Of a stretch of 64,000 nt of DNA, positions 1-64,000 are shown in pieces; position 1 is the stretch's first letter, and each line of letters starts with the position of its first letter. The position numbers and the translations under genes were made by a program. The notes beneath the pieces are model-generated. The model saw only the letters and a program-made list of their open reading frames with translations, ran no database searches and was not told where the DNA came from. The DNA is from a virus, in IMG/VR virus record IMGVR_UViG_3300024518_005299, positions 67,681 to 131,680 of that record. The stretch is one strand, 5' to 3'.

Positions 1-1
1 G

Positions 2-2593
2 GATTCTATCCCTCAGAGAGAAGAATGGATTCGAACGTATATTGATGCTACTTATGTAATGGCATATTCCGATTTTGGTATTGATTCCTTGCGTAAGTCT
101 TCTCCTAGGTTGGAGTTTAAATTTGATCCCCCAGAGAAACCTGGGTTTGTTGGTCTTAATAGACCGCATGGTAAATTACACCCCAAGCCTCTGCGTCCTG
201 GCGTAGACCTTAAGACGTTTTATCCACGGACTAACGAAGAGAAGGGGAAGTTAAAGCAAAAATGGGGTGTTAAACCTGATATTCCAATCATCGTTTTAGT
301 GCAAAGGAATCAAGCGCGCAAGCGGATCGCGGAAGTAATCTCTTCTTTTGCCATGATGAAGAATAAATATCCAGATAATGACATGATACAAAAGTCTATC
401 TTGTTAATGCATTCTGCATGGCCAGATAATACTTTGTCGATTGACTTTCCTAGAGAGATCAAGCGTATTCAAACAGGATATCATGGCGCTCCCGTTAGTC
501 GTAAAGGCATTATGCAGGAGATCCATTCGACATTCATGTGTCAAAATCAAGCATGTGGAGATGTATTTATTGCGCCATCTATCACGCTAATAAATGGCCC
601 TGTCATTATGTGTCCTAGTTGCGGACAACAAAGCGCTCGCACTCCCACTACGGGCTTTGGCATTACTCGCGAACAGCTATCAGAAGTGTTTGGCATGGCT
701 GATATGATGGTGCAGATGAGCATTGCAGAAGGATGTTTTGCTAAAGGAACTTTAATAACAACTAGCGAAGGATTAAAGCCAATTGAGGAGATGAAAATTG
801 GCGATTCGATTTTGAATCATAAAGGTGATTGGGCTCCAGTGCATGACGTTTGGGAAAATGATAATCCTGGATGTATAGAAATCAACGTTGCGGGTGATCC
901 TAATTCTGTTATTGTTACAAAGAATCATAAGATTTATATTTCACCTACAGAAAAGAAACGAGCTGATGAGTTAACATTAGATGACTATGTAATACGTCCA
1001 ATTGATATGACAGAACTTCGTCGTGATGAATTGATCGTTGAATTAGAGGACGAGGATAATGTTATGATTAATGGTAAAATGCATCATAAATCAGAACGTT
1101 ATTTTAATGGATATCCTACAAAAACAACTATTAATTCTGTTGATCTTGCAAAACATGGATATTTTCTTGGTGTATATATCGCAGAAGGATCAATCACTAA
1201 TCACTACGTTAGCATAGCCTTATCTAAAGATGACAATCCAGAGATGGCGCAATCAGTATATGACCTCGCTGCTGATCTAGGTGTTAAAGTTTATGATCGA
1301 CCTAAAGAGAATAATGGAAGAGAGTTAACTTTTAGCTCTCACGCTTTTAGTGCGAAATTAGGATCATTATTTGGTTACAATACCAAAGATAAAAAGATTC
1401 CATTAGAGTTTATGCAAGCTCCAAAGGATGTTCAGCGAGAATTTATTGGTGGTTGGTTTGATGGAGATGGAACTCTAGAGAAGCCATTAGTTTCAACGGG
1501 TAAAATGAGTCATCGATCACTTACTACCCACACTCAAACATTGGCATATCAATGGCGAGACTTACTTGCTCGTTTTGGTATTGTAACATATCTTTATAAA
1601 ACTAAACGAAATAATTTAGAATATGTCGTAAAGGTTTATGGTCATCAGGCTTACTTGTTTGATGTTTTGATCGAGTCTTCAAAAGCACAAAACAGTGGGT
1701 ATAAACCTACCAAACATACAAGAGAGTCTTTTAAAATTAAGATAAAAAATGGTTACATTTATTACAAAATTAAAAACATAAAAGATTCTGATTATGATGA
1801 TTTTACATACAATCTTACTATTGATAAATCAAGTGAGGATAGTGACATGGTTTCTAGTTACTCGCTTGGAACATTTAGTGTTAAAAATTGTGGAATGCCA
1901 GTTCAGGAAGGCAAGGCGTGTGGCGTGCCAGCACTAGTAACAGATTACGCCGCTCTTTCTGAAAAGGGCGGCATCCCTAATTATGAACATATCAATAAAG
2001 ACACCTACAATGTTCATCTAGGTGGTAAAGCTATGAAGGTTTCGCAATTATATTATGAACCAGAGACCACTACTTGGCGCGCAGCAACTTCTATGGAAGA
2101 CTGTATGAATAAGATCGCTGGCATGCTTAGCTCTCCTGAGGAATTAGCACAAATGAGTTTAGACGCTCGGAAATGTGCCGAGGAACATTATGATTGGGAT
2201 AAGAATTGGAAGGAGTGGGAGTTTATTTTTGATCATATCACTCCCTTAGATCGTGATACTACATGGGATAAAGAGCTGTCATTGATTGATATTGATACCA
2301 CCCAGCCATCTCTAGATCTTAATGATTCTGACTTTGTTGTTTGGTGTTATACGAGACTATTAGGTTATAGCATGAATGATATCGACGAAGAGGGGCATCG
2401 TAACTGGATGCAAAAACTTGCAGTCGAGTTGCAGAGGGGTGTACCAGCCGGGAAGACCCGCAATGAAATCGCAGAATATTTCCGCCAACAGGCAGAAGCA
2501 CAAAATCAGGTTGAGACACTACGGGCTGGCCAAAAGGCTATCCCGGCTAGTACTACAAAATCTGACGACGCGTTTGAGGCAATTATAATATGA
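2..2593 (+). CDS. GT-B (GT4-like) glycosyltransferase, 5'-truncated by the window edge, intein-containing, with CxxxxC/CxxC insert and DUF4214-like C-terminus
   Basis: Frame is open from base 2. After intein removal it reads SIAEG-CGMPVQEGKACGVPALVTDY, the GT4 E-x7-E motif. Confidence 0.85.
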   Translation, partial: DSIPQREEWIRTYIDATYVMAYSDFGIDSLRKSSPRLEFKFDPPEKPGFVGLNRPHGKLHPKPLRPGVDLKTFYPRTNEEKGKLKQKWGVKPDIPIIVLVQRNQARKRIAEVISSFAMMKNKYPDNDMIQKSILLMHSAWPDNTLSIDFPREIKRIQTGYHGAPVSRKGIMQEIHSTFMCQNQACGDVFIAPSITLINGPVIMCPSCGQQSARTPTTGFGITREQLSEVFGMADMMVQMSIAEGCFAKGTLITTSEGLKPIEEMKIGDSILNHKGDWAPVHDVWENDNPGCIEINVAGDPNSVIVTKNHKIYISPTEKKRADELTLDDYVIRPIDMTELRRDELIVELEDEDNVMINGKMHHKSERYFNGYPTKTTINSVDLAKHGYFLGVYIAEGSITNHYVSIALSKDDNPEMAQSVYDLAADLGVKVYDRPKENNGRELTFSSHAFSAKLGSLFGYNTKDKKIPLEFMQAPKDVQREFIGGWFDGDGTLEKPLVSTGKMSHRSLTTHTQTLAYQWRDLLARFGIVTYLYKTKRNNLEYVVKVYGHQAYLFDVLIESSKAQNSGYKPTKHTRESFKIKIKNGYIYYKIKNIKDSDYDDFTYNLTIDKSSEDSDMVSSYSLGTFSVKNCGMPVQEGKACGVPALVTDYAALSEKGGIPNYEHINKDTYNVHLGGKAMKVSQLYYEPETTTWRAATSMEDCMNKIAGMLSSPEELAQMSLDARKCAEEHYDWDKNWKEWEFIFDHITPLDRDTTWDKELSLIDIDTTQPSLDLNDSDFVVWCYTRLLGYSMNDIDEEGHRNWMQKLAVELQRGVPAGKTRNEIAEYFRQQAEAQNQVETLRAGQKAIPASTTKSDDAFEAIII
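734..1888 (+). mobile_element. Intein (385 aa) with LAGLIDADG endonuclease in GT4 gene
   Basis: Starts CFAKGTLITTSEGLKPIEEMKIGD; LGVYIAEG and FIGGWFDGDG motifs; ends FSVKN before Cys+1. Confidence 0.9.
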
Positions 2594-3792
2594 AAATTCT
2601 TTATATCGCTCCCGTAAGAGATTTTAGTGGCTACGCTGTAGCCGCTAGGGGTTACATCCGAGCCTTGCACGAGGCGGGTGCTGATCTAGTTGTACGACCA
2701 GTACGCTACGACCAGGCAGATACGGGTACTGGCTACCAAGTGACTGATCTTGAAAGGGAACTTCTCAAGCGTGATCTCAATAATGTAGATGTTGTGATTC
2801 AACATTTAACACCAAATGAAATGCGCCCTATAGAGGGCAAGGTTAATATCGCCATTGTGGCATGGGAAACAACTAGAATCCCACAGTATTGGGTAGATAA
2901 ACTCAATCAATTTGATTCTGTTATTACTTTCTGTCAGGCAAGTGTCGATGCTTTTAATGACTGCGGAGTCAAGGTGCCGATTTATAAAGTGCCGCACACG
3001 TTTGATATTCCTAGCTATAGTTTGGAGGGCGTGGAGCCTATTTCTGCTCCTAGTAGCCCTAATATCCTTAAGGATCGTTTTATCTTTTATAACATTAGCC
3101 AATTCTCTAGCAAGAAGGGTATTGATGTTTTATTACGATCATACTTTGGAGCTTTTCATGGTCGTCGCGACGACGTGATGTTGATTCTAAAGACATACAT
3201 CAATATGAGAGATCGTGATAAAGAACGTCAGCAGCTACTACAATATATTGATAATGTCAGAGCAGGAATGAGATTGCCCCCGGAGGGCTATCCACAAGTC
3301 ATGTTGATTACTAATACATTGACTGATGAACAAATGAAAAAGATCCATGCGACGGGTGATGCATATGTATGTAGCAGTCGAGGAGAAGGCTGGAACATTC
3401 CAGCATTTGACGCACTGGCTTATGGAAACGAATTAATAACCACGTTATGGGGCGGGATGGGAGAGTTCTCTTTAGTTGATGAAGTCAGCCGTAGAGAATC
3501 TGCTGGTAGTGGGGGTGCCTGCGTGCGTGCCAATGTTCATCCAGTAGACTATTCACTAGAGCCACTAGTGGGTCAGACGCATGGTGATCCTGATCTTTAC
3601 ACAAGCTTTGACTTGATTGCCGAGCCTTCAATTAGCTCAATGATGTATAAAATGAAACTAGTGGTTAATAATCGTGAAGTTCAACCCGCCCCAAACTTAA
3701 TGGAGTTTGATCATTCGGTAGTTGGGCCAAGAATGCTGGATGTAATTAAAAATATAGCACCTGCTAAAATATTGGAGGCAACTGATGTCTAA
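2590..3792 (+). CDS. GT4-family glycosyltransferase
   Basis: MKILYIAP...SGYAVAARG, RKKG-like SKKGIDVLL, SSRGEGWNIPAFDALAYG. Confidence 0.85.
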   Translation: MKILYIAPVRDFSGYAVAARGYIRALHEAGADLVVRPVRYDQADTGTGYQVTDLERELLKRDLNNVDVVIQHLTPNEMRPIEGKVNIAIVAWETTRIPQYWVDKLNQFDSVITFCQASVDAFNDCGVKVPIYKVPHTFDIPSYSLEGVEPISAPSSPNILKDRFIFYNISQFSSKKGIDVLLRSYFGAFHGRRDDVMLILKTYINMRDRDKERQQLLQYIDNVRAGMRLPPEGYPQVMLITNTLTDEQMKKIHATGDAYVCSSRGEGWNIPAFDALAYGNELITTLWGGMGEFSLVDEVSRRESAGSGGACVRANVHPVDYSLEPLVGQTHGDPDLYTSFDLIAEPSISSMMYKMKLVVNNREVQPAPNLMEFDHSVVGPRMLDVIKNIAPAKILEATDV

Positions 3793-4006
3793 AATATTAC
3801 AGATAGAATATTTCTCAGATCGTTTAATCGTTCATGGTGCCGCATTTGAAGACGTGCTAGTAGCACTTGGCGGCACGTGTGATAACGTTATGCGTATTAT
3901 TAATGATGATAATTCGTTATCATATGAAATTAAGAAAGATAATTATGATAAGGATATTATTTATCATAATGGCAAATTAAATAAGTCTATGCCGATATCT
4001 GAATGA
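3785..4006 (+). CDS. hypothetical protein
   Basis: Overlap-coupled ORF between annotated genes. Confidence 0.6.
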
Positions 4007-4632
4007 CAAAAGCGATTAATCTTATTGGACAGAGGTTTGGTAGACTAGTTGTGTTAACTAGATCATCAAATACTAAGACCGGTAGGACGAGATGGCAATG
4101 TCAGTGTGATTGTGATAATACTACAGTTGTTGTGTCTGATAAGCTAAGATCTGGTAAAACCAAATCTTGTGGTTGTCTACAGCAGGAAAATCGTTTACGG
4201 GGTAGACGAACTCATGGAATGACAAAGTCTAGAGAGTATCATATTTGGCATGGTATAAAAGCCAGATGTTATAATGCAAATAACCCCGCATACTCTCATT
4301 ATGGTGGTCGGGGTATTAATGTTTGTGATCAATGGTTACAATCATTTGAAAACTTTCTAAAAGACATGGGTCTGGCGCCATCTGATAAACATTCGATTGA
4401 CCGCATTGATAATAATGGTAATTATAAGCCCAGTAATTGTAGATGGGCGACGTTTAAAGAACAAAATAATAACAGAAGAGATAATATATTTGTAGACAGT
4501 ATTACAACTTTAAAACAATATTGTGATAAAAATCATTTACCGTATCAAACAATTCATGCGAGAATTAATAGGCATGGATGGTCAATTGAACGCGCTATAA
4601 GAAAGCCAATAAAAAAATGGAACAAAAGATAG
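4003..4632 (+). CDS. HNH homing endonuclease (GQRFGRL...CQCDC...SCGC type)
   Basis: [29 protein letters not shown]. Confidence 0.85.
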
Positions 4633-5681
4633 ATAATCCCTTTTCACGTAATTTACCCAACCAAATTTCCGCTATTTGTGATGCTATTGATTCTAAACCT
4701 AGGATCACTCAGGTGATCCAGTGTGTGAACGAGGAACATTTGATTGAACCCTGCGTAATGCAGCTTTATGATAAGGTCGATAGAATTGTCATCGTGGAAG
4801 GCGCCGTTCAAAACAAAGTAGACGCGGGGCAAGCTACTGCTGACGGTCATTCTATAGATGATACTGTTAGTATCATCAAGCGGATTAAGGCTGATAAAGA
4901 TCCAGACAAGAAGATCACGTTTGTACAAATCGATCGTCCTTGGGCTGACTTGGAAGAATTAAAGAATACGTTCTTTCAGTACATGCAAGATGGTGACTGG
5001 ATGCTGATCACTGATGCTGATGAATTCATTATGCCTGAAGTAGTTGATAAGTTGCGCGAAGCTATTACAGTAGAGCCTTGGGCTACCGAGTTTGTGCCTG
5101 CGGGTTTTTATCACTTCTGGCGTGACGCTAGTCATATACGCAAACCAAGCGGCGACTGGGGTCAGCAACATCAAAGATTTATCAAATTCCATCCGGGGAT
5201 GCATTACCAAAATCACCCAGTTGCCAGAGACAAGGATGGAATTTGCACTTACTTTAGTCAAGAGTATAAGAATCGTCGATTTGTCTTGAAGGATTTTGTG
5301 GTGTATCATTATTCGTATTGTCGAAATGACGAAGCAGATATCCAAGCGAAGAAAGACTTTTATGACAAAGAGCTAGGTCAGGATAAGCATGGAGACGTGG
5401 GGGCTTATGCGCGTGGTGGACAAACAGATGAGTATCTTGATAAAACAGAAGATCTAAATACAGTGCTTCTCTTTAGTGGAGATCATCCACCTATCATAGC
5501 AAAGCATTTAGCCTGGCAGGGGCAGGGCGTGGTGTTGTCAGATGCGCATTTACAAGATAAAACATTCGAGGATTATAAGAGCGCTGAGCCCTACAACTTA
5601 GAAAACGTCCCAGTGTGTTGGATTTATGATCTAGAAGGCAAGCAGGGATATGTTAACTTTTTCAATACCGTGGATGTATAA
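4617..5681 (+). CDS. GT2-like (GT-A) glycosyltransferase
   Basis: [27 protein letters not shown] (DxD motif). Confidence 0.75.
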
Positions 5682-5917
5682 TGACTGTTAAACTTCCAGA
5701 GAAACCAAGGCGTCATCGTTGGGTGACTGAAGCCATCAATGCGGGCGATCCTACTTTATCAGTCTGGCCATCTCCAGACGACCTCAAGAACGAAAAGAGG
5801 CGCGGTCGCTTCTTAGAGATTATTGCCAAGGTTGGTAGCGATCCACGTGTGATGCGGGTCGAGAAATTCCCACATGATATTCATAGCGTGGTGTTTTTGT
5901 TTCATCTACAAGACTGA
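5681..5917 (+). CDS. hypothetical protein
   Basis: Coupled ORF (TAATG / TGATG junctions). Confidence 0.55.
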   Translation: MTVKLPEKPRRHRWVTEAINAGDPTLSVWPSPDDLKNEKRRGRFLEIIAKVGSDPRVMRVEKFPHDIHSVVFLFHLQD

Positions 5918-6720
5918 TGGTTAATATCTCTCATATCACTAGTTGTTTTAATAGTGAGCAGTTTCTAGATGGATTAATTGGTAATCTCCTACAACAGAGT
6001 GATGAAGACTTTGAGCATATCATTGTAGATAGTGCATCCACTGATAGTAGTGTTGAGATCATCAAACGCTGGCAGCAACTAGATCCGCGAATTAAGCTTA
6101 TAGAACAGCCCACGCGCACAAATTATGGCACCTCGTGGATGATAGGATGGCAGCAGGCTCAGGGTAAAATTGTTTGCAACTCTAACTCTGACGATAGGTC
6201 GTATCCTTGGCGCGGCACTCAAGTTATTAAAGCTGCACTAGATGCAAGTATTCAATCAGATACTAATAAGCGTTTTTATTACGGTGGTTATGAAACACGG
6301 GTTGATGGCGTAACCACAGCCAAGGGTTATCCGCCGCCGTATACAGAGCACGACCTACAGCAATTCTTTCGCTGTGGCGTGCATGTACATTGGGATAATG
6401 CGCTGCGCAATGTTGTGGATTGGCCAACTGTGTTTCGCGCAGGCGCTGAGTATAGATCGGCCTTTGATTACTGGCTCGTACTATACTTTACTTCTCTAGG
6501 TGCAATAGGTGTCTCTATCCCCAACTGTTTTAGTATATACAACCAGAGAAAGGACTCGTTAGAACAGTCAGATAAGGAGAGAAGCAGCTTTGAAGCATTG
6601 CGCGCTATCTCTACTTTCTATCCTAGTGGCCTCTCAATGCGTGACTTTGAGACTAAAACCAAAGTGGAGTCTCCTGAGTATTATAAAAAATATCAGGATT
6701 TTCTATCCGAATTCGTTTAA
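5917..6720 (+). CDS. GT2-family glycosyltransferase
   Basis: ITSCFNSEQFL, IIVDSASTDSS, NSNSDD. Confidence 0.8.
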   Translation: MVNISHITSCFNSEQFLDGLIGNLLQQSDEDFEHIIVDSASTDSSVEIIKRWQQLDPRIKLIEQPTRTNYGTSWMIGWQQAQGKIVCNSNSDDRSYPWRGTQVIKAALDASIQSDTNKRFYYGGYETRVDGVTTAKGYPPPYTEHDLQQFFRCGVHVHWDNALRNVVDWPTVFRAGAEYRSAFDYWLVLYFTSLGAIGVSIPNCFSIYNQRKDSLEQSDKERSSFEALRAISTFYPSGLSMRDFETKTKVESPEYYKKYQDFLSEFV

Positions 6721-6734
6721 TCGACGCATAATAG
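6721..6734 (+). promoter_or_regulatory. Motif B copy (tcgacgcataatag), candidate phage promoter element
   Basis: Shares the CATAATAG core with copies at 22294, 39736 and 63041-63054; lies 4 nt before ATG 6739. Confidence 0.4.
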
Positions 6735-6738
6735 AGGT

Positions 6739-6960
6739 ATGACGAGACTTATCAGTGTCTGCATAGTCCTATTTGAGGTTTTGCTCTTAGCACTAGGTGT
6801 TGTCGCGCTTTGCTATCCGTTTACGTTATTACCACATCCAAGCAACGGACCACGGACACCTGAGCAATTGGAAGCTTTTAAGGAGCACGTAGTCCTATTA
6901 CCTGCGGGGGTTATTTTAATAGCCTTGGCAATTCAAAGGTATTTTAGATCTCATGAATGA
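6739..6960 (+). CDS. small membrane protein (2 predicted TM segments)
   Basis: Two hydrophobic stretches; gagg RBS. Confidence 0.6.
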   Translation: MTRLISVCIVLFEVLLLALGVVALCYPFTLLPHPSNGPRTPEQLEAFKEHVVLLPAGVILIALAIQRYFRSHE

Positions 6961-7792
6961 TATAACAACTAAAGACAAAACGATTGTCGTCAGCAACATT
7001 CCTTTAATGAAATGTATCGACGGTTTTCAAAAATGGGAATGGGTAAATGATAAGCAGAAAGAGTTTCTACTAGAGTATGCTAGGAAGCGCCATCTGCTAT
7101 CTGACTTTTCTGATGAAGAACTATTCGGACTCACTGCGTACTCAGCAGCCGAAGTTAATGCTTTCCTTGCCGAGCATGGTTTTGATATCGTCCTTCAGGA
7201 TCATTCACACGTTCTTGCGAATGAGCCCCCTGGTTCGATAGTGATATACATAGCATCTATTCTAAAGCTTGTCTTTGAATGGGACGGCATAGAAATCACC
7301 ATTAAAGACAAATACCAAGGAACCTATCTATCAAAAAACCTTAGCTTTTTCGTTTCCTCAAAACATGATCAGCCTATCGTGCAGATTAAGTCTGGAGGAG
7401 ATGACATCTATATAACCAAGGCCGAGCCCTCACTACTCTCTGAGCTAGATGATCTCCCATTACATGTTTGTGATGTATTCGATCGTGTAGAGTTTCCGTC
7501 CATTGAGTATGATAAAGTTATAGATGTTTCGTGGATGGTTGATATGAATTCACCTCATGATATGGTGAGAGTTCTTGAGGCTGTGCAACAAGATAAATTC
7601 AGCATGAATCATAAAGGTGTGAAGATAGAGTCAGCCGCTGCTGTAGCCATACTTGCTAGTGGATGCGCCACCCCCTTTTTCAAACCTGTTGTTCTCACTA
7701 TTGATGAACCGTTTGTATTTTGGGCGCGGCGTAATGGAGAGACATATTTTAAAGCTTATTTTGCGCAGGACTCATGGGTAAAAATAGCATGA
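6953..7792 (+). CDS. serpin-like protein
   Basis: C-terminus VQQDKFSMNHKGVKIESAAAVAIL...LTIDEPFVFW resembles serpin s5A-hinge-RCL-s4B; FPSIEYDKVIDV resembles the LPKF..e..dl region. Confidence 0.6.
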   Translation: MNDITTKDKTIVVSNIPLMKCIDGFQKWEWVNDKQKEFLLEYARKRHLLSDFSDEELFGLTAYSAAEVNAFLAEHGFDIVLQDHSHVLANEPPGSIVIYIASILKLVFEWDGIEITIKDKYQGTYLSKNLSFFVSSKHDQPIVQIKSGGDDIYITKAEPSLLSELDDLPLHVCDVFDRVEFPSIEYDKVIDVSWMVDMNSPHDMVRVLEAVQQDKFSMNHKGVKIESAAAVAILASGCATPFFKPVVLTIDEPFVFWARRNGETYFKAYFAQDSWVKIA

Positions 7793-8613
7793 AGCATGGT
7801 GTTTATCAAATACGGAATACTCAAAATGGCAAGATTTATATAGGTAGCTCTATAGACATTGTTGCCAGGTGGCGAGGACATAAAGGTGATATAAAATATC
7901 ATAGGCATCATTCTAGTAGATTGCAATATGCATGGTATAAAGATGGAGCTAATGTGTTTGTTTTTGAAATTTTAGAAGAATGTAATTTAAATGAATTAGA
8001 ACAACGTGAACAGTATTATTTGGACACTATGCTATTTGCTAGTTGTAATGATAACAGATTTTATCGTTTGGGATATAACAATTCTAGAGATGCTAGTCAA
8101 AAAACAGTAACAAATAAAACTAGGATGAAGATGTCACGGGCGGCTAAGTTAAAAGCAAAACCATCACACATCACTCGACAACGAATGTCCGAAGCACAAC
8201 AAGGCAAGCGATTGGGGGAATTATCACCAGGAGCCAAGTCATCTACTCAAGATGTTAAGCAAATGTTGCTTATGGCTATCAATGGATGTTCTGATAGTGA
8301 GATTGCTCAAAAATTTGGTAGAACTATTAAGTCTGTAAATAACATTATTAATGGTAGGACCTGGCCTCATATTAAATTAGACGGTAAAGATCAAGGGAAA
8401 CTAAAAATCATGAGATCTTTAAATAGAAATAAATTGAACGCTCGTAAAAGCGGAGAACTAAATGGTAGGAGTAAATTGACGCGACATATAGTTTGGGATA
8501 TTAAAGATCAAATTGCATTAGGGTTTTCAAATGTTGAGATTGCCAAACGTTATGATGTTTCTCCAAGTACTATTAGCGGTATTAAAAGGGGCAAGACATG
8601 GAAAGACGTGTAA
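7789..8613 (+). CDS. GIY-YIG homing endonuclease with two C-terminal HTH modules
   Basis: GVYQIRN...KIYIGSS, RWRGH, EQYYLD; start moved to ATG 7789. Confidence 0.85.
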   Translation: MKHGVYQIRNTQNGKIYIGSSIDIVARWRGHKGDIKYHRHHSSRLQYAWYKDGANVFVFEILEECNLNELEQREQYYLDTMLFASCNDNRFYRLGYNNSRDASQKTVTNKTRMKMSRAAKLKAKPSHITRQRMSEAQQGKRLGELSPGAKSSTQDVKQMLLMAINGCSDSEIAQKFGRTIKSVNNIINGRTWPHIKLDGKDQGKLKIMRSLNRNKLNARKSGELNGRSKLTRHIVWDIKDQIALGFSNVEIAKRYDVSPSTISGIKRGKTWKDV

Positions 8614-9290
8614 TTTCTTTTTCTCTTTGGGGAGATAATCCCAAGTATGTCATAGGTGCAATTCGTAATGCTGAATTAGCTAAACAAATTTATCCAGGAT
8701 GGATTTGTGTATTTTATATAGATTATAACACTGTACCAACTATTGAGCTTCAATTTCTTAATGCTAAAACTAATACTGAGATATTAACGATGCCTAAAGA
8801 AATGAATGGCTGGAAGGGCATGTTCGCGAGATTTTTACAAATTAATAATGAAAAAAATCAATGTACGATTATTCGCGACTGCGACTCACGCCTAAGTGAA
8901 AGAGAGGCTGCCGCTGTCAAAGAGTGGCTAGATGGACCTTCTTTGGTCCACTCAATGGGTGATCACCCATATCATTTTAATCCTTCTCAAGCTCTAATGG
9001 GAGGCATGTTTGGTATGAAAAAACATGCTTGTCCTGAGATGAAAACTTTAATTGATCAGTTTGTAAATCAATATCCAGATGCCTGGCAGTGTGATCAAGA
9101 CTTTCTTAAAGATAATATCTGGCCTTTAGTGAATCATAAAGTATTAGCCTGTAGTGACATTCATCCTAATTGCAAACCATTTCCTACACCACGTATCAAT
9201 GACGATTTTGTAGGTGCGATTATTGGTCCAAACGAAGAGAGGCTGCATCCAGAACATCATATTGCGTTTCAAAGAATTGTGGAAAATTAA
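8598..9290 (+). CDS. glycosyltransferase-like protein (GT-A fold, ISFSLWG family)
   Basis: ISFSLWGDNPKY, MFARFL, IRDCDSRL (DxD), MGGMFG, DQDFL. Confidence 0.6.
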   Translation: MERRVISFSLWGDNPKYVIGAIRNAELAKQIYPGWICVFYIDYNTVPTIELQFLNAKTNTEILTMPKEMNGWKGMFARFLQINNEKNQCTIIRDCDSRLSEREAAAVKEWLDGPSLVHSMGDHPYHFNPSQALMGGMFGMKKHACPEMKTLIDQFVNQYPDAWQCDQDFLKDNIWPLVNHKVLACSDIHPNCKPFPTPRINDDFVGAIIGPNEERLHPEHHIAFQRIVEN

Positions 9291-9763
9291 TGCCAAATAA
9301 TACAATCAAAATTAATCAACAGATAATTCCAGTACCCTGGTCTGATATTGAAGTTTATTCTCTAAAGATTGCTAGATGGATTGAAAGAACATTTGGTGAT
9401 GCTGACGATAAGGATTGTCCGCTACGTAATTTGGATGTTAAAATTTATGGCATTCCTCGTGGTGGGATGATTCCAGCCATTCTGGTTTCCCACATATTAG
9501 AAACAAAGTATAAATTTAATGTAAGATTTATACCATCATTAGATCATCTAACTCCAAAAGACATGCATCGTCTAGTTGTTATTGATGACATATGTGATTC
9601 GGGAGAAACCTTTAAAATAGTCAAGCAATTATTTCCCATGGCGAAAACAGCAGTTCTCTTCCGCCGCGAAGGCGCGGGGTTTCAAACCGATTTTCATTGT
9701 CACACGATTGTAGATGACCGATGGTTAGTGTTTCCTTGGGAGGTTAATGATGGCGAGGTTTAG
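9290..9763 (+). CDS. type I phosphoribosyltransferase (xanthine/guanine PRT-like)
   Basis: GIPRGGMIPA, LVVIDDICDSGETF PRPP-binding motif, WLVFPWE. Confidence 0.85.
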   Translation: MPNNTIKINQQIIPVPWSDIEVYSLKIARWIERTFGDADDKDCPLRNLDVKIYGIPRGGMIPAILVSHILETKYKFNVRFIPSLDHLTPKDMHRLVVIDDICDSGETFKIVKQLFPMAKTAVLFRREGAGFQTDFHCHTIVDDRWLVFPWEVNDGEV

Positions 9764-10775
9764 AGACAAACCAGCTTATAGTTTTGATGATGTCCTTCTC
9801 GTGCCTCAGTATTCACAAATTACATCTAGAAGTGATGTAGATATCAGCACTAAGCTTGGTAAGTTGGAGTTGAAATTACCGTTGCTTTCCTCAAATATGG
9901 ACACCGTTACTGAAGGAAAAATGGCCATTGCTATGGCGCTGGCTGGTGGTGCTGGGGTGTTGCATAGATTTGCTGATCTAGAAGACCAAATGCAGTGGGC
10001 TAATGATTGTAGTCACACTATGCATAGCGTCCCAATCATTATATCAGTAGGTATTACTGGCGAGCATCACAGCTTTATAAAAGAGATCGCGCCTGATATG
10101 ATTTGTGTAGACGTGGCGCACGGTGATCATCTACGAGTCATGAATCTTATCACAGGGCTTCGTGAAGATTATCCCGATATGGATATTATTGCTGGTAACG
10201 TAGCTACGGGTCAAGGCGCGAGGCGCTTAGTGGAAGCTGGTGCAAATATTATTAAAGTTGGAATTGGTCCAGGTTCTGTTTGTTCAACTAGAGTTGTAAG
10301 CGGACATGGATTTCCACAACTTAGCGCCATCATTGAGATCAGAAAAGCGTTAGGACCCGCGCCGTGGTCTATTATTGCCGACGGCGGTATTCGTTATCCA
10401 GGTGATATTGTTAAAGCCCTGGCGGCTGGAGCAGATGCAGTAATGCTGGGCTCTCTTCTAGCTGGAACTGATGAAGCAGCAGGGGAGAGAATTGTTGAAC
10501 ATGGGCAAGCCTATAAAACCTTCCGGGGGATGGCGTCACGGGAAGCGCAAAAACAAAGAGGCGGCAAAACGCCACGCGTCGAAGGAGTATCTGCAAAAGT
10601 CCCTTACCGTGGTCCTGTCAGTGACACTCTTGCTAATCTTGAGGCTGGCATTAGGAGCGGCCTTTCTTATTCTGGTTGTCGCACTATTGTGGAATTGCGT
10701 GGAAAAGCTGAGTTCGTAGTTGTTACTGGTAATACTTTGAGGGAATCACACCCTTATCATCCTTACAGGCTTTAG
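9747..10775 (+). CDS. IMP dehydrogenase / GMP reductase family, CBS-less
   Basis: FDDVLLVP, SNMDTVTE, KVGIGPGSVCSTR, IIADGGI, FRGMAS, GIRSGLSYSG. Confidence 0.9.
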   Translation: MMARFRDKPAYSFDDVLLVPQYSQITSRSDVDISTKLGKLELKLPLLSSNMDTVTEGKMAIAMALAGGAGVLHRFADLEDQMQWANDCSHTMHSVPIIISVGITGEHHSFIKEIAPDMICVDVAHGDHLRVMNLITGLREDYPDMDIIAGNVATGQGARRLVEAGANIIKVGIGPGSVCSTRVVSGHGFPQLSAIIEIRKALGPAPWSIIADGGIRYPGDIVKALAAGADAVMLGSLLAGTDEAAGERIVEHGQAYKTFRGMASREAQKQRGGKTPRVEGVSAKVPYRGPVSDTLANLEAGIRSGLSYSGCRTIVELRGKAEFVVVTGNTLRESHPYHPYRL

Positions 10776-10778
10776 ATT

Positions 10779-11363
10779 ATGATACAAAATTATAGAGTAA
10801 ATTTCGGCGGCGAAGATATTGATTATCAAAGTAATTTCAAAGATTGCCGACGGTATTTTCCAGTTCTAGAGAAGTTGTATGATCGTATGAATCATTGGGC
10901 AATCCCAGATTGTTGGCATTTCTTTGAGCCCTATGTAGAATTTACGTGGGTTCTTCGTGATAATGACCCATCGGGCGAGGACATTCTATATGATGTTCTA
11001 GACATATTGACTAAAGAGAATATCGAACCAACTTTGATTCATAAACCTAAAGATGGCGTGATAGTTGATTGGTACTGTAAGAGTCCAGAGGAACAAGAGT
11101 TCGGTTATAAAACTTATGCCCTAAGTGCCAAAATGGCAATGTTATTTTGGAAACATCAAGAGGCGATTGCTAAGGGATGTGGCGAGAAGAACCAATATAT
11201 GAGGCGACCACACGTGCTCGCCAACCAGATTGGGATGAATTATGATGAGGAGTGCGCGGCGCTTTACCTCCGTAGCAAGCTGGCTGGTTTATTCTGGGAG
11301 CTAGGTGATCACGCCCAGGCTGTCGAACAATATGAAACATTAACTGGAGAGACATACTTATGA
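10779..11363 (+). CDS. hypothetical protein
   Basis: 194 aa coupled ORF. Confidence 0.65.
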   Translation: MIQNYRVNFGGEDIDYQSNFKDCRRYFPVLEKLYDRMNHWAIPDCWHFFEPYVEFTWVLRDNDPSGEDILYDVLDILTKENIEPTLIHKPKDGVIVDWYCKSPEEQEFGYKTYALSAKMAMLFWKHQEAIAKGCGEKNQYMRRPHVLANQIGMNYDEECAALYLRSKLAGLFWELGDHAQAVEQYETLTGETYL

Positions 11364-11890
11364 GTGATATGATAAAAGTTGGAGATAAAGCAATTTATAC
11401 ACGTACTGGTGAAGTAGTAGAAATCACTAAAGTGGGCGCGGTTACTTATGGCGTCCTTGGTAAGGATAAGCACTTTGGATCTACAGTGCCGTGTGAGGAT
11501 ATCCAACCCCTTGGTCGAATTAAGCAAAAACTATTTGAATATGTTGAGGAATCTGATATGGACTGTCTGAGTTTTAGTGAGTTAAGGGCAGCCAGTGAAG
11601 CTCGTAATAACGAGAATGCTGGTGGTGAAAGTGATTGGACTTTGGCTGACTGGGGTAATGCTCTAGCTGGTGAAACTGGTGAGCTATGTAACTTCATCAA
11701 AAAGTCTAGGCGTAATCTTCCAGGCGATCCTTCGTTAGATGACTTAAGACAGGATATGGCCAATGAATTGGCAGATATTGTGACCTATGCTGATCTAATT
11801 GCAAATAAGCTTGGTGTTGATTTAGGAAAAGCAATCAGAGATAAGTTTAACGTCGTGTCAGCCAGACGAAATAGTCCAATCACATTATGA
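11360..11890 (+). CDS. MazG-like nucleotide pyrophosphohydrolase with N-terminal extension
   Basis: LAGETGELCNFIKK...NELADIVTY. Confidence 0.75.
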   Translation: MSDMIKVGDKAIYTRTGEVVEITKVGAVTYGVLGKDKHFGSTVPCEDIQPLGRIKQKLFEYVEESDMDCLSFSELRAASEARNNENAGGESDWTLADWGNALAGETGELCNFIKKSRRNLPGDPSLDDLRQDMANELADIVTYADLIANKLGVDLGKAIRDKFNVVSARRNSPITL

Positions 11891-12411
11891 TTATTACCGG
11901 AATAGGATCTAGACAATGCCCCCAAGAGTTCTGTGAGCTATTTACAGAATTAGGAAAAGAAGCGAGAGAGCGTAAGTGGTGGCTAAGATCGGGACATGCT
12001 TCAGGGGCTGATTATGCCTTTGAAATTGGCGCTGGACATCGTTGTATTGTTTATCTTCCATGGAGTGGTTTCAACAAAGAAAAATCAATGCTTGGCAACG
12101 CTATAGCACATCCACTCAGAGATGAAGTGTTAGAGGTGGTTTATAAATATGAACCATATGCCAAAAATCTTAAAGATTCTATCAAATTTATTAAGTCGCG
12201 CAATGTCTATCAGGTTCTAGGTGCAGATTTAAAAAGCCCCTCAGATGTAGTTGTATGCTGGACAGAAGAAGGTAAGATTGAGGGTGGTACAGGACTAGCT
12301 ATAAAGATTGCCATGGATCATAATATTCCGATTGTAAATGTTGGCGACCATGAAACTAAAAAGAATTTCAATAGTATTATACAAAGGATAGCAGGAGAAA
12401 TAGAGGTATGA
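11887..12411 (+). CDS. SLOG/DprA-YspA-like nucleotide-binding protein
   Basis: ITGIGSR, LRSGHASGAD, GGTGLAIKIA. Confidence 0.65.
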   Translation: MIITGIGSRQCPQEFCELFTELGKEARERKWWLRSGHASGADYAFEIGAGHRCIVYLPWSGFNKEKSMLGNAIAHPLRDEVLEVVYKYEPYAKNLKDSIKFIKSRNVYQVLGADLKSPSDVVVCWTEEGKIEGGTGLAIKIAMDHNIPIVNVGDHETKKNFNSIIQRIAGEIEV

Positions 12412-12680
12412 CAACCAGAGAAGAAGTATATGCGGCGATTGATGGTGAGCGTGAATACCAGTGTAAGTGGGAAACTAGTGACTCTAAGGGGTTGCATGAG
12501 GTAGGTGCGTTTATTCTTTTTATGGAGGATTATCTACATGAAGCTCGACACCAATTGTCTCGTGCTGCTGACCCCGAGGCGTCTCAAGCGGCATTGAGCA
12601 CACCCCGCAAGGTGATTGCTTTAGACGTGGCATGTATGGAACAACACGGAGCGCCAGAACGCGAGGGGTTTGAGTCATAA
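12408..12680 (+). CDS. hypothetical protein (small helical, possibly MazG-like)
   Basis: IDGEREYQ...KVIALDVACME pattern. Confidence 0.5.
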   Translation: MTTREEVYAAIDGEREYQCKWETSDSKGLHEVGAFILFMEDYLHEARHQLSRAADPEASQAALSTPRKVIALDVACMEQHGAPEREGFES

Positions 12681-13615
12681 TGAAAGTTTTAGTGACTGGT
12701 CGCGCTATTCTTACACAACCTGATCGTTGTACTGGACAGCAACTTTGTGAAGGATTTCGTCAGGCTGGTCATGACTGTACTTTTTACGGAAATTTTTATA
12801 GCGAGCCTTATCGTTGGTTAGGCGCGGAAGAAGCAACTACTAGTCAATTTGATCTAATTGTTATTACTGAGATGAACGATGGATACCCTCAGTATGAATT
12901 AAACTCATTGAATCTAAAAGGAACGCCTCGGCTATTCTGGGATTTTGATGTTAGCTATCATCCTGATCTTTCTTATGGTCGCGCCAAGTCTTACAATGCT
13001 GATGCTTATCTAGTAGGTAATAGATATTTCTGTGGACCTGATGGGTTCGGACGATTTGGTAAGCCGGTTTTACATTTACCTTATGCATGTTCTCCGCAGA
13101 TTCACAGGCAGCTAGAAGGCGAGAAGAAGGCGTACTATCTTGGATTTATTGGATCGATGACCGAGGAGCGCAAGCGACTCATTACATTAGCAAAGTCTGT
13201 TGCGGCAAGGCCAGGCTTTATTCATAGTGCCGACGGCGTATTTGGTGATGACTTGATTCGTCAAACTAATCAATACCACGTTATGTTTCATAATAATCAA
13301 GACGCTTGTAAGGGTTTAGTGCCTGGGCGTCCTTGGGAAACAACAGGGTGCGGCACTACCCTACTTATGGATTATACCAGCTATATGGACTTTGTTGAAT
13401 TTTTACCAATCGAGCTTCATGATAGTATTTTTATGTATAAGGATGACTATGACATTCGTAAATGGCTAAGCCTTTTTGCTACTTGGAATAATAAAGAAGA
13501 GGAGTTGTTAGCTGCTGGCAAGCGACTAATGCATTACGTGCACGCAAATCATACTTATAAACATAGGGCAGAGAGTATTATTCAGTGGACTAAAGAACAG
13601 GGAATAACGACATGA
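12680..13615 (+). CDS. CgeB-like GT-B glycosyltransferase
   Basis: LPYAC, LGFIGS, RPWETTGCGTTLL, HTYKHRAE. Confidence 0.7.
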   Translation: MKVLVTGRAILTQPDRCTGQQLCEGFRQAGHDCTFYGNFYSEPYRWLGAEEATTSQFDLIVITEMNDGYPQYELNSLNLKGTPRLFWDFDVSYHPDLSYGRAKSYNADAYLVGNRYFCGPDGFGRFGKPVLHLPYACSPQIHRQLEGEKKAYYLGFIGSMTEERKRLITLAKSVAARPGFIHSADGVFGDDLIRQTNQYHVMFHNNQDACKGLVPGRPWETTGCGTTLLMDYTSYMDFVEFLPIELHDSIFMYKDDYDIRKWLSLFATWNNKEEELLAAGKRLMHYVHANHTYKHRAESIIQWTKEQGITT

Positions 13616-13866
13616 TAGACAAATACGAACAAGCACTACAAGAAATGGAAGAGGACGACCCTCCTATCGATCCGCTTTATGGTATTCTATTTCTAGATGA
13701 TTTGGGGGAGGTTCGCAAGATAGTGATGCATGATCGTCGAGACTTCCTTAATGTCTTTCGTTTGTTTGATAGTTGGGAGCCTTGCGATGGTGCAGTGATG
13801 TGCTATTGGGAAAGAGAGTCTTTGCAGGATTGGGAAGAAGGCTTGGCAATAATGGAGGGGCGATGA
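13612..13866 (+). CDS. hypothetical protein
   Basis: Coupled ORF. Confidence 0.5.
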   Translation: MIDKYEQALQEMEEDDPPIDPLYGILFLDDLGEVRKIVMHDRRDFLNVFRLFDSWEPCDGAVMCYWERESLQDWEEGLAIMEGR

Positions 13867-15005
13867 TTCCTCTTTTTAAAGTCCGTATGTCTGATCGTGC
13901 CCCTAGTGATGTTGCTAAGGTATTACGTAGTGGTTATATAGGTGAAGGTCCTAAGGTTAAAGAGTTTGAGGCGCAACTAGAGAAGCTTCTTGCGCCAAAG
14001 AACAAACTGTTCAGCCGTCCTGTAGTCGTAACTAATAGTGCGACATCAGCAGAGCATTTAGCTTATAGATTATTAAAAGACAGTAAGGATATTTCTGCAG
14101 GCGATGAAGTGCTAGCGACACCATTGACCTGTATAGCTACTAACTTTCCCATCTTGGCAAATGGCTTGCATATCAAATGGGTAGATATTGATCCAACTAC
14201 TATGAATATGGATCTAGATGATCTCGCGCGTAAGATCACTCCTAGAACTAAAGCAATCTCTATTGTTCATTGGGGTGGCTATCCATTAGATTTGAATCGC
14301 ATCGATGATATTAGGCAACTAGCACAAGAAAAGATAGGCGTGTTTCCTGCATTGATCCAGGACTGCGCGCATGCATTAGGTAGTACGTTCCACAAAGAGC
14401 CTTTATGCAGATGGGGTGACTTCTCTACCTATAGCTTCCAAGCCATTAAACATCTGACATGTGGGGATGGAGGAGCTTTAGTTTCGTCCTACACGGCATG
14501 GAATAGAGAAGCCAAGCTGCTGCGCTGGTATGGCATTAACCGTGACGGTCCGCGCACAGATTTTAGGTGTGAGAACGATATTCCTAAATGGGGGTATAAG
14601 TTCAACATGAACGACATCGCGGCTACGATCGGTCTTGCTAATCTTCCTCTTCTAGATGATACTTTAAGAACACATAGGAGCAATGCTTGGTTTTATAATA
14701 ATGAGCTACTCGACATCCCCGGTGTGACATTGCTTAAGTACAAAGAAGGGTTTGATTCGGCTTATTGGCTTTATACTATTCGTGTCGAGGATCGCGCAGG
14801 GTTTATGAAGATGATGAAGAAAAAGGAAGTAGAGGTCAGTAGAGTCCACGACCGTAATGACAAACACTCTTGTGTGGACCAATATCGCACTCTGCTCCCG
14901 AATCTAGATGCCGTATGTCAGGATATGATTTGTATCCCCGTGGGTTGGTGGGTGACGCCAAAACACAGGCAATATATTGTTAATTGCATCAAGGGTGGTT
15001 GGTGA
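13863..15005 (+). CDS. DegT/DnrJ/EryC1/StrS PLP-dependent sugar aminotransferase (Lys-type)
   Basis: MIPLFKV start, QDCAHALG, SFQAIKHLTCGDGG, GYKFNMNDI. Confidence 0.9.
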   Translation: MIPLFKVRMSDRAPSDVAKVLRSGYIGEGPKVKEFEAQLEKLLAPKNKLFSRPVVVTNSATSAEHLAYRLLKDSKDISAGDEVLATPLTCIATNFPILANGLHIKWVDIDPTTMNMDLDDLARKITPRTKAISIVHWGGYPLDLNRIDDIRQLAQEKIGVFPALIQDCAHALGSTFHKEPLCRWGDFSTYSFQAIKHLTCGDGGALVSSYTAWNREAKLLRWYGINRDGPRTDFRCENDIPKWGYKFNMNDIAATIGLANLPLLDDTLRTHRSNAWFYNNELLDIPGVTLLKYKEGFDSAYWLYTIRVEDRAGFMKMMKKKEVEVSRVHDRNDKHSCVDQYRTLLPNLDAVCQDMICIPVGWWVTPKHRQYIVNCIKGGW

Positions 15006-15562
15006 TGAAGTCATCATATGAAAAGAATAATTTAGGTGACGTATTATATAAATTAGTCGTATGGTGGGAGCCTCAAAAAATAGTGGAGTTCGGTGTGTTC
15101 GAGGGGTATTCAACGATACACATGGCTAAAGGTTTGCGCGATAGAGGTCGTGGTCACATTATAGCTTGTGATCTTTGGGATAAATATGATTATAATCATA
15201 CTACAATGGATATAGCTCAGAAGAATATTGATGATGCTGAATTGACCGACTATGTTACTCTTTGGGAAGCTAATTACTATCAGTGGTTAGAAAATCCCTG
15301 TAGGTTTGATATGTTGCATGTGGATATTTCTAATGATGGTGATATCATTGAGAAGACTCTTACAAAGTTAGCACCCCAAATAGATGACGGTGCTATTGTG
15401 TTATTTGAAGGAGGTTCGGCTGAACGAGATCAGGTCGATTGGATGAAAAAGTTTAACAAACGTCCCATCAACCCCCTGCGGAAGAAGCTTAAGCTTCAGA
15501 TTCTAGATGAACGATTCCCATCTATCTCTATAGCGACAAGATCATGCAGCGACCAACAGTAA
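15005..15562 (+). CDS. class I SAM-dependent methyltransferase
   Basis: IVEFGVFEGYST, CDLW, FDMLHVD. Confidence 0.75.
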   Translation: MKSSYEKNNLGDVLYKLVVWWEPQKIVEFGVFEGYSTIHMAKGLRDRGRGHIIACDLWDKYDYNHTTMDIAQKNIDDAELTDYVTLWEANYYQWLENPCRFDMLHVDISNDGDIIEKTLTKLAPQIDDGAIVLFEGGSAERDQVDWMKKFNKRPINPLRKKLKLQILDERFPSISIATRSCSDQQ

Positions 15563-16326
15563 GCATATGTACTCCCACATTTGAGATGGGAGGTCGTGGT
15601 GTCTCTATGCTGACGAAATTATTTGAGAGTGTGGAGATACAAACCTATAAAGATTACGAGGTTGTGGTATCAGATCATTCTCTTAATGACGATATCTTCA
15701 AGTTGTGTCGAGACTGGCGATTTAGGATACCTATTGTTTATGTTCGCAACGAGAGGGGAAGGGGTAGTTGCGAGGCTAATTTAAATAATGCCATTGAGGA
15801 GTCTGCTGGTAAGTTAATCAAGCCTCTTTTGCAAGACGACTTTTTCTTTACGTCTGAGGGTCTTGATAAATTAGTCGGCGTGTTAAAAACTGATACTGAC
15901 TGGTCTGCTGGTGGATGTTGGCATTGTGAGGAGGATGATGTTGATGATTTGCTTAACCCGCATTCGCCATCGTGGATCACGGATAGATCATTAGCGCTAG
16001 GGTATAACAGGATTGGCAGTCCAAGCGTTGTGCTTTATCCTAAGAATGTGAACAACCTTTACTTTGATGAAAATCTACTCTACTATATGGACTGTGAGCT
16101 TTACTATAGACTAGGCTTAGAGATTGGCCCTCCAATCTGTCTACCTTATCATCTTTATGTAATCCGTATGCGACATGATAGCATTAGCGATTCGGAAGTT
16201 ACTGATGACGGCAAAGGGGAGGAGTACAATTACATTATAGCTAAGATGGATGAGTCTGGAAGAACTCTAGACGAGTTTCCAATCCTCTATGCTAGGGCGC
16301 AAAAATTAGGACTAAGACAACCATGA
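15544..16326 (+). CDS. GT2-family glycosyltransferase
   Basis: VSICTPTF, VVVSDHS, NLNNAI, LLQDD. Confidence 0.8.
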   Translation: MQRPTVSICTPTFEMGGRGVSMLTKLFESVEIQTYKDYEVVVSDHSLNDDIFKLCRDWRFRIPIVYVRNERGRGSCEANLNNAIEESAGKLIKPLLQDDFFFTSEGLDKLVGVLKTDTDWSAGGCWHCEEDDVDDLLNPHSPSWITDRSLALGYNRIGSPSVVLYPKNVNNLYFDENLLYYMDCELYYRLGLEIGPPICLPYHLYVIRMRHDSISDSEVTDDGKGEEYNYIIAKMDESGRTLDEFPILYARAQKLGLRQP

Positions 16327-16718
16327 AGGGTTACTTTAAGTATGTCCTCAATATGTTAGGTGACATAAGGCGCTATAAGGGAGTAGAAGAAATCCATTTG
16401 ATTAAGATTGCTGATTTAAAAGTACGCATGCCAGGAGAGGGCATAGTTGCTATTGACGCCACTCCTCATTATCAGTACACCCTAGGTAAGACCAAGCCTT
16501 ATAAAGATTGGCTAGTTGCCAACAATCATCTTTACGATTCTTCACTAGCTAGCTTTAAGCATTTAATGAATGACGACTCTCGGTATCTAGGCAAACCATA
16601 TGATCAGGATTTTATCTTACATGATGATGACTTGGTGATTATAGACGGAGTGCATAGAGCCACGCGGTTGTATCAACTAGGGGTAATATATGCCCCGGTA
16701 CTCAGGAAGATTACATGA
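16323..16718 (+). CDS. hypothetical protein, weak ParB/Srx-like motif
   Basis: VIIDGVHRAT. Confidence 0.4.
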   Translation: MKGYFKYVLNMLGDIRRYKGVEEIHLIKIADLKVRMPGEGIVAIDATPHYQYTLGKTKPYKDWLVANNHLYDSSLASFKHLMNDDSRYLGKPYDQDFILHDDDLVIIDGVHRATRLYQLGVIYAPVLRKIT

Positions 16719-17485
16719 CGTATGATCATAAAAACTTTGGGCTGTCTATCAAAGGGAGTTTAAAAGAACGCGATGCGGCTATCGCTCTATACATCGAGAC
16801 TCATAAAGATAACTTCCCCGAGTGGTATATGCCTCTTCAAATTGGAGAGCACACTATTCAAGCAAGAACATATCCACATTTTAATAATCGGCCAGAGTCG
16901 CTAGAGGATGACACGTCTGGTATACGTAAATGGCATCTGACATTGCGAAGAGTGATGCCAGATCTTAAGGATAAAATCGTCTTTGATCTTGGTTGTAATA
17001 TTGGTATCTTCTCATTAGAAATGGCAAACCTCGGTGCGCTACATGTGCATGGTTTTGACCGTGGTTTTGGCATCGTACAGCCTAACAATCATGACCTAGG
17101 CGCTCAAAGCGTTGTACAACAAGCCTATATGGTGCGCAATATCTACGAAGCGTATCACGGCAGGAAGTGGAAGAATGTCACGTTCCACGAGCAAGACCTT
17201 ATGACGCTAGACCTAAAGACGGCGCAGTGCAATGTCTTGGTTGCGCCTTGTGTTCTTTATCATCTAGGTGCTGAACGTATGGAAGAAATCATTAGAGATG
17301 CAAGTGAGCATATCCCAGAGATTATCCTACAAGCTAATAATGGTCATGGTGGTGAGTTGGGCGCGCTGTCTTGCCTATCTAATCACGTAAGGTTACTAAA
17401 TAAGTATGGTTACACGATCGAACAGACAGTAATGGGTCCAGTTGGGTATCCGCATCCATGCGTTTATGCCACGAAGGAGATCTGA
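16715..17485 (+). CDS. class I SAM-dependent methyltransferase
   Basis: VFDLGCNIGIFS, VHGFD, VLYHL. Confidence 0.75.
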   Translation: MTYDHKNFGLSIKGSLKERDAAIALYIETHKDNFPEWYMPLQIGEHTIQARTYPHFNNRPESLEDDTSGIRKWHLTLRRVMPDLKDKIVFDLGCNIGIFSLEMANLGALHVHGFDRGFGIVQPNNHDLGAQSVVQQAYMVRNIYEAYHGRKWKNVTFHEQDLMTLDLKTAQCNVLVAPCVLYHLGAERMEEIIRDASEHIPEIILQANNGHGGELGALSCLSNHVRLLNKYGYTIEQTVMGPVGYPHPCVYATKEI

Positions 17486-18213
17486 TGAACAGTTTACCCG
17501 AAGTAAATATCTGTATTCCGACCGCTAATTTAGGCGAGCGAAGCCTGGAGTACTTAGAATGCTGTTTGTCCTCAATTGAAGATCAAGACTATCCAAATAT
17601 TACAGTGATTATTTCTGATCATTCAAAAGACGATGATGTTTCATGGCACCTTGTGGATAACTGGCTAGACGAGGAGGGTAAACGTCCTTTTAAATTACGT
17701 TATACGCGCTATTATGAAAACTACGGTAACGCAGTGGCTAATCTTAATAATGCTATTGATCAAGCTTCAAAAGGGTCATTGATTAAGATGTTGTTTCAGG
17801 ATGATATACTGAAAACAAAAAAAGCAATTAGCACGATGGTGACTTGCTTAAGAGAAACTGGTCGCCGCTGGTTGGGCGCTGGATGTGATCATATTGATGA
17901 TAATGATGATGATATGAATCATTCCCATCTGCCTTGTTGGGTTGGTGACCTTAGCCTTGCGTATGGAGAGAATTTAATAGGATCTCCTAGCGTTGTAATG
18001 TTTCAAAACTGTGATTTGAGAATGGATTCTAATCTTTGTTATTTAAATGATTGTGAATTTTATTATCGGATGGGAAAAATATATGGCTCTCCTGCATTAC
18101 TGCACGAAGAGCTAATCACTATTCGTATGAGATCTCAAGGCTTAAGCTCAACTTTAGATTTGGATAAAGTAAAAATGGACGAAATTGCTTATTTGGATAA
18201 AAAATATGATTGA
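17485..18213 (+). CDS. GT2-family glycosyltransferase, paralogue of 15544-16326
   Basis: ISDHS, NLNNAI, FQDD, IGSPSVV, DCEFYYR. Confidence 0.8.
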   Translation: MNSLPEVNICIPTANLGERSLEYLECCLSSIEDQDYPNITVIISDHSKDDDVSWHLVDNWLDEEGKRPFKLRYTRYYENYGNAVANLNNAIDQASKGSLIKMLFQDDILKTKKAISTMVTCLRETGRRWLGAGCDHIDDNDDDMNHSHLPCWVGDLSLAYGENLIGSPSVVMFQNCDLRMDSNLCYLNDCEFYYRMGKIYGSPALLHEELITIRMRSQGLSSTLDLDKVKMDEIAYLDKKYD

Positions 18214-18754
18214 ACTAGATGCACTCAATATAGATGATCTTCCTATATTCCTAGAAATTAGGAATGAATGCGCAGATCAACTTCATGATAATAGCCGTTT
18301 TCAATTGTCGCAAGCATTAATGTGGTGGAAGAAGCACTGGGGTGATGACTTCATCTCTAGTGGCAGCCCACGGTATTATAGCATAAATAAAATTAAAGAT
18401 GATGAATCGGTAATGGTTGGCTATGCTCGTGCACGACAAGATTTTGACAACAGGATAGCAACAATTGGCGTGGATATTCATAAGGATCATCGACGCAAAA
18501 GGTATGCTTGTGAGGCATATAAGTGGTTGTTGAATTATTTTTTTATAGACTCTAAGTGCAATAGAGTGCAGCTAGAGGTGCTATCAACTAATAAAGCAGC
18601 GCTAACACTTTATAAAAAGATAGGCTTTCGCCAGGAAGGGATAAGGCGCCAAGCTGTATATCGTCAAGATCAAAACCTTTTCATTGATAGCATCATGATG
18701 TCAATTACGGCGGATGAGTGGGAGAGGGATAATGAAAGTAGTCAACCTTCGTAA
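18206..18754 (+). CDS. GNAT N-acetyltransferase (RimJ/RimL, PseH-like)
   Basis: RRKRYA, LEVLSTNKAALTLYKKIGFRQEG. Confidence 0.8.
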   Translation: MIELDALNIDDLPIFLEIRNECADQLHDNSRFQLSQALMWWKKHWGDDFISSGSPRYYSINKIKDDESVMVGYARARQDFDNRIATIGVDIHKDHRRKRYACEAYKWLLNYFFIDSKCNRVQLEVLSTNKAALTLYKKIGFRQEGIRRQAVYRQDQNLFIDSIMMSITADEWERDNESSQPS

Positions 18755-19040
18755 GGAATCATACACGGTTTATATTGGTCGCGGTGGACACGGGAAATGC
18801 GGCTACTGGGGCAATCCTATTAAACTTAACTCTAGATGCATTTTGTGTTCTGAAACTCATGAGACTAGAGGTGATACGCTACCCTGTTATGAAAAATATC
18901 TACGGCAAAAACTAGCAACAAGTACGGCTTTTAAAGAGAGATTCTATAGTCTAAATGAAGATGATGTGTTGGGGTGTTTTTGTAAACCTGATGCTTGTCA
19001 TGGCGAGGTGATGATAAAGGTATGGAATGAAGAAATATAA
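18732..19040 (+). CDS. DUF4326-like protein
   Basis: VVNLRK, YIGRG, WGNP, LGCFCKPDACHGEV. Confidence 0.7.
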   Translation: MKVVNLRKESYTVYIGRGGHGKCGYWGNPIKLNSRCILCSETHETRGDTLPCYEKYLRQKLATSTAFKERFYSLNEDDVLGCFCKPDACHGEVMIKVWNEEI

Positions 19041-20043
19041 AGTTCTACTGGCATGTCTTCAAAGCGATTTTGGTCAAGACGGCATTCAAAAGTTTGATGA
19101 TCAGGGTAAGTTTATTAATCCCTCCTGGGAATTCGAAAACGTTTATAAAGAATGGAAGCAATTAGAAGACGAAGGGTTGGTAGAACTGGAGACCTTTTGG
19201 CTAGATAAACAATCTGACGCTGACCGTGATCGATTAGTCAGTCTTGCTAAAGAGGTAGATTTTATCTATCAGGCGCCAGTTACCCACGCCCTAGGCATCC
19301 ATCTTCCTCAAGCTCAAAAAATTATTGAGGGTGGGACGCCCATTGTGAGTTTTCACCCAGACCTTCACTTGCGTTATAAACATCCTTCCGGGGATCGATT
19401 CGTGCATTCTAGGGTAACAGAAGGATACGACACCCATACGATCACTCCCGCTAAACACATGATGCAGCAACTAGAAGATGATGGAGTAAAGGCATGCTGC
19501 ATACCATTCGGGATTCCATCGTCGTGCGACAGGGCGCTAGATGTAGAGCAAATATACGACGTCTCCTTCGTGGGGCAGAAGCATGGTCTACGTGAGCAGG
19601 TTGTCTCCCAGTTGCGCGGAGCTGGCATTCAAGTGCATACCTGGGGTCACTTCTGGCCAGATCACAAGGACCACCATGGGCGTCCTGAGACGTCTGAGAT
19701 GGTGCGCATCTTTAACCAGTCGAAGATCAATCTCAATCTCCGCTGGTGCTCCCGAGACGCTAATTATGGTCAAATTAAGGGGAGGGATATGGAATTAATG
19801 GGGTGCGGTGCTTTTATGTTGGCGTCTCAACATGCTGAGTGTGATGACTTTCACGAGCTATATACACCAGATAAGGAATTCGCTGAGTATCATTTTGTAG
19901 ATGAAATGGTCGAGGGAATCAAATATTGGTTAGATAATGACGTTTCGCGCAATGCTGTAGCTATGAATGCTTATCATAAGCGCAAGGATAATCTTTGGCA
20001 AACTAGACTACGGGGCTTCCTTGCCGATTGGGGTACTTGGTAA
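19027..20043 (+). CDS. CgeB-like GT-B glycosyltransferase
   Basis: YDVSFVG, SKINLN, KGRDMELMGCGAFML. Confidence 0.8.
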   Translation: MKKYKVLLACLQSDFGQDGIQKFDDQGKFINPSWEFENVYKEWKQLEDEGLVELETFWLDKQSDADRDRLVSLAKEVDFIYQAPVTHALGIHLPQAQKIIEGGTPIVSFHPDLHLRYKHPSGDRFVHSRVTEGYDTHTITPAKHMMQQLEDDGVKACCIPFGIPSSCDRALDVEQIYDVSFVGQKHGLREQVVSQLRGAGIQVHTWGHFWPDHKDHHGRPETSEMVRIFNQSKINLNLRWCSRDANYGQIKGRDMELMGCGAFMLASQHAECDDFHELYTPDKEFAEYHFVDEMVEGIKYWLDNDVSRNAVAMNAYHKRKDNLWQTRLRGFLADWGTW

Positions 20044-20756
20044 TGCAAGCTGGTGTTTATAAAATAAAAAATCAAATAAATAATAAGTGCTATATTGGTA
20101 GCGCTATTGATGTTCAAATACGTTGGACTATTCATAAATCTCAACTAGTTAATCAGTGTCATCACTCAATTCATTTACAACGTGCTTGGAATAAGTATGG
20201 AGTAGATACTTTTATATTTGAGATCCTTGAAGAATGTGATCCGAAACAGTGTTTGGTGCGTGAACAGTACTATTTAAATACTTTATTATTTGCTAGTCAT
20301 GATGATAAAAGATTCTATGAATTAGGTTATAATATTTGTCGTCAGGCGGATAACGTTATGGGTGGTCGTAAACATTCTCAAATATCTAAGATGAAAATGT
20401 CTAAGGCTCACAAGGGTAAGAAATTGTCAGAGCAAACAAAGCAAAAAATGAAAAGACGGTTTCAAAATTCTGAGGATCATCCAATGTATGGCAAAACTCA
20501 TACTGATGAAGCCAAGCAAAAAATTAGTGAGGCTGGTCGAGGAAGGATTACCTCCATTAAATGTAGGAAGGCGCTCTCTAATGCTAATCGTGGAGAAGGA
20601 AGCTTTCATAGTAAATTAACGGAGAGATCAGTGAAAGAGATTAAAAAGATGATTGCAGATGGCAAAGGGACCTCTATGATTGCGCGCAAGTATAAGATTT
20701 CACCATCTAGCATTTGCGATATCAAAGCGGGCAGGACGTGGACTTATATAGAATGA
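20043..20756 (+). CDS. GIY-YIG homing endonuclease with NUMOD3 repeats and HTH
   Basis: GVYKIKN...CYIGSA, KHSQISK, HTDEAKQKIS. Confidence 0.85.
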   Translation: MQAGVYKIKNQINNKCYIGSAIDVQIRWTIHKSQLVNQCHHSIHLQRAWNKYGVDTFIFEILEECDPKQCLVREQYYLNTLLFASHDDKRFYELGYNICRQADNVMGGRKHSQISKMKMSKAHKGKKLSEQTKQKMKRRFQNSEDHPMYGKTHTDEAKQKISEAGRGRITSIKCRKALSNANRGEGSFHSKLTERSVKEIKKMIADGKGTSMIARKYKISPSSICDIKAGRTWTYIE

Positions 20757-20775
20757 ATGATTTAAGGAGAAAAAC

Positions 20776-21006
20776 ATGGTAGAACATGCTATAGCGACAG
20801 CTAAGATTCGTGTTGGTGAACTTACAGAGAATGAACTTTATATTGTGATTGATATGCTCACAAAGATATGTGAGCCTTTAGGCATTACGGTCAGCGAGCC
20901 AACTAAGCCGCGCCCAATGTATCGAGACGTAGAAATTATTGGACCTTGGGAGAGGGTTGATCAAATAACAGCCTTGTGTCAAGATTGTGAGGTGATTTAT
21001 GACTGA
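20776..21006 (+). CDS. hypothetical protein
   Basis: Strong aaggag RBS. Confidence 0.6.
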   Translation: MVEHAIATAKIRVGELTENELYIVIDMLTKICEPLGITVSEPTKPRPMYRDVEIIGPWERVDQITALCQDCEVIYD

Positions 21007-21241
21007 AAGAACATTTTTTGGAAAACCCCTTCGCGCTATTAGCTTGGAATATAATCGAGAGACGCTTTCTCTTAAGGAATTCATCGGAGAAATGAAGGAT
21101 GGCTTGGATGGCTTTGAGGAGAATATGGAGCACCTAAGGTGTGACAACCCTGCTTATTTCGCTAATACTTCTCACTATATAGAGCGGTGGATGGAGACAT
21201 TTTTAGCATGGTCCGAAGTAGAGTTTGAGGAGGAAGAATGA
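20999..21241 (+). CDS. hypothetical protein
   Basis: Coupled ORF. Confidence 0.55.
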   Translation: MTERTFFGKPLRAISLEYNRETLSLKEFIGEMKDGLDGFEENMEHLRCDNPAYFANTSHYIERWMETFLAWSEVEFEEEE

Positions 21242-21498
21242 GGAAAATTAAAACAACCGAAGAGTATACCTTAGACGGGCATACTCTAGTTGAACTTATA
21301 GCTAATGCCTTAAAACTTCCTAATGGAACACATGGACAATTTACCATTAATTTTCCTTTATCTTATATTATTGACATTGATGAAGAAGGTTGCATTTCGT
21401 TGTTTCATATCCCTGAATGTAGAGAGGACACGCCTGAACAAGTGGACTTAAGCAAGATGCGAGTTTTTGTCTCGACAGAGAAGGTGGAGTATGAATAA
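21238..21498 (+). CDS. hypothetical protein
   Basis: Coupled ORF with gaggag RBS. Confidence 0.55.
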   Translation: MRKIKTTEEYTLDGHTLVELIANALKLPNGTHGQFTINFPLSYIIDIDEEGCISLFHIPECREDTPEQVDLSKMRVFVSTEKVEYE

Positions 21499-21527
21499 AA
21501 TAAAAATAACATGTAGGGTGATTTACA

Positions 21528-22256
21528 ATGACTAAAATTACGGTTGTAACGTATGTGCATGAAGCGCACAAAAAATGGATCCCATTTTGGGCTGAGCAAA
21601 TTGGTCAACAAGAGTTTCAAGATTTTGAAATTCTATTTATTGCTCATAATTGGGGCCAAGAATCAAAAGATCAGGCTATGAGTAATCTTGAATACTTTAC
21701 CGAAGTAGTTAATGGTTGTGCTATTTTCGATCTACCTCACTTAGTTCGATTCGAATCTTATTGGAGCGCGCCAGTTATTGGTGAAGTAATCGATGAGGGT
21801 TGTAGATTGGTTGAGACGGAATACTTCGCTCATTGGGACATCGATGACATTATTCATCCTAAGCGTCTCCTACTACAATCTCAATTTCTAGATGCTAATC
21901 CTAATGTCGACTTCTTAGGCACCAGAATGGTTGGATTCACTGGCGAACCTGTTCCTGAAATGTTCGAGCTAGACTATATTGAGCCTAATGAACCTAATCT
22001 AGATGCGACAGAGCACGATCAAATAAGGCATTGTCTTTTAAATAAGAATCAGAATTGTTTGGGTCATACGACTCTTGTGTATCGTCCTAGAGACTTGCAA
22101 GCCCTCGGGGGCTTCTCGCGATCAGACGTTAAGCTAGACGGTAAGTCGCCAGACTTCGAAACCTGGAAAAAGGCTATTATGGCAGGCTTCACGTTTCATA
22201 GGTTACCAGAGCTTTGTGCGCTCTGGAGGCTGGACAGCTCCTCGATCAGGTTGTAA
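21528..22256 (+). CDS. GT2-family glycosyltransferase
   Basis: AHWDIDDIIHPKRL, QFLDANPNVDFLG, HTTLVYR, DFETW. Confidence 0.75.
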   Translation: MTKITVVTYVHEAHKKWIPFWAEQIGQQEFQDFEILFIAHNWGQESKDQAMSNLEYFTEVVNGCAIFDLPHLVRFESYWSAPVIGEVIDEGCRLVETEYFAHWDIDDIIHPKRLLLQSQFLDANPNVDFLGTRMVGFTGEPVPEMFELDYIEPNEPNLDATEHDQIRHCLLNKNQNCLGHTTLVYRPRDLQALGGFSRSDVKLDGKSPDFETWKKAIMAGFTFHRLPELCALWRLDSSSIRL

Positions 22257-22293
22257 GCTAATATTTACAAAAACCACGCACGAATTCGTTATA

Positions 22294-22307
22294 TCACCAC
22301 ATAATAG
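22294..22307 (+). promoter_or_regulatory. Motif B copy (tcaccacataatag)
   Basis: Intergenic, upstream of the ggagg RBS of 22323. Confidence 0.35.
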
Positions 22308-22322
22308 GGTAGGAGGTGCCTG

Positions 22323-22679
22323 ATGTTTGGATCAAAGAAGACAGAAGAACTGCATGGATTATTTGCTAGCATGATCAAACGGATTGATCGTTTGGACAAC
22401 AATGGCAACGCGATAAGGGATCGAATTAGAGACCTTGAGACTCAAAATGACGTGCTACGCGTCAGAATTGAGCAATTAGAAAAGAAGCAGGAGCAGTTAC
22501 GTGGCGGTCTTAAGGGGTTGGTTTACGACGAGCCTTTTACCCTACCTATAGAATTTGTCTCCACAGCAGTTGATGTGCCAATAGTTGACCATGTCCACGT
22601 TAATAATGACCTCGCTGGGTGCCATCCGGAAGAATGCATCTATTGTCATCGGGAGTTGAATACGCATAATAATGACTAA
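22323..22679 (+). CDS. coiled-coil hypothetical protein with C-terminal His/Cys cluster
   Basis: Heptad region, then CHPEECIYCH. Confidence 0.6.
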   Translation: MFGSKKTEELHGLFASMIKRIDRLDNNGNAIRDRIRDLETQNDVLRVRIEQLEKKQEQLRGGLKGLVYDEPFTLPIEFVSTAVDVPIVDHVHVNNDLAGCHPEECIYCHRELNTHNND

Positions 22680-23541
22680 AACCATAGGAATTATAGCCTG
22701 GGGCGCGCAAGCTGATGTGTTATATGCCACGCCTATTGTGCGGCATATCAGGGATAAGTTCCCAGATGCACACATTACTTGGCTAGTGCGTGATAAGTTC
22801 GCCGAGGTGATTGAAACCAATCCATATATTGATAAGGTAAAAACTTTTACCTTACCGAAGGGGCATGCTAATAGGCAGGATGCAGAGTATGTGATGGATA
22901 AAACCATTCGAGAATTTGCATCTAGAACATATAGCAGGGTATTTGACCTCCAATATTGGCCCACATTTAGTAATTTTTATGAACGCCCAACAGAAGATTT
23001 TATATCTTTAAGGGCACGAAATGCAGGGTTGGATCCGGCAGAGATTAATGATCGTAGCGTTGTACTTGAACACACTTGTGAGGATGTGGCGCGGACGACT
23101 AGATTTTATCTAGATCATTTAGATGGAACTGAAGGATTTATTACTGTGAATCATATTAGCTATGCAGCAAGTCCTGTATGGTCATTTCAAAACTATAGTG
23201 ATCTAGTTGATATGCTGGATCATGAGTATAATGTAATGTCAGTATTCACAGGTGCTCCGAATGAGCCGATCCCCGAAGGTTGTATTGATGCGCGCGGCAT
23301 GCCATATCGTCAGTGGGCGTCACTCATCTCAATGAGTGACCTGTGGTTGGGGTTGGATTCCGGCGCGGTCGCTTTAGCTTGTGCTAGCGATGTGCCTATT
23401 ATTAAGTTACACAGTAAAGATTTTCCATTAGCCAAGACAGGGATCAAAGCTATGGGGTTACGTCAAGAGAATGTATTAGAGCTTTATCCTGCACCTAGTG
23501 TAGAAAGAATGGCTGAGTTAATTATAGAGAACATGCAATGA
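22672..23541 (+). CDS. GT9 (heptosyltransferase-like) glycosyltransferase
   Basis: ADVLYATP, PDAHITWLV, NPYID, LGLDSGAVALA. Confidence 0.8.
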   Translation: MTKTIGIIAWGAQADVLYATPIVRHIRDKFPDAHITWLVRDKFAEVIETNPYIDKVKTFTLPKGHANRQDAEYVMDKTIREFASRTYSRVFDLQYWPTFSNFYERPTEDFISLRARNAGLDPAEINDRSVVLEHTCEDVARTTRFYLDHLDGTEGFITVNHISYAASPVWSFQNYSDLVDMLDHEYNVMSVFTGAPNEPIPEGCIDARGMPYRQWASLISMSDLWLGLDSGAVALACASDVPIIKLHSKDFPLAKTGIKAMGLRQENVLELYPAPSVERMAELIIENMQ

Positions 23542-23795
23542 AACAATATCTTTTATTTCTAGGTGAAAATTATTATCCATATGGTGGTTGGAAAGATTTT
23601 CATGGAGAGTTTGATTCCGTAAAAGAAGCCAAACAATTTGTGGCTGATAATCCTACGTTTGAGGACAATGGTCATCGGGCTAAGATGAGCTGGGCTCAGA
23701 TTGTTGATACTACTATCAATAAAATAGTTTCAGTATATAAATGGCGATGGAATGAATCCAAACTACATAATGAACCTGGGTGGAAAGAAGAATAA
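23538..23795 (+). CDS. hypothetical phage protein
   Basis: YYPYGGWKDF motif; coupled ORF. Confidence 0.55.
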   Translation: MKQYLLFLGENYYPYGGWKDFHGEFDSVKEAKQFVADNPTFEDNGHRAKMSWAQIVDTTINKIVSVYKWRWNESKLHNEPGWKEE

Positions 23796-24964
23796 TGAAG
23801 AGTGCTAGCAATTTACGTGAATTAAATCAAAATGCTATATATCAAATAATCAATACAACAAATAATAAATGTTATATAGGCAGCACTGAGAGATTAGCTT
23901 TAAGATTTAATGAACATATTTCCTTATTAAGGCGCGGCCAACATCATTCAGTGAAATTGCAAAGAACCTGGGACAAGCATAATGCTGATGTTTTTCAATT
24001 CTTAGTATTAGAGCATCCTGCAGCTCATTGTCTAGTAGATCGAGAACAATATTATCTTGATACAGTTTTATTTGCTAGTTGTAATGATCAAAGATTTCAA
24101 GATTTGGGATATAATTGTCGTCGTAGAGCAGAAAGCAATCGAGGTTTTAAATGGAGTGAAGAATCAAAGAAAAAACTTTCAGAGGCTCTAAAGGGCAAGA
24201 TTGTTGGCGTAAATCATCCAATGGCTAGATTAAATGATAATATTATAAAAGATATTTTATTGACATATTTAAAATCAGATTTAACTAATGTGCAAATTGC
24301 TCAAGATTTTGGTGTTTCAAAAACTAATATTAATGACATCATAAGGGGTAAGATCTGGTCCCATATCCAATTAGACAATGTATATGATCAAGATAAATTA
24401 ATTGAACTTCGATCTGAGTTACAAAGATTAAGTGATACTAAAATGATTGGTAGAGGTATTCATCATGGCATGTCAAAATGGACAGAAAATGATATTATGG
24501 AAATACGTCGATTAGTTAAAAGTGGCGTCACACAAACTGCGGTTGCTGAAAAATATGGCATTAAGCAAGGTTGTGTTTCAAATATAGTTAATCATAAAAT
24601 TTGGAAACATTTAGATTGGTTGCAACAAGGTTTATATGAATGGATCCGTTCTGATGAATTTCAAGCTAAGGCTAAACAGGGTGTGGATGTTGAATTTGGC
24701 GTATCAACAGTTTATTTGATGGAACGTTTATTAATATCTCATGTTCGTGTCTGGCATTTAGAAGATAAAATCAGATTGACTGATGATGATGGAGAGCGTA
24801 GTGAGCTTAAACGTCAAATAGATTATATAAATTCTAAGGTTCGTCCTAGGTTAATATGCGCCATAGAAGATAGCTTAATCAAAGCATATGCTGAACAGGA
24901 TATGACTATTATCAGTGATGGCAATCTTAAACATTATGGTAAAGAGTTTGAAGAAGGACTATAA
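23795..24964 (+). CDS. GIY-YIG endonuclease fused in frame to a C-terminal helical (DUF4254-like) domain
   Basis: AIYQI...CYIGS, two HTH modules, then LLISHVRVWHLEDKIR...KRQIDYIN..R. Confidence 0.75.
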   Translation: MKSASNLRELNQNAIYQIINTTNNKCYIGSTERLALRFNEHISLLRRGQHHSVKLQRTWDKHNADVFQFLVLEHPAAHCLVDREQYYLDTVLFASCNDQRFQDLGYNCRRRAESNRGFKWSEESKKKLSEALKGKIVGVNHPMARLNDNIIKDILLTYLKSDLTNVQIAQDFGVSKTNINDIIRGKIWSHIQLDNVYDQDKLIELRSELQRLSDTKMIGRGIHHGMSKWTENDIMEIRRLVKSGVTQTAVAEKYGIKQGCVSNIVNHKIWKHLDWLQQGLYEWIRSDEFQAKAKQGVDVEFGVSTVYLMERLLISHVRVWHLEDKIRLTDDDGERSELKRQIDYINSKVRPRLICAIEDSLIKAYAEQDMTIISDGNLKHYGKEFEEGL

Positions 24965-24970
24965 AGCACG

Positions 24971-25294
24971 ATGAAAAATTTTGAAGATAAAATGAATGTT
25001 TTGGCCGGTCAATATAGTGGACCAGTAGAATTGGAAATTGATGACAAAATTTTTGATTATACAATCAACATATTCTATGATTATACAGTACCCGAAGATG
25101 CCTTTGGTTTTATTGGATGGGCAGAAGGTTTACAAAAATATCAATTACCTAAATTTGGCAGCGCAGTAGATTCAATGAATAATAATGCTAATGCTGTTGG
25201 CGCTGGCGTATCTAAGGAACATATTGCCGAGCATATGATCCAAAAAATAAGAGATTCAATTCAACAAAAAGTCAGGGAGAGCGTGAAAGTTTAA
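24971..25294 (+). CDS. hypothetical protein
   Basis: 107 aa ORF. Confidence 0.6.
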   Translation: MKNFEDKMNVLAGQYSGPVELEIDDKIFDYTINIFYDYTVPEDAFGFIGWAEGLQKYQLPKFGSAVDSMNNNANAVGAGVSKEHIAEHMIQKIRDSIQQKVRESVKV

Positions 25295-25297
25295 GGA

Positions 25298-26008
25298 TTG
25301 TCAGACAAGATGAATATGCCACTTCCCAAATATAAACATGGTGTTTATTTAATACGCAATATTATTAGCAACGATCCTCATGCTTGCTATATTGGTAGCG
25401 CCTCTGGTCATGGCTTCAAAAGTCGTTGGGGCGACCATGTGCGAGACGCTAAGAATCAAAAACATCATTCAATAATATTTCAACGAGCATGGAATAAGTA
25501 TGGTAGAGATGCGTTTATGTTTGAAGTTTTGCTTTATTGTGATCCAGAGCATTGTATAATGTATGAACAATTAAGTATGGATCATTATCAACCCAAGTAT
25601 AATATTTGCAAGATTGCCGGTAGTAGTCTTGGCGTAAAAAGATCTGAAGAATGTAAAAGAAAAATCAGTGAATCAAAAAAGGGTAATAAAAATTCTTTAG
25701 GTATAAAACCATCAGAAGATACAAAAAGAAAAATTAGCTCGTCTTTAAAAGGCAGATTTGGTAAAGAGAAACATCCTATGTGGGGCAAATCTCATTCAGA
25801 AGAATCTCGAAGGAAAATAGCTATAGCTAAAACTGGTTTGAAGGGTGAAAGCGCTGGCAATAGCAAGCTTACCATTAAGCAAGTTAGAGAAATTAGACAA
25901 ATGATAAATGATGGCATGAGACGTATTGATATAGCATCAAAATTTGGCGTATCTCCTGTAACTATTGGAGATATTAAATCTGGAAAAAGTTGGAATGGTG
26001 TCATATGA
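25298..26008 (+). CDS. GIY-YIG homing endonuclease with NUMOD3 repeats (start may be ATG 25310)
   Basis: GVYLIRN...CYIGSA, RSEECKRKIS, HSEESRRKIA. Confidence 0.85.
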   Translation: MSDKMNMPLPKYKHGVYLIRNIISNDPHACYIGSASGHGFKSRWGDHVRDAKNQKHHSIIFQRAWNKYGRDAFMFEVLLYCDPEHCIMYEQLSMDHYQPKYNICKIAGSSLGVKRSEECKRKISESKKGNKNSLGIKPSEDTKRKISSSLKGRFGKEKHPMWGKSHSEESRRKIAIAKTGLKGESAGNSKLTIKQVREIRQMINDGMRRIDIASKFGVSPVTIGDIKSGKSWNGVI

Positions 26009-27180
26009 GTAAGCGATATTCGTTAGGGTCAACTAGTATTGGTGAACTAGAAAAGAAATACGTCAATGAAGTTCTAGATGAAAACTACGTAAGCCCAGGC
26101 CCTGTAGTTAAACATGTAGAAGAAGAATGCGCAAGGCTCCATGGTATGAAGCATGGATTGGCGCTAAACTCTGGTCAGGCAGCTATTCATGTGGCTATTC
26201 AGGCTATCGTAGAGACCAAACTTAAGTCTGGTAAGGAAAAACCATTGGTGGCTGTGCCCGCCTGTACCTATATCTCTACTCTAGCTGCCGCTGTTCTTGC
26301 TGGCTGTGATCTTATTCTAGTTGATGTAGAAGAAGACACTGGCAATATGTGTCCTAATCAATTAAAGGAAACCTTAGAGCGTCATAAAAAACAAGGTGAT
26401 CCTATCGATATTGTGATCCCGGTGCATCTTTATGGTCGGGCGTGTAACCCACGGATTTTTACCATTTGTGAAGAGTTTGGCGTATGGGTAGTGGAGGATG
26501 CTTGTGAGTCGACTTTCGCACTAGGTATTGGCAAAGGTCATATTCTTACAACCTCCTTCTTTTCGAATCACTTGATTTCTGCTGGTGGCGGAGGGGTTAT
26601 AATGACCAACGATTCGCAACTAGATGAGTATTGTTGGAAGTTAATCAATCACGGGCGTAGTGCTCGCTTTGGCAATAATGATATCCATCAGATTGCGGAT
26701 AAGTTTTGCTTCGATATATTTGGTCATTCGATGAAGTGGTCTGACCTACCCGCCGCGCTTGCTAAGGCGCAAATAGAAAGAAAAAATGAGTTATATGGGA
26801 TTCGTCGTAGAAATGCTAAAGAATTAATTGCTATTCTGGAAGATTGGAAAGATTATATTATACTTCCATTATTAGATGATCATACTTTTATGATGTTTAT
26901 GATCACTCTTCAAGAACCATTAGATGTAAATAATGTTATTCGATATCTCAATGACAATAGTATTGAGGTTAGAAGAGCTATGCCAATTACAAATCAAAAA
27001 GTGGTTAGAGAATATTTTGGCAATAATGATCTAGTAAAGGAATTCCCAGTTGCAGATTTTCTTAATCGACAATCGTTTTATATTGGTGTTCATCCGGAGT
27101 TATCGTTGGACGATATACAAGATATGGGTAGTACTGTTTCTGAAGCTCTCAGGGGAGAAATTAATAGAGTAGAAGCGTAA
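26005..27180 (+). CDS. DegT-family PLP enzyme with His at the catalytic Lys position (ColD-like sugar 3-dehydratase candidate)
   Basis: [20 protein letters not shown]; His aligns with Lys in SFQAIKHL of 13863. Confidence 0.75.
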
Positions 27181-27827
27181 TGGGAAAATTCATAGATCTG
27201 ACAGGAGAGATATTTAGCAGGTTAACTGTTTTGCGTTATGTCAGTAATAATACATGGGGTAATGCTCAATTTTTATGTGAATGTAGCTGTCTCGCTAAAA
27301 CACAAGTAGTAGTTACTGGATGCAACTTGCGTTCTGGCAATACCAAATCTTGTGGATGTTTACAAAAAGAAGCAAGAGTGAAATTTACATACATGCATAC
27401 AACACATGGTGCTAGTAAAAATGGATATCATACTAAAGAATATAGATGTTGGCGACGTATTAAAGAAAGGTGTTATAATCCAAATCATGAACATTACGAG
27501 CATTATGGAGATAGGGGTATTACTATGTGCTCAGAATGGCTTAATTCTTACTCCACCTTTTTAAAAGACGTAGGCGAGGCGCCAACTCCTAAGCATTCCA
27601 TTGACCGCATTAATACCAATGGTAATTATGAACCTGGTAATTGTAGATGGGCCACTCCAACGGAACAGGCTAATAATAAAAGAAATAATTTAGTGATAGA
27701 GGATAAGACTTTGGCTCAAATTTGTAAAGAAAAAGACTTACCATATGCTTCTATTCATGCTAGAATTAAAAAACTCAATTGGTCAATTGAAGAGGCAATC
27801 AATACACCCATAGGACAAAAACGATGA
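27180..27827 (+). CDS. HNH homing endonuclease, paralogue of 4003
   Basis: [39 protein letters not shown]. Confidence 0.85.
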
Positions 27828-29950
27828 TTTATGATAATTCAACTATTCTGATCACTGGAGCTGGGGGGTTCCTCGGTCATCATACAGTTAAAGCGTTTAA
27901 AGAGTATAAAAACGGTGGGACTAATGGTGCTCGTAAGGGTATAAAAATTTTGATGCCAACACATAATGAATTAGATCTTTTAGAAGAAGATGACATTTCT
28001 TGTTATATGACAGAACATCAACCTGATATCGTTATTCATCTAGCTGCTATATGTGGTGGGATCGGAGCTAATAGGGAAAGACCAGGAGAGTTTTTGTATA
28101 ATAACCTTATAATGACTACGAACTTGATTGAATGGTGTGCCCGTCTAACTCGTAATCAGGATGGTCCTACTATTCATAAGTTTGTTGGTGTTGGTACTGT
28201 GTGCTTTACATCTGATGCATTTATCAAAACTGGGAATAGTTATACTACTATTGATAACATTTCTTTAGATCATAAAGTTAGTAGTAGAAATTTTGCCGAT
28301 TGTTCTGTAGTCGACATTTTTGAAAGACAATATTCAGGTAATTTATATCATATTAGACCATATGGGGCGGAAACGTTGACGGTTACTTCCGAGCATCCAT
28401 TTTTAGTTCTTAGGAATCAAAATGAAATATGGGTTGAAGCACAAGATATAGTGGATACTGATAGATTAGTCATACCTATTTATAAACCGACTAAAAGATC
28501 GACAGTTGTACGGATTCCTCAATTCGAATGTAAATATCCGGTTGCTAATCTAAAAAATACTCATCCGTATCATTTACCATCTGAGTTAGTTGTTGATAAA
28601 AATATTGCTCGACTATTTGGATGGTTCCTAGCAGAAGGATGTACTAATAAACAAGGTATTAACTTATATTTTGGTGATGAGCCAGATCAAATTCGGGATA
28701 TTGCCGACATTACTCATCAATTAGGTTTTAGTTCTCAACCAAAAAATATTCCAAACCAAAAGGGATCACGTTTAGATGTTAATAGCTACCAATTGAGAGA
28801 TTTTTGTCGTCAACATTTTTATACAAGTCAAGAAATTCATCGCTCCCACACTAAGAAAATTCCTGATTTTGTTTTCAGTTTACCAGATCAGCTACAGTTA
28901 GTCTTTCTGAGAAGTTTTATAGATGGAGATGGCCATATTGAGTATGATTCTCGTAATCAAAAATTGAAATCAATACAAATTACTACCACATCTAGGTGCT
29001 TAGCATACCAGATAAGAGATATCATGTTACATTATGGCATATTTGGTAATATTCATCATAGATCAGCTCCAGGAATAGCTAAAATTTGTGGACGTTACGT
29101 TAATGCCCGTGAATCGTGGGTAGTTAAATGGACCGGACAAAATCTTACGAAGCTTTCAACATTGATATATCCAGAATTAGATGATCAAACAGCTAGGAAA
29201 AGTAGATGGGACGTTGTTGTTTGTGAAAATAGAGCGTATGTACCCATCTACCCTATTACTACTAGTCAATCTACTCTGAGTGTTTATAATTTTGGAACCG
29301 TTGACGAAACCTATACTGCTAACGGTGTTGTAGTTCATAATTGTAGTTATCCTAAACACACTCCTATTCCCTTTCGGGAAGAAAACCTATATAATGGGTA
29401 TCCAGAGGAGACAAACGCACCGTACGGGATAGCAAAACGAGTGCAACTAGAGATGTTAAAAGCATATCGCGCCCAATATGGGTTTAATGGCATCTATTTA
29501 ATACCAGTAAATATGTGTGGCGAGTGGGATAATTTTGATGACTCTAGTAGCCATGTTATCCCTGCTATGCTTAAGAAGTTCCATCGTGCTAAGATGGAGA
29601 ACGCATCTAGTGTCACATTATGGGGTGATGGTTCAGCATCAAGAGAATTTTTATACGCAGGGGACTGCGCCGATGCTATTTTAAGAGCCACTTTACTATA
29701 TGATGACTCTGAGCCAGTTAATATAGGCACAGGTAATGAAGTCACCATCAAGGAACTTGCTGAAAAAGTAAGAAAAGTAGTGGGATATGAGGGGGTAATC
29801 CTGTGGGATATTAGTAAACCTAACGGGCAGCCTCGACGTTGCCTAGACACTAGTCGTGCTCGCGTTGGCTTTGGTTTTACTGCTAAAACCCCCTTGGATG
29901 ACATGCTAGATCGTAGTTATACGTGGGCGCAGGAGAATGGAGTATTATGA
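27824..29950 (+). CDS. fcl: GDP-L-fucose synthase / ColC-like epimerase-reductase, intein-containing
   Basis: [19 protein letters not shown]; spliced GTV-CSYPK; [29 protein letters not shown]. Confidence 0.9.
28202..29341 (+). mobile_element. Intein (380 aa) with LAGLIDADG endonuclease in fcl
   Basis: Starts CFTSDAFI; VTSEHPF; [19 protein letters not shown]; ends VVHN before Cys+1. Confidence 0.92.
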
Positions 29951-30441
29951 TGGGTAAGTTGATTGATCTAATAAATAATAAATTTGATCGACTTCTTGTT
30001 GTATGTAGGGCGTCTAATAATAAACATAAACAAGTTATGTGGGGCTGCCAATGTGATTGTGGTAATACCTTATTGGTTTCTTCATGCAACTTGCGCTCTC
30101 AACACACTCGCTCTTGTGGATGTTTAGCTAGTGAAACAACATCTGAGCGATCATCAACACATGGGTGTTCGCGGGTTGGGAAAATGACCAAAGAATACAA
30201 GACATGGCGTAAGATGAAAGAAAGGTGTGGTAATGAAAATCATATGAATTATCATTATTACGGTGGTCGTGGTATTCAAGTTTGTGATAGGTGGAAAGCA
30301 TCATTTGAGAATTTTCTAACAGACATGGGGGAGGCGCCGACCTCTCAACATTCGATCGATCGTATTAATAATCACGGTCATTATGAACCATCTAATTGTC
30401 GATGGGCTACAGCAAAAGAGCAGGCTAATAATAGAGGTTAA
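29947..30441 (+). CDS. HNH homing endonuclease, paralogue of 4003 (short form)
   Basis: [39 protein letters not shown]. Confidence 0.85.
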   Translation: MMGKLIDLINNKFDRLLVVCRASNNKHKQVMWGCQCDCGNTLLVSSCNLRSQHTRSCGCLASETTSERSSTHGCSRVGKMTKEYKTWRKMKERCGNENHMNYHYYGGRGIQVCDRWKASFENFLTDMGEAPTSQHSIDRINNHGHYEPSNCRWATAKEQANNRG

Positions 30442-30444
30442 GCA

Positions 30445-31512
30445 ATGAAACAGATCACAGCAATCATTACCGGAATTTTCGGCCAAGATGGATTCTACCT
30501 AGCCAAATTACTATTAGAAAAGGGTTATAAAGTAATTGGCATTCAGCGTCGTACAAGTTCATCAACCGGTTGGCGTCTGACGGATATTCCTAATTATGAG
30601 GAAAAGTGCGCAAAAGGTCAATTAATCGTTGAACCAGGTGATATCACTGACCTCTCTTCTATCGCGCGTATTGTGGCAGCTTATAAGCCTGCTGAATTTT
30701 ATAACCTAGCTGCCCAGTCTCACGTATGGCACTCATTCAAAAGCCCACTATCAACATTGGAGATTACTGGTAATGGTGCTGCTATTTGTTTAGAGGCGGT
30801 TCGACAATTTGCTCCTGATTGTAGGTTTTATCAAGCTGGGAGTTCAGAGCAATTTGGCAATAGCGCAATATTTGGTAAAGATAAGCCAGAAGAGGGCGTG
30901 GTATTCGAACGTGTTTTAAATGAAGACTCACCTATGTTACCCCGCTCACCCTATGGCTGTGCGAAGCTAACCGCTTATACCATGACGAGAAACTACCGAG
31001 AGGCATATGGTATGTTCGCGGTAGCTGGTATACTTTTTAATCATGAGAGTCCTTATCGTGGGATTGAGTTCGTTACTCGTAAAATTACTGATGGCATAGC
31101 ATCTATTATGGCTGGTGAGCGAGAGTTTATTGAACTTGGCAATCTAGATGCCTATCGTGACTGGGGAGAGGCTTCAGATTATATGCGAGCTGCATGGATG
31201 ATGCTTCAACAGGATGAGCCAAAGGACTACGTTATATCTATGGGGAAGACACATAGCATTCGTGACTTTTTAGATCTCGCATTTAGCTATCTCCATATTG
31301 ATGATTGGAGTGAGTATGTTAGGATTAATCCAGAGTTTGTACGCCCATCTGAGATTGATGTATTGATCGGTGATTCAACTAGAGCACGTCAAGAATTAGG
31401 TTGGAAACCCAACTATTCTTTCCAGTATTTAGTTTATAGTATGATCTATAGAGACTGTTTGAGGAAGGGTGTAGTAGATAAAATTAAAAAGCATGTTTTT
31501 ATCGACAGCTAA
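30445..31512 (+). CDS. gmd: GDP-mannose 4,6-dehydratase
   Basis: ITGIFGQDGFYLA, YNLAAQSHV, FYQAGSSE, PRSPYGCAK, LFNHESP, FVTRKI, GNLDAYRDWG. Confidence 0.95.
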   Translation: MKQITAIITGIFGQDGFYLAKLLLEKGYKVIGIQRRTSSSTGWRLTDIPNYEEKCAKGQLIVEPGDITDLSSIARIVAAYKPAEFYNLAAQSHVWHSFKSPLSTLEITGNGAAICLEAVRQFAPDCRFYQAGSSEQFGNSAIFGKDKPEEGVVFERVLNEDSPMLPRSPYGCAKLTAYTMTRNYREAYGMFAVAGILFNHESPYRGIEFVTRKITDGIASIMAGEREFIELGNLDAYRDWGEASDYMRAAWMMLQQDEPKDYVISMGKTHSIRDFLDLAFSYLHIDDWSEYVRINPEFVRPSEIDVLIGDSTRARQELGWKPNYSFQYLVYSMIYRDCLRKGVVDKIKKHVFIDS

Positions 31513-31524
31513 TAGGAGAATATT

Positions 31525-32220
31525 ATGGATAATAAAAAACGACTAATTGGTGAAGAAGTTCCGCAGATTACTAAGGGCGATATCGACGTTTGGAATCGAG
31601 GAAAGGATGACGCGGTCAGGAATAAGCTACTTCGAGCTACTCAAAAACTATCACCCAAAAAGGCGATGGAATTGATTAAGATGTATGCTGCGGTAGGTGA
31701 AGTTCATTATCTTTCCACACGCTTTGATATTGATACTGATGAAGTGCGCAGGGTTTTAAGTGTCTTTGGCGTCAATTCAATTGAAGATGCCAAGGCTGCA
31801 GTAAGCGATGGTATCATCGCCGAATATGATGAGGCTGTTACGCAAAATCGTGAAGAGCAGACTATAGAAAGAGCCGTCGAGCATACCGCTGCAACAAAAC
31901 GGCTCGATCAATACGAACAGGATCAAGAGACTACTGAGAAAACGATAGAGGAGCAGGATATTGACCTAGCTCAGCGTCGTGATACGGCTCAGCGACTCAA
32001 CAAAGAAGATCAACTGCGACAATTAATAGCCGAAGGGATCGACCCTAAAACTAATATGTCAACATTTCGCATTCCATTCAATCAGGTTTCTCAATTTAAA
32101 AAGATGATCCCTTATGGAGTAAGTCAACTACAGCGCCGATTCGGTGGTTCAGGAAAGGATATTGTCGATGAGATACAACGACTAGCGCCCGACTTTAACA
32201 CTGATATGCTGCGCCCCTAA
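31525..32220 (+). CDS. hypothetical helical protein
   Basis: aggag RBS; 231 aa. Confidence 0.7.
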   Translation: MDNKKRLIGEEVPQITKGDIDVWNRGKDDAVRNKLLRATQKLSPKKAMELIKMYAAVGEVHYLSTRFDIDTDEVRRVLSVFGVNSIEDAKAAVSDGIIAEYDEAVTQNREEQTIERAVEHTAATKRLDQYEQDQETTEKTIEEQDIDLAQRRDTAQRLNKEDQLRQLIAEGIDPKTNMSTFRIPFNQVSQFKKMIPYGVSQLQRRFGGSGKDIVDEIQRLAPDFNTDMLRP

Positions 32221-32223
32221 GTC

Positions 32224-32988
32224 ATGGTAGATATAAATGAACAGGATGTTCGGCGTCTTTATATAGATGAAGGTTTAAGTATGCGCGGGGTAGCTCAAAA
32301 TATTCGAGTGTCCCTCGCTACGCTTTCTCGTTTTATGAAAAGACATGGTATAATAACTCGTGATAAGGCACAGGCTCAAAAGAACTATTTAAAAGAGCAT
32401 GACCATCAAATGAGTGGGCATAAACATTCAGAAGAGACTAAGCAAAGTATTTCTTTAGGCTTAGGTAGATTTTGGGATGGCCTTACTGATGAAGCTAGAG
32501 GGGAATATAAGCGTAGGATGGGTTCAGGCTGGAAGCGTAAGTGGGAAGCTATGTCAGAACAAGAGCGCGAGGCTTTGATGAGGGATCTTTCCACTAAGGC
32601 GAAGGCGGTGCAGGGTCAAGGATCCCGATTAGAACGCTTTATCGCTGAAGAACTAAGGCAACGTGGGTATCTAGTAGTAGAACGCTCGACCAACCATACT
32701 GCTGGTAAAGATTTCGAGGTAGACCTAGCCCTACCGAAGGAAATGATAGCTATCGAAGTTGATGGACCTACTCATTTTCTTTCTATATTTGGAGAAAAAC
32801 ATCTAGAGAAGCAGCAAGAGCGCGATGCTCGCAAAGATGATATGATCAACGCTATAGGCTATAACGTATTAAGGGTGCGTGATAATAACGGAGCCCTCAG
32901 CCAACTAAGAATTACGAAAATAGAACAGGCAATTAAGGAGATACAAGCAGATGGTGAACTATCAACTTGGTATATTGAACAAGATTAA
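32224..32988 (+). CDS. HTH + NUMOD3 + Vsr/DUF559-like endonuclease (possible EDxHD homing endonuclease)
   Basis: YIDEGLSMRGVA, KHSEETKQSIS, EVDLA...IEVDGPTH, GYNVLRV. Confidence 0.7.
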   Translation: MVDINEQDVRRLYIDEGLSMRGVAQNIRVSLATLSRFMKRHGIITRDKAQAQKNYLKEHDHQMSGHKHSEETKQSISLGLGRFWDGLTDEARGEYKRRMGSGWKRKWEAMSEQEREALMRDLSTKAKAVQGQGSRLERFIAEELRQRGYLVVERSTNHTAGKDFEVDLALPKEMIAIEVDGPTHFLSIFGEKHLEKQQERDARKDDMINAIGYNVLRVRDNNGALSQLRITKIEQAIKEIQADGELSTWYIEQD

Positions 32989-33916
32989 TAAAAAAGAAGT
33001 CGGCGAGGTAGTAGAGGATGTGTGTAATACGTCTCTAGATGTTCCGCCTCTTATTGATGAGGAAAATAAGAAGCCAACCATTATTACTGATATTGCCATA
33101 CCAATGCCTACGCCTTCGTCATCTAACATTGTCACTATACAGGAAATGGAAATGTCGACATCACCTAATAGTCATTTGGGAGATCCCAATATGGTCGAAT
33201 ATGAAGAATTGGATCCTGAGGTCGTCGTGCCTGATTTAGATACAGAAAATTGGATGTCTAAACTGCGGGAAGATGAAATTTTTAATACAGATAAGGGACC
33301 GGCACCTAGACTACATGGGTTGAGGCGTTTAGCCAAACCTTACGTGCAAGAAGAGGAAAGTAAGGTCAATTCTGTTGTTGTTGTGCCGCGTGAACACGTA
33401 CACATGCTCACTACGTCTAATGGTGAGGGTGACGTTATGTCTCAAAGTGAGGTAGTCGGCGTGCATCACTTTCCTATGGTGTCTGTCACTTTTACTGTCA
33501 AACTAGTTGATAGTAGGGTGTTTTCTGATTCAGCAGACGCATACTTCCCCAGTATTGGTGGTGATAAAGCAGTCTCTATTGGCTTATTCCCTACAGCAGT
33601 AGCATCAGCACGAGCTGAGGCAAGATGTCTACGTAAAGTTTTAGGTATCCGCGAACATGCTGCTGAAGAGCTAGTAGATAAAGATGCTAGTGAAGAGCTA
33701 GCGCCAAATGATGACAGCCCCATTAATAAAGTTCAGGTGAAACTTATTGAAAAGATCCTCCAGTCAATTGATATTAGTTTAGGTGAACTACTAGAAGACA
33801 TTACTACTAGAGAAATATTCTCAATAGAAGAATTAACTACAAGCGAGGCGAAAAAAGCCTTGCGCTTACTCAACGATCGTAAAAAGAAAAATAAAAAGAA
33901 AGGTAACAAGAAATGA
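32951..33916 (+). CDS. Rad52/Sak-like single-strand annealing protein candidate
   Basis: DSADA...AVASARAEARCLRKVLGI...AAEEL; basic tail; start uncertain. Confidence 0.5.
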   Translation: MVNYQLGILNKINKKEVGEVVEDVCNTSLDVPPLIDEENKKPTIITDIAIPMPTPSSSNIVTIQEMEMSTSPNSHLGDPNMVEYEELDPEVVVPDLDTENWMSKLREDEIFNTDKGPAPRLHGLRRLAKPYVQEEESKVNSVVVVPREHVHMLTTSNGEGDVMSQSEVVGVHHFPMVSVTFTVKLVDSRVFSDSADAYFPSIGGDKAVSIGLFPTAVASARAEARCLRKVLGIREHAAEELVDKDASEELAPNDDSPINKVQVKLIEKILQSIDISLGELLEDITTREIFSIEELTTSEAKKALRLLNDRKKKNKKKGNKK

Positions 33917-34449
33917 ACGACTCAACAAGCACACCTAAAAAAGAATACACTGCACGCAAGCCTGGTTATAACGTATACAAGCCATCAGCCAAGAGTGACG
34001 GGGGGTCTGCCCTTCAGTTTTCTTACGACTCCTTTAATCGCGCTGTCTTTTTACAGGCTGCGCGGCAAAAGGGCGCAAAACTACCACAAGGCGCTAAGGA
34101 CCAATATGACTGGAAGGGCAAGAGTCACATTATCTTTAAGATTGGCGTGACGGACATCAGTCAGCTACTACTGTTCTTTTCAGGGCGAACAAAGACGGTA
34201 AAATGCTTTCATCGTCAACCAGGCAAGGATAGCACTAGCGTTCTAGAGCTGGGGCAGGGCGAGGTGTATAATGGGAAGCCTAGCTTTTCATTCCAACTGA
34301 ATCGTACGGCAGACGGCAGCACGCAGCGTGTTAATATGTTCCTTTCGGAAGAAGAAATCACTATTCTGGCCCACTTTATGCGCGAGTCGCTTACGCGCAT
34401 GCTTGGTTTTTCTTTTGACGACAACCCCAAGGTTAAAAAAGACCAATAA
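33913..34449 (+). CDS. Whirly-like ssDNA-binding protein
   Basis: YNVYK, VFLQAA, QYDW, FKIGVTDISQLL, CFH, LSEEEITIL...RMLGF, colinear with plant WHY motifs as recalled. Confidence 0.65.
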   Translation: MNDSTSTPKKEYTARKPGYNVYKPSAKSDGGSALQFSYDSFNRAVFLQAARQKGAKLPQGAKDQYDWKGKSHIIFKIGVTDISQLLLFFSGRTKTVKCFHRQPGKDSTSVLELGQGEVYNGKPSFSFQLNRTADGSTQRVNMFLSEEEITILAHFMRESLTRMLGFSFDDNPKVKKDQ

Positions 34450-34451
34450 TC

Positions 34452-34934
34452 ATGGGATGGTGGAAGTCTAAGAAACAACAGCCTGAGATTATCTGGCATG
34501 TTCCTGAGGGGCGGGATGATCTCGTGCCCCAGCGCGCAACTAAGGGGTCGATGGCCTATGATTTTGTCTCTCCAGAGACGATCACCGTACCTAAATATGA
34601 TCCTAAGCTGGGAGTGGGCAGCGCGTTAATCAATCTAATGCTAGTTGCCACTCTCCCCCTAGGATATGGATTAGTTTTAAGATCGAGATCTGGCTTAGCC
34701 AACAAAGAAGGATTGACGGTAGAAGCTGGTGAGATAGACCAAGATTATCTCGGGTTGCTAAGAGTATTGTTGTTTAATCATAGCGGTGTTGACTACACTG
34801 TCAACGCTGGGGATCGTATTGCACAAGCAAGGGTCGTAAAAATTCATAAACTTAAAGAGAGTGTTTCGTACACGTATCCAGACCCCGATAAAACCCTCAG
34901 GGGTTCCAGAGGATTTGGGTCTACTGGGAAGTAA
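34452..34934 (+). CDS. dut: trimeric dUTPase
   Basis: GSMAYD, RSRSGLA, GEIDQDYLG, GDRIAQ, RGSRGFGSTG. Confidence 0.92.
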   Translation: MGWWKSKKQQPEIIWHVPEGRDDLVPQRATKGSMAYDFVSPETITVPKYDPKLGVGSALINLMLVATLPLGYGLVLRSRSGLANKEGLTVEAGEIDQDYLGLLRVLLFNHSGVDYTVNAGDRIAQARVVKIHKLKESVSYTYPDPDKTLRGSRGFGSTGK

Positions 34935-34946
34935 TTAGTGTATTAT
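34935..34946 (+). promoter_or_regulatory. Motif A (TTAGTGTATTAT), candidate phage promoter
   Basis: Identical 12-mer also in the sense orientation at 48772-48783 and 51419-51430. Confidence 0.5.
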
Positions 34947-34960
34947 CATAAAGGATAAAA

Positions 34961-35272
34961 ATGATCGGCGCATCACAACATAAGAAAAATAAATCTATTC
35001 CAACTATTCGTATTATCTCTTGTCCTAATTGTGAGAAGAAAAGACTTAAAAAGTATGAGAATGAGGATGGTAGCGTGACCCCCGCAAGCGAAGAGACCGT
35101 TAAGGTGCGTGATGAAGATCGCTACCTTGAGGTGTGTACTTTTTGCGTGGCAAAATATCGTAAAGAAGATGAACAGTTTGTAAGAGAGAATATGCGCAAA
35201 CTAGCCAAGTCGTTTAAAAATGACGGTTCTGACGATAAGGAGTCTGACCATAAGGACTTCTCTCTTAACTAA
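34961..35272 (+). CDS. CxxC...CxxC zinc-binding hypothetical protein
   Basis: CPNC, CTFC. Confidence 0.6.
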   Translation: MIGASQHKKNKSIPTIRIISCPNCEKKRLKKYENEDGSVTPASEETVKVRDEDRYLEVCTFCVAKYRKEDEQFVRENMRKLAKSFKNDGSDDKESDHKDFSLN

Positions 35273-35279
35273 CATAAGT

Positions 35280-36542
35280 ATGCTGACAAAAAAATATTCG
35301 TTCTGGTGGGAAAACTCCCCACCAGATTTTTCATTCCAACCTCAGCTACCAAATTATGCCGATATAGTTATTGTAGGCGCCGGCTTTACGGGTGTCAGTA
35401 CGGCTTTCTGGCTATTAAGTATAGCTAAGAAGGCTCGAAAGAAGGGCTTAAGGGTCGTTATCTTAGACGAGGCTCCCTATGCTGGATTTAAATCTAGTGG
35501 GCGTATGAATGGTAGTATTTACCTAGGTAGTAATCGTCCAGCCGAGCAGGTTGCGGGGATGGTAGGGCAAAAGGTAGCTGAAAAGCTTTATAACTATAGT
35601 TGTCGAAACAATATTCTGTTAGGTAAGATTATTGAGAGAGGCATAAGTTGTAGTTCAGAGTTTAATGGTGGCTTCCGTATGATTTCCACTGCTGCAGAAG
35701 CCGTAGAGGCAGACAATAGCGCAGAGCTTTTGCGAAGCTGGGGCTATTATCCTGCACGCTTTGATCATGAGCAATCACAACACGTGATGGTAGTGCCCTA
35801 CACCAAAGGATCATTGTTTGTGCCTGGCGAGGGTATGTTTGATCCATTCGCTTTTACTAACAAGTTAGCACGTCGACTCCGTAGGGATAACTTATGGATT
35901 GTTTATGGAACTAGGGTATCATATGCTGACACGTCATCAAGTATTGGACCACGACTACACCTAGACAATGGTCATATGCTCAGCGCTGGCAAGATTATCC
36001 ACACCACTGCAAACACAGCGCCATGGGATCGCATTCAAGAGAATATGATCTGTCGTCGTGAGCAGGTCGTGCGCACCGAGCCATTAAACGCCGACCTTGA
36101 TAACATGCCGCTACCGCTTATGCCAGTAGAATTGAATGGTGGTGTCGACTCTATTAGGGTCCATGATCGAGCGATCATTATGACTGGGGGAAAATCAGGA
36201 TTAAAGAATGATCCTGAGCTAGGTGTAATGAATGATACAGGGCATAACGAAAGAGTGTTAGGTAATCTAGACAAGACTATGATGCATCACTTTCCCATTA
36301 CTAACCATATGGAGATTAGTCATACCTGGACTTATATTGAAAAAGAGATGCGGGATGGGCTGCCTTTAATGGGTGAGATTCCTGGCATGGAGGGGCATTA
36401 TGTCAATATTGGTCATGGGCGTAATAAATTTGGTTTGGCTTTTGCGGGCGCTAGAAATATTGCAGAGAAGGTTCTGCGAGTAAAGATGAGCACCCCAGAC
36501 TTTAAGATTTTTGATCCAAAGAGATTAACACGAGGGGAATAA
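35280..36542 (+). CDS. FAD-dependent oxidoreductase (DAO/PuuB-like)
   Basis: IVIVGAGFTG, SSGRMNGSI, DGLPLMG, GHGRNKFGLA; start moved to ATG 35280. Confidence 0.8.
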   Translation: MLTKKYSFWWENSPPDFSFQPQLPNYADIVIVGAGFTGVSTAFWLLSIAKKARKKGLRVVILDEAPYAGFKSSGRMNGSIYLGSNRPAEQVAGMVGQKVAEKLYNYSCRNNILLGKIIERGISCSSEFNGGFRMISTAAEAVEADNSAELLRSWGYYPARFDHEQSQHVMVVPYTKGSLFVPGEGMFDPFAFTNKLARRLRRDNLWIVYGTRVSYADTSSSIGPRLHLDNGHMLSAGKIIHTTANTAPWDRIQENMICRREQVVRTEPLNADLDNMPLPLMPVELNGGVDSIRVHDRAIIMTGGKSGLKNDPELGVMNDTGHNERVLGNLDKTMMHHFPITNHMEISHTWTYIEKEMRDGLPLMGEIPGMEGHYVNIGHGRNKFGLAFAGARNIAEKVLRVKMSTPDFKIFDPKRLTRGE

Positions 36543-38455
36543 TGGAATTAAAGGGACTTTCGCATGATCTTTTTATGGAACGATATGCCTATCCAGGTGA
36601 TAAAGATTGGAATGACCGCGCTCATACGATTGCACACGTAGCCGCCTCTGCCGAACGAGATGATAAAAAAGAAGAATGGCGTCAGCAATTTTGGGATGCT
36701 TTAGAGCCTGGAGACTTCATCCCAGGTGGCCGCATTATTTTCGGGGCTGGAAGACCTAAGTTTAATCTCTTGAATTGTTATGTGCTCTGGCCTGAAGATC
36801 ATGTAGAGTCTATCGGTCAAGTCGTTAAAGACTCCTACTTGATTAGTTGTGGTGGCGGTGGTATTGGCTATGACTTCTCGCGCATTCGCCCACGTGGTGA
36901 CGACATCCAGACTATTAAAAATAGCGCGCCGGGCGCTGTTTCTAATATGAAAATGATTAATGAGATTGGAGAGCATGTACGTTCAGGGAAAAATCGCAGA
37001 ACGGCATTGATGGGTATCTTGAGAGTAGACCATCCCGACCTCTTCGAGTTTCTAGTTGCTAAATTAGATAAAGAGTCTTTGAATAATTTCAATATCTCAG
37101 TCGGTATCACCGATGAATTTATTGAGGCGGTACATAAAGATAAAGAATGGCACTTTACATTCAATGGTCGCCGTTATGATATGTATAAAGTGACAGGACG
37201 AGATACCCCTAATGGTGGTCCTGGAACACAAGTTTCTGTTCTAGTTGCAGCTCTTTCAGAAGAGGACGCTATGGGTCGTGCCAACGTTCAGTTAAAGCCC
37301 ACCTATACTACGACATTTAAGAAGGCAACTAAAGTAAAAAACATGGCGCGCGGCATCTGGGATAGGCTATTCAAGTCTGCGGTGGAGTGTGGCGATCCAG
37401 GTATTTATAATGTCGATTTTGCTAACCGCTATACTAACGTTAGCTATTTTGAGTATCTGCCATCAACCAATCCTTGCGGTGAGATCCCCATCCCAGCCTA
37501 TGGCAATTGTTGCTTAGGTCATATTAATCTTAGTAATATGGTAGATTGGAATGGGCGGGTGCAGTGGAAAAAGATGGCTCGTACTATTCGCGCCGCGGTT
37601 CGTTTTTTAGATAATATCTTAACGATCAATCATTTTGCCGTGTCAGAATGCCGTGAGGTTGGTCATAATTCACGTAGGATTGGGATGGGCGTGACGGGCT
37701 TGCATTACTTTCTAATCAAGGCAGGTCATAATTATGGTGATGAAAGCTGTTGTGAGTTTGTGGAACGTTTATTCGCAACCATTAGGGACGAAGCATACAA
37801 AGCCTCTATTGAACTAGCTAAAGAGAAGGGCGCCTTTACTGCTTTTGACACCGATAAGTATCTTGAAGAAGAGTTCGCGAAGACTTTGCCCCCGCGTATC
37901 AGGCGTGAAATCAAGAAACATGGTATACGCAATGCGGTTATGCTGACATGTGCACCATGTGGCACCAACTCTATGGTTCTAGGGGTGTCTACAGGAATTG
38001 AGTCTATCTTTTCCCCAGTATATGAACGTTCGTATCGCGACAATAATGTGTGGAAGAAGCAACTAGTTGTTGATCCACTGTTTCGTCAGCTATATGAGAA
38101 GGGAGATTCTCGTGTAGAACATTGTCTAGGTGCGTTTGATATCACCCCTGAGGAACATATTCGCATTCAGGCTAGTATACAGAAATATGTAGACCAATCT
38201 TTATCTAAGACTTGCAATCTTCCCGAGAAGACTAAATACGAAGACGTGAAGGATATCATCTTAGATTATGCATCAGACGTTAAGGGGTTTACGATTTATA
38301 GATCTGGATCTCGTGGGCTTGAGCCACTTAAAGCCATCTCCATTAATAAAATGAAGAAGCCGGCATTAGAAAAATTGATGCAAGAAGCCGTTGGATATGG
38401 CACGGAAGAGTCCTCGCCGTCTATGTGCGATATTAATGGTAAAGGGTGTGAGTAG
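36542..38455 (+). CDS. nrdJ: class II (AdoCbl-dependent) ribonucleotide reductase
   Basis: PGGRI, LLNCYV, GGGGIG, STNPCGEIP, CCLGHINL, RRIGMGVTG, APCGTNS, DQSLSKTCN; no small subunit nearby. Confidence 0.85.
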   Translation: MELKGLSHDLFMERYAYPGDKDWNDRAHTIAHVAASAERDDKKEEWRQQFWDALEPGDFIPGGRIIFGAGRPKFNLLNCYVLWPEDHVESIGQVVKDSYLISCGGGGIGYDFSRIRPRGDDIQTIKNSAPGAVSNMKMINEIGEHVRSGKNRRTALMGILRVDHPDLFEFLVAKLDKESLNNFNISVGITDEFIEAVHKDKEWHFTFNGRRYDMYKVTGRDTPNGGPGTQVSVLVAALSEEDAMGRANVQLKPTYTTTFKKATKVKNMARGIWDRLFKSAVECGDPGIYNVDFANRYTNVSYFEYLPSTNPCGEIPIPAYGNCCLGHINLSNMVDWNGRVQWKKMARTIRAAVRFLDNILTINHFAVSECREVGHNSRRIGMGVTGLHYFLIKAGHNYGDESCCEFVERLFATIRDEAYKASIELAKEKGAFTAFDTDKYLEEEFAKTLPPRIRREIKKHGIRNAVMLTCAPCGTNSMVLGVSTGIESIFSPVYERSYRDNNVWKKQLVVDPLFRQLYEKGDSRVEHCLGAFDITPEEHIRIQASIQKYVDQSLSKTCNLPEKTKYEDVKDIILDYASDVKGFTIYRSGSRGLEPLKAISINKMKKPALEKLMQEAVGYGTEESSPSMCDINGKGCE

Positions 38456-38694
38456 TGAAACATTGAAACGACCCCCATCAGACTCTCGGTGAGCGTCTAA
38501 AGGCAGCTAAAGATAAAATTGTAGGAATTGCAGATAACATACGGGGCAGGGATGCGATACGTTTAAAAAACCTAACGAATATTCTGCGTGACATCGCCCG
38601 TGATCTAGAGATTAATGACATGTATATAAGTGAACTACTAGAGAATATACACGAACAGGGTCGTACTATCAATCAGATGAAAAATGCAAGATAG
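38448..38694 (+). pseudogene. frameshifted small ORF (GTG start, apparent extra A near 38465)
   Basis: MSSETL continues as NDPHQTLGERLKAAKDKIVG...MKNAR* if one A is removed; overlaps both neighbours as other genes here do. Confidence 0.4.
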
Positions 38695-39127
38695 ACCAAA
38701 TTGGGATCAGTATTTTATGGAGATAGCTAAGCTAGTTGCAACTAGATCTCAGTGTCTACGAGGAAAAACAGGAGCGGTGATCGTCAGCCGTGACCATAGG
38801 ATCATTAGCACTGGTTATAACAACCCTCCTGCTGGAGTGCCGTCGTGTGAGGAGGTGGGCGCGTGTCTTATTGTTGATCGTGAGGGTCATGGTCCGTCAT
38901 GTAGGCGCACTATCCATGCCGAGTTGAACGCCGTCATGCATCTAGGTGGTAGGCATAAAGAGGCTCACTTTCTTTATACTAAATTTGCCCCTTGCAACCC
39001 ATGTTTAGAGCAAATAGTTAAATTTGGCATCAAGGAGATCATTTATATAGTACCATATGATACAGTAGATGTCGAACGTGAGGAATTATTGAAGGCACAT
39101 GGGGCTGTGATGAGAGCATGCAGCTAG
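38684..39127 (+). CDS. dCMP deaminase (ComEB-like)
   Basis: WDQYFMEIA, STGYN, HAELNA, PCNPC. Confidence 0.9.
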   Translation: MQDRPNWDQYFMEIAKLVATRSQCLRGKTGAVIVSRDHRIISTGYNNPPAGVPSCEEVGACLIVDREGHGPSCRRTIHAELNAVMHLGGRHKEAHFLYTKFAPCNPCLEQIVKFGIKEIIYIVPYDTVDVEREELLKAHGAVMRACS

Positions 39128-39232
39128 ACAGCCGAGAAGCTCGCTGGGGGCGATTAGACGGGTTTGATCAGGGGGAATGGCCCTCGAAGCCAGGTTCGAT
39201 CTGGGGACGATCTGAGCCATCTGGGAGGGCGC
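39128..39232 (+). ncRNA. candidate structured RNA of unknown family
   Basis: GC-rich gap; stem 39154-39169/39209-39224 encloses two hairpins; extra 5' hairpin. Confidence 0.35.
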
Positions 39233-39676
39233 ATGACAACTGAAGACAAACCAGTTAAAATAGGCTCTATTGTGAAACGTCCGTGGGGATATTACAGCAT
39301 TGTAATCCACGTTAAAGATTACTCGATTAAACTGCTTTATATTAACCCTGGTGAAGAGACCTCGCTTCAACGTCACTCTAAACGTCACGAGATGGTAATG
39401 CTACTAGATGGCACCGTAATAGTCACCCATAAAGAACATACATTCTCTAAAGATAGGTCACAGAGGGCATCTAGCTACCGAATATTAGCGGGGGACTGGC
39501 ACCGATTTGGGGCGCCGGCTGATCAGGAGGGGTGCACCGTGTTATTAGAGGTGGCTTACGGCGAGCTTGACTTTGAAGACTTTCAGCGCAAAGAAGATAA
39601 ATATAATCGAGAGCGCACAAAAGGCCCAGGTTTTATAGATAGAGCCATAGACAACGCTGCCTGGCGGAAGCTTTAA
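39233..39676 (+). CDS. cupin, mannose-6-phosphate isomerase type II C-terminal-like
   Basis: RPWGYY, INPGEETSLQRHSKRHE, WHRF, LLEVAYG; ggagg RBS. Confidence 0.8.
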   Translation: MTTEDKPVKIGSIVKRPWGYYSIVIHVKDYSIKLLYINPGEETSLQRHSKRHEMVMLLDGTVIVTHKEHTFSKDRSQRASSYRILAGDWHRFGAPADQEGCTVLLEVAYGELDFEDFQRKEDKYNRERTKGPGFIDRAIDNAAWRKL

Positions 39677-39682
39677 GTCGCG

Positions 39683-39696
39683 CTAGTGTATTTATT
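39683..39696 (+). promoter_or_regulatory. Motif A variant (ctagtgtatttatt)
   Basis: TAGTGTA core in the intergenic gap. Confidence 0.35.
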
Positions 39697-39735
39697 CTCT
39701 AGTTGCTCCTGGAATATCAGCACGATTCTTTTTAT

Positions 39736-39749
39736 TTGACACATAATAG
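39736..39749 (+). promoter_or_regulatory. Motif B (ttgacacataatag)
   Basis: 13-mer identical to the minus-strand copy at 63042-63054; ATG 39754 follows. Confidence 0.5.
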
Positions 39750-39753
39750 ATAT

Positions 39754-40086
39754 ATGAACTCATTACCACCAGACCTAATTCAAAAAATATGGTACGCCAT
39801 CAGCCTTGGCACTAATCCACACGGCGATCCCGCCAAAGAGATCTTCGAGGCTTTCGTGACTATATTTATCGAGGAAAACGATCATTTTAGAGAGCAAATC
39901 TTAGAGCTAGGGTGCCAATTTAAAGAGGCAGCAGAGCGTGACGATGGGGACTATGGTGATATTCGTGCAGCTGCAGGGTGTGAATTCCTTTGTGAACATA
40001 TTGTGACTGAGGTGATTCCACATTACACCTACGAGCCAGAGGATGAAGACCCTAATGACGACATTTATCTTCTAGAGGATGACTAG
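39754..40086 (+). CDS. hypothetical protein
   Basis: Start moved to ATG 39754; acidic C-terminus. Confidence 0.6.
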   Translation: MNSLPPDLIQKIWYAISLGTNPHGDPAKEIFEAFVTIFIEENDHFREQILELGCQFKEAAERDDGDYGDIRAAAGCEFLCEHIVTEVIPHYTYEPEDEDPNDDIYLLEDD

Positions 40087-40422
40087 ATGTCGGATCGTAA
40101 ATTAGAGTTATCTTATAAGATACAAGAACGAATCTTAATAGAGACTCGACAAGAGCTACAAGATGCGTTGGCAAATTTATTGGCTAGTCAAAATGAGGTT
40201 GATGTCTTAAATGAAAAAGTTATTGCATTAACTGAATATAAAAAGAAAACTGTAGACTCTTTCTTAAAAGAAGCAAGGAGCATCATTGATAATCAAAAGA
40301 TGACCATTGCTGCACAAGCAGAAAAAATCAAAATGCTACAGACTAGGGTACAAAACGTAAGTAGAGAATATAACGAAGCCTATTCCAGAAGATCACCTAT
40401 TACATGGTCCGAAGATAAATGA
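40087..40422 (+). CDS. coiled-coil hypothetical protein
   Basis: Heptad pattern. Confidence 0.6.
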   Translation: MSDRKLELSYKIQERILIETRQELQDALANLLASQNEVDVLNEKVIALTEYKKKTVDSFLKEARSIIDNQKMTIAAQAEKIKMLQTRVQNVSREYNEAYSRRSPITWSEDK

Positions 40423-42230
40423 CAATTGAAGTTAAAATTATAGAAGATTCTATTAGTCCAACTAGAGCACGCCTGACAACCTTTCAATTGAGGTATCCTA
40501 GGTTTATACATTGTTTTGATGAACAAACTGAATTTTTATCTCAAATTAATGACGAGATTCCTCGGTTTAGATCATTTACTGCGATTAAACAGCTTCAATG
40601 TAAGATTGCCCAATATGAAGAGAGTGGAACAATATCATTTGTTTATCCAATGCGCGCTATTGAATCAACATATAGCGGTGATATGATAACTTTTGATAAG
40701 AAAAAATTCTCAATGAGCACTACAGATGAACATCGTATATTTACCTTACGTCGTACTACAAACAACGTGTATTTACCAAATGTTGATTTGGCTAAGAATT
40801 TTGTTGAATCTTATATTGCTCATCGCCGTATTCCTCAAGCTGGGAGTTTATGCCAGACAGCTAGACAATACGATAATCCAGACGAAGCACAACTTATTGC
40901 ATTTTATGTAGCAGATGGGCATCGACCCAAAGCGGGTGCGCAGGTACAATTTCATTTTCGTAAACAACGTAAGATTAATAGGGTGTGTTTACTTTTGAAT
41001 ACCTTAGGAATTAATTATACTAAAGCTAACTATGGCAAAGATACCGTGATTAGATTTGATACTCCAGAATGGGTATCTGATTGTTATGATAATAATGGAA
41101 TCAAACAATATCCAGATAGACTATATGGTATGACGTCTCGTGCCTTTGATGCATTTAAATTAGGCACTTTAGAATCTGATGGTTGTGAGGCTAATTCTGA
41201 AATAAATACAACATCTGTAGTTGCCGCCGAACAAATTCAAACACTGGCGTTATTGAATGGTATAGCGATGAACATCAGATCTTATCGTCAAAATGGTTAT
41301 ATCTCGTTGTATAAACAAACATATCAACAATACCCATACATTAGTCTACGTCCAGATAAAGATAAATTTCAAATATCCTCAGTAACTGATCAGGCGGTGT
41401 ATTGTTTTACGGTACCATCCAATTATTTAGTAGTCAGACGTAATGGCGTTGCTTATATTTCGGGTAATTGTGAGGTAATGACGCACAGAACTTGGAGCAG
41501 GAACGCTTCATCTAGTCGCGCCATCCCCGCTAAGAAGCTTTTCGATATTATTGAGAAGGAGCCAGCACTACCTATCCATTGGGGTAAGAATCAAAAAGGA
41601 ATGCAGGCTAATGAAGAAATGGACGCCTTCCAGGCTCGTGCCTGCGAGGAGCTATGGTTAGAGGCAAGAGATAATGCGTTAGCAATAGCGCGCTCTTTAG
41701 AAAGTATGGGGCTGCATAAACAAGTTGTTAACCGTATGATGGAACCCTGGGCGCATATTTCTGTAGTTTGCACAGCTACTGAATTTGACAATTTCTTTTT
41801 TTTACGCTGCCATCCAGCTGCTCAACCCGAGATGAGGGAATTAGCGGAGCAAATGGCGGATCTATATTTTAGTAATACACCACGTCGCCTTAATATAGGG
41901 CAGTGGCACCTACCATATATAAAAGATGAAGAAAGATTTGCGCCTGGTAATTATAATAAACGTGGTGGGTTAAAAAATGAAGGTAGGTTAATCAAAGCAT
42001 CTACTGCTCGATGTGCACGAGTATCTTACTTGACACACGATAAGAAAGAACCAGATATAGATGTAGATGTTGCATTGCACGATCGCTTGTTGAGTGATAA
42101 ACATATGTCTGCCTTCGAACATTGCGCCACCCCTAATGTTGATCCGTCTGTCCATAGTGGAAATTTTAAAGGCTGGATCCAGTACAGAAAAATGCTCAAG
42201 AATGAGCAATGCACCAATTATGAGCGATAA
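40419..42230 (+). CDS. thyX: flavin-dependent thymidylate synthase, intein-containing
   Basis: Spliced RYPRFIH-CEVMTHRTWSRNASSSRAIP; NRMMEPW, AQPEM, SAFEH. Confidence 0.9.
   Translation: MTIEVKIIEDSISPTRARLTTFQLRYPRFIHCFDEQTEFLSQINDEIPRFRSFTAIKQLQCKIAQYEESGTISFVYPMRAIESTYSGDMITFDKKKFSMSTTDEHRIFTLRRTTNNVYLPNVDLAKNFVESYIAHRRIPQAGSLCQTARQYDNPDEAQLIAFYVADGHRPKAGAQVQFHFRKQRKINRVCLLLNTLGINYTKANYGKDTVIRFDTPEWVSDCYDNNGIKQYPDRLYGMTSRAFDAFKLGTLESDGCEANSEINTTSVVAAEQIQTLALLNGIAMNIRSYRQNGYISLYKQTYQQYPYISLRPDKDKFQISSVTDQAVYCFTVPSNYLVVRRNGVAYISGNCEVMTHRTWSRNASSSRAIPAKKLFDIIEKEPALPIHWGKNQKGMQANEEMDAFQARACEELWLEARDNALAIARSLESMGLHKQVVNRMMEPWAHISVVCTATEFDNFFFLRCHPAAQPEMRELAEQMADLYFSNTPRRLNIGQWHLPYIKDEERFAPGNYNKRGGLKNEGRLIKASTARCARVSYLTHDKKEPDIDVDVALHDRLLSDKHMSAFEHCATPNVDPSVHSGNFKGWIQYRKMLKNEQCTNYER
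40512..41468 (+). mobile_element. Intein (319 aa) with LAGLIDADG-like endonuclease in thyX
   Basis: Starts CFDEQTEFL; TTDEHRI; LIAFYVADG; VYCFTVP; ends ISGN before Cys+1. Confidence 0.88.
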
Positions 42231-42435
42231 AATTGAAGTTGAACGGTTAGATCATATCAAGTTTGAGTACGACGAAGTTGTGTATACTGGTCAAGTCATA
42301 TGTGATAATTTTTATCTACCTACGCCTGATCGTGATTACACCCTGCATTATGTAGTAACACCAGATGGAGAGGAGCTACTAGTAGAAAGTGATAGCATCA
42401 TGCAGAACTTGACTCAAGAGCAAGAAATTGAATGA
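42220..42435 (+). CDS. hypothetical protein
   Basis: Start moved to ATG 42220. Confidence 0.55.
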   Translation: MSDKIEVERLDHIKFEYDEVVYTGQVICDNFYLPTPDRDYTLHYVVTPDGEELLVESDSIMQNLTQEQEIE

Positions 42436-42677
42436 GTGATGATTTGATAAGAAACATGCGGTTTATCCTCACCGCAGGGCACGAAGAGCATGTGCTTGCG
42501 ATACTCACACAAGAAGGCGAGTTTGATGCGCATGGATTGGTAGGACGTCCACCATCCACAGTCGATCATGATGGCGAAGAATATAATTTTAAGCGTCAAA
42601 TGATGGAGGGCGTCTACGTATATACTCAGTCAGACAGGAAAAAGATTAATGATTTCTTGGGCAATAAATCTCATTAA
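42432..42677 (+). CDS. hypothetical protein
   Basis: Coupled ORF. Confidence 0.55.
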   Translation: MSDDLIRNMRFILTAGHEEHVLAILTQEGEFDAHGLVGRPPSTVDHDGEEYNFKRQMMEGVYVYTQSDRKKINDFLGNKSH

Positions 42678-43032
42678 GAGTAAGAAGAAAAAACATGATG
42701 AGATTGTAGGGCGGTATCGTTTGACCGCTTCGGTGATAGGTAGTGTTTTAGCCATGCCTTTTAATAAGGAAAACACTACTATCGGTCTTGAAGGACTGCC
42801 GTTTCAGGTTGACGACCCCGAACTTTATCATCTTTTGAATGAATGTGAAGTAGCCTACGCTGAATTAGGTTATCGCATCATACCACTGCAGGATTGGATA
42901 GACTATGGGGGTTGGAAAGTATCAATGAAGTATTTATGGCTGGTAAAACGTAAGCAAAAAGAGCGTCCCGTATTTACAAAATTTGCTGACGTGCCAGAAT
43001 TACCACAACGACATCCAGACGCAGGTGACTAA
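42649..43032 (+). CDS. hypothetical protein
   Basis: Coupled ORF. Confidence 0.55.
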   Translation: MISWAINLIKSKKKKHDEIVGRYRLTASVIGSVLAMPFNKENTTIGLEGLPFQVDDPELYHLLNECEVAYAELGYRIIPLQDWIDYGGWKVSMKYLWLVKRKQKERPVFTKFADVPELPQRHPDAGD

Positions 43033-43406
43033 TGGAAGACTTACGAGAGGTTGGTAAAAAAGTTATAAAATCGGTACGCGACCTCGGAGCGTCTACCGCA
43101 GGCGATTTAGCACTCGGCATTGGCAGGATCATTAATGAATTGTATAAGCATCCCGGGCAAGATAAAGAAAAGCTAGATTATCTAGATGGACTATTTAGAG
43201 AGTTTGCTTTTGGGGAAGAGTATGAACTTCGTCTTCGTGTGCTCACCCCAGCACCTACACAGGGAATGATGATAAATACTAACAAATACGTATTAGCCTC
43301 TGGTGCTAACAATACGCAAGTGTCTGCTGGTGTCGCTCAGCAAACATTATCAATTGGTCAGGTAATGTATCAGAATAAAGATGGGACATGGACAACTAGC
43401 ATATGA
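43032..43406 (+). CDS. hypothetical protein
   Basis: TAATG coupling. Confidence 0.55.
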   Translation: MEDLREVGKKVIKSVRDLGASTAGDLALGIGRIINELYKHPGQDKEKLDYLDGLFREFAFGEEYELRLRVLTPAPTQGMMINTNKYVLASGANNTQVSAGVAQQTLSIGQVMYQNKDGTWTTSI

Positions 43407-43423
43407 CAAATTCAAGAAAGGGG

Positions 43424-43756
43424 ATGGCGATAGATGTGACCTCTATGGCAATTAAAGAATTGAAGCGGATTTATTGGCTAGTTACAGAGACGAGCCTTCT
43501 TCGTATTCGTGTTGCCATGAAAGGCGGAGGATGTTCTGGCCAGACAATTCATATGGATTTTACAGACCAAGACCCAGACGAGTTTGATCTTGTATATGTT
43601 CAAGACGCGATAGAGTTTATAGTAGATAAGAAGAGCGCTTTGTTTGTCCATGGCGCAACGCTAGATTTTGGTGGTGGATTACTTGACCGAGGCTTCAAAT
43701 GGAGCCTCCCAACAAGCACAGGTGGATGCGGATGTGGCACAAGTTTTTCATTCTAA
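43424..43756 (+). CDS. iscA: A-type Fe-S cluster carrier (IscA/SufA/HesB family)
   Basis: LRIRVAMKGGGCSG, GATLDF, GFKW, GCGCGTSF. Confidence 0.9.
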   Translation: MAIDVTSMAIKELKRIYWLVTETSLLRIRVAMKGGGCSGQTIHMDFTDQDPDEFDLVYVQDAIEFIVDKKSALFVHGATLDFGGGLLDRGFKWSLPTSTGGCGCGTSFSF

Positions 43757-44079
43757 AGAGTCGCGCTAGGCTCATTTCAGTTCTAGTTGTTCAGCAACTA
43801 CTAGATCTATTTACCACTTGGTGGCTAGTATTCCATGCCAAGGTAGGTGTAGAGATTAACCCATTGCTTCAAGTAATTAATGGAGAGAATGGACTAACCT
43901 GGCTAGTTGGAACTAAAGTAGGCGCAGCTGCTCTCGGCGCATCAGTATGCTGGCTCAGTCTTTCTCCTCAGAATATCAAGAATTATTTCTGGTACCTGTG
44001 GAATGGACTTGCGTATTACTATACACTTATTCTACTGTGGAGCACTTCTCTAGTTGTATACGCTTCCACCATGCTCTAG
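43699..44079 (+). CDS. DUF5658-like membrane protein (start uncertain)
   Basis: LLDLFTT, EINPLL, KV; 3 hydrophobic segments. Confidence 0.6.
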   Translation: MEPPNKHRWMRMWHKFFILKSRARLISVLVVQQLLDLFTTWWLVFHAKVGVEINPLLQVINGENGLTWLVGTKVGAAALGASVCWLSLSPQNIKNYFWYLWNGLAYYYTLILLWSTSLVVYASTML

Positions 44080-44317
44080 CCGTTCCTATTAGTAGCAAAA
44101 GAGCAACTAGAACAACAATTATACCCAACCCCACCACGGACACAATTAAAAACGCCACAGCGTCCGTATTAAAAACCGACTCTACCACCTGAGGTGTCAC
44201 TTCTTTGATGATTTGCTCTGTGCGCTCTCCAGCGCGATCGATCACTCGGCTGACCGCCCCGCAACTACTCAACCCCAAGGTCGCGCACAAGGCCAGTCCC
44301 ATCTGTTGCGTCTCCAT
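44027..44317 (-). CDS. membrane protein with possible lipobox
   Basis: LGLSSC and a long C-terminal hydrophobic helix. Confidence 0.5.
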   Translation of the reverse strand: METQQMGLALCATLGLSSCGAVSRVIDRAGERTEQIIKEVTPQVVESVFNTDAVAFLIVSVVGLGIIVVLVALLLLIGTARAWWKRIQLEKCSTVE

Positions 44318-44462
44318 CCTGCCCCTCGCTTTCTTCTAGTAGCTCTGACAATTTATCAATACAGTTTTGAAGTCGTTTGCTAGATTTTCCATTCATTTTT
44401 TTGACCTGATCATCCAAACGAGGAATTTCTAATTGTTCATATTGTGGCTTGGGATATTTCAT
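44265..44462 (-). CDS. hypothetical protein
   Basis: gagg RBS, coupled ORF. Confidence 0.5.
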   Translation of the reverse strand: MKYPKPQYEQLEIPRLDDQVKKMNGKSSKRLQNCIDKLSELLEESEGQDGDATDGTGLVRDLGVE

Positions 44463-44728
44463 AACCTTCCTCTTAATTGTCTAAGTTCCTCAACAAGTTT
44501 TTCTAGAGCCTTACTCATAGCTTCGTCTGTATGATTTTTATCCGTCAATGCTGTTGTGACCTCTGCAACCATTTCGCTATGGGTAATATAAAGTTGTTGG
44601 CGTTCTTTATTCATCGCGTCAATCATTTCATAACTTTTCTTGTCCTTTTTCACCATTAGCCGCCAAGTTAGGATTAACATAGCACCAACGGCGCCGGTTT
44701 GAATAATAGGTAATATGACATCAAACAT
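44459..44728 (-). CDS. single-TM coiled-coil protein (BhlA-like holin candidate)
   Basis: MFDVILPIIQTGAVGAMLILTW plus coiled coil. Confidence 0.45.
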   Translation of the reverse strand: MFDVILPIIQTGAVGAMLILTWRLMVKKDKKSYEMIDAMNKERQQLYITHSEMVAEVTTALTDKNHTDEAMSKALEKLVEELRQLRGRL

Positions 44729-44730
44729 TA

Positions 44731-45777
44731 TTATATCTCTTCTAACTCTACCGTCACTGATACTTTGATAACAGCGCCAGCAGGACCATCTATAGTAAGC
44801 CAAAAGTCATCACAAGCATCAAATGTGACCGTGTCATCCCATTCACCTTCTGTGCAAGACGTAAGAGTTTGTTCTGGTTCTCCTAGAGGATGTTGATAAG
44901 CTCCGATATCCCAAGTACCAGTTCTAGTAATGCCAAGAATATCGTCTGTAAAATCACCACTAAGATCTGTACCATTATCAATAGCGTTGGATCCTGTTTT
45001 TAATGTATAGTCTTCGTTATCTGCATCCGTAAACGTATTTGCTGTCGTTTCGTCTATTTGGGGTGAACTGCCTAGGGCAGTAGCGTCGCTTGTGAGATTA
45101 TGAGACTTGGTTCCCACACCACTCCCAGTGTCGTCCATGTCGTTGAAGGTACTATCAACGGAAGCGCAATTTCGGATGTTATTGTCGCCTGTGTCAGTGA
45201 GCCAGATCCCGGTATCTTCCCAGTCGCGGACAGTACAATTGTAAATATCTGAACTGCCACCAGCAGTAATTCCTATCCCAAAACTGGCTGTTGATGCTGT
45301 TCCGTCGCAGATGCAGTTCCAAATAATGATAAGCTCACCGGCAGCGTCGCTCCAGATCGCTCCGCTGCCTTCTGTTGCGCGAATAAACATTCGCTGCACT
45401 AGTGAATTATCAGATCCCGCTGTAACATAAATAGGACCCGCTCCGACAGCACTAATGATTAAAAAATCTTGAAATCTGAAAAACCCCTCAGAGAATACGA
45501 ATCCATCAGTAGCAATGTCGGACGTCATAGTAAGTGTTCGACCGGTCGCCGCGACAGGATCATATTCATTGCCAGCATCTGGTCGAAGAACCCGGTAGTT
45601 GGAGGCGTCAGTAGTTGCGCCCGAGAGAGTTTGGGTTGCTGTTATTGTTAAATTATCTACTAGGTGTCCTTCTTCAATATCTCCAGCAGTAACTAGATCG
45701 TTGTCAGTAGCTGCTTCCCAAAGAGCTACCGTGGCGTAATCTTGACCGGCGCCAATCGTTGATACGTTAGTTGCCAT
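44731..45777 (-). CDS. virion/tail protein with beta-helix and choice-of-anchor-Q-like tail
   Basis: IYNCTV, IRNC repeats; DYTLKTGSNAIDNG, DILG..R..WDIGAYQ. Confidence 0.6.
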   Translation of the reverse strand: MATNVSTIGAGQDYATVALWEAATDNDLVTAGDIEEGHLVDNLTITATQTLSGATTDASNYRVLRPDAGNEYDPVAATGRTLTMTSDIATDGFVFSEGFFRFQDFLIISAVGAGPIYVTAGSDNSLVQRMFIRATEGSGAIWSDAAGELIIIWNCICDGTASTASFGIGITAGGSSDIYNCTVRDWEDTGIWLTDTGDNNIRNCASVDSTFNDMDDTGSGVGTKSHNLTSDATALGSSPQIDETTANTFTDADNEDYTLKTGSNAIDNGTDLSGDFTDDILGITRTGTWDIGAYQHPLGEPEQTLTSCTEGEWDDTVTFDACDDFWLTIDGPAGAVIKVSVTVELEEI

Positions 45778-46258
45778 TATTTATCCCCCTTCTCCGACCT
45801 TGACCCCTAGGCTGCATGCCAGATGCTGGATTACGTACAAAAACCTGCCTTTCAAAAATTGTTTTAGATACTCGTGGACTTTCTCTCAGTCCGGTTCGTG
45901 GATTAACTGGATAAGTAGGATGTCGGTCAAACCTTCTTTGGTCCTGAGGACCCATTGGGTCTCTTAGTCCAGATATGCTAGTTGTATAGAGACGTTTTTC
46001 TACTATTCGGTTTAATAGGATGCCAGAGCTAGGGCCAGGAACGGTTTCTGTAACAGGCTCTTTTAAGTATTCCATAACTGATGCACGTACCCCAGGTAGC
46101 TCTATAATATAATAAGCTAATTCGCCTATTGTCCCACCAGACACACCATCTTCTAAGACTTCTATACAATCACCTCTTTGTTTTAATAGTAATTGCCCAG
46201 ATGGTGATGCTGTTTCAAATTGATGATTGTTAAAAACTGATAAAAATACTCTACACAT
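45767..46258 (-). CDS. putative structural protein
   Basis: Coupled within the structural block. Confidence 0.5.
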   Translation of the reverse strand: MCRVFLSVFNNHQFETASPSGQLLLKQRGDCIEVLEDGVSGGTIGELAYYIIELPGVRASVMEYLKEPVTETVPGPSSGILLNRIVEKRLYTTSISGLRDPMGPQDQRRFDRHPTYPVNPRTGLRESPRVSKTIFERQVFVRNPASGMQPRGQGRRRGINNGN

Positions 46259-46755
46259 TATTGATTACCACTTGTTATAACATCAAAAGTTGTAGCCTGA
46301 ACTCCGTTTTTATATAATCTTAAGGTCCAAACTCCCGACAAGGATGAAGAACTGGTGTGTTGAAATTTCACAGCCACTTTTGCTGTAGTATACGCCCTGG
46401 GGGCAGGAATGCCCACACCGCTAGGATTACTATTCATTAATGTAATACCGCTTACTGTACCAAAATCTTCACCATAAAAATTCATTGCAAAACGTGATGT
46501 AGATGCGGTTGCTTCACCCTGCAATAATATCCCACTATTGTTAACCGTAGGTCTATCTAAGAAGTTGCCACTTCCTGCAAATAAAGTATTCCATCGCCGT
46601 GCCGCATCGCCCAAACCTTGTATAAGATCAAGTGATGGACGTAATCCTACACCTGATACTATCACTTCATTGCTAGGTGCGAATATAAGATCTCCTTGTG
46701 GAGCTATTAATTGGCCACTAGGTGAGAAAAAATCAATTGGGCTATTAAATTCCAT
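46258..46755 (-). CDS. putative tail-fibre/structural protein
   Basis: Shares LRP...LG...RW.TL..SGNFLDRP.VN.SG.LLQGEA module with the next gene. Confidence 0.6.
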   Translation of the reverse strand: MEFNSPIDFFSPSGQLIAPQGDLIFAPSNEVIVSGVGLRPSLDLIQGLGDAARRWNTLFAGSGNFLDRPTVNNSGILLQGEATASTSRFAMNFYGEDFGTVSGITLMNSNPSGVGIPAPRAYTTAKVAVKFQHTSSSSLSGVWTLRLYKNGVQATTFDVITSGNQ

Positions 46756-48245
46756 TACAAGTATCTCACAAGTTCAATTGAAAAATTGGAACCAGCTAAA
46801 TGTTCATAAGTGCTAGCGCCAGAATTTCTTTGGGTTTCTACTTCAAGTGTGTCTCCCGCAGCTAGTTCCATTATAAAACTTTTACTAGCAGTGCCTTCTC
46901 CATCCGTAGTGTTACGATGATACGACCATGAAGTACCCTGAGGAACAACTGTTGAACCATTAAGTGTGACTTGAGTCCTTGCTGTGCTACGACTACTACT
47001 AACAATTTGATTAGTATTAACGTTATAACTGACTCTATACCAGCCTGCGGCATTAATGGTTATTGTGCCAGTACTTCGACTATAGTAGGTCGAATCTTCT
47101 ACAATCGTTGTATCAAAAGGAACCGGAGTAAGGGTTGTCGTAAACGACCCCGTGTCTGAAGCAAGATAATATTCAGCAATACCTTGACTTAAACTTAGAA
47201 CCGCACCAGAGGCTGATGGTAAGAAATCACCACCAGCAGTAATCCATCCCAGTTTGGAACCAGTCCATGATAATACTTCTCCGACGGCTGGTTCGTTATC
47301 AAAGTCTAATTTAAGCACTATCCCAGACGCAGAACGGGCACCCTGGTCATCTAAAGTAATGCCGCTGGTAGCTGATAATTTTCTTGCATCAACTAAATGA
47401 TTATTGTCATTATAGTCTGTCAAGATATAAGACGCGCCCGAGGGTGCGCCCGAAGTTGGGGTCGTTAACTCGATAATTTGGCTATTAACCTGAATGTTGA
47501 TGCTATCATCCGGTGAATCTAAATCAATCACACCAGAAATACCTTCAATTGATTCCACTCCAACGACCGCGCCAGGCGTCCCAGCATCTCCAGTCAGACC
47601 CGAAGCACCTGTTGGACCCTGTGGGCCTCCCCCACAATTAAATATTGCTACTCCTGACATCGGCGACTGAAGCTCAATAATAGCGTGCCTGTTGCCAGAC
47701 GGAGCGACATTTACTGGAATGACAGCTCGTAAAGGATCAACATCATTGCGCCAAATATGCCATGAGAATAATTCTGTATTTAGACCATGTTGTACAACAA
47801 ATTGCGTACCGCTTGCGGGGGTGAAAAAACCAGACGCACACGCGGCTGTGGTTGTAAGTTCAATAATTTGACTGCTTACATTGATAGTTATACTATCATC
47901 GGGCGAATCTAGATCAACTACACCAGCAAGACCTTCAATGCTGGTTACGCCACCGCCGCCTCCAGCCGCCTCGCCTTGAAGTAGTACGCCACTACCATTT
48001 ACGCTGGGTCTATCTAAGAAATTACCGCTACAAGAATATAAAGTTTTCCAGCGTAACTCTTCTTGCCCTAAATCTATCGCATCTAACGCTGTGCAGTCAA
48101 CTTCTGGACGTAGAGATACGCCACTGCCGATGACGATATGACCGCCACCGGCTTCATTTGCACGTAAGGTCAAATCACCATGAACGGCACGGATCTGACC
48201 TGATGCGTCTATAAATACAACATCAGTATTAAAACGAGCGATAAT
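46755..48245 (-). CDS. tail-fibre-like protein with short collagen-like segment and C1q-like C-terminal domain (start extended to ATT/ATC)
   Basis: Repeats SIEG..GV.DLDSPDDSI; GPQGPTGASG; PVPFD...TITINAAGWYRVSY...ELAAGDTLEV. Confidence 0.65.
   Translation of the reverse strand: MIARFNTDVVFIDASGQIRAVHGDLTLRANEAGGGHIVIGSGVSLRPEVDCTALDAIDLGQEELRWKTLYSCSGNFLDRPSVNGSGVLLQGEAAGGGGGVTSIEGLAGVVDLDSPDDSITINVSSQIIELTTTAACASGFFTPASGTQFVVQHGLNTELFSWHIWRNDVDPLRAVIPVNVAPSGNRHAIIELQSPMSGVAIFNCGGGPQGPTGASGLTGDAGTPGAVVGVESIEGISGVIDLDSPDDSINIQVNSQIIELTTPTSGAPSGASYILTDYNDNNHLVDARKLSATSGITLDDQGARSASGIVLKLDFDNEPAVGEVLSWTGSKLGWITAGGDFLPSASGAVLSLSQGIAEYYLASDTGSFTTTLTPVPFDTTIVEDSTYYSRSTGTITINAAGWYRVSYNVNTNQIVSSSRSTARTQVTLNGSTVVPQGTSWSYHRNTTDGEGTASKSFIMELAAGDTLEVETQRNSGASTYEHLAGSNFSIELVRYL
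47280..47530 (-). repeat. duplicated fibre module, copy 1 (copy 2 at about 49085-49330)
   Basis: Visible DNA identity, e.g. ttatcaaagtctaa(t/c)ttaagcactat and ttgtcattatagtc. Confidence 0.75.
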
Positions 48246-48271
48246 ATAACTCCTAGAATAATGTCTTTAAA

Positions 48272-48715
48272 TTATGCTCCACAGGCAACAACAACAAAGC
48301 GCCCACTGGCAGCAGTGTCTAGCTCGACACGTACACTGTTTAAATCAACCGGCGTCCAACAAGTAATAACGTTATTGGCAACTGGACCGCTAGCTGGATC
48401 CACATCATACATTTGCACAATTAAATCAAAACTATTCAAACTATGCGTTAAAGTATGAACAAAAGTTGCGGTGTCGACATTTTCAGTATAACACGTAACG
48501 CTATTATTACCAGACGTAGCAGTTAAGCCATCCATTAGTTCATTGAGGGCACCTAGAATAGATGCGCTAACGAATCTTGCGTCCAAACCGGCATGTCCTG
48601 TTTCAGCAATAGACAAAGTGTTCGTAATATAAGTATCTTCGAAGAGAATAGTATCGACATTGGCTTTAATTTTGCCACTGCCAATAAATTCGAGTTTTCC
48701 ATTGATTAGGGCCAT
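48272..48715 (-). CDS. putative structural protein
   Basis: C-terminal THSLNS..LIVQMYD fibre module shared with neighbours. Confidence 0.55.
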   Translation of the reverse strand: MALINGKLEFIGSGKIKANVDTILFEDTYITNTLSIAETGHAGLDARFVSASILGALNELMDGLTATSGNNSVTCYTENVDTATFVHTLTHSLNSFDLIVQMYDVDPASGPVANNVITCWTPVDLNSVRVELDTAASGRFVVVACGA

Positions 48716-48771
48716 TGATAGGTTTCCTTTGGGTTAAGTTTTATGGCAATAAAAGTTTGTCAATTTAATTT

Positions 48772-48783
48772 ATAATACACTAA
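48772..48783 (-). promoter_or_regulatory. Motif A (TTAGTGTATTAT)
   Basis: Sense orientation upstream of 48272-48715; overlaps the TAG stop of the upstream gene. Confidence 0.5.
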
Positions 48784-49868
48784 ATGACTATACCAATTAA
48801 GTTGACAAAACCATTCATTGGGGTGTCTAAGCTTACAACGACATGGTTGATGCCTGATGCTACTACATTCTCTGGATAGACTATACAATCTGGAATAGTA
48901 TCCGTGGTCCACATATCCCAGACAAATTTTGTTGTACTTAGATCATGCTGTATCACAAAATCTGTTCCGCTAAGCGAAGTGAAATCCAGAGAAACACCTG
49001 TATTTACATTTCCTGAACCAACACCGCTATTTTGATCATCCACCCAGGCTAATTTTTGGCCATTCCAAGATAGAATCTGATCGGCAGTTGGTTCATTATC
49101 AAAGTCTAACTTAAGCACTATGCCTGATCCAGATCGCGCGCCCTTATCGTCTATAATTACTCCACTAGTTGCGCTTAGTTTTCTTGCGTCAGTTAAATGA
49201 GCGTTGTCATTATAGTCAACTAGGATATAGCTAGCACCAGACGGGGCGCCTGAACCTGGAGTGGTTAATTCAATACTTTGGCCATTAGTAACAATACTAA
49301 TACTTTCATCAGGTGAATCTAGTGTGACAGTACCAGAAATACCATTGATTGACGTACCGCCTCCAGCACCACCAGCGCCTATAAGACCACTTAGTATATC
49401 AATATCGCGACACTTCTGCTCTAAGACAGCACCACTGGCTGGGGTAAAGATGGCATTTAGATTGATAACCTGCCCACTAGTTGATATATCTATACTACCG
49501 TTCGGTGAATCAAGATCAATAACACCAGACAGACCTTCTAGAATCAATACACCAGCGCGGATGGGCGCCAGACCGCTCTCGATGCACGCTACGATCGTTA
49601 CATCGCCAGTCGCTGCCGGGGAGAAGTCGGCTGAAATCACATTGGGGTTGGTGATCTGCCAGTTGTCGGGGACTAGGAGATTACCAGCAGAGTCCTTGAA
49701 TTCGATCAACAAATCTGTAGAACCAAGGCTATGAGTAATCGACGTAGAGGTGACTCCCGAAAATGAGCCTGTATAACACGCGAGCCCGTCCGAAAGTGCT
49801 AAGCTATTACTGGCAGCGGTCGTGCTATGAGACCCTATATGAATCATCCCTCCTTGCACTAACCCCAT
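48780..49868 (-). CDS. tail-fibre-like structural protein, paralogous modules with 46755
   Basis: SGAPSGASYIL.DYNDN.HL.DARKLSATSG...IVLKLDFDNEP shared block. Confidence 0.65.
   Translation of the reverse strand: MGLVQGGMIHIGSHSTTAASNSLALSDGLACYTGSFSGVTSTSITHSLGSTDLLIEFKDSAGNLLVPDNWQITNPNVISADFSPAATGDVTIVACIESGLAPIRAGVLILEGLSGVIDLDSPNGSIDISTSGQVINLNAIFTPASGAVLEQKCRDIDILSGLIGAGGAGGGTSINGISGTVTLDSPDESISIVTNGQSIELTTPGSGAPSGASYILVDYNDNAHLTDARKLSATSGVIIDDKGARSGSGIVLKLDFDNEPTADQILSWNGQKLAWVDDQNSGVGSGNVNTGVSLDFTSLSGTDFVIQHDLSTTKFVWDMWTTDTIPDCIVYPENVVASGINHVVVSLDTPMNGFVNLIGIVI
49085..49330 (-). repeat. duplicated fibre module, copy 2
   Basis: See 47280-47530. Confidence 0.75.
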
Positions 49869-50489
49869 TTAAATATGACTCCAGTTTCTACCAGTTTTAA
49901 TTTTACTAATACATGCTGGTTGAATATTAAATCTACGCGCAATTTCTTGCTGAGCTATGTCTTGTCGTAATAAAGTCTTGATTATTTTAACATCCGCTCC
50001 CGTCAGCTTCGCGCGAGGATGATTTTCTCCTAAATATTTTCCTAATTTAGCCTGACGCATTTTAGCTTTGGACTCATCAGACAGTCTTCTACCCACACCA
50101 TGTTTATGCCCCATCTTAGATGCACTAATTTTAGCTTTAGCTGTAGCTGAACGTTTTACTCCTAGTGCACTTTTGGCTAATCTACATATATTATATCCAA
50201 GTTTATCAAAACGATTGTCTTTACAATTAGCAAATAGTATTGTATTTAAGTAATATTGTTCTCGTTCAATACAAAGTTGGGGTTCGCATTCTTCAAGAAT
50301 TTCAAAGACGAAAGCATCAGCTTTATATTTATTCCATGCATTTTGGAGATGAAAAGAGTGGTGTATTAGTCGCCTTAGTTGACTTTTGTGTTGGCGCCAA
50401 CGCCCATCAAGCCCTTCTTTACCCGCAGCACTCCCAATAGACAGCTTGCCACTTACAAGGTTTTTGATTTGATAGACACCAGTATTCAT
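49869..50489 (-). CDS. GIY-YIG homing endonuclease (YIG changed to SIG)
   Basis: GVYQIKN...KLSIGSA, EQYYLNTILFA, HTH tail. Confidence 0.8.
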   Translation of the reverse strand: MNTGVYQIKNLVSGKLSIGSAAGKEGLDGRWRQHKSQLRRLIHHSFHLQNAWNKYKADAFVFEILEECEPQLCIEREQYYLNTILFANCKDNRFDKLGYNICRLAKSALGVKRSATAKAKISASKMGHKHGVGRRLSDESKAKMRQAKLGKYLGENHPRAKLTGADVKIIKTLLRQDIAQQEIARRFNIQPACISKIKTGRNWSHI

Positions 50490-50897
50490 TTAGCTAAGCT
50501 CTAAAATGCGCACGTCAGTTGACGCTGCATCTGATATTCCCCAGACATGAACATCACCATTAATATCAAGAGAAACAGTACCTTTAGCGGGGATTGGCCA
50601 ACCCAGCCCCGTAGTTACACTGCTATCAAATCCAAAGTATATATTATCCGTAGCGCTATTATTACAAATAGAAATTGCGCGTCTATACTTTAATGGGGTT
50701 GACGGTAGTTGTACCGCTGTCCCTCCTAGCGTGATTGCCGTAACTAAACCACTATATCCTGCGGATGCATCCTCTGGGTTTAGAATTACGGTCGCCGTGC
50801 CTCTTAAATGCCGCTCTTTCGAGGTAGTATTATAAGGGACTTTATTTTTCAGGGGTCCTATGCCTGAGCCAATGATGACGCTCGCCTCGTGGGCCAT
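50490..50897 (-). CDS. putative structural beta-sandwich protein, paralogue of 50943
   Basis: MAHEASVIIGSGI...STDVRILELS. Confidence 0.55.
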   Translation of the reverse strand: MAHEASVIIGSGIGPLKNKVPYNTTSKERHLRGTATVILNPEDASAGYSGLVTAITLGGTAVQLPSTPLKYRRAISICNNSATDNIYFGFDSSVTTGLGWPIPAKGTVSLDINGDVHVWGISDAASTDVRILELS

Positions 50898-50942
50898 TTA
50901 GCTCCTCCTGCCCACTTCAGTGGGGTTAAAAACCAAGCTAGA

Positions 50943-51350
50943 TTATCGAATCTCTAGCACACGGAGGTCTGAGGTGCTCGCGCTGATTGCGTATATGTCC
51001 CCTAGATCTAATACATCTAGAGTAATGATAGTCCCTGATGTAATGCACAATCCACCTGTAGTTGTAACATCAGAGGCGCCTACGTACGCTAGACCAGGAC
51101 CCATGTTTTGTATCCTAAGCTCTCTACGGCTACGTAGACGCTCGGCTGGACCTGTTACATGGATGGGGAAACCAGCCACGTGCAAACCAGATGATTGCAC
51201 CACGCCGAGTTTAGAGTTGAGGTCTTCGTAGTTGACTATAACTGAATTGGTTCCACGCACGCCTGGTACTGCGCCAGGAAATCCTGGTCGAAGCCCTGCA
51301 CGCAAGACAGAAATACCAGACCCCTCCATCACTGAACTTTCGTAAGCCAT
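50943..51350 (-). CDS. putative structural beta-sandwich protein
   Basis: MAYESSVMEGSGI...TSDLRVLEIR. Confidence 0.55.
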   Translation of the reverse strand: MAYESSVMEGSGISVLRAGLRPGFPGAVPGVRGTNSVIVNYEDLNSKLGVVQSSGLHVAGFPIHVTGPAERLRSRRELRIQNMGPGLAYVGASDVTTTGGLCITSGTIITLDVLDLGDIYAISASTSDLRVLEIR

Positions 51351-51418
51351 AATTTGCTCCCGTTACTATTACTATTAAAAGAGTATAACACGTCTAAACA
51401 AGACGTTATCCCACTCTA

Positions 51419-51430
51419 ATAATACACTAA
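51419..51430 (-). promoter_or_regulatory. Motif A (TTAGTGTATTAT)
   Basis: In the 90 bp gap upstream of the structural block. Confidence 0.5.
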
Positions 51431-51440
51431 CGAGATTGGC

Positions 51441-51734
51441 TCACATTATGAAAAAAGACCAAACCTTGTTCTGCGAGGGGATCTCGACCTTATAACCACC
51501 AGATTCTAACCTGACCTTGGCCCAGTCTTCTCCCTGGATAAGTCGATTATTAAGGTAAATATCAATATCTGGGCTGGCCACCCATGTTATAATCACAGTT
51601 TGGTCTTGCCCAAGCACAACGGATAGAGCACGGAGAACGATAGGTTTAAAAACATACCGTCCATATTCGTGAACAATAGGAGCGCCGACCTCCTTTTGTC
51701 TCCATCTCTTAAGCTTGCCGATCCACTTAAACAC
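51441..51734 (-). CDS. hypothetical protein
   Basis: Coupled ORF. Confidence 0.5.
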   Translation of the reverse strand: MFKWIGKLKRWRQKEVGAPIVHEYGRYVFKPIVLRALSVVLGQDQTVIITWVASPDIDIYLNNRLIQGEDWAKVRLESGGYKVEIPSQNKVWSFFIM

Positions 51735-51974
51735 TTACAAACTTTTAGGCTTAGGATCGCCCGGGAGGGGTTTGTTGCCACGGTTGGCAGATGTTTTATT
51801 GCCAGCCATACTACATTCTTCTGTGTAAACCGTACACCCTAGCTTCTTCCCCACGGGGGTAGCTTCGGCTTTTTCAATTACCTGCATGATTCTAATATGC
51901 AAACTCTTCTTTATCTCTTCAGGCAGTTTGGGAGTGGCATCAATTTCGTACCACAATTCTTCATTTAATCTCAT
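51735..51974 (-). CDS. hypothetical protein
   Basis: Coupled ORF. Confidence 0.5.
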   Translation of the reverse strand: MRLNEELWYEIDATPKLPEEIKKSLHIRIMQVIEKAEATPVGKKLGCTVYTEECSMAGNKTSANRGNKPLPGDPKPKSL

Positions 51975-52809
51975 CTTTACTCTCCACTAGGAAAAAATTT
52001 TTGGGCACTACTTCTAACATGATGTATGTTTTAAAAGCGACAGTGCTGTGGGTAACAGGTTCCCATTTATTCATTATACTATACCCATTAATAATACCGA
52101 TTAGCTTACCTTGTTTATTGTAAATGCCCCCGCCTGAATCGCCATACCATACGCTAATATATGGACGGAAGAATCTATTCGGATGTCGATCCCAAGGAGG
52201 CGCCTGCTTTGCATTTTTTTGACGATAAGGATTTCCTTGTTCATTATGAGTTGATCCAATGATGCCATCACGACAATGCTGTCCGTAAGGTTGACCGCCA
52301 CAACCTACTGCGTAAATTGTTTCAAATGGTTTGATGGCTTCGAATTCTTCTTGAGTTGCTAGCTGCACACAATTCATCTTGTCTGGCATATCAAAGCTAA
52401 AAGCCGCCCAGTCATTACTGGGGATCGCCCATTCAATATCATTAACGAGCACCTGTATCTTTAATGGCTTACCATGAAAGCTAGGCTGAAACATCATTTG
52501 CATGACATGATCTGCCTTAGCCTTGTCTTTTATAAATGCTTCCGACATCGTCCGAACAATATGATGTGCCGTTAATGCCCTGTAACGATACTTGTCACCG
52601 TCTATATTTTGACGTCCTATCAAGGTTGCTGACCCACTAACATTATAGCCTATCAATGAGATAAGGAATGTTGCGCGCTGCGCTATGTCTAGCGAAGTAA
52701 CCTCTACGCCTTGGGGAATAATGTATGGTTCGACGGCAGGTTCTGACATTAAGTAAATGCTGCACAAACCTAGAGCACTAATAATAAATAAAATGAGAGC
52801 GCCTTTCAT
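51961..52809 (-). CDS. trypsin-like serine protease with N-terminal signal/anchor
   Basis: LTAHHIV (His), NDWAAF (Asp), GDSGGG (Ser). Confidence 0.8.
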   Translation of the reverse strand: MKGALILFIISALGLCSIYLMSEPAVEPYIIPQGVEVTSLDIAQRATFLISLIGYNVSGSATLIGRQNIDGDKYRYRALTAHHIVRTMSEAFIKDKAKADHVMQMMFQPSFHGKPLKIQVLVNDIEWAIPSNDWAAFSFDMPDKMNCVQLATQEEFEAIKPFETIYAVGCGGQPYGQHCRDGIIGSTHNEQGNPYRQKNAKQAPPWDRHPNRFFRPYISVWYGDSGGGIYNKQGKLIGIINGYSIMNKWEPVTHSTVAFKTYIMLEVVPKNFFLVESKDEIK

Positions 52810-52991
52810 TGGTAGTCCTCTTCAAACCATTCGTCTTCTAAATAGTCATCATAATTAATATGCTCCCTCTTATAGGGGTTGCGTCTGCGAAGAGATGTAT
52901 CGCTTGGTGCGCTAGGCTGAGCGACGCTATTACGCCTGCGTTGATACCGATCTTCCCGATCTTCCTTTTCGGTCTTGTCGTTCTGTGTCAT
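52806..52991 (-). CDS. small charged hypothetical protein
   Basis: Coupled ORF. Confidence 0.45.
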   Translation of the reverse strand: MTQNDKTEKEDREDRYQRRRNSVAQPSAPSDTSLRRRNPYKREHINYDDYLEDEWFEEDYQ

Positions 52992-53257
52992 GTTGGAAAG
53001 CTGACTCGTGCTGCAAACCGTGCAGCTACCATAATACTATTGATAAGTCGCGCCGCACCTCTCTTGGTCGCCGTTGCTTTATCTATGTTTCTAATTGCCT
53101 CTTCTACCTCATCTACATTCAAACTTGGTAATGGTCCTTGTTCATCTTCAAAGATAGAACTAATATCTGATTCGCCCTGCTGAGCATCAGCCCTAGCTTT
53201 TTCGGCTACCTGTTCTAATATATCTTTGAGAGCATGCTTAATAGCTTCTGAGTCCAT
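52988..53257 (-). CDS. hypothetical protein
   Basis: ggagg RBS. Confidence 0.55.
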   Translation of the reverse strand: MDSEAIKHALKDILEQVAEKARADAQQGESDISSIFEDEQGPLPSLNVDEVEEAIRNIDKATATKRGAARLINSIMVAARFAARVSFPT

Positions 53258-53259
53258 AA

Positions 53260-53745
53260 CTATTTAGTACCCTCCATCATTTTATTTAATCTCTTAATCC
53301 AAAATTCTACATTGTCTGCTTGAAGGGGGGTTGTAGATAGATAATTATATACAGCAGCAACTAGACGTAAACTAACATTATAATGCTTAAGAACCTGTCT
53401 GCGCATGTCGTCTGCGCGCTTATCAATCAAAGCATACGATTTTTCTAACTTTGTATCTCGTTCGTCTTCTGCCTGAGCGTTCCACAATAGCTTTACCTCT
53501 TGGTCCCAGTCAGGATTACTATTGTTCTCATTTAATTTTGATTGGAACACATAATTTAAATGATACGTTACTGCCTTTCGACAATCTATTATATATTTGT
53601 CAATTAATTTCATTGCATTTTCTTCACCGATTAAAACGCTTTGATACACTGCACGCTGGCCATTTACTATTGTTTGTGGTGTGTCCGTAAACCAACTACA
53701 GCTTGTTAGAAGCAAGGCGTAGCAACCTATAAGAAGCATTTTCAT
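53260..53745 (-). CDS. putative lipoprotein
   Basis: MKMLLIGCYALLLTSC lipobox. Confidence 0.55.
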   Translation of the reverse strand: MKMLLIGCYALLLTSCSWFTDTPQTIVNGQRAVYQSVLIGEENAMKLIDKYIIDCRKAVTYHLNYVFQSKLNENNSNPDWDQEVKLLWNAQAEDERDTKLEKSYALIDKRADDMRRQVLKHYNVSLRLVAAVYNYLSTTPLQADNVEFWIKRLNKMMEGTK

Positions 53746-53746
53746 A

Positions 53747-53905
53747 TTACTTTCCAGACTCACGCAAACGTCGCTTAATCTCTTGTGTTTTCATACTCAT
53801 AAAGTCTTTTAACATAAATAATGATACTTGTAAAATTTGACACTCTGGGTGAGATAATTCAGAGGATTCTAATTTAGTAGCCAGTTTGTTATAATTGGCA
53901 AGCAT
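53747..53905 (-). CDS. hypothetical protein (minimal start; frame extends to 54088)
   Basis: ATG directly after the upstream TGA. Confidence 0.35.
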   Translation of the reverse strand: MLANYNKLATKLESSELSHPECQILQVSLFMLKDFMSMKTQEIKRRLRESGK

Positions 53906-53909
53906 CCCC

Positions 53910-54305
53910 TCAAGTTGTTTCAAGTCTTTTTGTATCGATGGATTCACTAAGCTTACCGTTGACAGTAGGCGCTCCACATTTTTGAAAAATAATTCGTCTA
54001 AAGTTGACGTAATCATATTCGATAAAGTATTGCAAGGAATTTTTAGCATAGAGATCATTTGGTGTAAGCTCACCCCCCAGTTCCTCAATCAACCTGCTAT
54101 CTGTATTCAGCTCTAAATCCTTATCCTCAACCGTTTCACTTAAATCCTCGACGGCATCCATCATATCATTAAAGACTTGCCATCGATGGTTATATAAACA
54201 ACCAGCATCATTTACAACGTAGTCAGGTAATTCATAAATAAATCGCGAACCGCTCTTGGATGCTGTGATGTAATAACCTCTTTCATTAAAGTAAGCTTGA
54301 ATCAT
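53910..54305 (-). CDS. hypothetical protein
   Basis: ATGA coupling with upstream gene. Confidence 0.55.
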   Translation of the reverse strand: MIQAYFNERGYYITASKSGSRFIYELPDYVVNDAGCLYNHRWQVFNDMMDAVEDLSETVEDKDLELNTDSRLIEELGGELTPNDLYAKNSLQYFIEYDYVNFRRIIFQKCGAPTVNGKLSESIDTKRLETT

Positions 54306-54796
54306 CTGGACAAACCGTTCTCTAGTCCGTCCAGCAACGCTCGTAGTAGCCCTAGTTCTCTTTCAGTTAGTTTGGCGTCAATATCTATCATGATAGGACC
54401 AACTAGAACGTCCATGAGGAGTGCGGCATCTTTAATGTCTGCCCTAGATTCTGAGTTTAACCCCATCTTCTCACTGTATTGATCAACTAGTGTGCGAATA
54501 AGATTTGTAGTATTCAATGCTTGGAGTTTAGCTGGATCATTCAATAGGCCTTTCCCATTGTTAATGACTTCCAAAGCTTTATTTTTACGTTCATCATTCC
54601 AATTTTGGGAAATCCTACTACTGGTGATTTCCGCTACGGAAATAATCTTAGTCTTTAATTGATTATACTCAGGTTGTGATAAGCCTGCAATATCATGTCG
54701 CTTATTAGAGATAGTAGAACAACTAGCGAGAACAGTAATAATACCGCCCATTGTAAAGAGAGCTAGTCGTGACGGAGACATCCATAACGTTTTCAT
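54302..54796 (-). CDS. putative lipoprotein
   Basis: IITVLASC lipobox. Confidence 0.55.
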   Translation of the reverse strand: MKTLWMSPSRLALFTMGGIITVLASCSTISNKRHDIAGLSQPEYNQLKTKIISVAEITSSRISQNWNDERKNKALEVINNGKGLLNDPAKLQALNTTNLIRTLVDQYSEKMGLNSESRADIKDAALLMDVLVGPIMIDIDAKLTERELGLLRALLDGLENGLSR

Positions 54797-54805
54797 ATTT
54801 ATATC

Positions 54806-55393
54806 CTAATCGTAGTATCCTGGCTGACTACCAGGCTCAGCATTAACGTTGACACCTGGAGGTGCTTTACGTTTTAACTTATCTTCCTGTTTAGTTTCTA
54901 AAGCTCGAAGTTTGCGCATGGCTTCTTTCTGAGCCCTTGCGCCCATAGTAAGTGAAGGTAAGGACCCCTCGTCGAATTTAGTAGACTCAAGTACAACCTT
55001 ATCTGCTTGTACAGGGGTTGGCATTTTTAATCTATTAGTTGGATTTTCTGGGAACTCTAAAGGAGGTACGTCGTCATCCGGCATGACGTTCATAACGGGC
55101 TGTGGCATACTCCCAGGCCCCGCATCAAATGGGTCGCCCTGAACTTCGATATCGATTCCGGGCAAAGCAGGGACCAATCCCGGGGGAACTGGGTCACGAT
55201 GCGTCGGCGTTTCTATCACCCTCACTGTCGTTTTATTATCCTGGGGTGCTGTTTCACCTTCTAGTTGTTCTAAAAGCAACCTCTTGCCTTCTTCCCCGAC
55301 CTCAAACTCTTTGCCATCTATATCGACAACAAAGGTAGGATCGTCCTTTTTGAGCGGTTGTTTGAGATAGTCACATATAATTATTCTAGCCAT
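54806..55393 (-). CDS. hypothetical protein, N-terminus weakly Lsr2-like
   Basis: MARIIICD...FVVDIDGKEFEV...LLEQLE. Confidence 0.5.
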   Translation of the reverse strand: MARIIICDYLKQPLKKDDPTFVVDIDGKEFEVGEEGKRLLLEQLEGETAPQDNKTTVRVIETPTHRDPVPPGLVPALPGIDIEVQGDPFDAGPGSMPQPVMNVMPDDDVPPLEFPENPTNRLKMPTPVQADKVVLESTKFDEGSLPSLTMGARAQKEAMRKLRALETKQEDKLKRKAPPGVNVNAEPGSQPGYYD

Positions 55394-55412
55394 TATTTTC
55401 CTCTTGTATTAT

Positions 55413-55424
55413 ATGGTACACTAA
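55413..55424 (-). promoter_or_regulatory. Motif A variant (ttagtgtaccat)
   Basis: Overlaps the phoH stop; upstream of 54806-55393. Confidence 0.35.
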
Positions 55425-56119
55425 AATAACGTTTCATTGAACCGCTCCATCAATTCAAATAAAAGATGATGCCGCTGAATATCATCTTTGTGGCATAATT
55501 CCACGATACCTACGCCAGTCATACCATCTAAGCGCTCTATTGCATCAGAAAGCGCTGAGTCCTCAGAGCCTAAATCAGACTGGGCTAGATCACCATTGAA
55601 AACCATTTTAGAATGAGCACCTAGACGACTCATAATCATATAGACCCCTTTTCCTGATAGTCTAATGTTTTGAGCTTCTTCAACAATGATAAAAGCGTTA
55701 TTTAAACTACGACCGCGCAACAATGTCAAAGGTGCAAACTCTATAGTGCCATCATAGATCATTTTATTTATAATATCTCGATCTAAAAAGGCATTTAGAT
55801 TATCAAGAACTGACGATCCAAAAGGTAACATTTTTTCTACAATATTGCCAGGCAGCGCGCCAATAGATTCCCCAAACTTATTGCCAATCACTGGTCGGAC
55901 AACTATAATTCTATGAACTTTATTGTCTGGATGTAATAACTCTAATATAGCTTGCCACGTGGCGAGGAAAGTTTTACCCGATCCCGCATAACCAATACCA
56001 AACGTAAACGTGTTACGTTGCATGCTCTCTAGGTATGCTGATTGATTTTGGGATCTTGGTTGAGCTTTAGATTTAAGATGAATTTCTGTTGATTGATTTC
56101 CTCTTGATTTTCTAGACAA
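55421..56119 (-). CDS. phoH: PhoH-family ATPase (TTG start)
   Basis: GYAGSGKT, GALPG..EKM.P, LRGRSL, IVEEAQN, GDLAQSD. Confidence 0.92.
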   Translation of the reverse strand: MSRKSRGNQSTEIHLKSKAQPRSQNQSAYLESMQRNTFTFGIGYAGSGKTFLATWQAILELLHPDNKVHRIIVVRPVIGNKFGESIGALPGNIVEKMLPFGSSVLDNLNAFLDRDIINKMIYDGTIEFAPLTLLRGRSLNNAFIIVEEAQNIRLSGKGVYMIMSRLGAHSKMVFNGDLAQSDLGSEDSALSDAIERLDGMTGVGIVELCHKDDIQRHHLLFELMERFNETLF

Positions 56120-56155
56120 TAATTTGCTCCTTATTAAATAAGTAAGTTATATAAA

Positions 56156-56716
56156 TTAATATGCAGACGCCCATCCTTTAAATTTGGGGTCGTCTAGTAG
56201 TAGCTTGCCGTCGAGATGATCTAGTTCATGAAGAAAAATTCTAGCATCTAAACCTACAAACATTTCTTCCTTATAAGCTACGCCGTCTTCATCTGTATAG
56301 TCAACAAAGATACGACTTTGACGTTGGACTTTAGCGCCTTTGACATTCTCTGGCAGGTTAGGCACTGAGAAACAATTCTCGACACCGACCGACTTTCCTT
56401 CGCCGCGAATAAGCTTAGGGTTAATAACTGTAATGATCTGATCACTACTGAACGGTTTGCGCATCACAAAGACTCGTTTAGCGACACCAAGCTGTATAGC
56501 CGCCATGCCCAAGCCATCATTTTCCATCACGTAATCTTTTAGAGCCTGCACAAGCTCCTTAGTGTTCTTATCTATATATAATTGACCACTATTATCACCT
56601 AGAACAAATGCTACAGTGTCACTAACTTTGCGCAAGGTTGCTACGTCTTGTTCGTTAGCAATAGTCAATAATTTGAATTTCTTTTCTTCTGTAGTAGTCG
56701 TTTTTTCTTCACTCAT
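56156..56716 (-). CDS. def: peptide deformylase
   Basis: GLGMAAIQLG, ENCFS, HELDHLDG. Confidence 0.9.
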   Translation of the reverse strand: MSEEKTTTTEEKKFKLLTIANEQDVATLRKVSDTVAFVLGDNSGQLYIDKNTKELVQALKDYVMENDGLGMAAIQLGVAKRVFVMRKPFSSDQIITVINPKLIRGEGKSVGVENCFSVPNLPENVKGAKVQRQSRIFVDYTDEDGVAYKEEMFVGLDARIFLHELDHLDGKLLLDDPKFKGWASAY

Positions 56717-57456
56717 GTTTCATTACCGGTAAGATTAATTGCTCCGTTTAGACCAATAAAAATAGTATCCTCAAAATGTGACGCCCAACCATTAGAGGTC
56801 ACAGAAAATCCATCGTAACTATTGTGCTTTAATTTATAACTATCCATTGATAACACAGGCTCGACAGCGTATGCGCGCCCTACCTGAAACACCTCTGTTG
56901 ATGACGTTTCATAGTTAGGTATCTGTGGATCAATATGAATGGCGCGCCCTATACCATGCCCGCAGTATTCTTTGATCACTTTATAGCCTAGCATATAAGC
57001 ACCCATTCCCACTAAAGAGCCGAAGGCACTAATAGGTTGATTGGGCATAATACAATCTTTGGCTGATTGAAAGATATGATTAGAATTCTGAATGAATTGC
57101 TTCTTCTTAACGTCGTTACTATACGTAAATGTTCTAGCGGTGTCCGCATACCATCCTTGATATTGTACTACAAGATCTATTGTAATCATATAATTAGGAT
57201 CAAGCAGCTTGTTGGGCACGCAATGCACCACATCATTATTAATCCCTAAGCAGATAGTGTGTTGATAGGGCTTGAGGGCAAACACAGGATGATAACCCTT
57301 GAGTCCTGGCGTGCCGCCTTCGTCTAGGATGTACTCCTCTAGATTTGCATCTAGTTGCTCTCCATCAATATAATTACGACACAATTCCATGCCTAATCTA
57401 ATAGCCCCCGCGGCTATTTTTCCTGCCATGACCTGTTCTTCGGGAGGTTCAATCAA
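56713..57456 (-). CDS. map: methionine aminopeptidase type I
   Basis: NNDVVHCVP, TID...ADTARTF, GHGIG, AVEP, HFEDTI (all five metal ligands). Confidence 0.9.
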   Translation of the reverse strand: MIEPPEEQVMAGKIAAGAIRLGMELCRNYIDGEQLDANLEEYILDEGGTPGLKGYHPVFALKPYQHTICLGINNDVVHCVPNKLLDPNYMITIDLVVQYQGWYADTARTFTYSNDVKKKQFIQNSNHIFQSAKDCIMPNQPISAFGSLVGMGAYMLGYKVIKEYCGHGIGRAIHIDPQIPNYETSSTEVFQVGRAYAVEPVLSMDSYKLKHNSYDGFSVTSNGWASHFEDTIFIGLNGAINLTGNET

Positions 57457-58420
57457 TGCAATCCTCCCCCGTGACTTTTTTATATCCAGCCTTAGTGAGT
57501 CTACGACCTTTACCGGTGATTTTTACCCATCCTTTTTCAAGCAGGAATGGCTCTATCTTTTTTAACACTTCTTTTTTATCTACCCTTAATTTACCAGCCA
57601 TGGTTTCTAATCCGACCGTACTATTATCAGCTAGGTATGATAGATAGTCTTGATCTTGATCGTTCACACCATCCTCATCGATACCCAAAATATCATCTAG
57701 AGTGCGAATGACATCATGTTTATTACCACCATAGAGGTTGTGGATATCAATGAATGTTTCACAGAGTTCATCTTTTAGATGGCGGATGCTACGTGAACGT
57801 CGTGCTAGCGCGTTACATACTATTTCATTATGACCCTGTCCATGCTGACTAAGGTGCTTGATAGCTATCTGAATCTTATCTTCAATAGTATACGGCTCAA
57901 GATTAATCTTACGCAAACGATTGAGAATAGCTTCTTCAAGCTGTGCTGGATCTGTAGTTGCAAGCGCAAAGGACATATTCTTAGGAAGAGACTCTCTCAT
58001 AATGTCTCCCTTCTCAATAAAATGCATGCCATCTACACACTGAATCAAGCCCATGTCTTTCGGGGCGATGGTGCACAGGGTTGCCGGATCTTCTAGCACA
58101 GACAATAGATTGCGCTGCACCTTATTAGGCAGCTCGTGGCACTCATCGATGAATATAATATAGTAGTTGCTTGGATTCTTCTGGGCGGCTTCGAAGAACT
58201 TGCGGAACGCCAGGGCGTCCTTGATAGCTGTACCATTAATATATATTTCTTTAGCTCCTAGTTCATCTGCCCACTCCGTCACTAACTTCGTTTTACCCAA
58301 TCCGCTTCCACCAAAAATACCAACGGGAGGAATGATACCCCGCCGCTTGTAACCATGTGATAGTAGCTCTAACATTTTCTTCGCTTTGTTTTGTCCTACA
58401 ACGTTTCTTAGCATGTCCAA
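57449..58420 (-). CDS. ruvB: RuvB-like Holliday junction branch-migration AAA+ ATPase
   Basis: GGSGLGKT, FIDECH, ALATT, IEPFLLEKGWVKITGKGR. Confidence 0.75.
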   Translation of the reverse strand: MDMLRNVVGQNKAKKMLELLSHGYKRRGIIPPVGIFGGSGLGKTKLVTEWADELGAKEIYINGTAIKDALAFRKFFEAAQKNPSNYYIIFIDECHELPNKVQRNLLSVLEDPATLCTIAPKDMGLIQCVDGMHFIEKGDIMRESLPKNMSFALATTDPAQLEEAILNRLRKINLEPYTIEDKIQIAIKHLSQHGQGHNEIVCNALARRSRSIRHLKDELCETFIDIHNLYGGNKHDVIRTLDDILGIDEDGVNDQDQDYLSYLADNSTVGLETMAGKLRVDKKEVLKKIEPFLLEKGWVKITGKGRRLTKAGYKKVTGEDCID

Positions 58421-58947
58421 CGTTCCTTTTCTTTTTTTATTTTTAGTTTATTGTAGAGCTTGGCAAGGTTTGCCCACTCATCTTGCCCTTGCGTCTTCAA
58501 AGCTTGTGACGCACGAGCGAATCCATATTCTGCAGGATCTATAACAGCATAGCACACGCAGTTCGTCAAGTCAGGAATACGAAAAGTTTTTCCTACATGA
58601 CTAGCAAACGTACGAATCTTACGCTGTCGTAATAGTGATGTGGCCTCCGGTCCACAAGCAACAACTATAAGGGGTTGAATGATTTCAATCAATTCTTTTA
58701 GGTAGTAACGATTCTGCGCATCGCTACCGCCTTCTACCATGTTTGAAGTGGCACGATACGCATCACTCAACATGTTATTATTTCTAAGTGCGCCCGTAAT
58801 CGCATCACGCGTTGGCATCTTTGAGCGAGGCTGGACCACCACCACGTTTGCATTAGCATTACCAATACCTATCTGGATGTGCTGACCGGGGCAATAAATT
58901 CCCATGCGCCACCTAAAGGTTTCAAGAATATTGTTCTTGTTACTCAT
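58408..58947 (-). CDS. uracil-DNA glycosylase family 4-like fold, degenerate motifs
   Basis: GIGNANANVVVV, YLKELIEIIQP..IVVACG.EA; lacks GEAPG and Fe-S cysteines. Confidence 0.55.
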   Translation of the reverse strand: MSNKNNILETFRWRMGIYCPGQHIQIGIGNANANVVVVQPRSKMPTRDAITGALRNNNMLSDAYRATSNMVEGGSDAQNRYYLKELIEIIQPLIVVACGPEATSLLRQRKIRTFASHVGKTFRIPDLTNCVCYAVIDPAEYGFARASQALKTQGQDEWANLAKLYNKLKIKKEKERWTC

Positions 58948-59956
58948 CCTTGCCTTTGTTACCAACGTAGACTGTTTTAGTTGCAAAGAACGAGCCTGGA
59001 ACAAAACCGTTCTCATCTACCTGGTCTATATTATCTCTAGCTAGCTCTGCGAAACAACTAGTAGTGCCGTCTGCCATGTCTGCCACATGCACAATGCGAG
59101 CTTCGACAGACTGAGGTTTGACTGGCGAGCCCCACTCTAAGGTGCCATGATGAGCTAGGATACAGTGATTTATATGATCTTTGATTGCCTCAGGGATCTC
59201 ACGACGAAGTACGCCTTCTGCTCGAATGAATGCTTGTACGGACAAACCATAACTCATTGGTAGGTGCGCTAATAATAGACCGCTACGTGTATGGTGTACG
59301 CCCGTAGGGCTTACCTTATAAGCATACATCTTTCCAAGATCGTGACATAAAACACCGGCTATTATAATGTCGCGATCAATTTTTACTGGGTCTTTTGCTG
59401 ATAGTTGTGCTTGTATAATTCCTTGAGCGTTTAGCATAACTTTGAGAGTATGCTCTGAAAGTCCGCCAAAATACGCACCTCGATTACTCACCGATGCTGG
59501 TGCTGTTTTGAATAACTCTTGTGTTGCTGGATCATCAAAAATAACATCTAGATAAGTTTTGATAAAGATGTTTTCTACTTGGTTCTTAAAAATCATTAGA
59601 GACGCGAAGCATTCATCAGCTTGCTTTGCAGTGAGCCGTAAGTCTGACTCGTAAGGATTCAGGTCTGTTGGTGAAGGCATTGACATTGGCGCGCCCTTAG
59701 CAACTGCGCTTCTTTGACCCTTGTAGTCTTGAATTTCAATTTCTAAACGAATGAACGACCCTGAAGCAATATCTACATATTGATTAACATCAAAGTCCCA
59801 AATTTTTACATCTAATGAACCAGACTTATCTTTTAATGTTAGAACAGAATATACTTTATTGTTTTTAGCAACACGAGTATTAGTATTAGCTATTAAAAAT
59901 AATTGACTTATTACATCGCCTATTTTGAAAGCTTGGATTGGTTTATACGGTAACAT
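58940..59956 (-). CDS. OB-fold + HD domain 3'-5' exoribonuclease (YhaM/Cbf1-like)
   Basis: YSVLTLKDKSGSLDVKIW, GGLSEHT, CHDLGK, HHGTLEWGSP, ADMAD. Confidence 0.85.
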   Translation of the reverse strand: MLPYKPIQAFKIGDVISQLFLIANTNTRVAKNNKVYSVLTLKDKSGSLDVKIWDFDVNQYVDIASGSFIRLEIEIQDYKGQRSAVAKGAPMSMPSPTDLNPYESDLRLTAKQADECFASLMIFKNQVENIFIKTYLDVIFDDPATQELFKTAPASVSNRGAYFGGLSEHTLKVMLNAQGIIQAQLSAKDPVKIDRDIIIAGVLCHDLGKMYAYKVSPTGVHHTRSGLLLAHLPMSYGLSVQAFIRAEGVLRREIPEAIKDHINHCILAHHGTLEWGSPVKPQSVEARIVHVADMADGTTSCFAELARDNIDQVDENGFVPGSFFATKTVYVGNKGKDE

Positions 59957-60025
59957 TTTGTTGCCTAGCAATCAATTGACATATAGAAATGAATTTTTGA
60001 CCTATGATATTTTTAGCTGGCGCCA

Positions 60026-60229
60026 TTACTTGTTTCTTTTCTCTGCACGACGATAGGTAGGTCGATCAAGTTCACTACCAAAATCTTCAGCGCACGCAGG
60101 GCAGTATGCAATGGTCACGATAATGACATTGATCTGGTCCCCGGGTCTTAACTCTTCGCGCTCACTACACCACTTAGTCTTGCAACGTCTACATTCACGA
60201 AATGAAATTGTTCTAATTGGCCAGTCCAT
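60026..60229 (-). CDS. CxxC zinc-binding small protein
   Basis: CRRC, CPAC. Confidence 0.5.
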   Translation of the reverse strand: MDWPIRTISFRECRRCKTKWCSEREELRPGDQINVIIVTIAYCPACAEDFGSELDRPTYRRAEKRNK

Positions 60230-60309
60230 TTGTATCTTAATTTTTTTTCGTTATGTTTTTAAAAACTTGGAACACTCAAGTAGCTCTGGTGTGAATAATT
60301 GACTCGTTC

Positions 60310-60522
60310 CTAAGTGATTTCTGCATCAATACAGCGAATTGGATACCCACAACTTTCACATTTGATAAAAGTATTATCATCTACCGTCACTGGTGGATGT
60401 TCTTCAACAATTTTTCCCTCACTATCTTTAATAGACATACCACTCACCAATTCTTCTTCTGGGAAGGTATTGACGTAGCCACAATACTGGGTATTGGTAC
60501 ACTTTACACTAATCGTTCTCAT
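60310..60522 (-). CDS. zinc-ribbon small protein
   Basis: CTNTQYC, CESC. Confidence 0.55.
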   Translation of the reverse strand: MRTISVKCTNTQYCGYVNTFPEEELVSGMSIKDSEGKIVEEHPPVTVDDNTFIKCESCGYPIRCIDAEIT

Positions 60523-61153
60523 AATCCGTAGCCCTCTCTTTCATCCTTTCAGTTAACCTTATAATCATTTTGCGCGCCTTGGTCTTACAAATGCCATGTC
60601 TATTTGATAATTCTTGGAATGAATACCCATCTATTATATAATCTTTTACTAGATTACGTTCAAGTTCTGAGAATCCACTTAGAAAATAGTCTTCTATGTC
60701 TTGCTGTATGAAGTCTACGCCCGACCCCATTGGTATGTCGAATTGTGCATCATGCCCTGAATCACTATTCAATTTATATTGATGGTCGATATGAATGACT
60801 CCAATATTAATGAGCGTCTCCCAATCGTCTCGTGCACATTTTTGAGAGATACTTAATTGATGGCTAAACCTCTGACAGTAAGTCAGGATCGCATTCTTTA
60901 TATAGGGGAAGGCATGTGTTCTAAATGATTTTACAACATTATTCGTATGACAAAGCGTAAGATCAAATGATTGATAGGCGATGGTAGCACCCATATAACC
61001 CTCAAGCGCGAGATCTTCTTGTGAAATCATTGCGCTGTAGGTGTATCTATTATAAGCTTTGTTGAATCGTGTCGCCGTGCAGTTGATTAGATCATGTAAG
61101 TTTTGATCAAGCAGGGCATCTAGAGGAGGTAAGGTAGTGGTATCATCATTCAT
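60509..61153 (-). CDS. sigma-70-family RNA polymerase sigma factor-like protein
   Basis: SQEDLALEGYMG, FRTHAFPYIKNAI (region 2); LERNLV...GYSFQELS (region 4). Confidence 0.7.
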   Translation of the reverse strand: MNDDTTTLPPLDALLDQNLHDLINCTATRFNKAYNRYTYSAMISQEDLALEGYMGATIAYQSFDLTLCHTNNVVKSFRTHAFPYIKNAILTYCQRFSHQLSISQKCARDDWETLINIGVIHIDHQYKLNSDSGHDAQFDIPMGSGVDFIQQDIEDYFLSGFSELERNLVKDYIIDGYSFQELSNRHGICKTKARKMIIRLTERMKERATDYEND

Positions 61154-61154
61154 A

Positions 61155-61550
61155 TTAGGCTTCTTGGCAAACGTAATGCTGCAATTCCGCGAACGCAATT
61201 TCCGTCCATACATCGCGCGCCTCTGCTGTCATCTTATTAAATTCCAATAAAATATTTGGGTGCCCAGAGTTTGGCACACTCTCTAATATATTGACACGGT
61301 TCGGCTCTTCACACTTAAGGTAGGGCTGTTTCATCTCAACGTCATATAGAAAGATTCCTTTGACGCTTTGATCATTTCCTAGGTCATATAAAGACGCTTC
61401 TAGTTGACCTAATTTAATCCGTATCCTATCACATGTAGACTTAGTGTAATATAGTACTATAATCATCATTTCAAATGAATTAGTCGCTCCGTTGTGAAAT
61501 AATCTTGTTTTAGTGGCCTCAACCTCAACCCAATTGATTTTTATGCTCAT
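61155..61550 (-). CDS. hypothetical protein
   Basis: aagg RBS. Confidence 0.55.
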   Translation of the reverse strand: MSIKINWVEVEATKTRLFHNGATNSFEMMIIVLYYTKSTCDRIRIKLGQLEASLYDLGNDQSVKGIFLYDVEMKQPYLKCEEPNRVNILESVPNSGHPNILLEFNKMTAEARDVWTEIAFAELQHYVCQEA

Positions 61551-61565
61551 AGATACTGCTACCTT

Positions 61566-61745
61566 TTACCAATCATAAAATGGATCATGAGTAACTTCGC
61601 CATAAAGAAACATATGATCTACATCATCGAGGTGATTCTTTTTAGCGGGACGACGAGGCTGTGGGGGCGGCGTAGGGTAATGTCCCCTGACCAACAGCGC
61701 CACGCCCATGCCTAGAACAAATAGTATCACTAGTAATATACTCAT
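61566..61745 (-). CDS. small single-TM protein
   Basis: Hydrophobic N-terminus, Pro-rich linker. Confidence 0.5.
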   Translation of the reverse strand: MSILLVILFVLGMGVALLVRGHYPTPPPQPRRPAKKNHLDDVDHMFLYGEVTHDPFYDW

Positions 61746-61751
61746 CGTGGT

Positions 61752-61763
61752 ATTATACACTAA
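61752..61763 (-). promoter_or_regulatory. Motif A variant (ttagtgtataat)
   Basis: Intergenic, just before ATG 61745. Confidence 0.4.
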
Positions 61764-61766
61764 CCC

Positions 61767-62258
61767 TTAATATCTTTTGACCACGCCCAGCTTGTCCACA
61801 ATAAAGTTTCCCTTGCCCCAAATTGCGAAAGGAGACGTGACCTGCCACATAACGCGCGTCCTGACCTTTAAGTAGGGGTTGGACAAAGTTTTTAATCTGG
61901 TGTCAATCTTTTTGTATTCAGCGATTTCGTGACAATAAAGAAATTTGCCACTAATGATGGCGATGTTTTTAATCTTTTCCCTTTGATAGTAGGCGATGAC
62001 ATAAAACGTATTAGGATCAGGCGCCGCCGAGTTAAGATTGATACCTCTCGTCAGGCTTGTCGTGCTCTTGGCTTCAATGCCTATACCATTGCTAAGTAGG
62101 ACATCGGGGTCCACCTCTGTATTATGCTTAGCTTTTGGATCTTGTTGTCTACAACATTCTATCACTAGCTGTTCCAGATCTTGCCATCGCTTGATGCGTT
62201 GATTAGAACTAACCAATTCATGCAGTAATTGCGTTAAGCTAAATCCTCGCTTGTCCAT
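61767..62258 (-). CDS. PD-(D/E)xK restriction-endonuclease-like protein
   Basis: DPDVLL...IEAKS. Confidence 0.5.
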   Translation of the reverse strand: MDKRGFSLTQLLHELVSSNQRIKRWQDLEQLVIECCRQQDPKAKHNTEVDPDVLLSNGIGIEAKSTTSLTRGINLNSAAPDPNTFYVIAYYQREKIKNIAIISGKFLYCHEIAEYKKIDTRLKTLSNPYLKVRTRVMWQVTSPFAIWGKGNFIVDKLGVVKRY

Positions 62259-62262
62259 AAAC

Positions 62263-62493
62263 CTATTGAGGTGGAATGTTCAGCTGAGTCTCCAGCTCTT
62301 TGATACGATTGTCTCGTGTCTCTAACATCTCACCATATTGTTCCGTCAATGTGTTAATGGTGTCCGTTAAAGAATTGAGGTCTTGGACCAAACGATGGAG
62401 CGCTAGCTCGTCTTCGTCTGATCCAATCCCACCTTCTTTATTACGAATACGTTGAATGATCTTCTTAATCTTGCCAACGTTTTCCCTCATCAT
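62263..62493 (-). CDS. coiled-coil hypothetical protein
   Basis: Heptad pattern. Confidence 0.5.
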   Translation of the reverse strand: MMRENVGKIKKIIQRIRNKEGGIGSDEDELALHRLVQDLNSLTDTINTLTEQYGEMLETRDNRIKELETQLNIPPQ

Positions 62494-62494
62494 C

Positions 62495-62755
62495 TCAGGC
62501 TGCTCCCAACATACCCAACAGCTTCTCTAGATGCTTTGGTGCATCAGGATGTCCATTACGTTGTGCTGTACAAAACGTGGCCGCCTGGGCTTGTAGCTCA
62601 GCGTTCCCTGCAGGAGCCATCTTGACACCTTCTAGCTCTTCGATACGATCCAGGGTCTTTCGGTAGGCTTCCTGCAAACCATTATGTTCAACCCGCAAAG
62701 CTTCTAGCTCCAGCTCTAGCTCAAGGATAAACTCAGTCTCTTCTTCGTCGTTCAT
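62495..62755 (-). CDS. hypothetical protein
   Basis: TAATG coupling. Confidence 0.5.
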   Translation of the reverse strand: MNDEEETEFILELELELEALRVEHNGLQEAYRKTLDRIEELEGVKMAPAGNAELQAQAATFCTAQRNGHPDAPKHLEKLLGMLGAA

Positions 62756-62997
62756 TACTTATCCTCTAGTTGTCCGACCGCAAGCGCGCGTGACTCGTTA
62801 AACGCTTCTTCGCGAGTCAATCGACGAATCTTAGCCTGATCATTGGTCATACGATATCGCTTGTTGGTTACCTCATGGTAATTCTTGATGGTCAGCGAAT
62901 CTGGATCGACCCCCTCAGGAATCAAAAAGTTTACAAGAGGGCGCCGAGCTGGCTTCTTCTTAACGGTGGTTTTTTGTGTTACTTCATTTTTACTCAT
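62755..62997 (-). CDS. basic hypothetical protein
   Basis: aggag RBS. Confidence 0.55.
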   Translation of the reverse strand: MSKNEVTQKTTVKKKPARRPLVNFLIPEGVDPDSLTIKNYHEVTNKRYRMTNDQAKIRRLTREEAFNESRALAVGQLEDK

Positions 62998-63040
62998 TAC
63001 AATCTCCTAAATCATTTATAAAATATGGGTACTTCAATCT

Positions 63041-63054
63041 TTATTATGTGTCAA
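63041..63054 (-). promoter_or_regulatory. Motif B (ttgacacataataa)
   Basis: Intergenic, sense orientation to 62755-62997. Confidence 0.5.
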
Positions 63055-63063
63055 CTATTATTT

Positions 63064-63546
63064 TTACTTACTATTGACACCGCTGTCTTGCAAAATCTTA
63101 TGTACATGCCTTAACACTGTAGCGTAATGGATACTAGGATAATCCCTCTGAATTGTGGCTGCCGTGTCGCCTCGAAGTGCGCGCTGATATATCCTTCGCT
63201 TCTGCCTAGTTGTTAGAAAATGTTTGCCACGTCGCATGTCCGTACGCTTTTTAGTGACTCCGATCAATCTATGTGCATCAGAAAGTGATCCAATAAACAA
63301 ATGATTAGGGTTGCAGCATAGCTTATTCAAACAAGTATGCAGAACGCATTGACCACGACTAGTAGACAAGCGCTGCCCCGACAAGAGCTTGTAAGCAACG
63401 CGATGAGCATTTAGTAGCTTACCCTTATGAGAAATGACTCCCGTAGGGCCATAGGGGATTTTTGCCCCTGTCCACAACCAACATTCATCGGCGTCTCCAA
63501 ACTCTACTTTCTCTACAAACTTTTCTTCTAATGTTTTGCGCTTCAT
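63064..63546 (-). CDS. HNH endonuclease (His-Cys box/HNH_3-like)
   Basis: CWLWTG, AHRVAY, VLHTC.N..CCNPNHL. Confidence 0.75.
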   Translation of the reverse strand: MKRKTLEEKFVEKVEFGDADECWLWTGAKIPYGPTGVISHKGKLLNAHRVAYKLLSGQRLSTSRGQCVLHTCLNKLCCNPNHLFIGSLSDAHRLIGVTKKRTDMRRGKHFLTTRQKRRIYQRALRGDTAATIQRDYPSIHYATVLRHVHKILQDSGVNSK

Positions 63547-63785
63547 TACATACTCCTACGATCTACTAACAAACCTAACCAGAATAAAAATAGAGCTTGA
63601 GCTGTGCATATCAACCCTAGTTGACTACAAGGATTCCACTCCAATAATTCAACAAATGTATCAGGCGTATGACCCTGCGTACGACCTACGACTTCTAATA
63701 GTGGTAGCATAATACCACAGAACAAGAAGATAGCGCTAGTCATATAAAGTATAGCGCTTGCTTTTAGCTCTAGCTTAGAACTCAT
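63546..63785 (-). CDS. small 2-TM membrane protein
   Basis: Two hydrophobic stretches. Confidence 0.5.
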   Translation of the reverse strand: MSSKLELKASAILYMTSAIFLFCGIMLPLLEVVGRTQGHTPDTFVELLEWNPCSQLGLICTAQALFLFWLGLLVDRRSM

Positions 63786-63999
63786 CTACCTCACTAGCCC
63801 TTCGATGAATCTCTGCTTTGTAGTTGCTAAAGGTACGACCAGCATTATACGCACGCTTCGAGCCCACTTCATTCTCGGGAAATTCCGCACGATATATAGC
63901 AGCTGCTGCTTCAGCTGTATTGTCTGGATCAAATTCAAGATCATCTATATGAAGTATCAGACAATGTCGCTGGGCTCGACCTATAATACGCTGCTCTAC
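63775..63999 (-). CDS. hypothetical protein, truncated by the window edge
   Basis: Open frame VEQRIIGRAQRH...SEVDEF*. Confidence 0.45.
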   Translation of the reverse strand, partial: VEQRIIGRAQRHCLILHIDDLEFDPDNTAEAAAAIYRAEFPENEVGSKRAYNAGRTFSNYKAEIHRRASEVDEF

Positions 64000-64000
64000 T

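Follow-up and report, generated by a model that had tools for sequence, protein, structure and literature searches.

A three-gene module with a His-type DegT enzyme as a likely GDP-3,6-dideoxyhexose pathway in a marine phage

Bacterial O-antigens contain 3,6-dideoxyhexoses as antigenic sugars. What chiefly sets the 3-dehydratases E1, ColD and SpnQ apart from the related aminotransferases is the replacement of a Lys by a His (PMC8987622). ColD (E. coli O55/O111 WbdK; PDB 2gms, 3b8x) combines the DegT fold and this His with the lack of an Fe–S motif, and its gene lies beside gmd and a gene for an Fcl-type reductase. As for phages, GenBank holds a precedent for the association of gmd, fcl and a His-type "3-dehydrase" gene: Synechococcus phage S-CAM7 (KU686212), in which gmd, fcl and a gene annotated "putative CDP-4-keto-6-deoxy-D-glucose-3-dehydrase" form a cluster with a GT11 gene. 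Searches of full texts that combined colitose with phage or virus terms brought up no proposal of a colitose pathway in phages.

The DNA analyzed here ("the window") is a stretch of 64,000 nucleotides of the IMG/VR virus record IMGVR_UViG_3300024518_005299 (positions 67,681 to 131,680), which derives from a marine tailed phage. The following features, numbered along the window, are considered below.

13773..15005, plus strand: second DegT gene, Lys-type, for a CalS13/AtmS13-like NDP-4-keto-6-deoxyhexose 4-aminotransferase (PDB 4xau/4zwv, CalS13)
25298..26008, plus strand: GIY-YIG/NUMOD3 homing endonuclease gene (Pfam NUMOD3 3e-16, GIY-YIG 5e-5)
26005..27180, plus strand: gene for a His-type DegT enzyme of 391 aa, candidate PMP-dependent sugar 3-dehydratase (PF01041 1e-56)
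26569..26571, plus strand: His189 codon within the preceding gene, aligned with the Schiff-base Lys and with ColD His188
27180..27827, plus strand: HNH homing endonuclease gene between the DegT and Fcl-like genes (phrog_374, E 1e-65)
27824..28201, plus strand: N-extein of the Fcl-like protein, aa 1–126, ending in GVGTV (alignment with the intein-free L010 homologue and E. coli Fcl)
28202..29341, plus strand: 380-aa intein containing a LAGLIDADG domain (Pfam Intein_splicing, LAGLIDADG_3; boundaries by alignment)
29342..29950, plus strand: C-extein of the Fcl-like protein, from the same alignment; the spliced protein has 328 aa
29950..30441, plus strand: second HNH homing endonuclease gene (phrog_374, E 3e-66)
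30445..31512, plus strand: gene for GDP-mannose 4,6-dehydratase (Gmd), 355 aa (PF16363 364.7 bits, full length)

The likely start of the His-type DegT gene is the ATG at 26005, where the protein opens with MSKRYSLGS (MKRFTLGS in homologues), and the GIY-YIG gene upstream ends in a stop that overlaps it. The second HNH reading frame opens at a GTG (29923), but comparison with its paralogue makes the ATG at 29950 the likelier start. A preliminary description, made from the sequence alone, had placed nothing but HNH genes between the DegT, fcl and gmd genes; both intervening genes indeed match phrog_374.

The same description had pointed to a His in one DegT protein where the other has a Lys. Translation of positions 26551–26592 (14 residues) confirmed the His at codon 26569–26571, and positions 14433–14459 read SFQAIKHLT, with the Lys at codon 14448–14450. 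In HMMER alignments, this His189 was matched with the Schiff-base Lys in both 7b0m and GDP-perosamine synthase (Per), and BLASTP set it opposite ColD His188, as anticipated. The Schiff-base Lys of sugar aminotransferases of the Per, ArnB and PseC type is thus absent from the protein, hereafter DegT(His), whose corresponding column holds the His. In an alignment of 84 sequences, 57 of which are family members (49–76% identical to the window's protein), the His189 column was invariant, so that the His is not a chance substitution. S56, G57, D165, E168 and S184, which we take to be cofactor-binding positions of the family, were invariant or nearly so in the same alignment. The residue before His189 is Asn188 (S-N-H in the phage family), as opposed to Ser187 of ColD; the S187N/H188K double mutant of ColD (PDB 3gr9) is said to gain transaminase activity.

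The Cys-rich motif of E1 (RDWGRDCYCxxGCDNTC) had been reported as not evident in DegT(His), and we likewise found no counterpart of it. When the four-Cys [2Fe-2S] pattern (C...CxC...C after the WGRD segment) was looked for, the corresponding 13-residue region of the phage protein proved to hold no Cys. Because an E1-type Fe–S motif is missing, we rejected membership of the E1 type, and DegT(His) probably works like ColD. Five Cys residues (87, 101, 147, 167 and 210) are conserved in the family, which counts against the GDP-dideoxy-sugar explanation.

An AF2 model of DegT(His) (pLDDT 96.5) displayed the DegT fold. Foldseek ranked ColD (2gms) third for this model, with a TM score of 0.83, in a fold comparison that does not discriminate between dehydratases and aminotransferases. 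The best characterized structural matches were Per and ColD, both of which take a GDP-linked substrate. At the sequence level, identity to ColD is 24%, and solved aminotransferases outrank ColD by score. An exhaustive HMMER search retrieved nearly exclusively His-type proteins above about 120 bits (among the top 150 cluster representatives).

Phylogeny parted His-type from Lys-type proteins by a single branch, with a support of 97 in FastTree (189 rows) and 96 in IQ-TREE (83 rows). The phage DegT family was on the His side in both trees, and Per on the Lys side. A convergent Lys-to-His replacement within a Per-like aminotransferase lineage was considered and rejected, as one change suffices in the trees. 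ColD orthologues formed a clade of their own (support 100), true orthologues from six phyla being 57–71% identical; the phage family fell in a different deep His-type group. For a representative of this group (P0072), the best PDB scores were those of Per and E1. Matches in the ESM Atlas were limited to generic DegT clusters and viral clusters automatically named "3-dehydrase". We know of no characterized or solved member of this clade. The term "ColD-like", used previously for the phage enzyme, is therefore apt as regards the match to His188, the His side of the trees and the missing Fe–S motif, but not in the sense of orthology. Judged by sequence, DegT(His) groups with 3-dehydratase-like enzymes rather than with aminotransferases, and is assigned to a second, large and uncharacterized His-type clade, outside that of ColD.

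The Fcl-like protein is split by an intein that begins with Cys (CFTSDAF) and ends in VVHN. Its N-terminal Cys, C-terminal His-Asn, +1 nucleophile and LAGLIDADG domain are the features of a class 1 intein, and the +1 residue is the very Cys equivalent to Fcl Cys109. Upon alignment with Fcl, the spliced protein keeps equivalents of Ser107 (as Thr), Cys109, Tyr136, Lys140 and His179. It is 34–36% identical to ColC and Fcl alike and has a 10-residue N-terminal insertion. In the tree, the Fcl-like proteins formed a third clade (support 99), separate from Fcl and from the ColC orthologues encoded beside ColD (support 100). Intein-free homologues scored 286–287 bits with the NCBIfam equivalog NF047922, whose cut-off is 500 bits; ColC reached 311 bits and true Fcl 552. 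The protein had been termed ColC/Fcl-like; all five catalytic residues of Fcl are in place, but it belongs to neither clade, and it could equally be a fucose synthase.

Gmd is 41% identical to its E. coli counterpart, and S-x-E, YxxxK and NHESPYRG could be recognized by eye in its sequence; its TIGR01472 score (358.6 bits) is under the cut-off of 415. The only SDR genes of the record are those for Gmd and the split Fcl-like protein, Gmd being the sole 4,6-dehydratase. The record yielded neither a ManC gene nor a GT11, although the search for GT11 also remained without a match in every control genome. The upstream glycosylation island contains many glycosyltransferases and no export machinery.

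Four relatives (L008, L010, L021 and L022) have their genes in the same order, DegT(His), Fcl-like, Gmd, as does L116 at 36% identity. In relatives the three genes are contiguous and overlapping; the DegT–Fcl junction is empty in L010, L021 and L022, and holds a 146-aa ORF in L008. Homing endonuclease genes and one intein come and go between and within the module genes across related phage contigs. Other members of the DegT(His) clade adjoin gmd in bacteria (L011, L110, L111) and in further viral contigs (L026, L028, L031, L040, L063). In four cluster representatives (P0142, P0171, P0191, P0196), a ColC/Fcl-like SDR domain is fused to a His-type DegT. True E1-type genes occur on other viral contigs (L078, L081). 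Gmd, DegT(His) and the Fcl-like protein are, in sum, encoded by a conserved three-gene module.

On balance, we consider it likely that this module specifies a GDP-3,6-dideoxyhexose pathway. The substrate would be GDP-mannose of the host, which Gmd, to judge from its strong homology, would convert to GDP-4-keto-6-deoxymannose. DegT(His) would then bind PMP and condense it with the 4-keto sugar to a ketimine, from which His189, acting as general base and acid, would expel the C3 hydroxyl to give GDP-4-keto-3,6-dideoxymannose; the PMP would probably be regenerated from glutamate, as in ColD. We infer this 3-dehydration from the His hallmark, the position in the trees and the gene context. Finally, the Fcl-like enzyme, once its intein is spliced out, may epimerize C5 and reduce C4, a step proposed because the protein retains both the Ser/Thr-Tyr-Lys triad and the acid–base pair of Cys and His. 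This would yield a GDP-3,6-dideoxy-L-hexose, with GDP-L-colitose as the most likely one if the presumed stereochemistry holds, and a glycosyltransferase of the upstream island might then move the sugar to an acceptor (virion, host surface or other). That the product is colitose itself is plausible. Of the GDP-colitose pathway put forward in the preliminary description, the three-gene module with its His-type DegT has stood up; the correspondence to the bacterial enzymes has not, since by sequence comparison the phage proteins are analogues, rather than orthologues, of ColD and ColC. A more far-reaching view, which we hold to be possible but doubtful, is that the DegT(His) clade, on which the phage protein would be the first functional handle, constitutes a second Fe–S-independent family of NDP-sugar 3-dehydratases, separate from ColD, E1 and SpnQ and with an Fcl-like lineage of its own, and that the sugar is used in the cytoplasm on virion proteins instead of host LPS, within the work of the glycosylation island.

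The Lys-type DegT could use the same intermediates, which would thereby have alternative fates. In a branched pathway of this kind, the Fcl-like protein would be an ordinary GDP-L-fucose synthase, and the 3-deoxy product of DegT(His) would be passed to the Lys-type DegT to yield a GDP-4-amino-3,4,6-trideoxyhexose (3-deoxyperosamine type), to be modified further by a GNAT and methyltransferases. The Lys-type protein does resemble NDP-4-keto-6-deoxyhexose 4-aminotransferases (362 bits to PDB 4xau/4zwv, 320 bits to CalS13), GNAT and methyltransferase genes are nearby, no 4,6-dehydratase other than Gmd is available, every Fcl catalytic residue is kept, and a perosamine synthase has been solved with GDP-3-deoxyperosamine bound (PDB 3dr7). 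We nevertheless regard such branching as unlikely: the Lys-type gene is 11 kb away from the module, whose genes adjoin one another in relatives, the Fcl-like protein falls outside the Fcl clade and below the equivalog cut-off, and the SDR–DegT(His) fusions point to direct coupling of dehydratase and reductase. About equally improbable is that DegT(His) is no 3-dehydratase but a PMP-dependent transaminase lacking an internal aldimine, or performs some other chemistry on 4-keto sugars. Asn188 recalls the G-N-K motif of aminotransferases, the clade is devoid of characterized members, and SpnQ without its reductase transaminates (PMC8987622); yet the characterized His-type members are all 3-dehydratases (PMC8987622), an ordinary Lys-type aminotransferase is already encoded by the phage, and the reductases that repeatedly accompany such enzymes suit a keto product, not an amino sugar.

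The substrate might also be another one, such as host-derived CDP- or dTDP-4-keto-6-deoxyglucose, or GDP-6-deoxyheptose, the proximity of gmd being incidental. For most viral loci of a His-type DegT, no gmd lies closer than 6 kb, the L116 module includes a PfkB sugar kinase, and Gmd itself misses the TIGR01472 threshold; we still deem this improbable, as synteny with gmd persists down to 36% identity and the two best characterized structural matches both use the GDP-linked substrate. Lastly, it seems very improbable that this DegT, lacking the Lys, is an inactive remnant or serves as a scaffold. An aminotransferase deprived of its Schiff-base Lys would indeed be inactive, but the His and the presumed cofactor positions are preserved in a family whose members are as little as 49% identical, the structural model is very confident, and the His clade as a whole is large and conserved. 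The dead-enzyme reading was rejected on this strong conservation, and the GDP-3,6-dideoxyhexose pathway remains the reading we prefer.

A phage-encoded route of this sort, if real, would add 3,6-dideoxyhexoses to the sugars that viruses make by themselves. Assaying these ColD and ColC analogues would assign a function to a large DegT family annotated as aminotransferases despite having no catalytic Lys, and the function of the module would help to show what the large glycosylation island of the phage builds.

The 10-kb region gave no megablast match among GenBank phages, whose proteins, searched by tblastn, were at most 26% identical. In S-CAM7, an isolated phage, the three same enzyme types are encoded side by side, and the DegT carries the His (FSFYFGHHMTT). 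However, that DegT groups with ColD (32% identity) and that Fcl with true Fcl, whereas the proteins of the window fall in other clades; identity to the S-CAM7 proteins is 24% for the window's DegT and 38–39% for the Fcl-like proteins of its relatives.

Compared with E1 and SpnQ, DegT(His) has the same His for Lys and the same predicted PMP-dependent C3 deoxygenation, but E1 (RfbH/DdhC/AscC, CDP-6-deoxy-L-threo-D-glycero-4-hexulose 3-dehydrase) and SpnQ differ in their [2Fe-2S] Cys motif; moreover, no E3-type reductase was seen in the phage, and the neighboring gene is gmd rather than one for CDP-glucose dehydratase. ColC (GDP-L-colitose synthase) and Fcl/WcaG (GDP-L-fucose synthase) are, like the phage protein, extended SDRs with the catalytic Ser/Thr, Cys, Tyr, Lys and His; the latter is distinguished by its third clade, its N-terminal insertion and the intein at the catalytic Cys. 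Per, one of the top matches of DegT(His) in both sequence and structure, retains the Schiff-base Lys (PDB 3bn1, 3dr4) and takes GDP-4-keto-6-deoxymannose, the substrate proposed for DegT(His). ColD shares with the phage enzyme the fold, the His and the genomic company of gmd and an Fcl-type reductase gene, but differs in clade, in having Ser187 for Asn, and in the order of its locus, which is gmd, colC, colD as against DegT, fcl-like, gmd in the phage.

The window is the final 64 kb of one IMG/VR virus record, 131,680 bp long and 83% complete by CheckV, whose genes for the large terminase subunit and the portal protein identify it as a tailed phage. The genes considered here are laid out as follows:

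59 to about 20000, upstream of the module: island of glycosyltransferases, methyltransferases, GNAT and the second DegT
25298-26008, + strand: GIY-YIG endonuclease
26005-27180, + strand: DegT-family protein, 391 aa, hereafter DegT(His)
27180-27827, + strand: HNH endonuclease
27824-29950, + strand: Fcl-like SDR with a LAGLIDADG intein inside
29923/29950-30441, + strand: second HNH endonuclease
30445-31512, + strand: Gmd

Translation placed His189 of DegT(His) at codon 26569-26571 and the corresponding Lys of the other DegT (SFQAIKHLT) at 14448-14450, just as the preliminary description had read them. In HMMER alignments to solved structures, His189 took the place of the Schiff-base Lys in both 7b0m and GDP-perosamine synthase. 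The proposed correspondence to ColD His188 also held in BLASTP against E. coli O111 ColD (reference sequence from the annotated O-antigen cluster), although the preceding residue differs, Asn188 in the phage aligning to Ser187 in ColD. We collected about 70 metagenomic homologues (49–75% identity to DegT(His), with contigs as long as 183 kb), 57 of which entered an 84-sequence alignment. The His column was invariant there, as were S56, G57, D165 and S184, while E168 was conserved in at least 90%; these last five are cofactor-binding positions in this family.

The Lys-to-His change is the main difference between the sugar 3-dehydratases E1, ColD and SpnQ and the aminotransferases, and a four-Cys [2Fe-2S] motif is present in E1 and SpnQ but not in ColD (PMC8987622). 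We saw the E1 motif as RDWGRDCYCxxGCDNTC; the matching segment of DegT(His) has no Cys at all, bearing out the reported lack of an Fe-S motif. Cys87, 101, 147, 167 and 210 are each conserved in 49–56 of 57 family members, and only Cys167 is common to distant His-type relatives; these residues may form a metal site or have a redox or structural role. On two other viral contigs (L078:5899-7080 and L081) lie genes for an E1-type 3-dehydratase that scores 321 bits against Yersinia E1 and has the complete CYC...C motif, so both mechanistic classes of sugar 3-dehydratase are carried by phages.

We searched 1.8 billion cluster representatives exhaustively with HMMER and took the best 150 matches, which made 260 rows together with the earlier homologues and reference proteins. 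The catalytic column was His in 191, Lys in 66 and another residue in 3, Lys being restricted to the weaker matches. A single branch parted His-type from Lys-type proteins (support 97 in FastTree, 189 rows; 96 in IQ-TREE, PMSF with quick search, 83 rows), with the phage family on the His side in both trees, in which the catalytic column was left in the alignment and the sample is biased because rows were chosen from the best matches to the phage protein.

Two deep groups make up the His side. ColD orthologues (support 100) fall in group 1, together with the cyanophage S-CAM7 type and the E1-like viral protein of L078. Group 2 (50 rows, the phage family among them) consists of uncharacterised members without a solved structure; its representative P0072 scored best against Per (206 bits), then E1 (198) and ColD (147). 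Identity to E. coli ColD is 57–71% for true orthologues in Pseudomonadota, Cyanobacteriota, Spirochaetota, Bacteroidota and Chlorobiota, as against 24% for DegT(His); the phage protein, though His-type, is therefore not ColD. Of the "ColD-like" label, the 3-dehydratase-like part thus survives the phylogeny and the identity with ColD does not: as judged from sequence, DegT(His) is a His-type, 3-dehydratase-like protein from another group.

The intein of the Fcl-like protein (aa 127-506, window 28202-29341; first residue Cys, last two His-Asn) is inserted directly before the equivalent of the catalytic Cys109 of Fcl, which serves as its +1 nucleophile. The spliced protein of 328 aa retains the equivalents of Ser107 (Thr here), Cys109, Tyr136, Lys140 and His179. 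On the NCBIfam equivalog model for Fcl, whose cut-off is 500 bits, true Fcl reached 552, ColC of E. coli 311 and proteins of the phage family 286–287. A tree of 31 Fcl-like proteins resolved ColC orthologues (support 100), Fcl in the strict sense, where S-CAM7 Fcl falls, and a third clade (support 99) uniting the phage family with viral proteins of L032 and L038, loci that also carry a His-type DegT. The suggested ColC/Fcl-like enzyme accordingly has the Fcl catalytic residues and belongs to neither named group. An apparent intein (Hint_2, Intein_splicing, LAGLIDADG_3 at aa 226-590) also interrupts the GT4-like glycosyltransferase gene at 59-2593.

Gmd matched PF16363 from end to end (364.7 bits) and TIGR01472 at 358.6 bits, under the 415 cut-off; S-x-E, YxxxK and NHESPYRG motifs were visible by eye. 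Apart from gmd and the split Fcl-like gene, the record contains no SDR genes. No ManC was found in the record, so GDP-mannose must be host-derived.

That the three genes adjoin, with HNH genes between them, had been described for the window, and related contigs show DegT(His), Fcl-like and Gmd in this order again: L008 (126 kb), L010 (183 kb), the IMG/VR contigs L021 and L022, and L116, whose DegT is 36% identical to ours. The Fcl-like gene in these relatives is intein-free (320–323 aa), with all four of the inspected phage contigs lacking this intein, and the small genes separating the core genes differ from contig to contig. Within a fixed module, HNH genes and intein are thus mobile insertions. 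L116, a Logan SRR10018916 contig, translates correctly only with TAG=Q and has a PfkB sugar kinase gene between its Fcl-like and Gmd-like genes. The glycosylation island of L008 encodes a 544-aa Rieske plus Lactamase_B_3 protein (1654-3288) that was not seen in the window. In a 603-aa protein of the window (40419-42230), a ThyX (Thy1) domain is confined to aa 352-484, and the long N-terminal part matches no family.

A less probable alternative is a branched pathway, in which the Fcl-like enzyme would make GDP-L-fucose and the DegT(His) product would be aminated by the Lys-type DegT (13773-15005). The latter is a close homologue of the enediyne-sugar aminotransferases AtmS13/CalS13 (362 bits), unexpected in a marine phage, and could aminate either 4-keto intermediate.

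Group-2 DegT genes adjoin gmd in bacterial MAGs (L011, L110, L111; L011 gmd shares 47–49% identity with those of E. coli and the phage) and in viral contigs (L026, L028, L031, L040, L063). In four bacterial representatives (P0142, P0171, P0191, P0196) a His-type DegT is naturally fused to an N-terminal SDR closer to ColC/Fcl-type reductases than to Gmd, which ties the DegT to a 4-keto reductase partner; in P0141, P0154 and P0195 the fused domains are GT2, GT4 or methyltransferase.

A GDP-3,6-dideoxyhexose pathway is our best reading of the module, and a somewhat probable one; colitose itself, the product first proposed, is less certain and is put forward tentatively. We would expect an L-configured sugar, because the epimerisation acid-base pair is kept. 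When + strand ORFs between positions 1 and 44200 were scanned by simple hydropathy, no protein with multiple membrane spans emerged other than spurious overlapping frames; this is weak evidence that the acceptor may be cytoplasmic.

A single-cell genome of an uncultured Prochlorococcus and cyanobacterial MAGs contain canonical ColD loci (59–65% identity to E. coli ColD): L107 has the full gmd, colC, colD cluster, whereas L104 shows just colD with gmd and L112 just colC with colD. Marine picocyanobacteria may therefore have colitose as a surface sugar.

Cyanophage gmd and fcl are regarded in published work as cell-wall or LPS auxiliary genes, and in the literature searched we found no paper proposing that a phage encodes a pathway to colitose or another 3,6-dideoxyhexose. 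The gene type is nevertheless already visible in databases: in the isolated Synechococcus phage S-CAM7 (KU686212), gmd is followed by fcl, then by a gene annotated as "putative CDP-4-keto-6-deoxy-D-glucose-3-dehydrase" and then by a GT11 gene; a His-type DegT is present in about 45 of the 80 IMG/VR loci inspected; and the ESM Atlas has viral clusters auto-named "3-dehydrase". The S-CAM7 DegT also has the His; it shares 32% identity with ColD, with which it groups. What is new is the use of non-orthologous enzymes from uncharacterised clades by a phage lineage, the conservation of the module throughout a family of large marine phages, and the splitting of one of its catalytic motifs by an intein. 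Bacterial orthologue loci keep the order gmd, colC, colD in eight of nine cases; the different phage order, with proteins from other clades, argues that the phage module was assembled independently.
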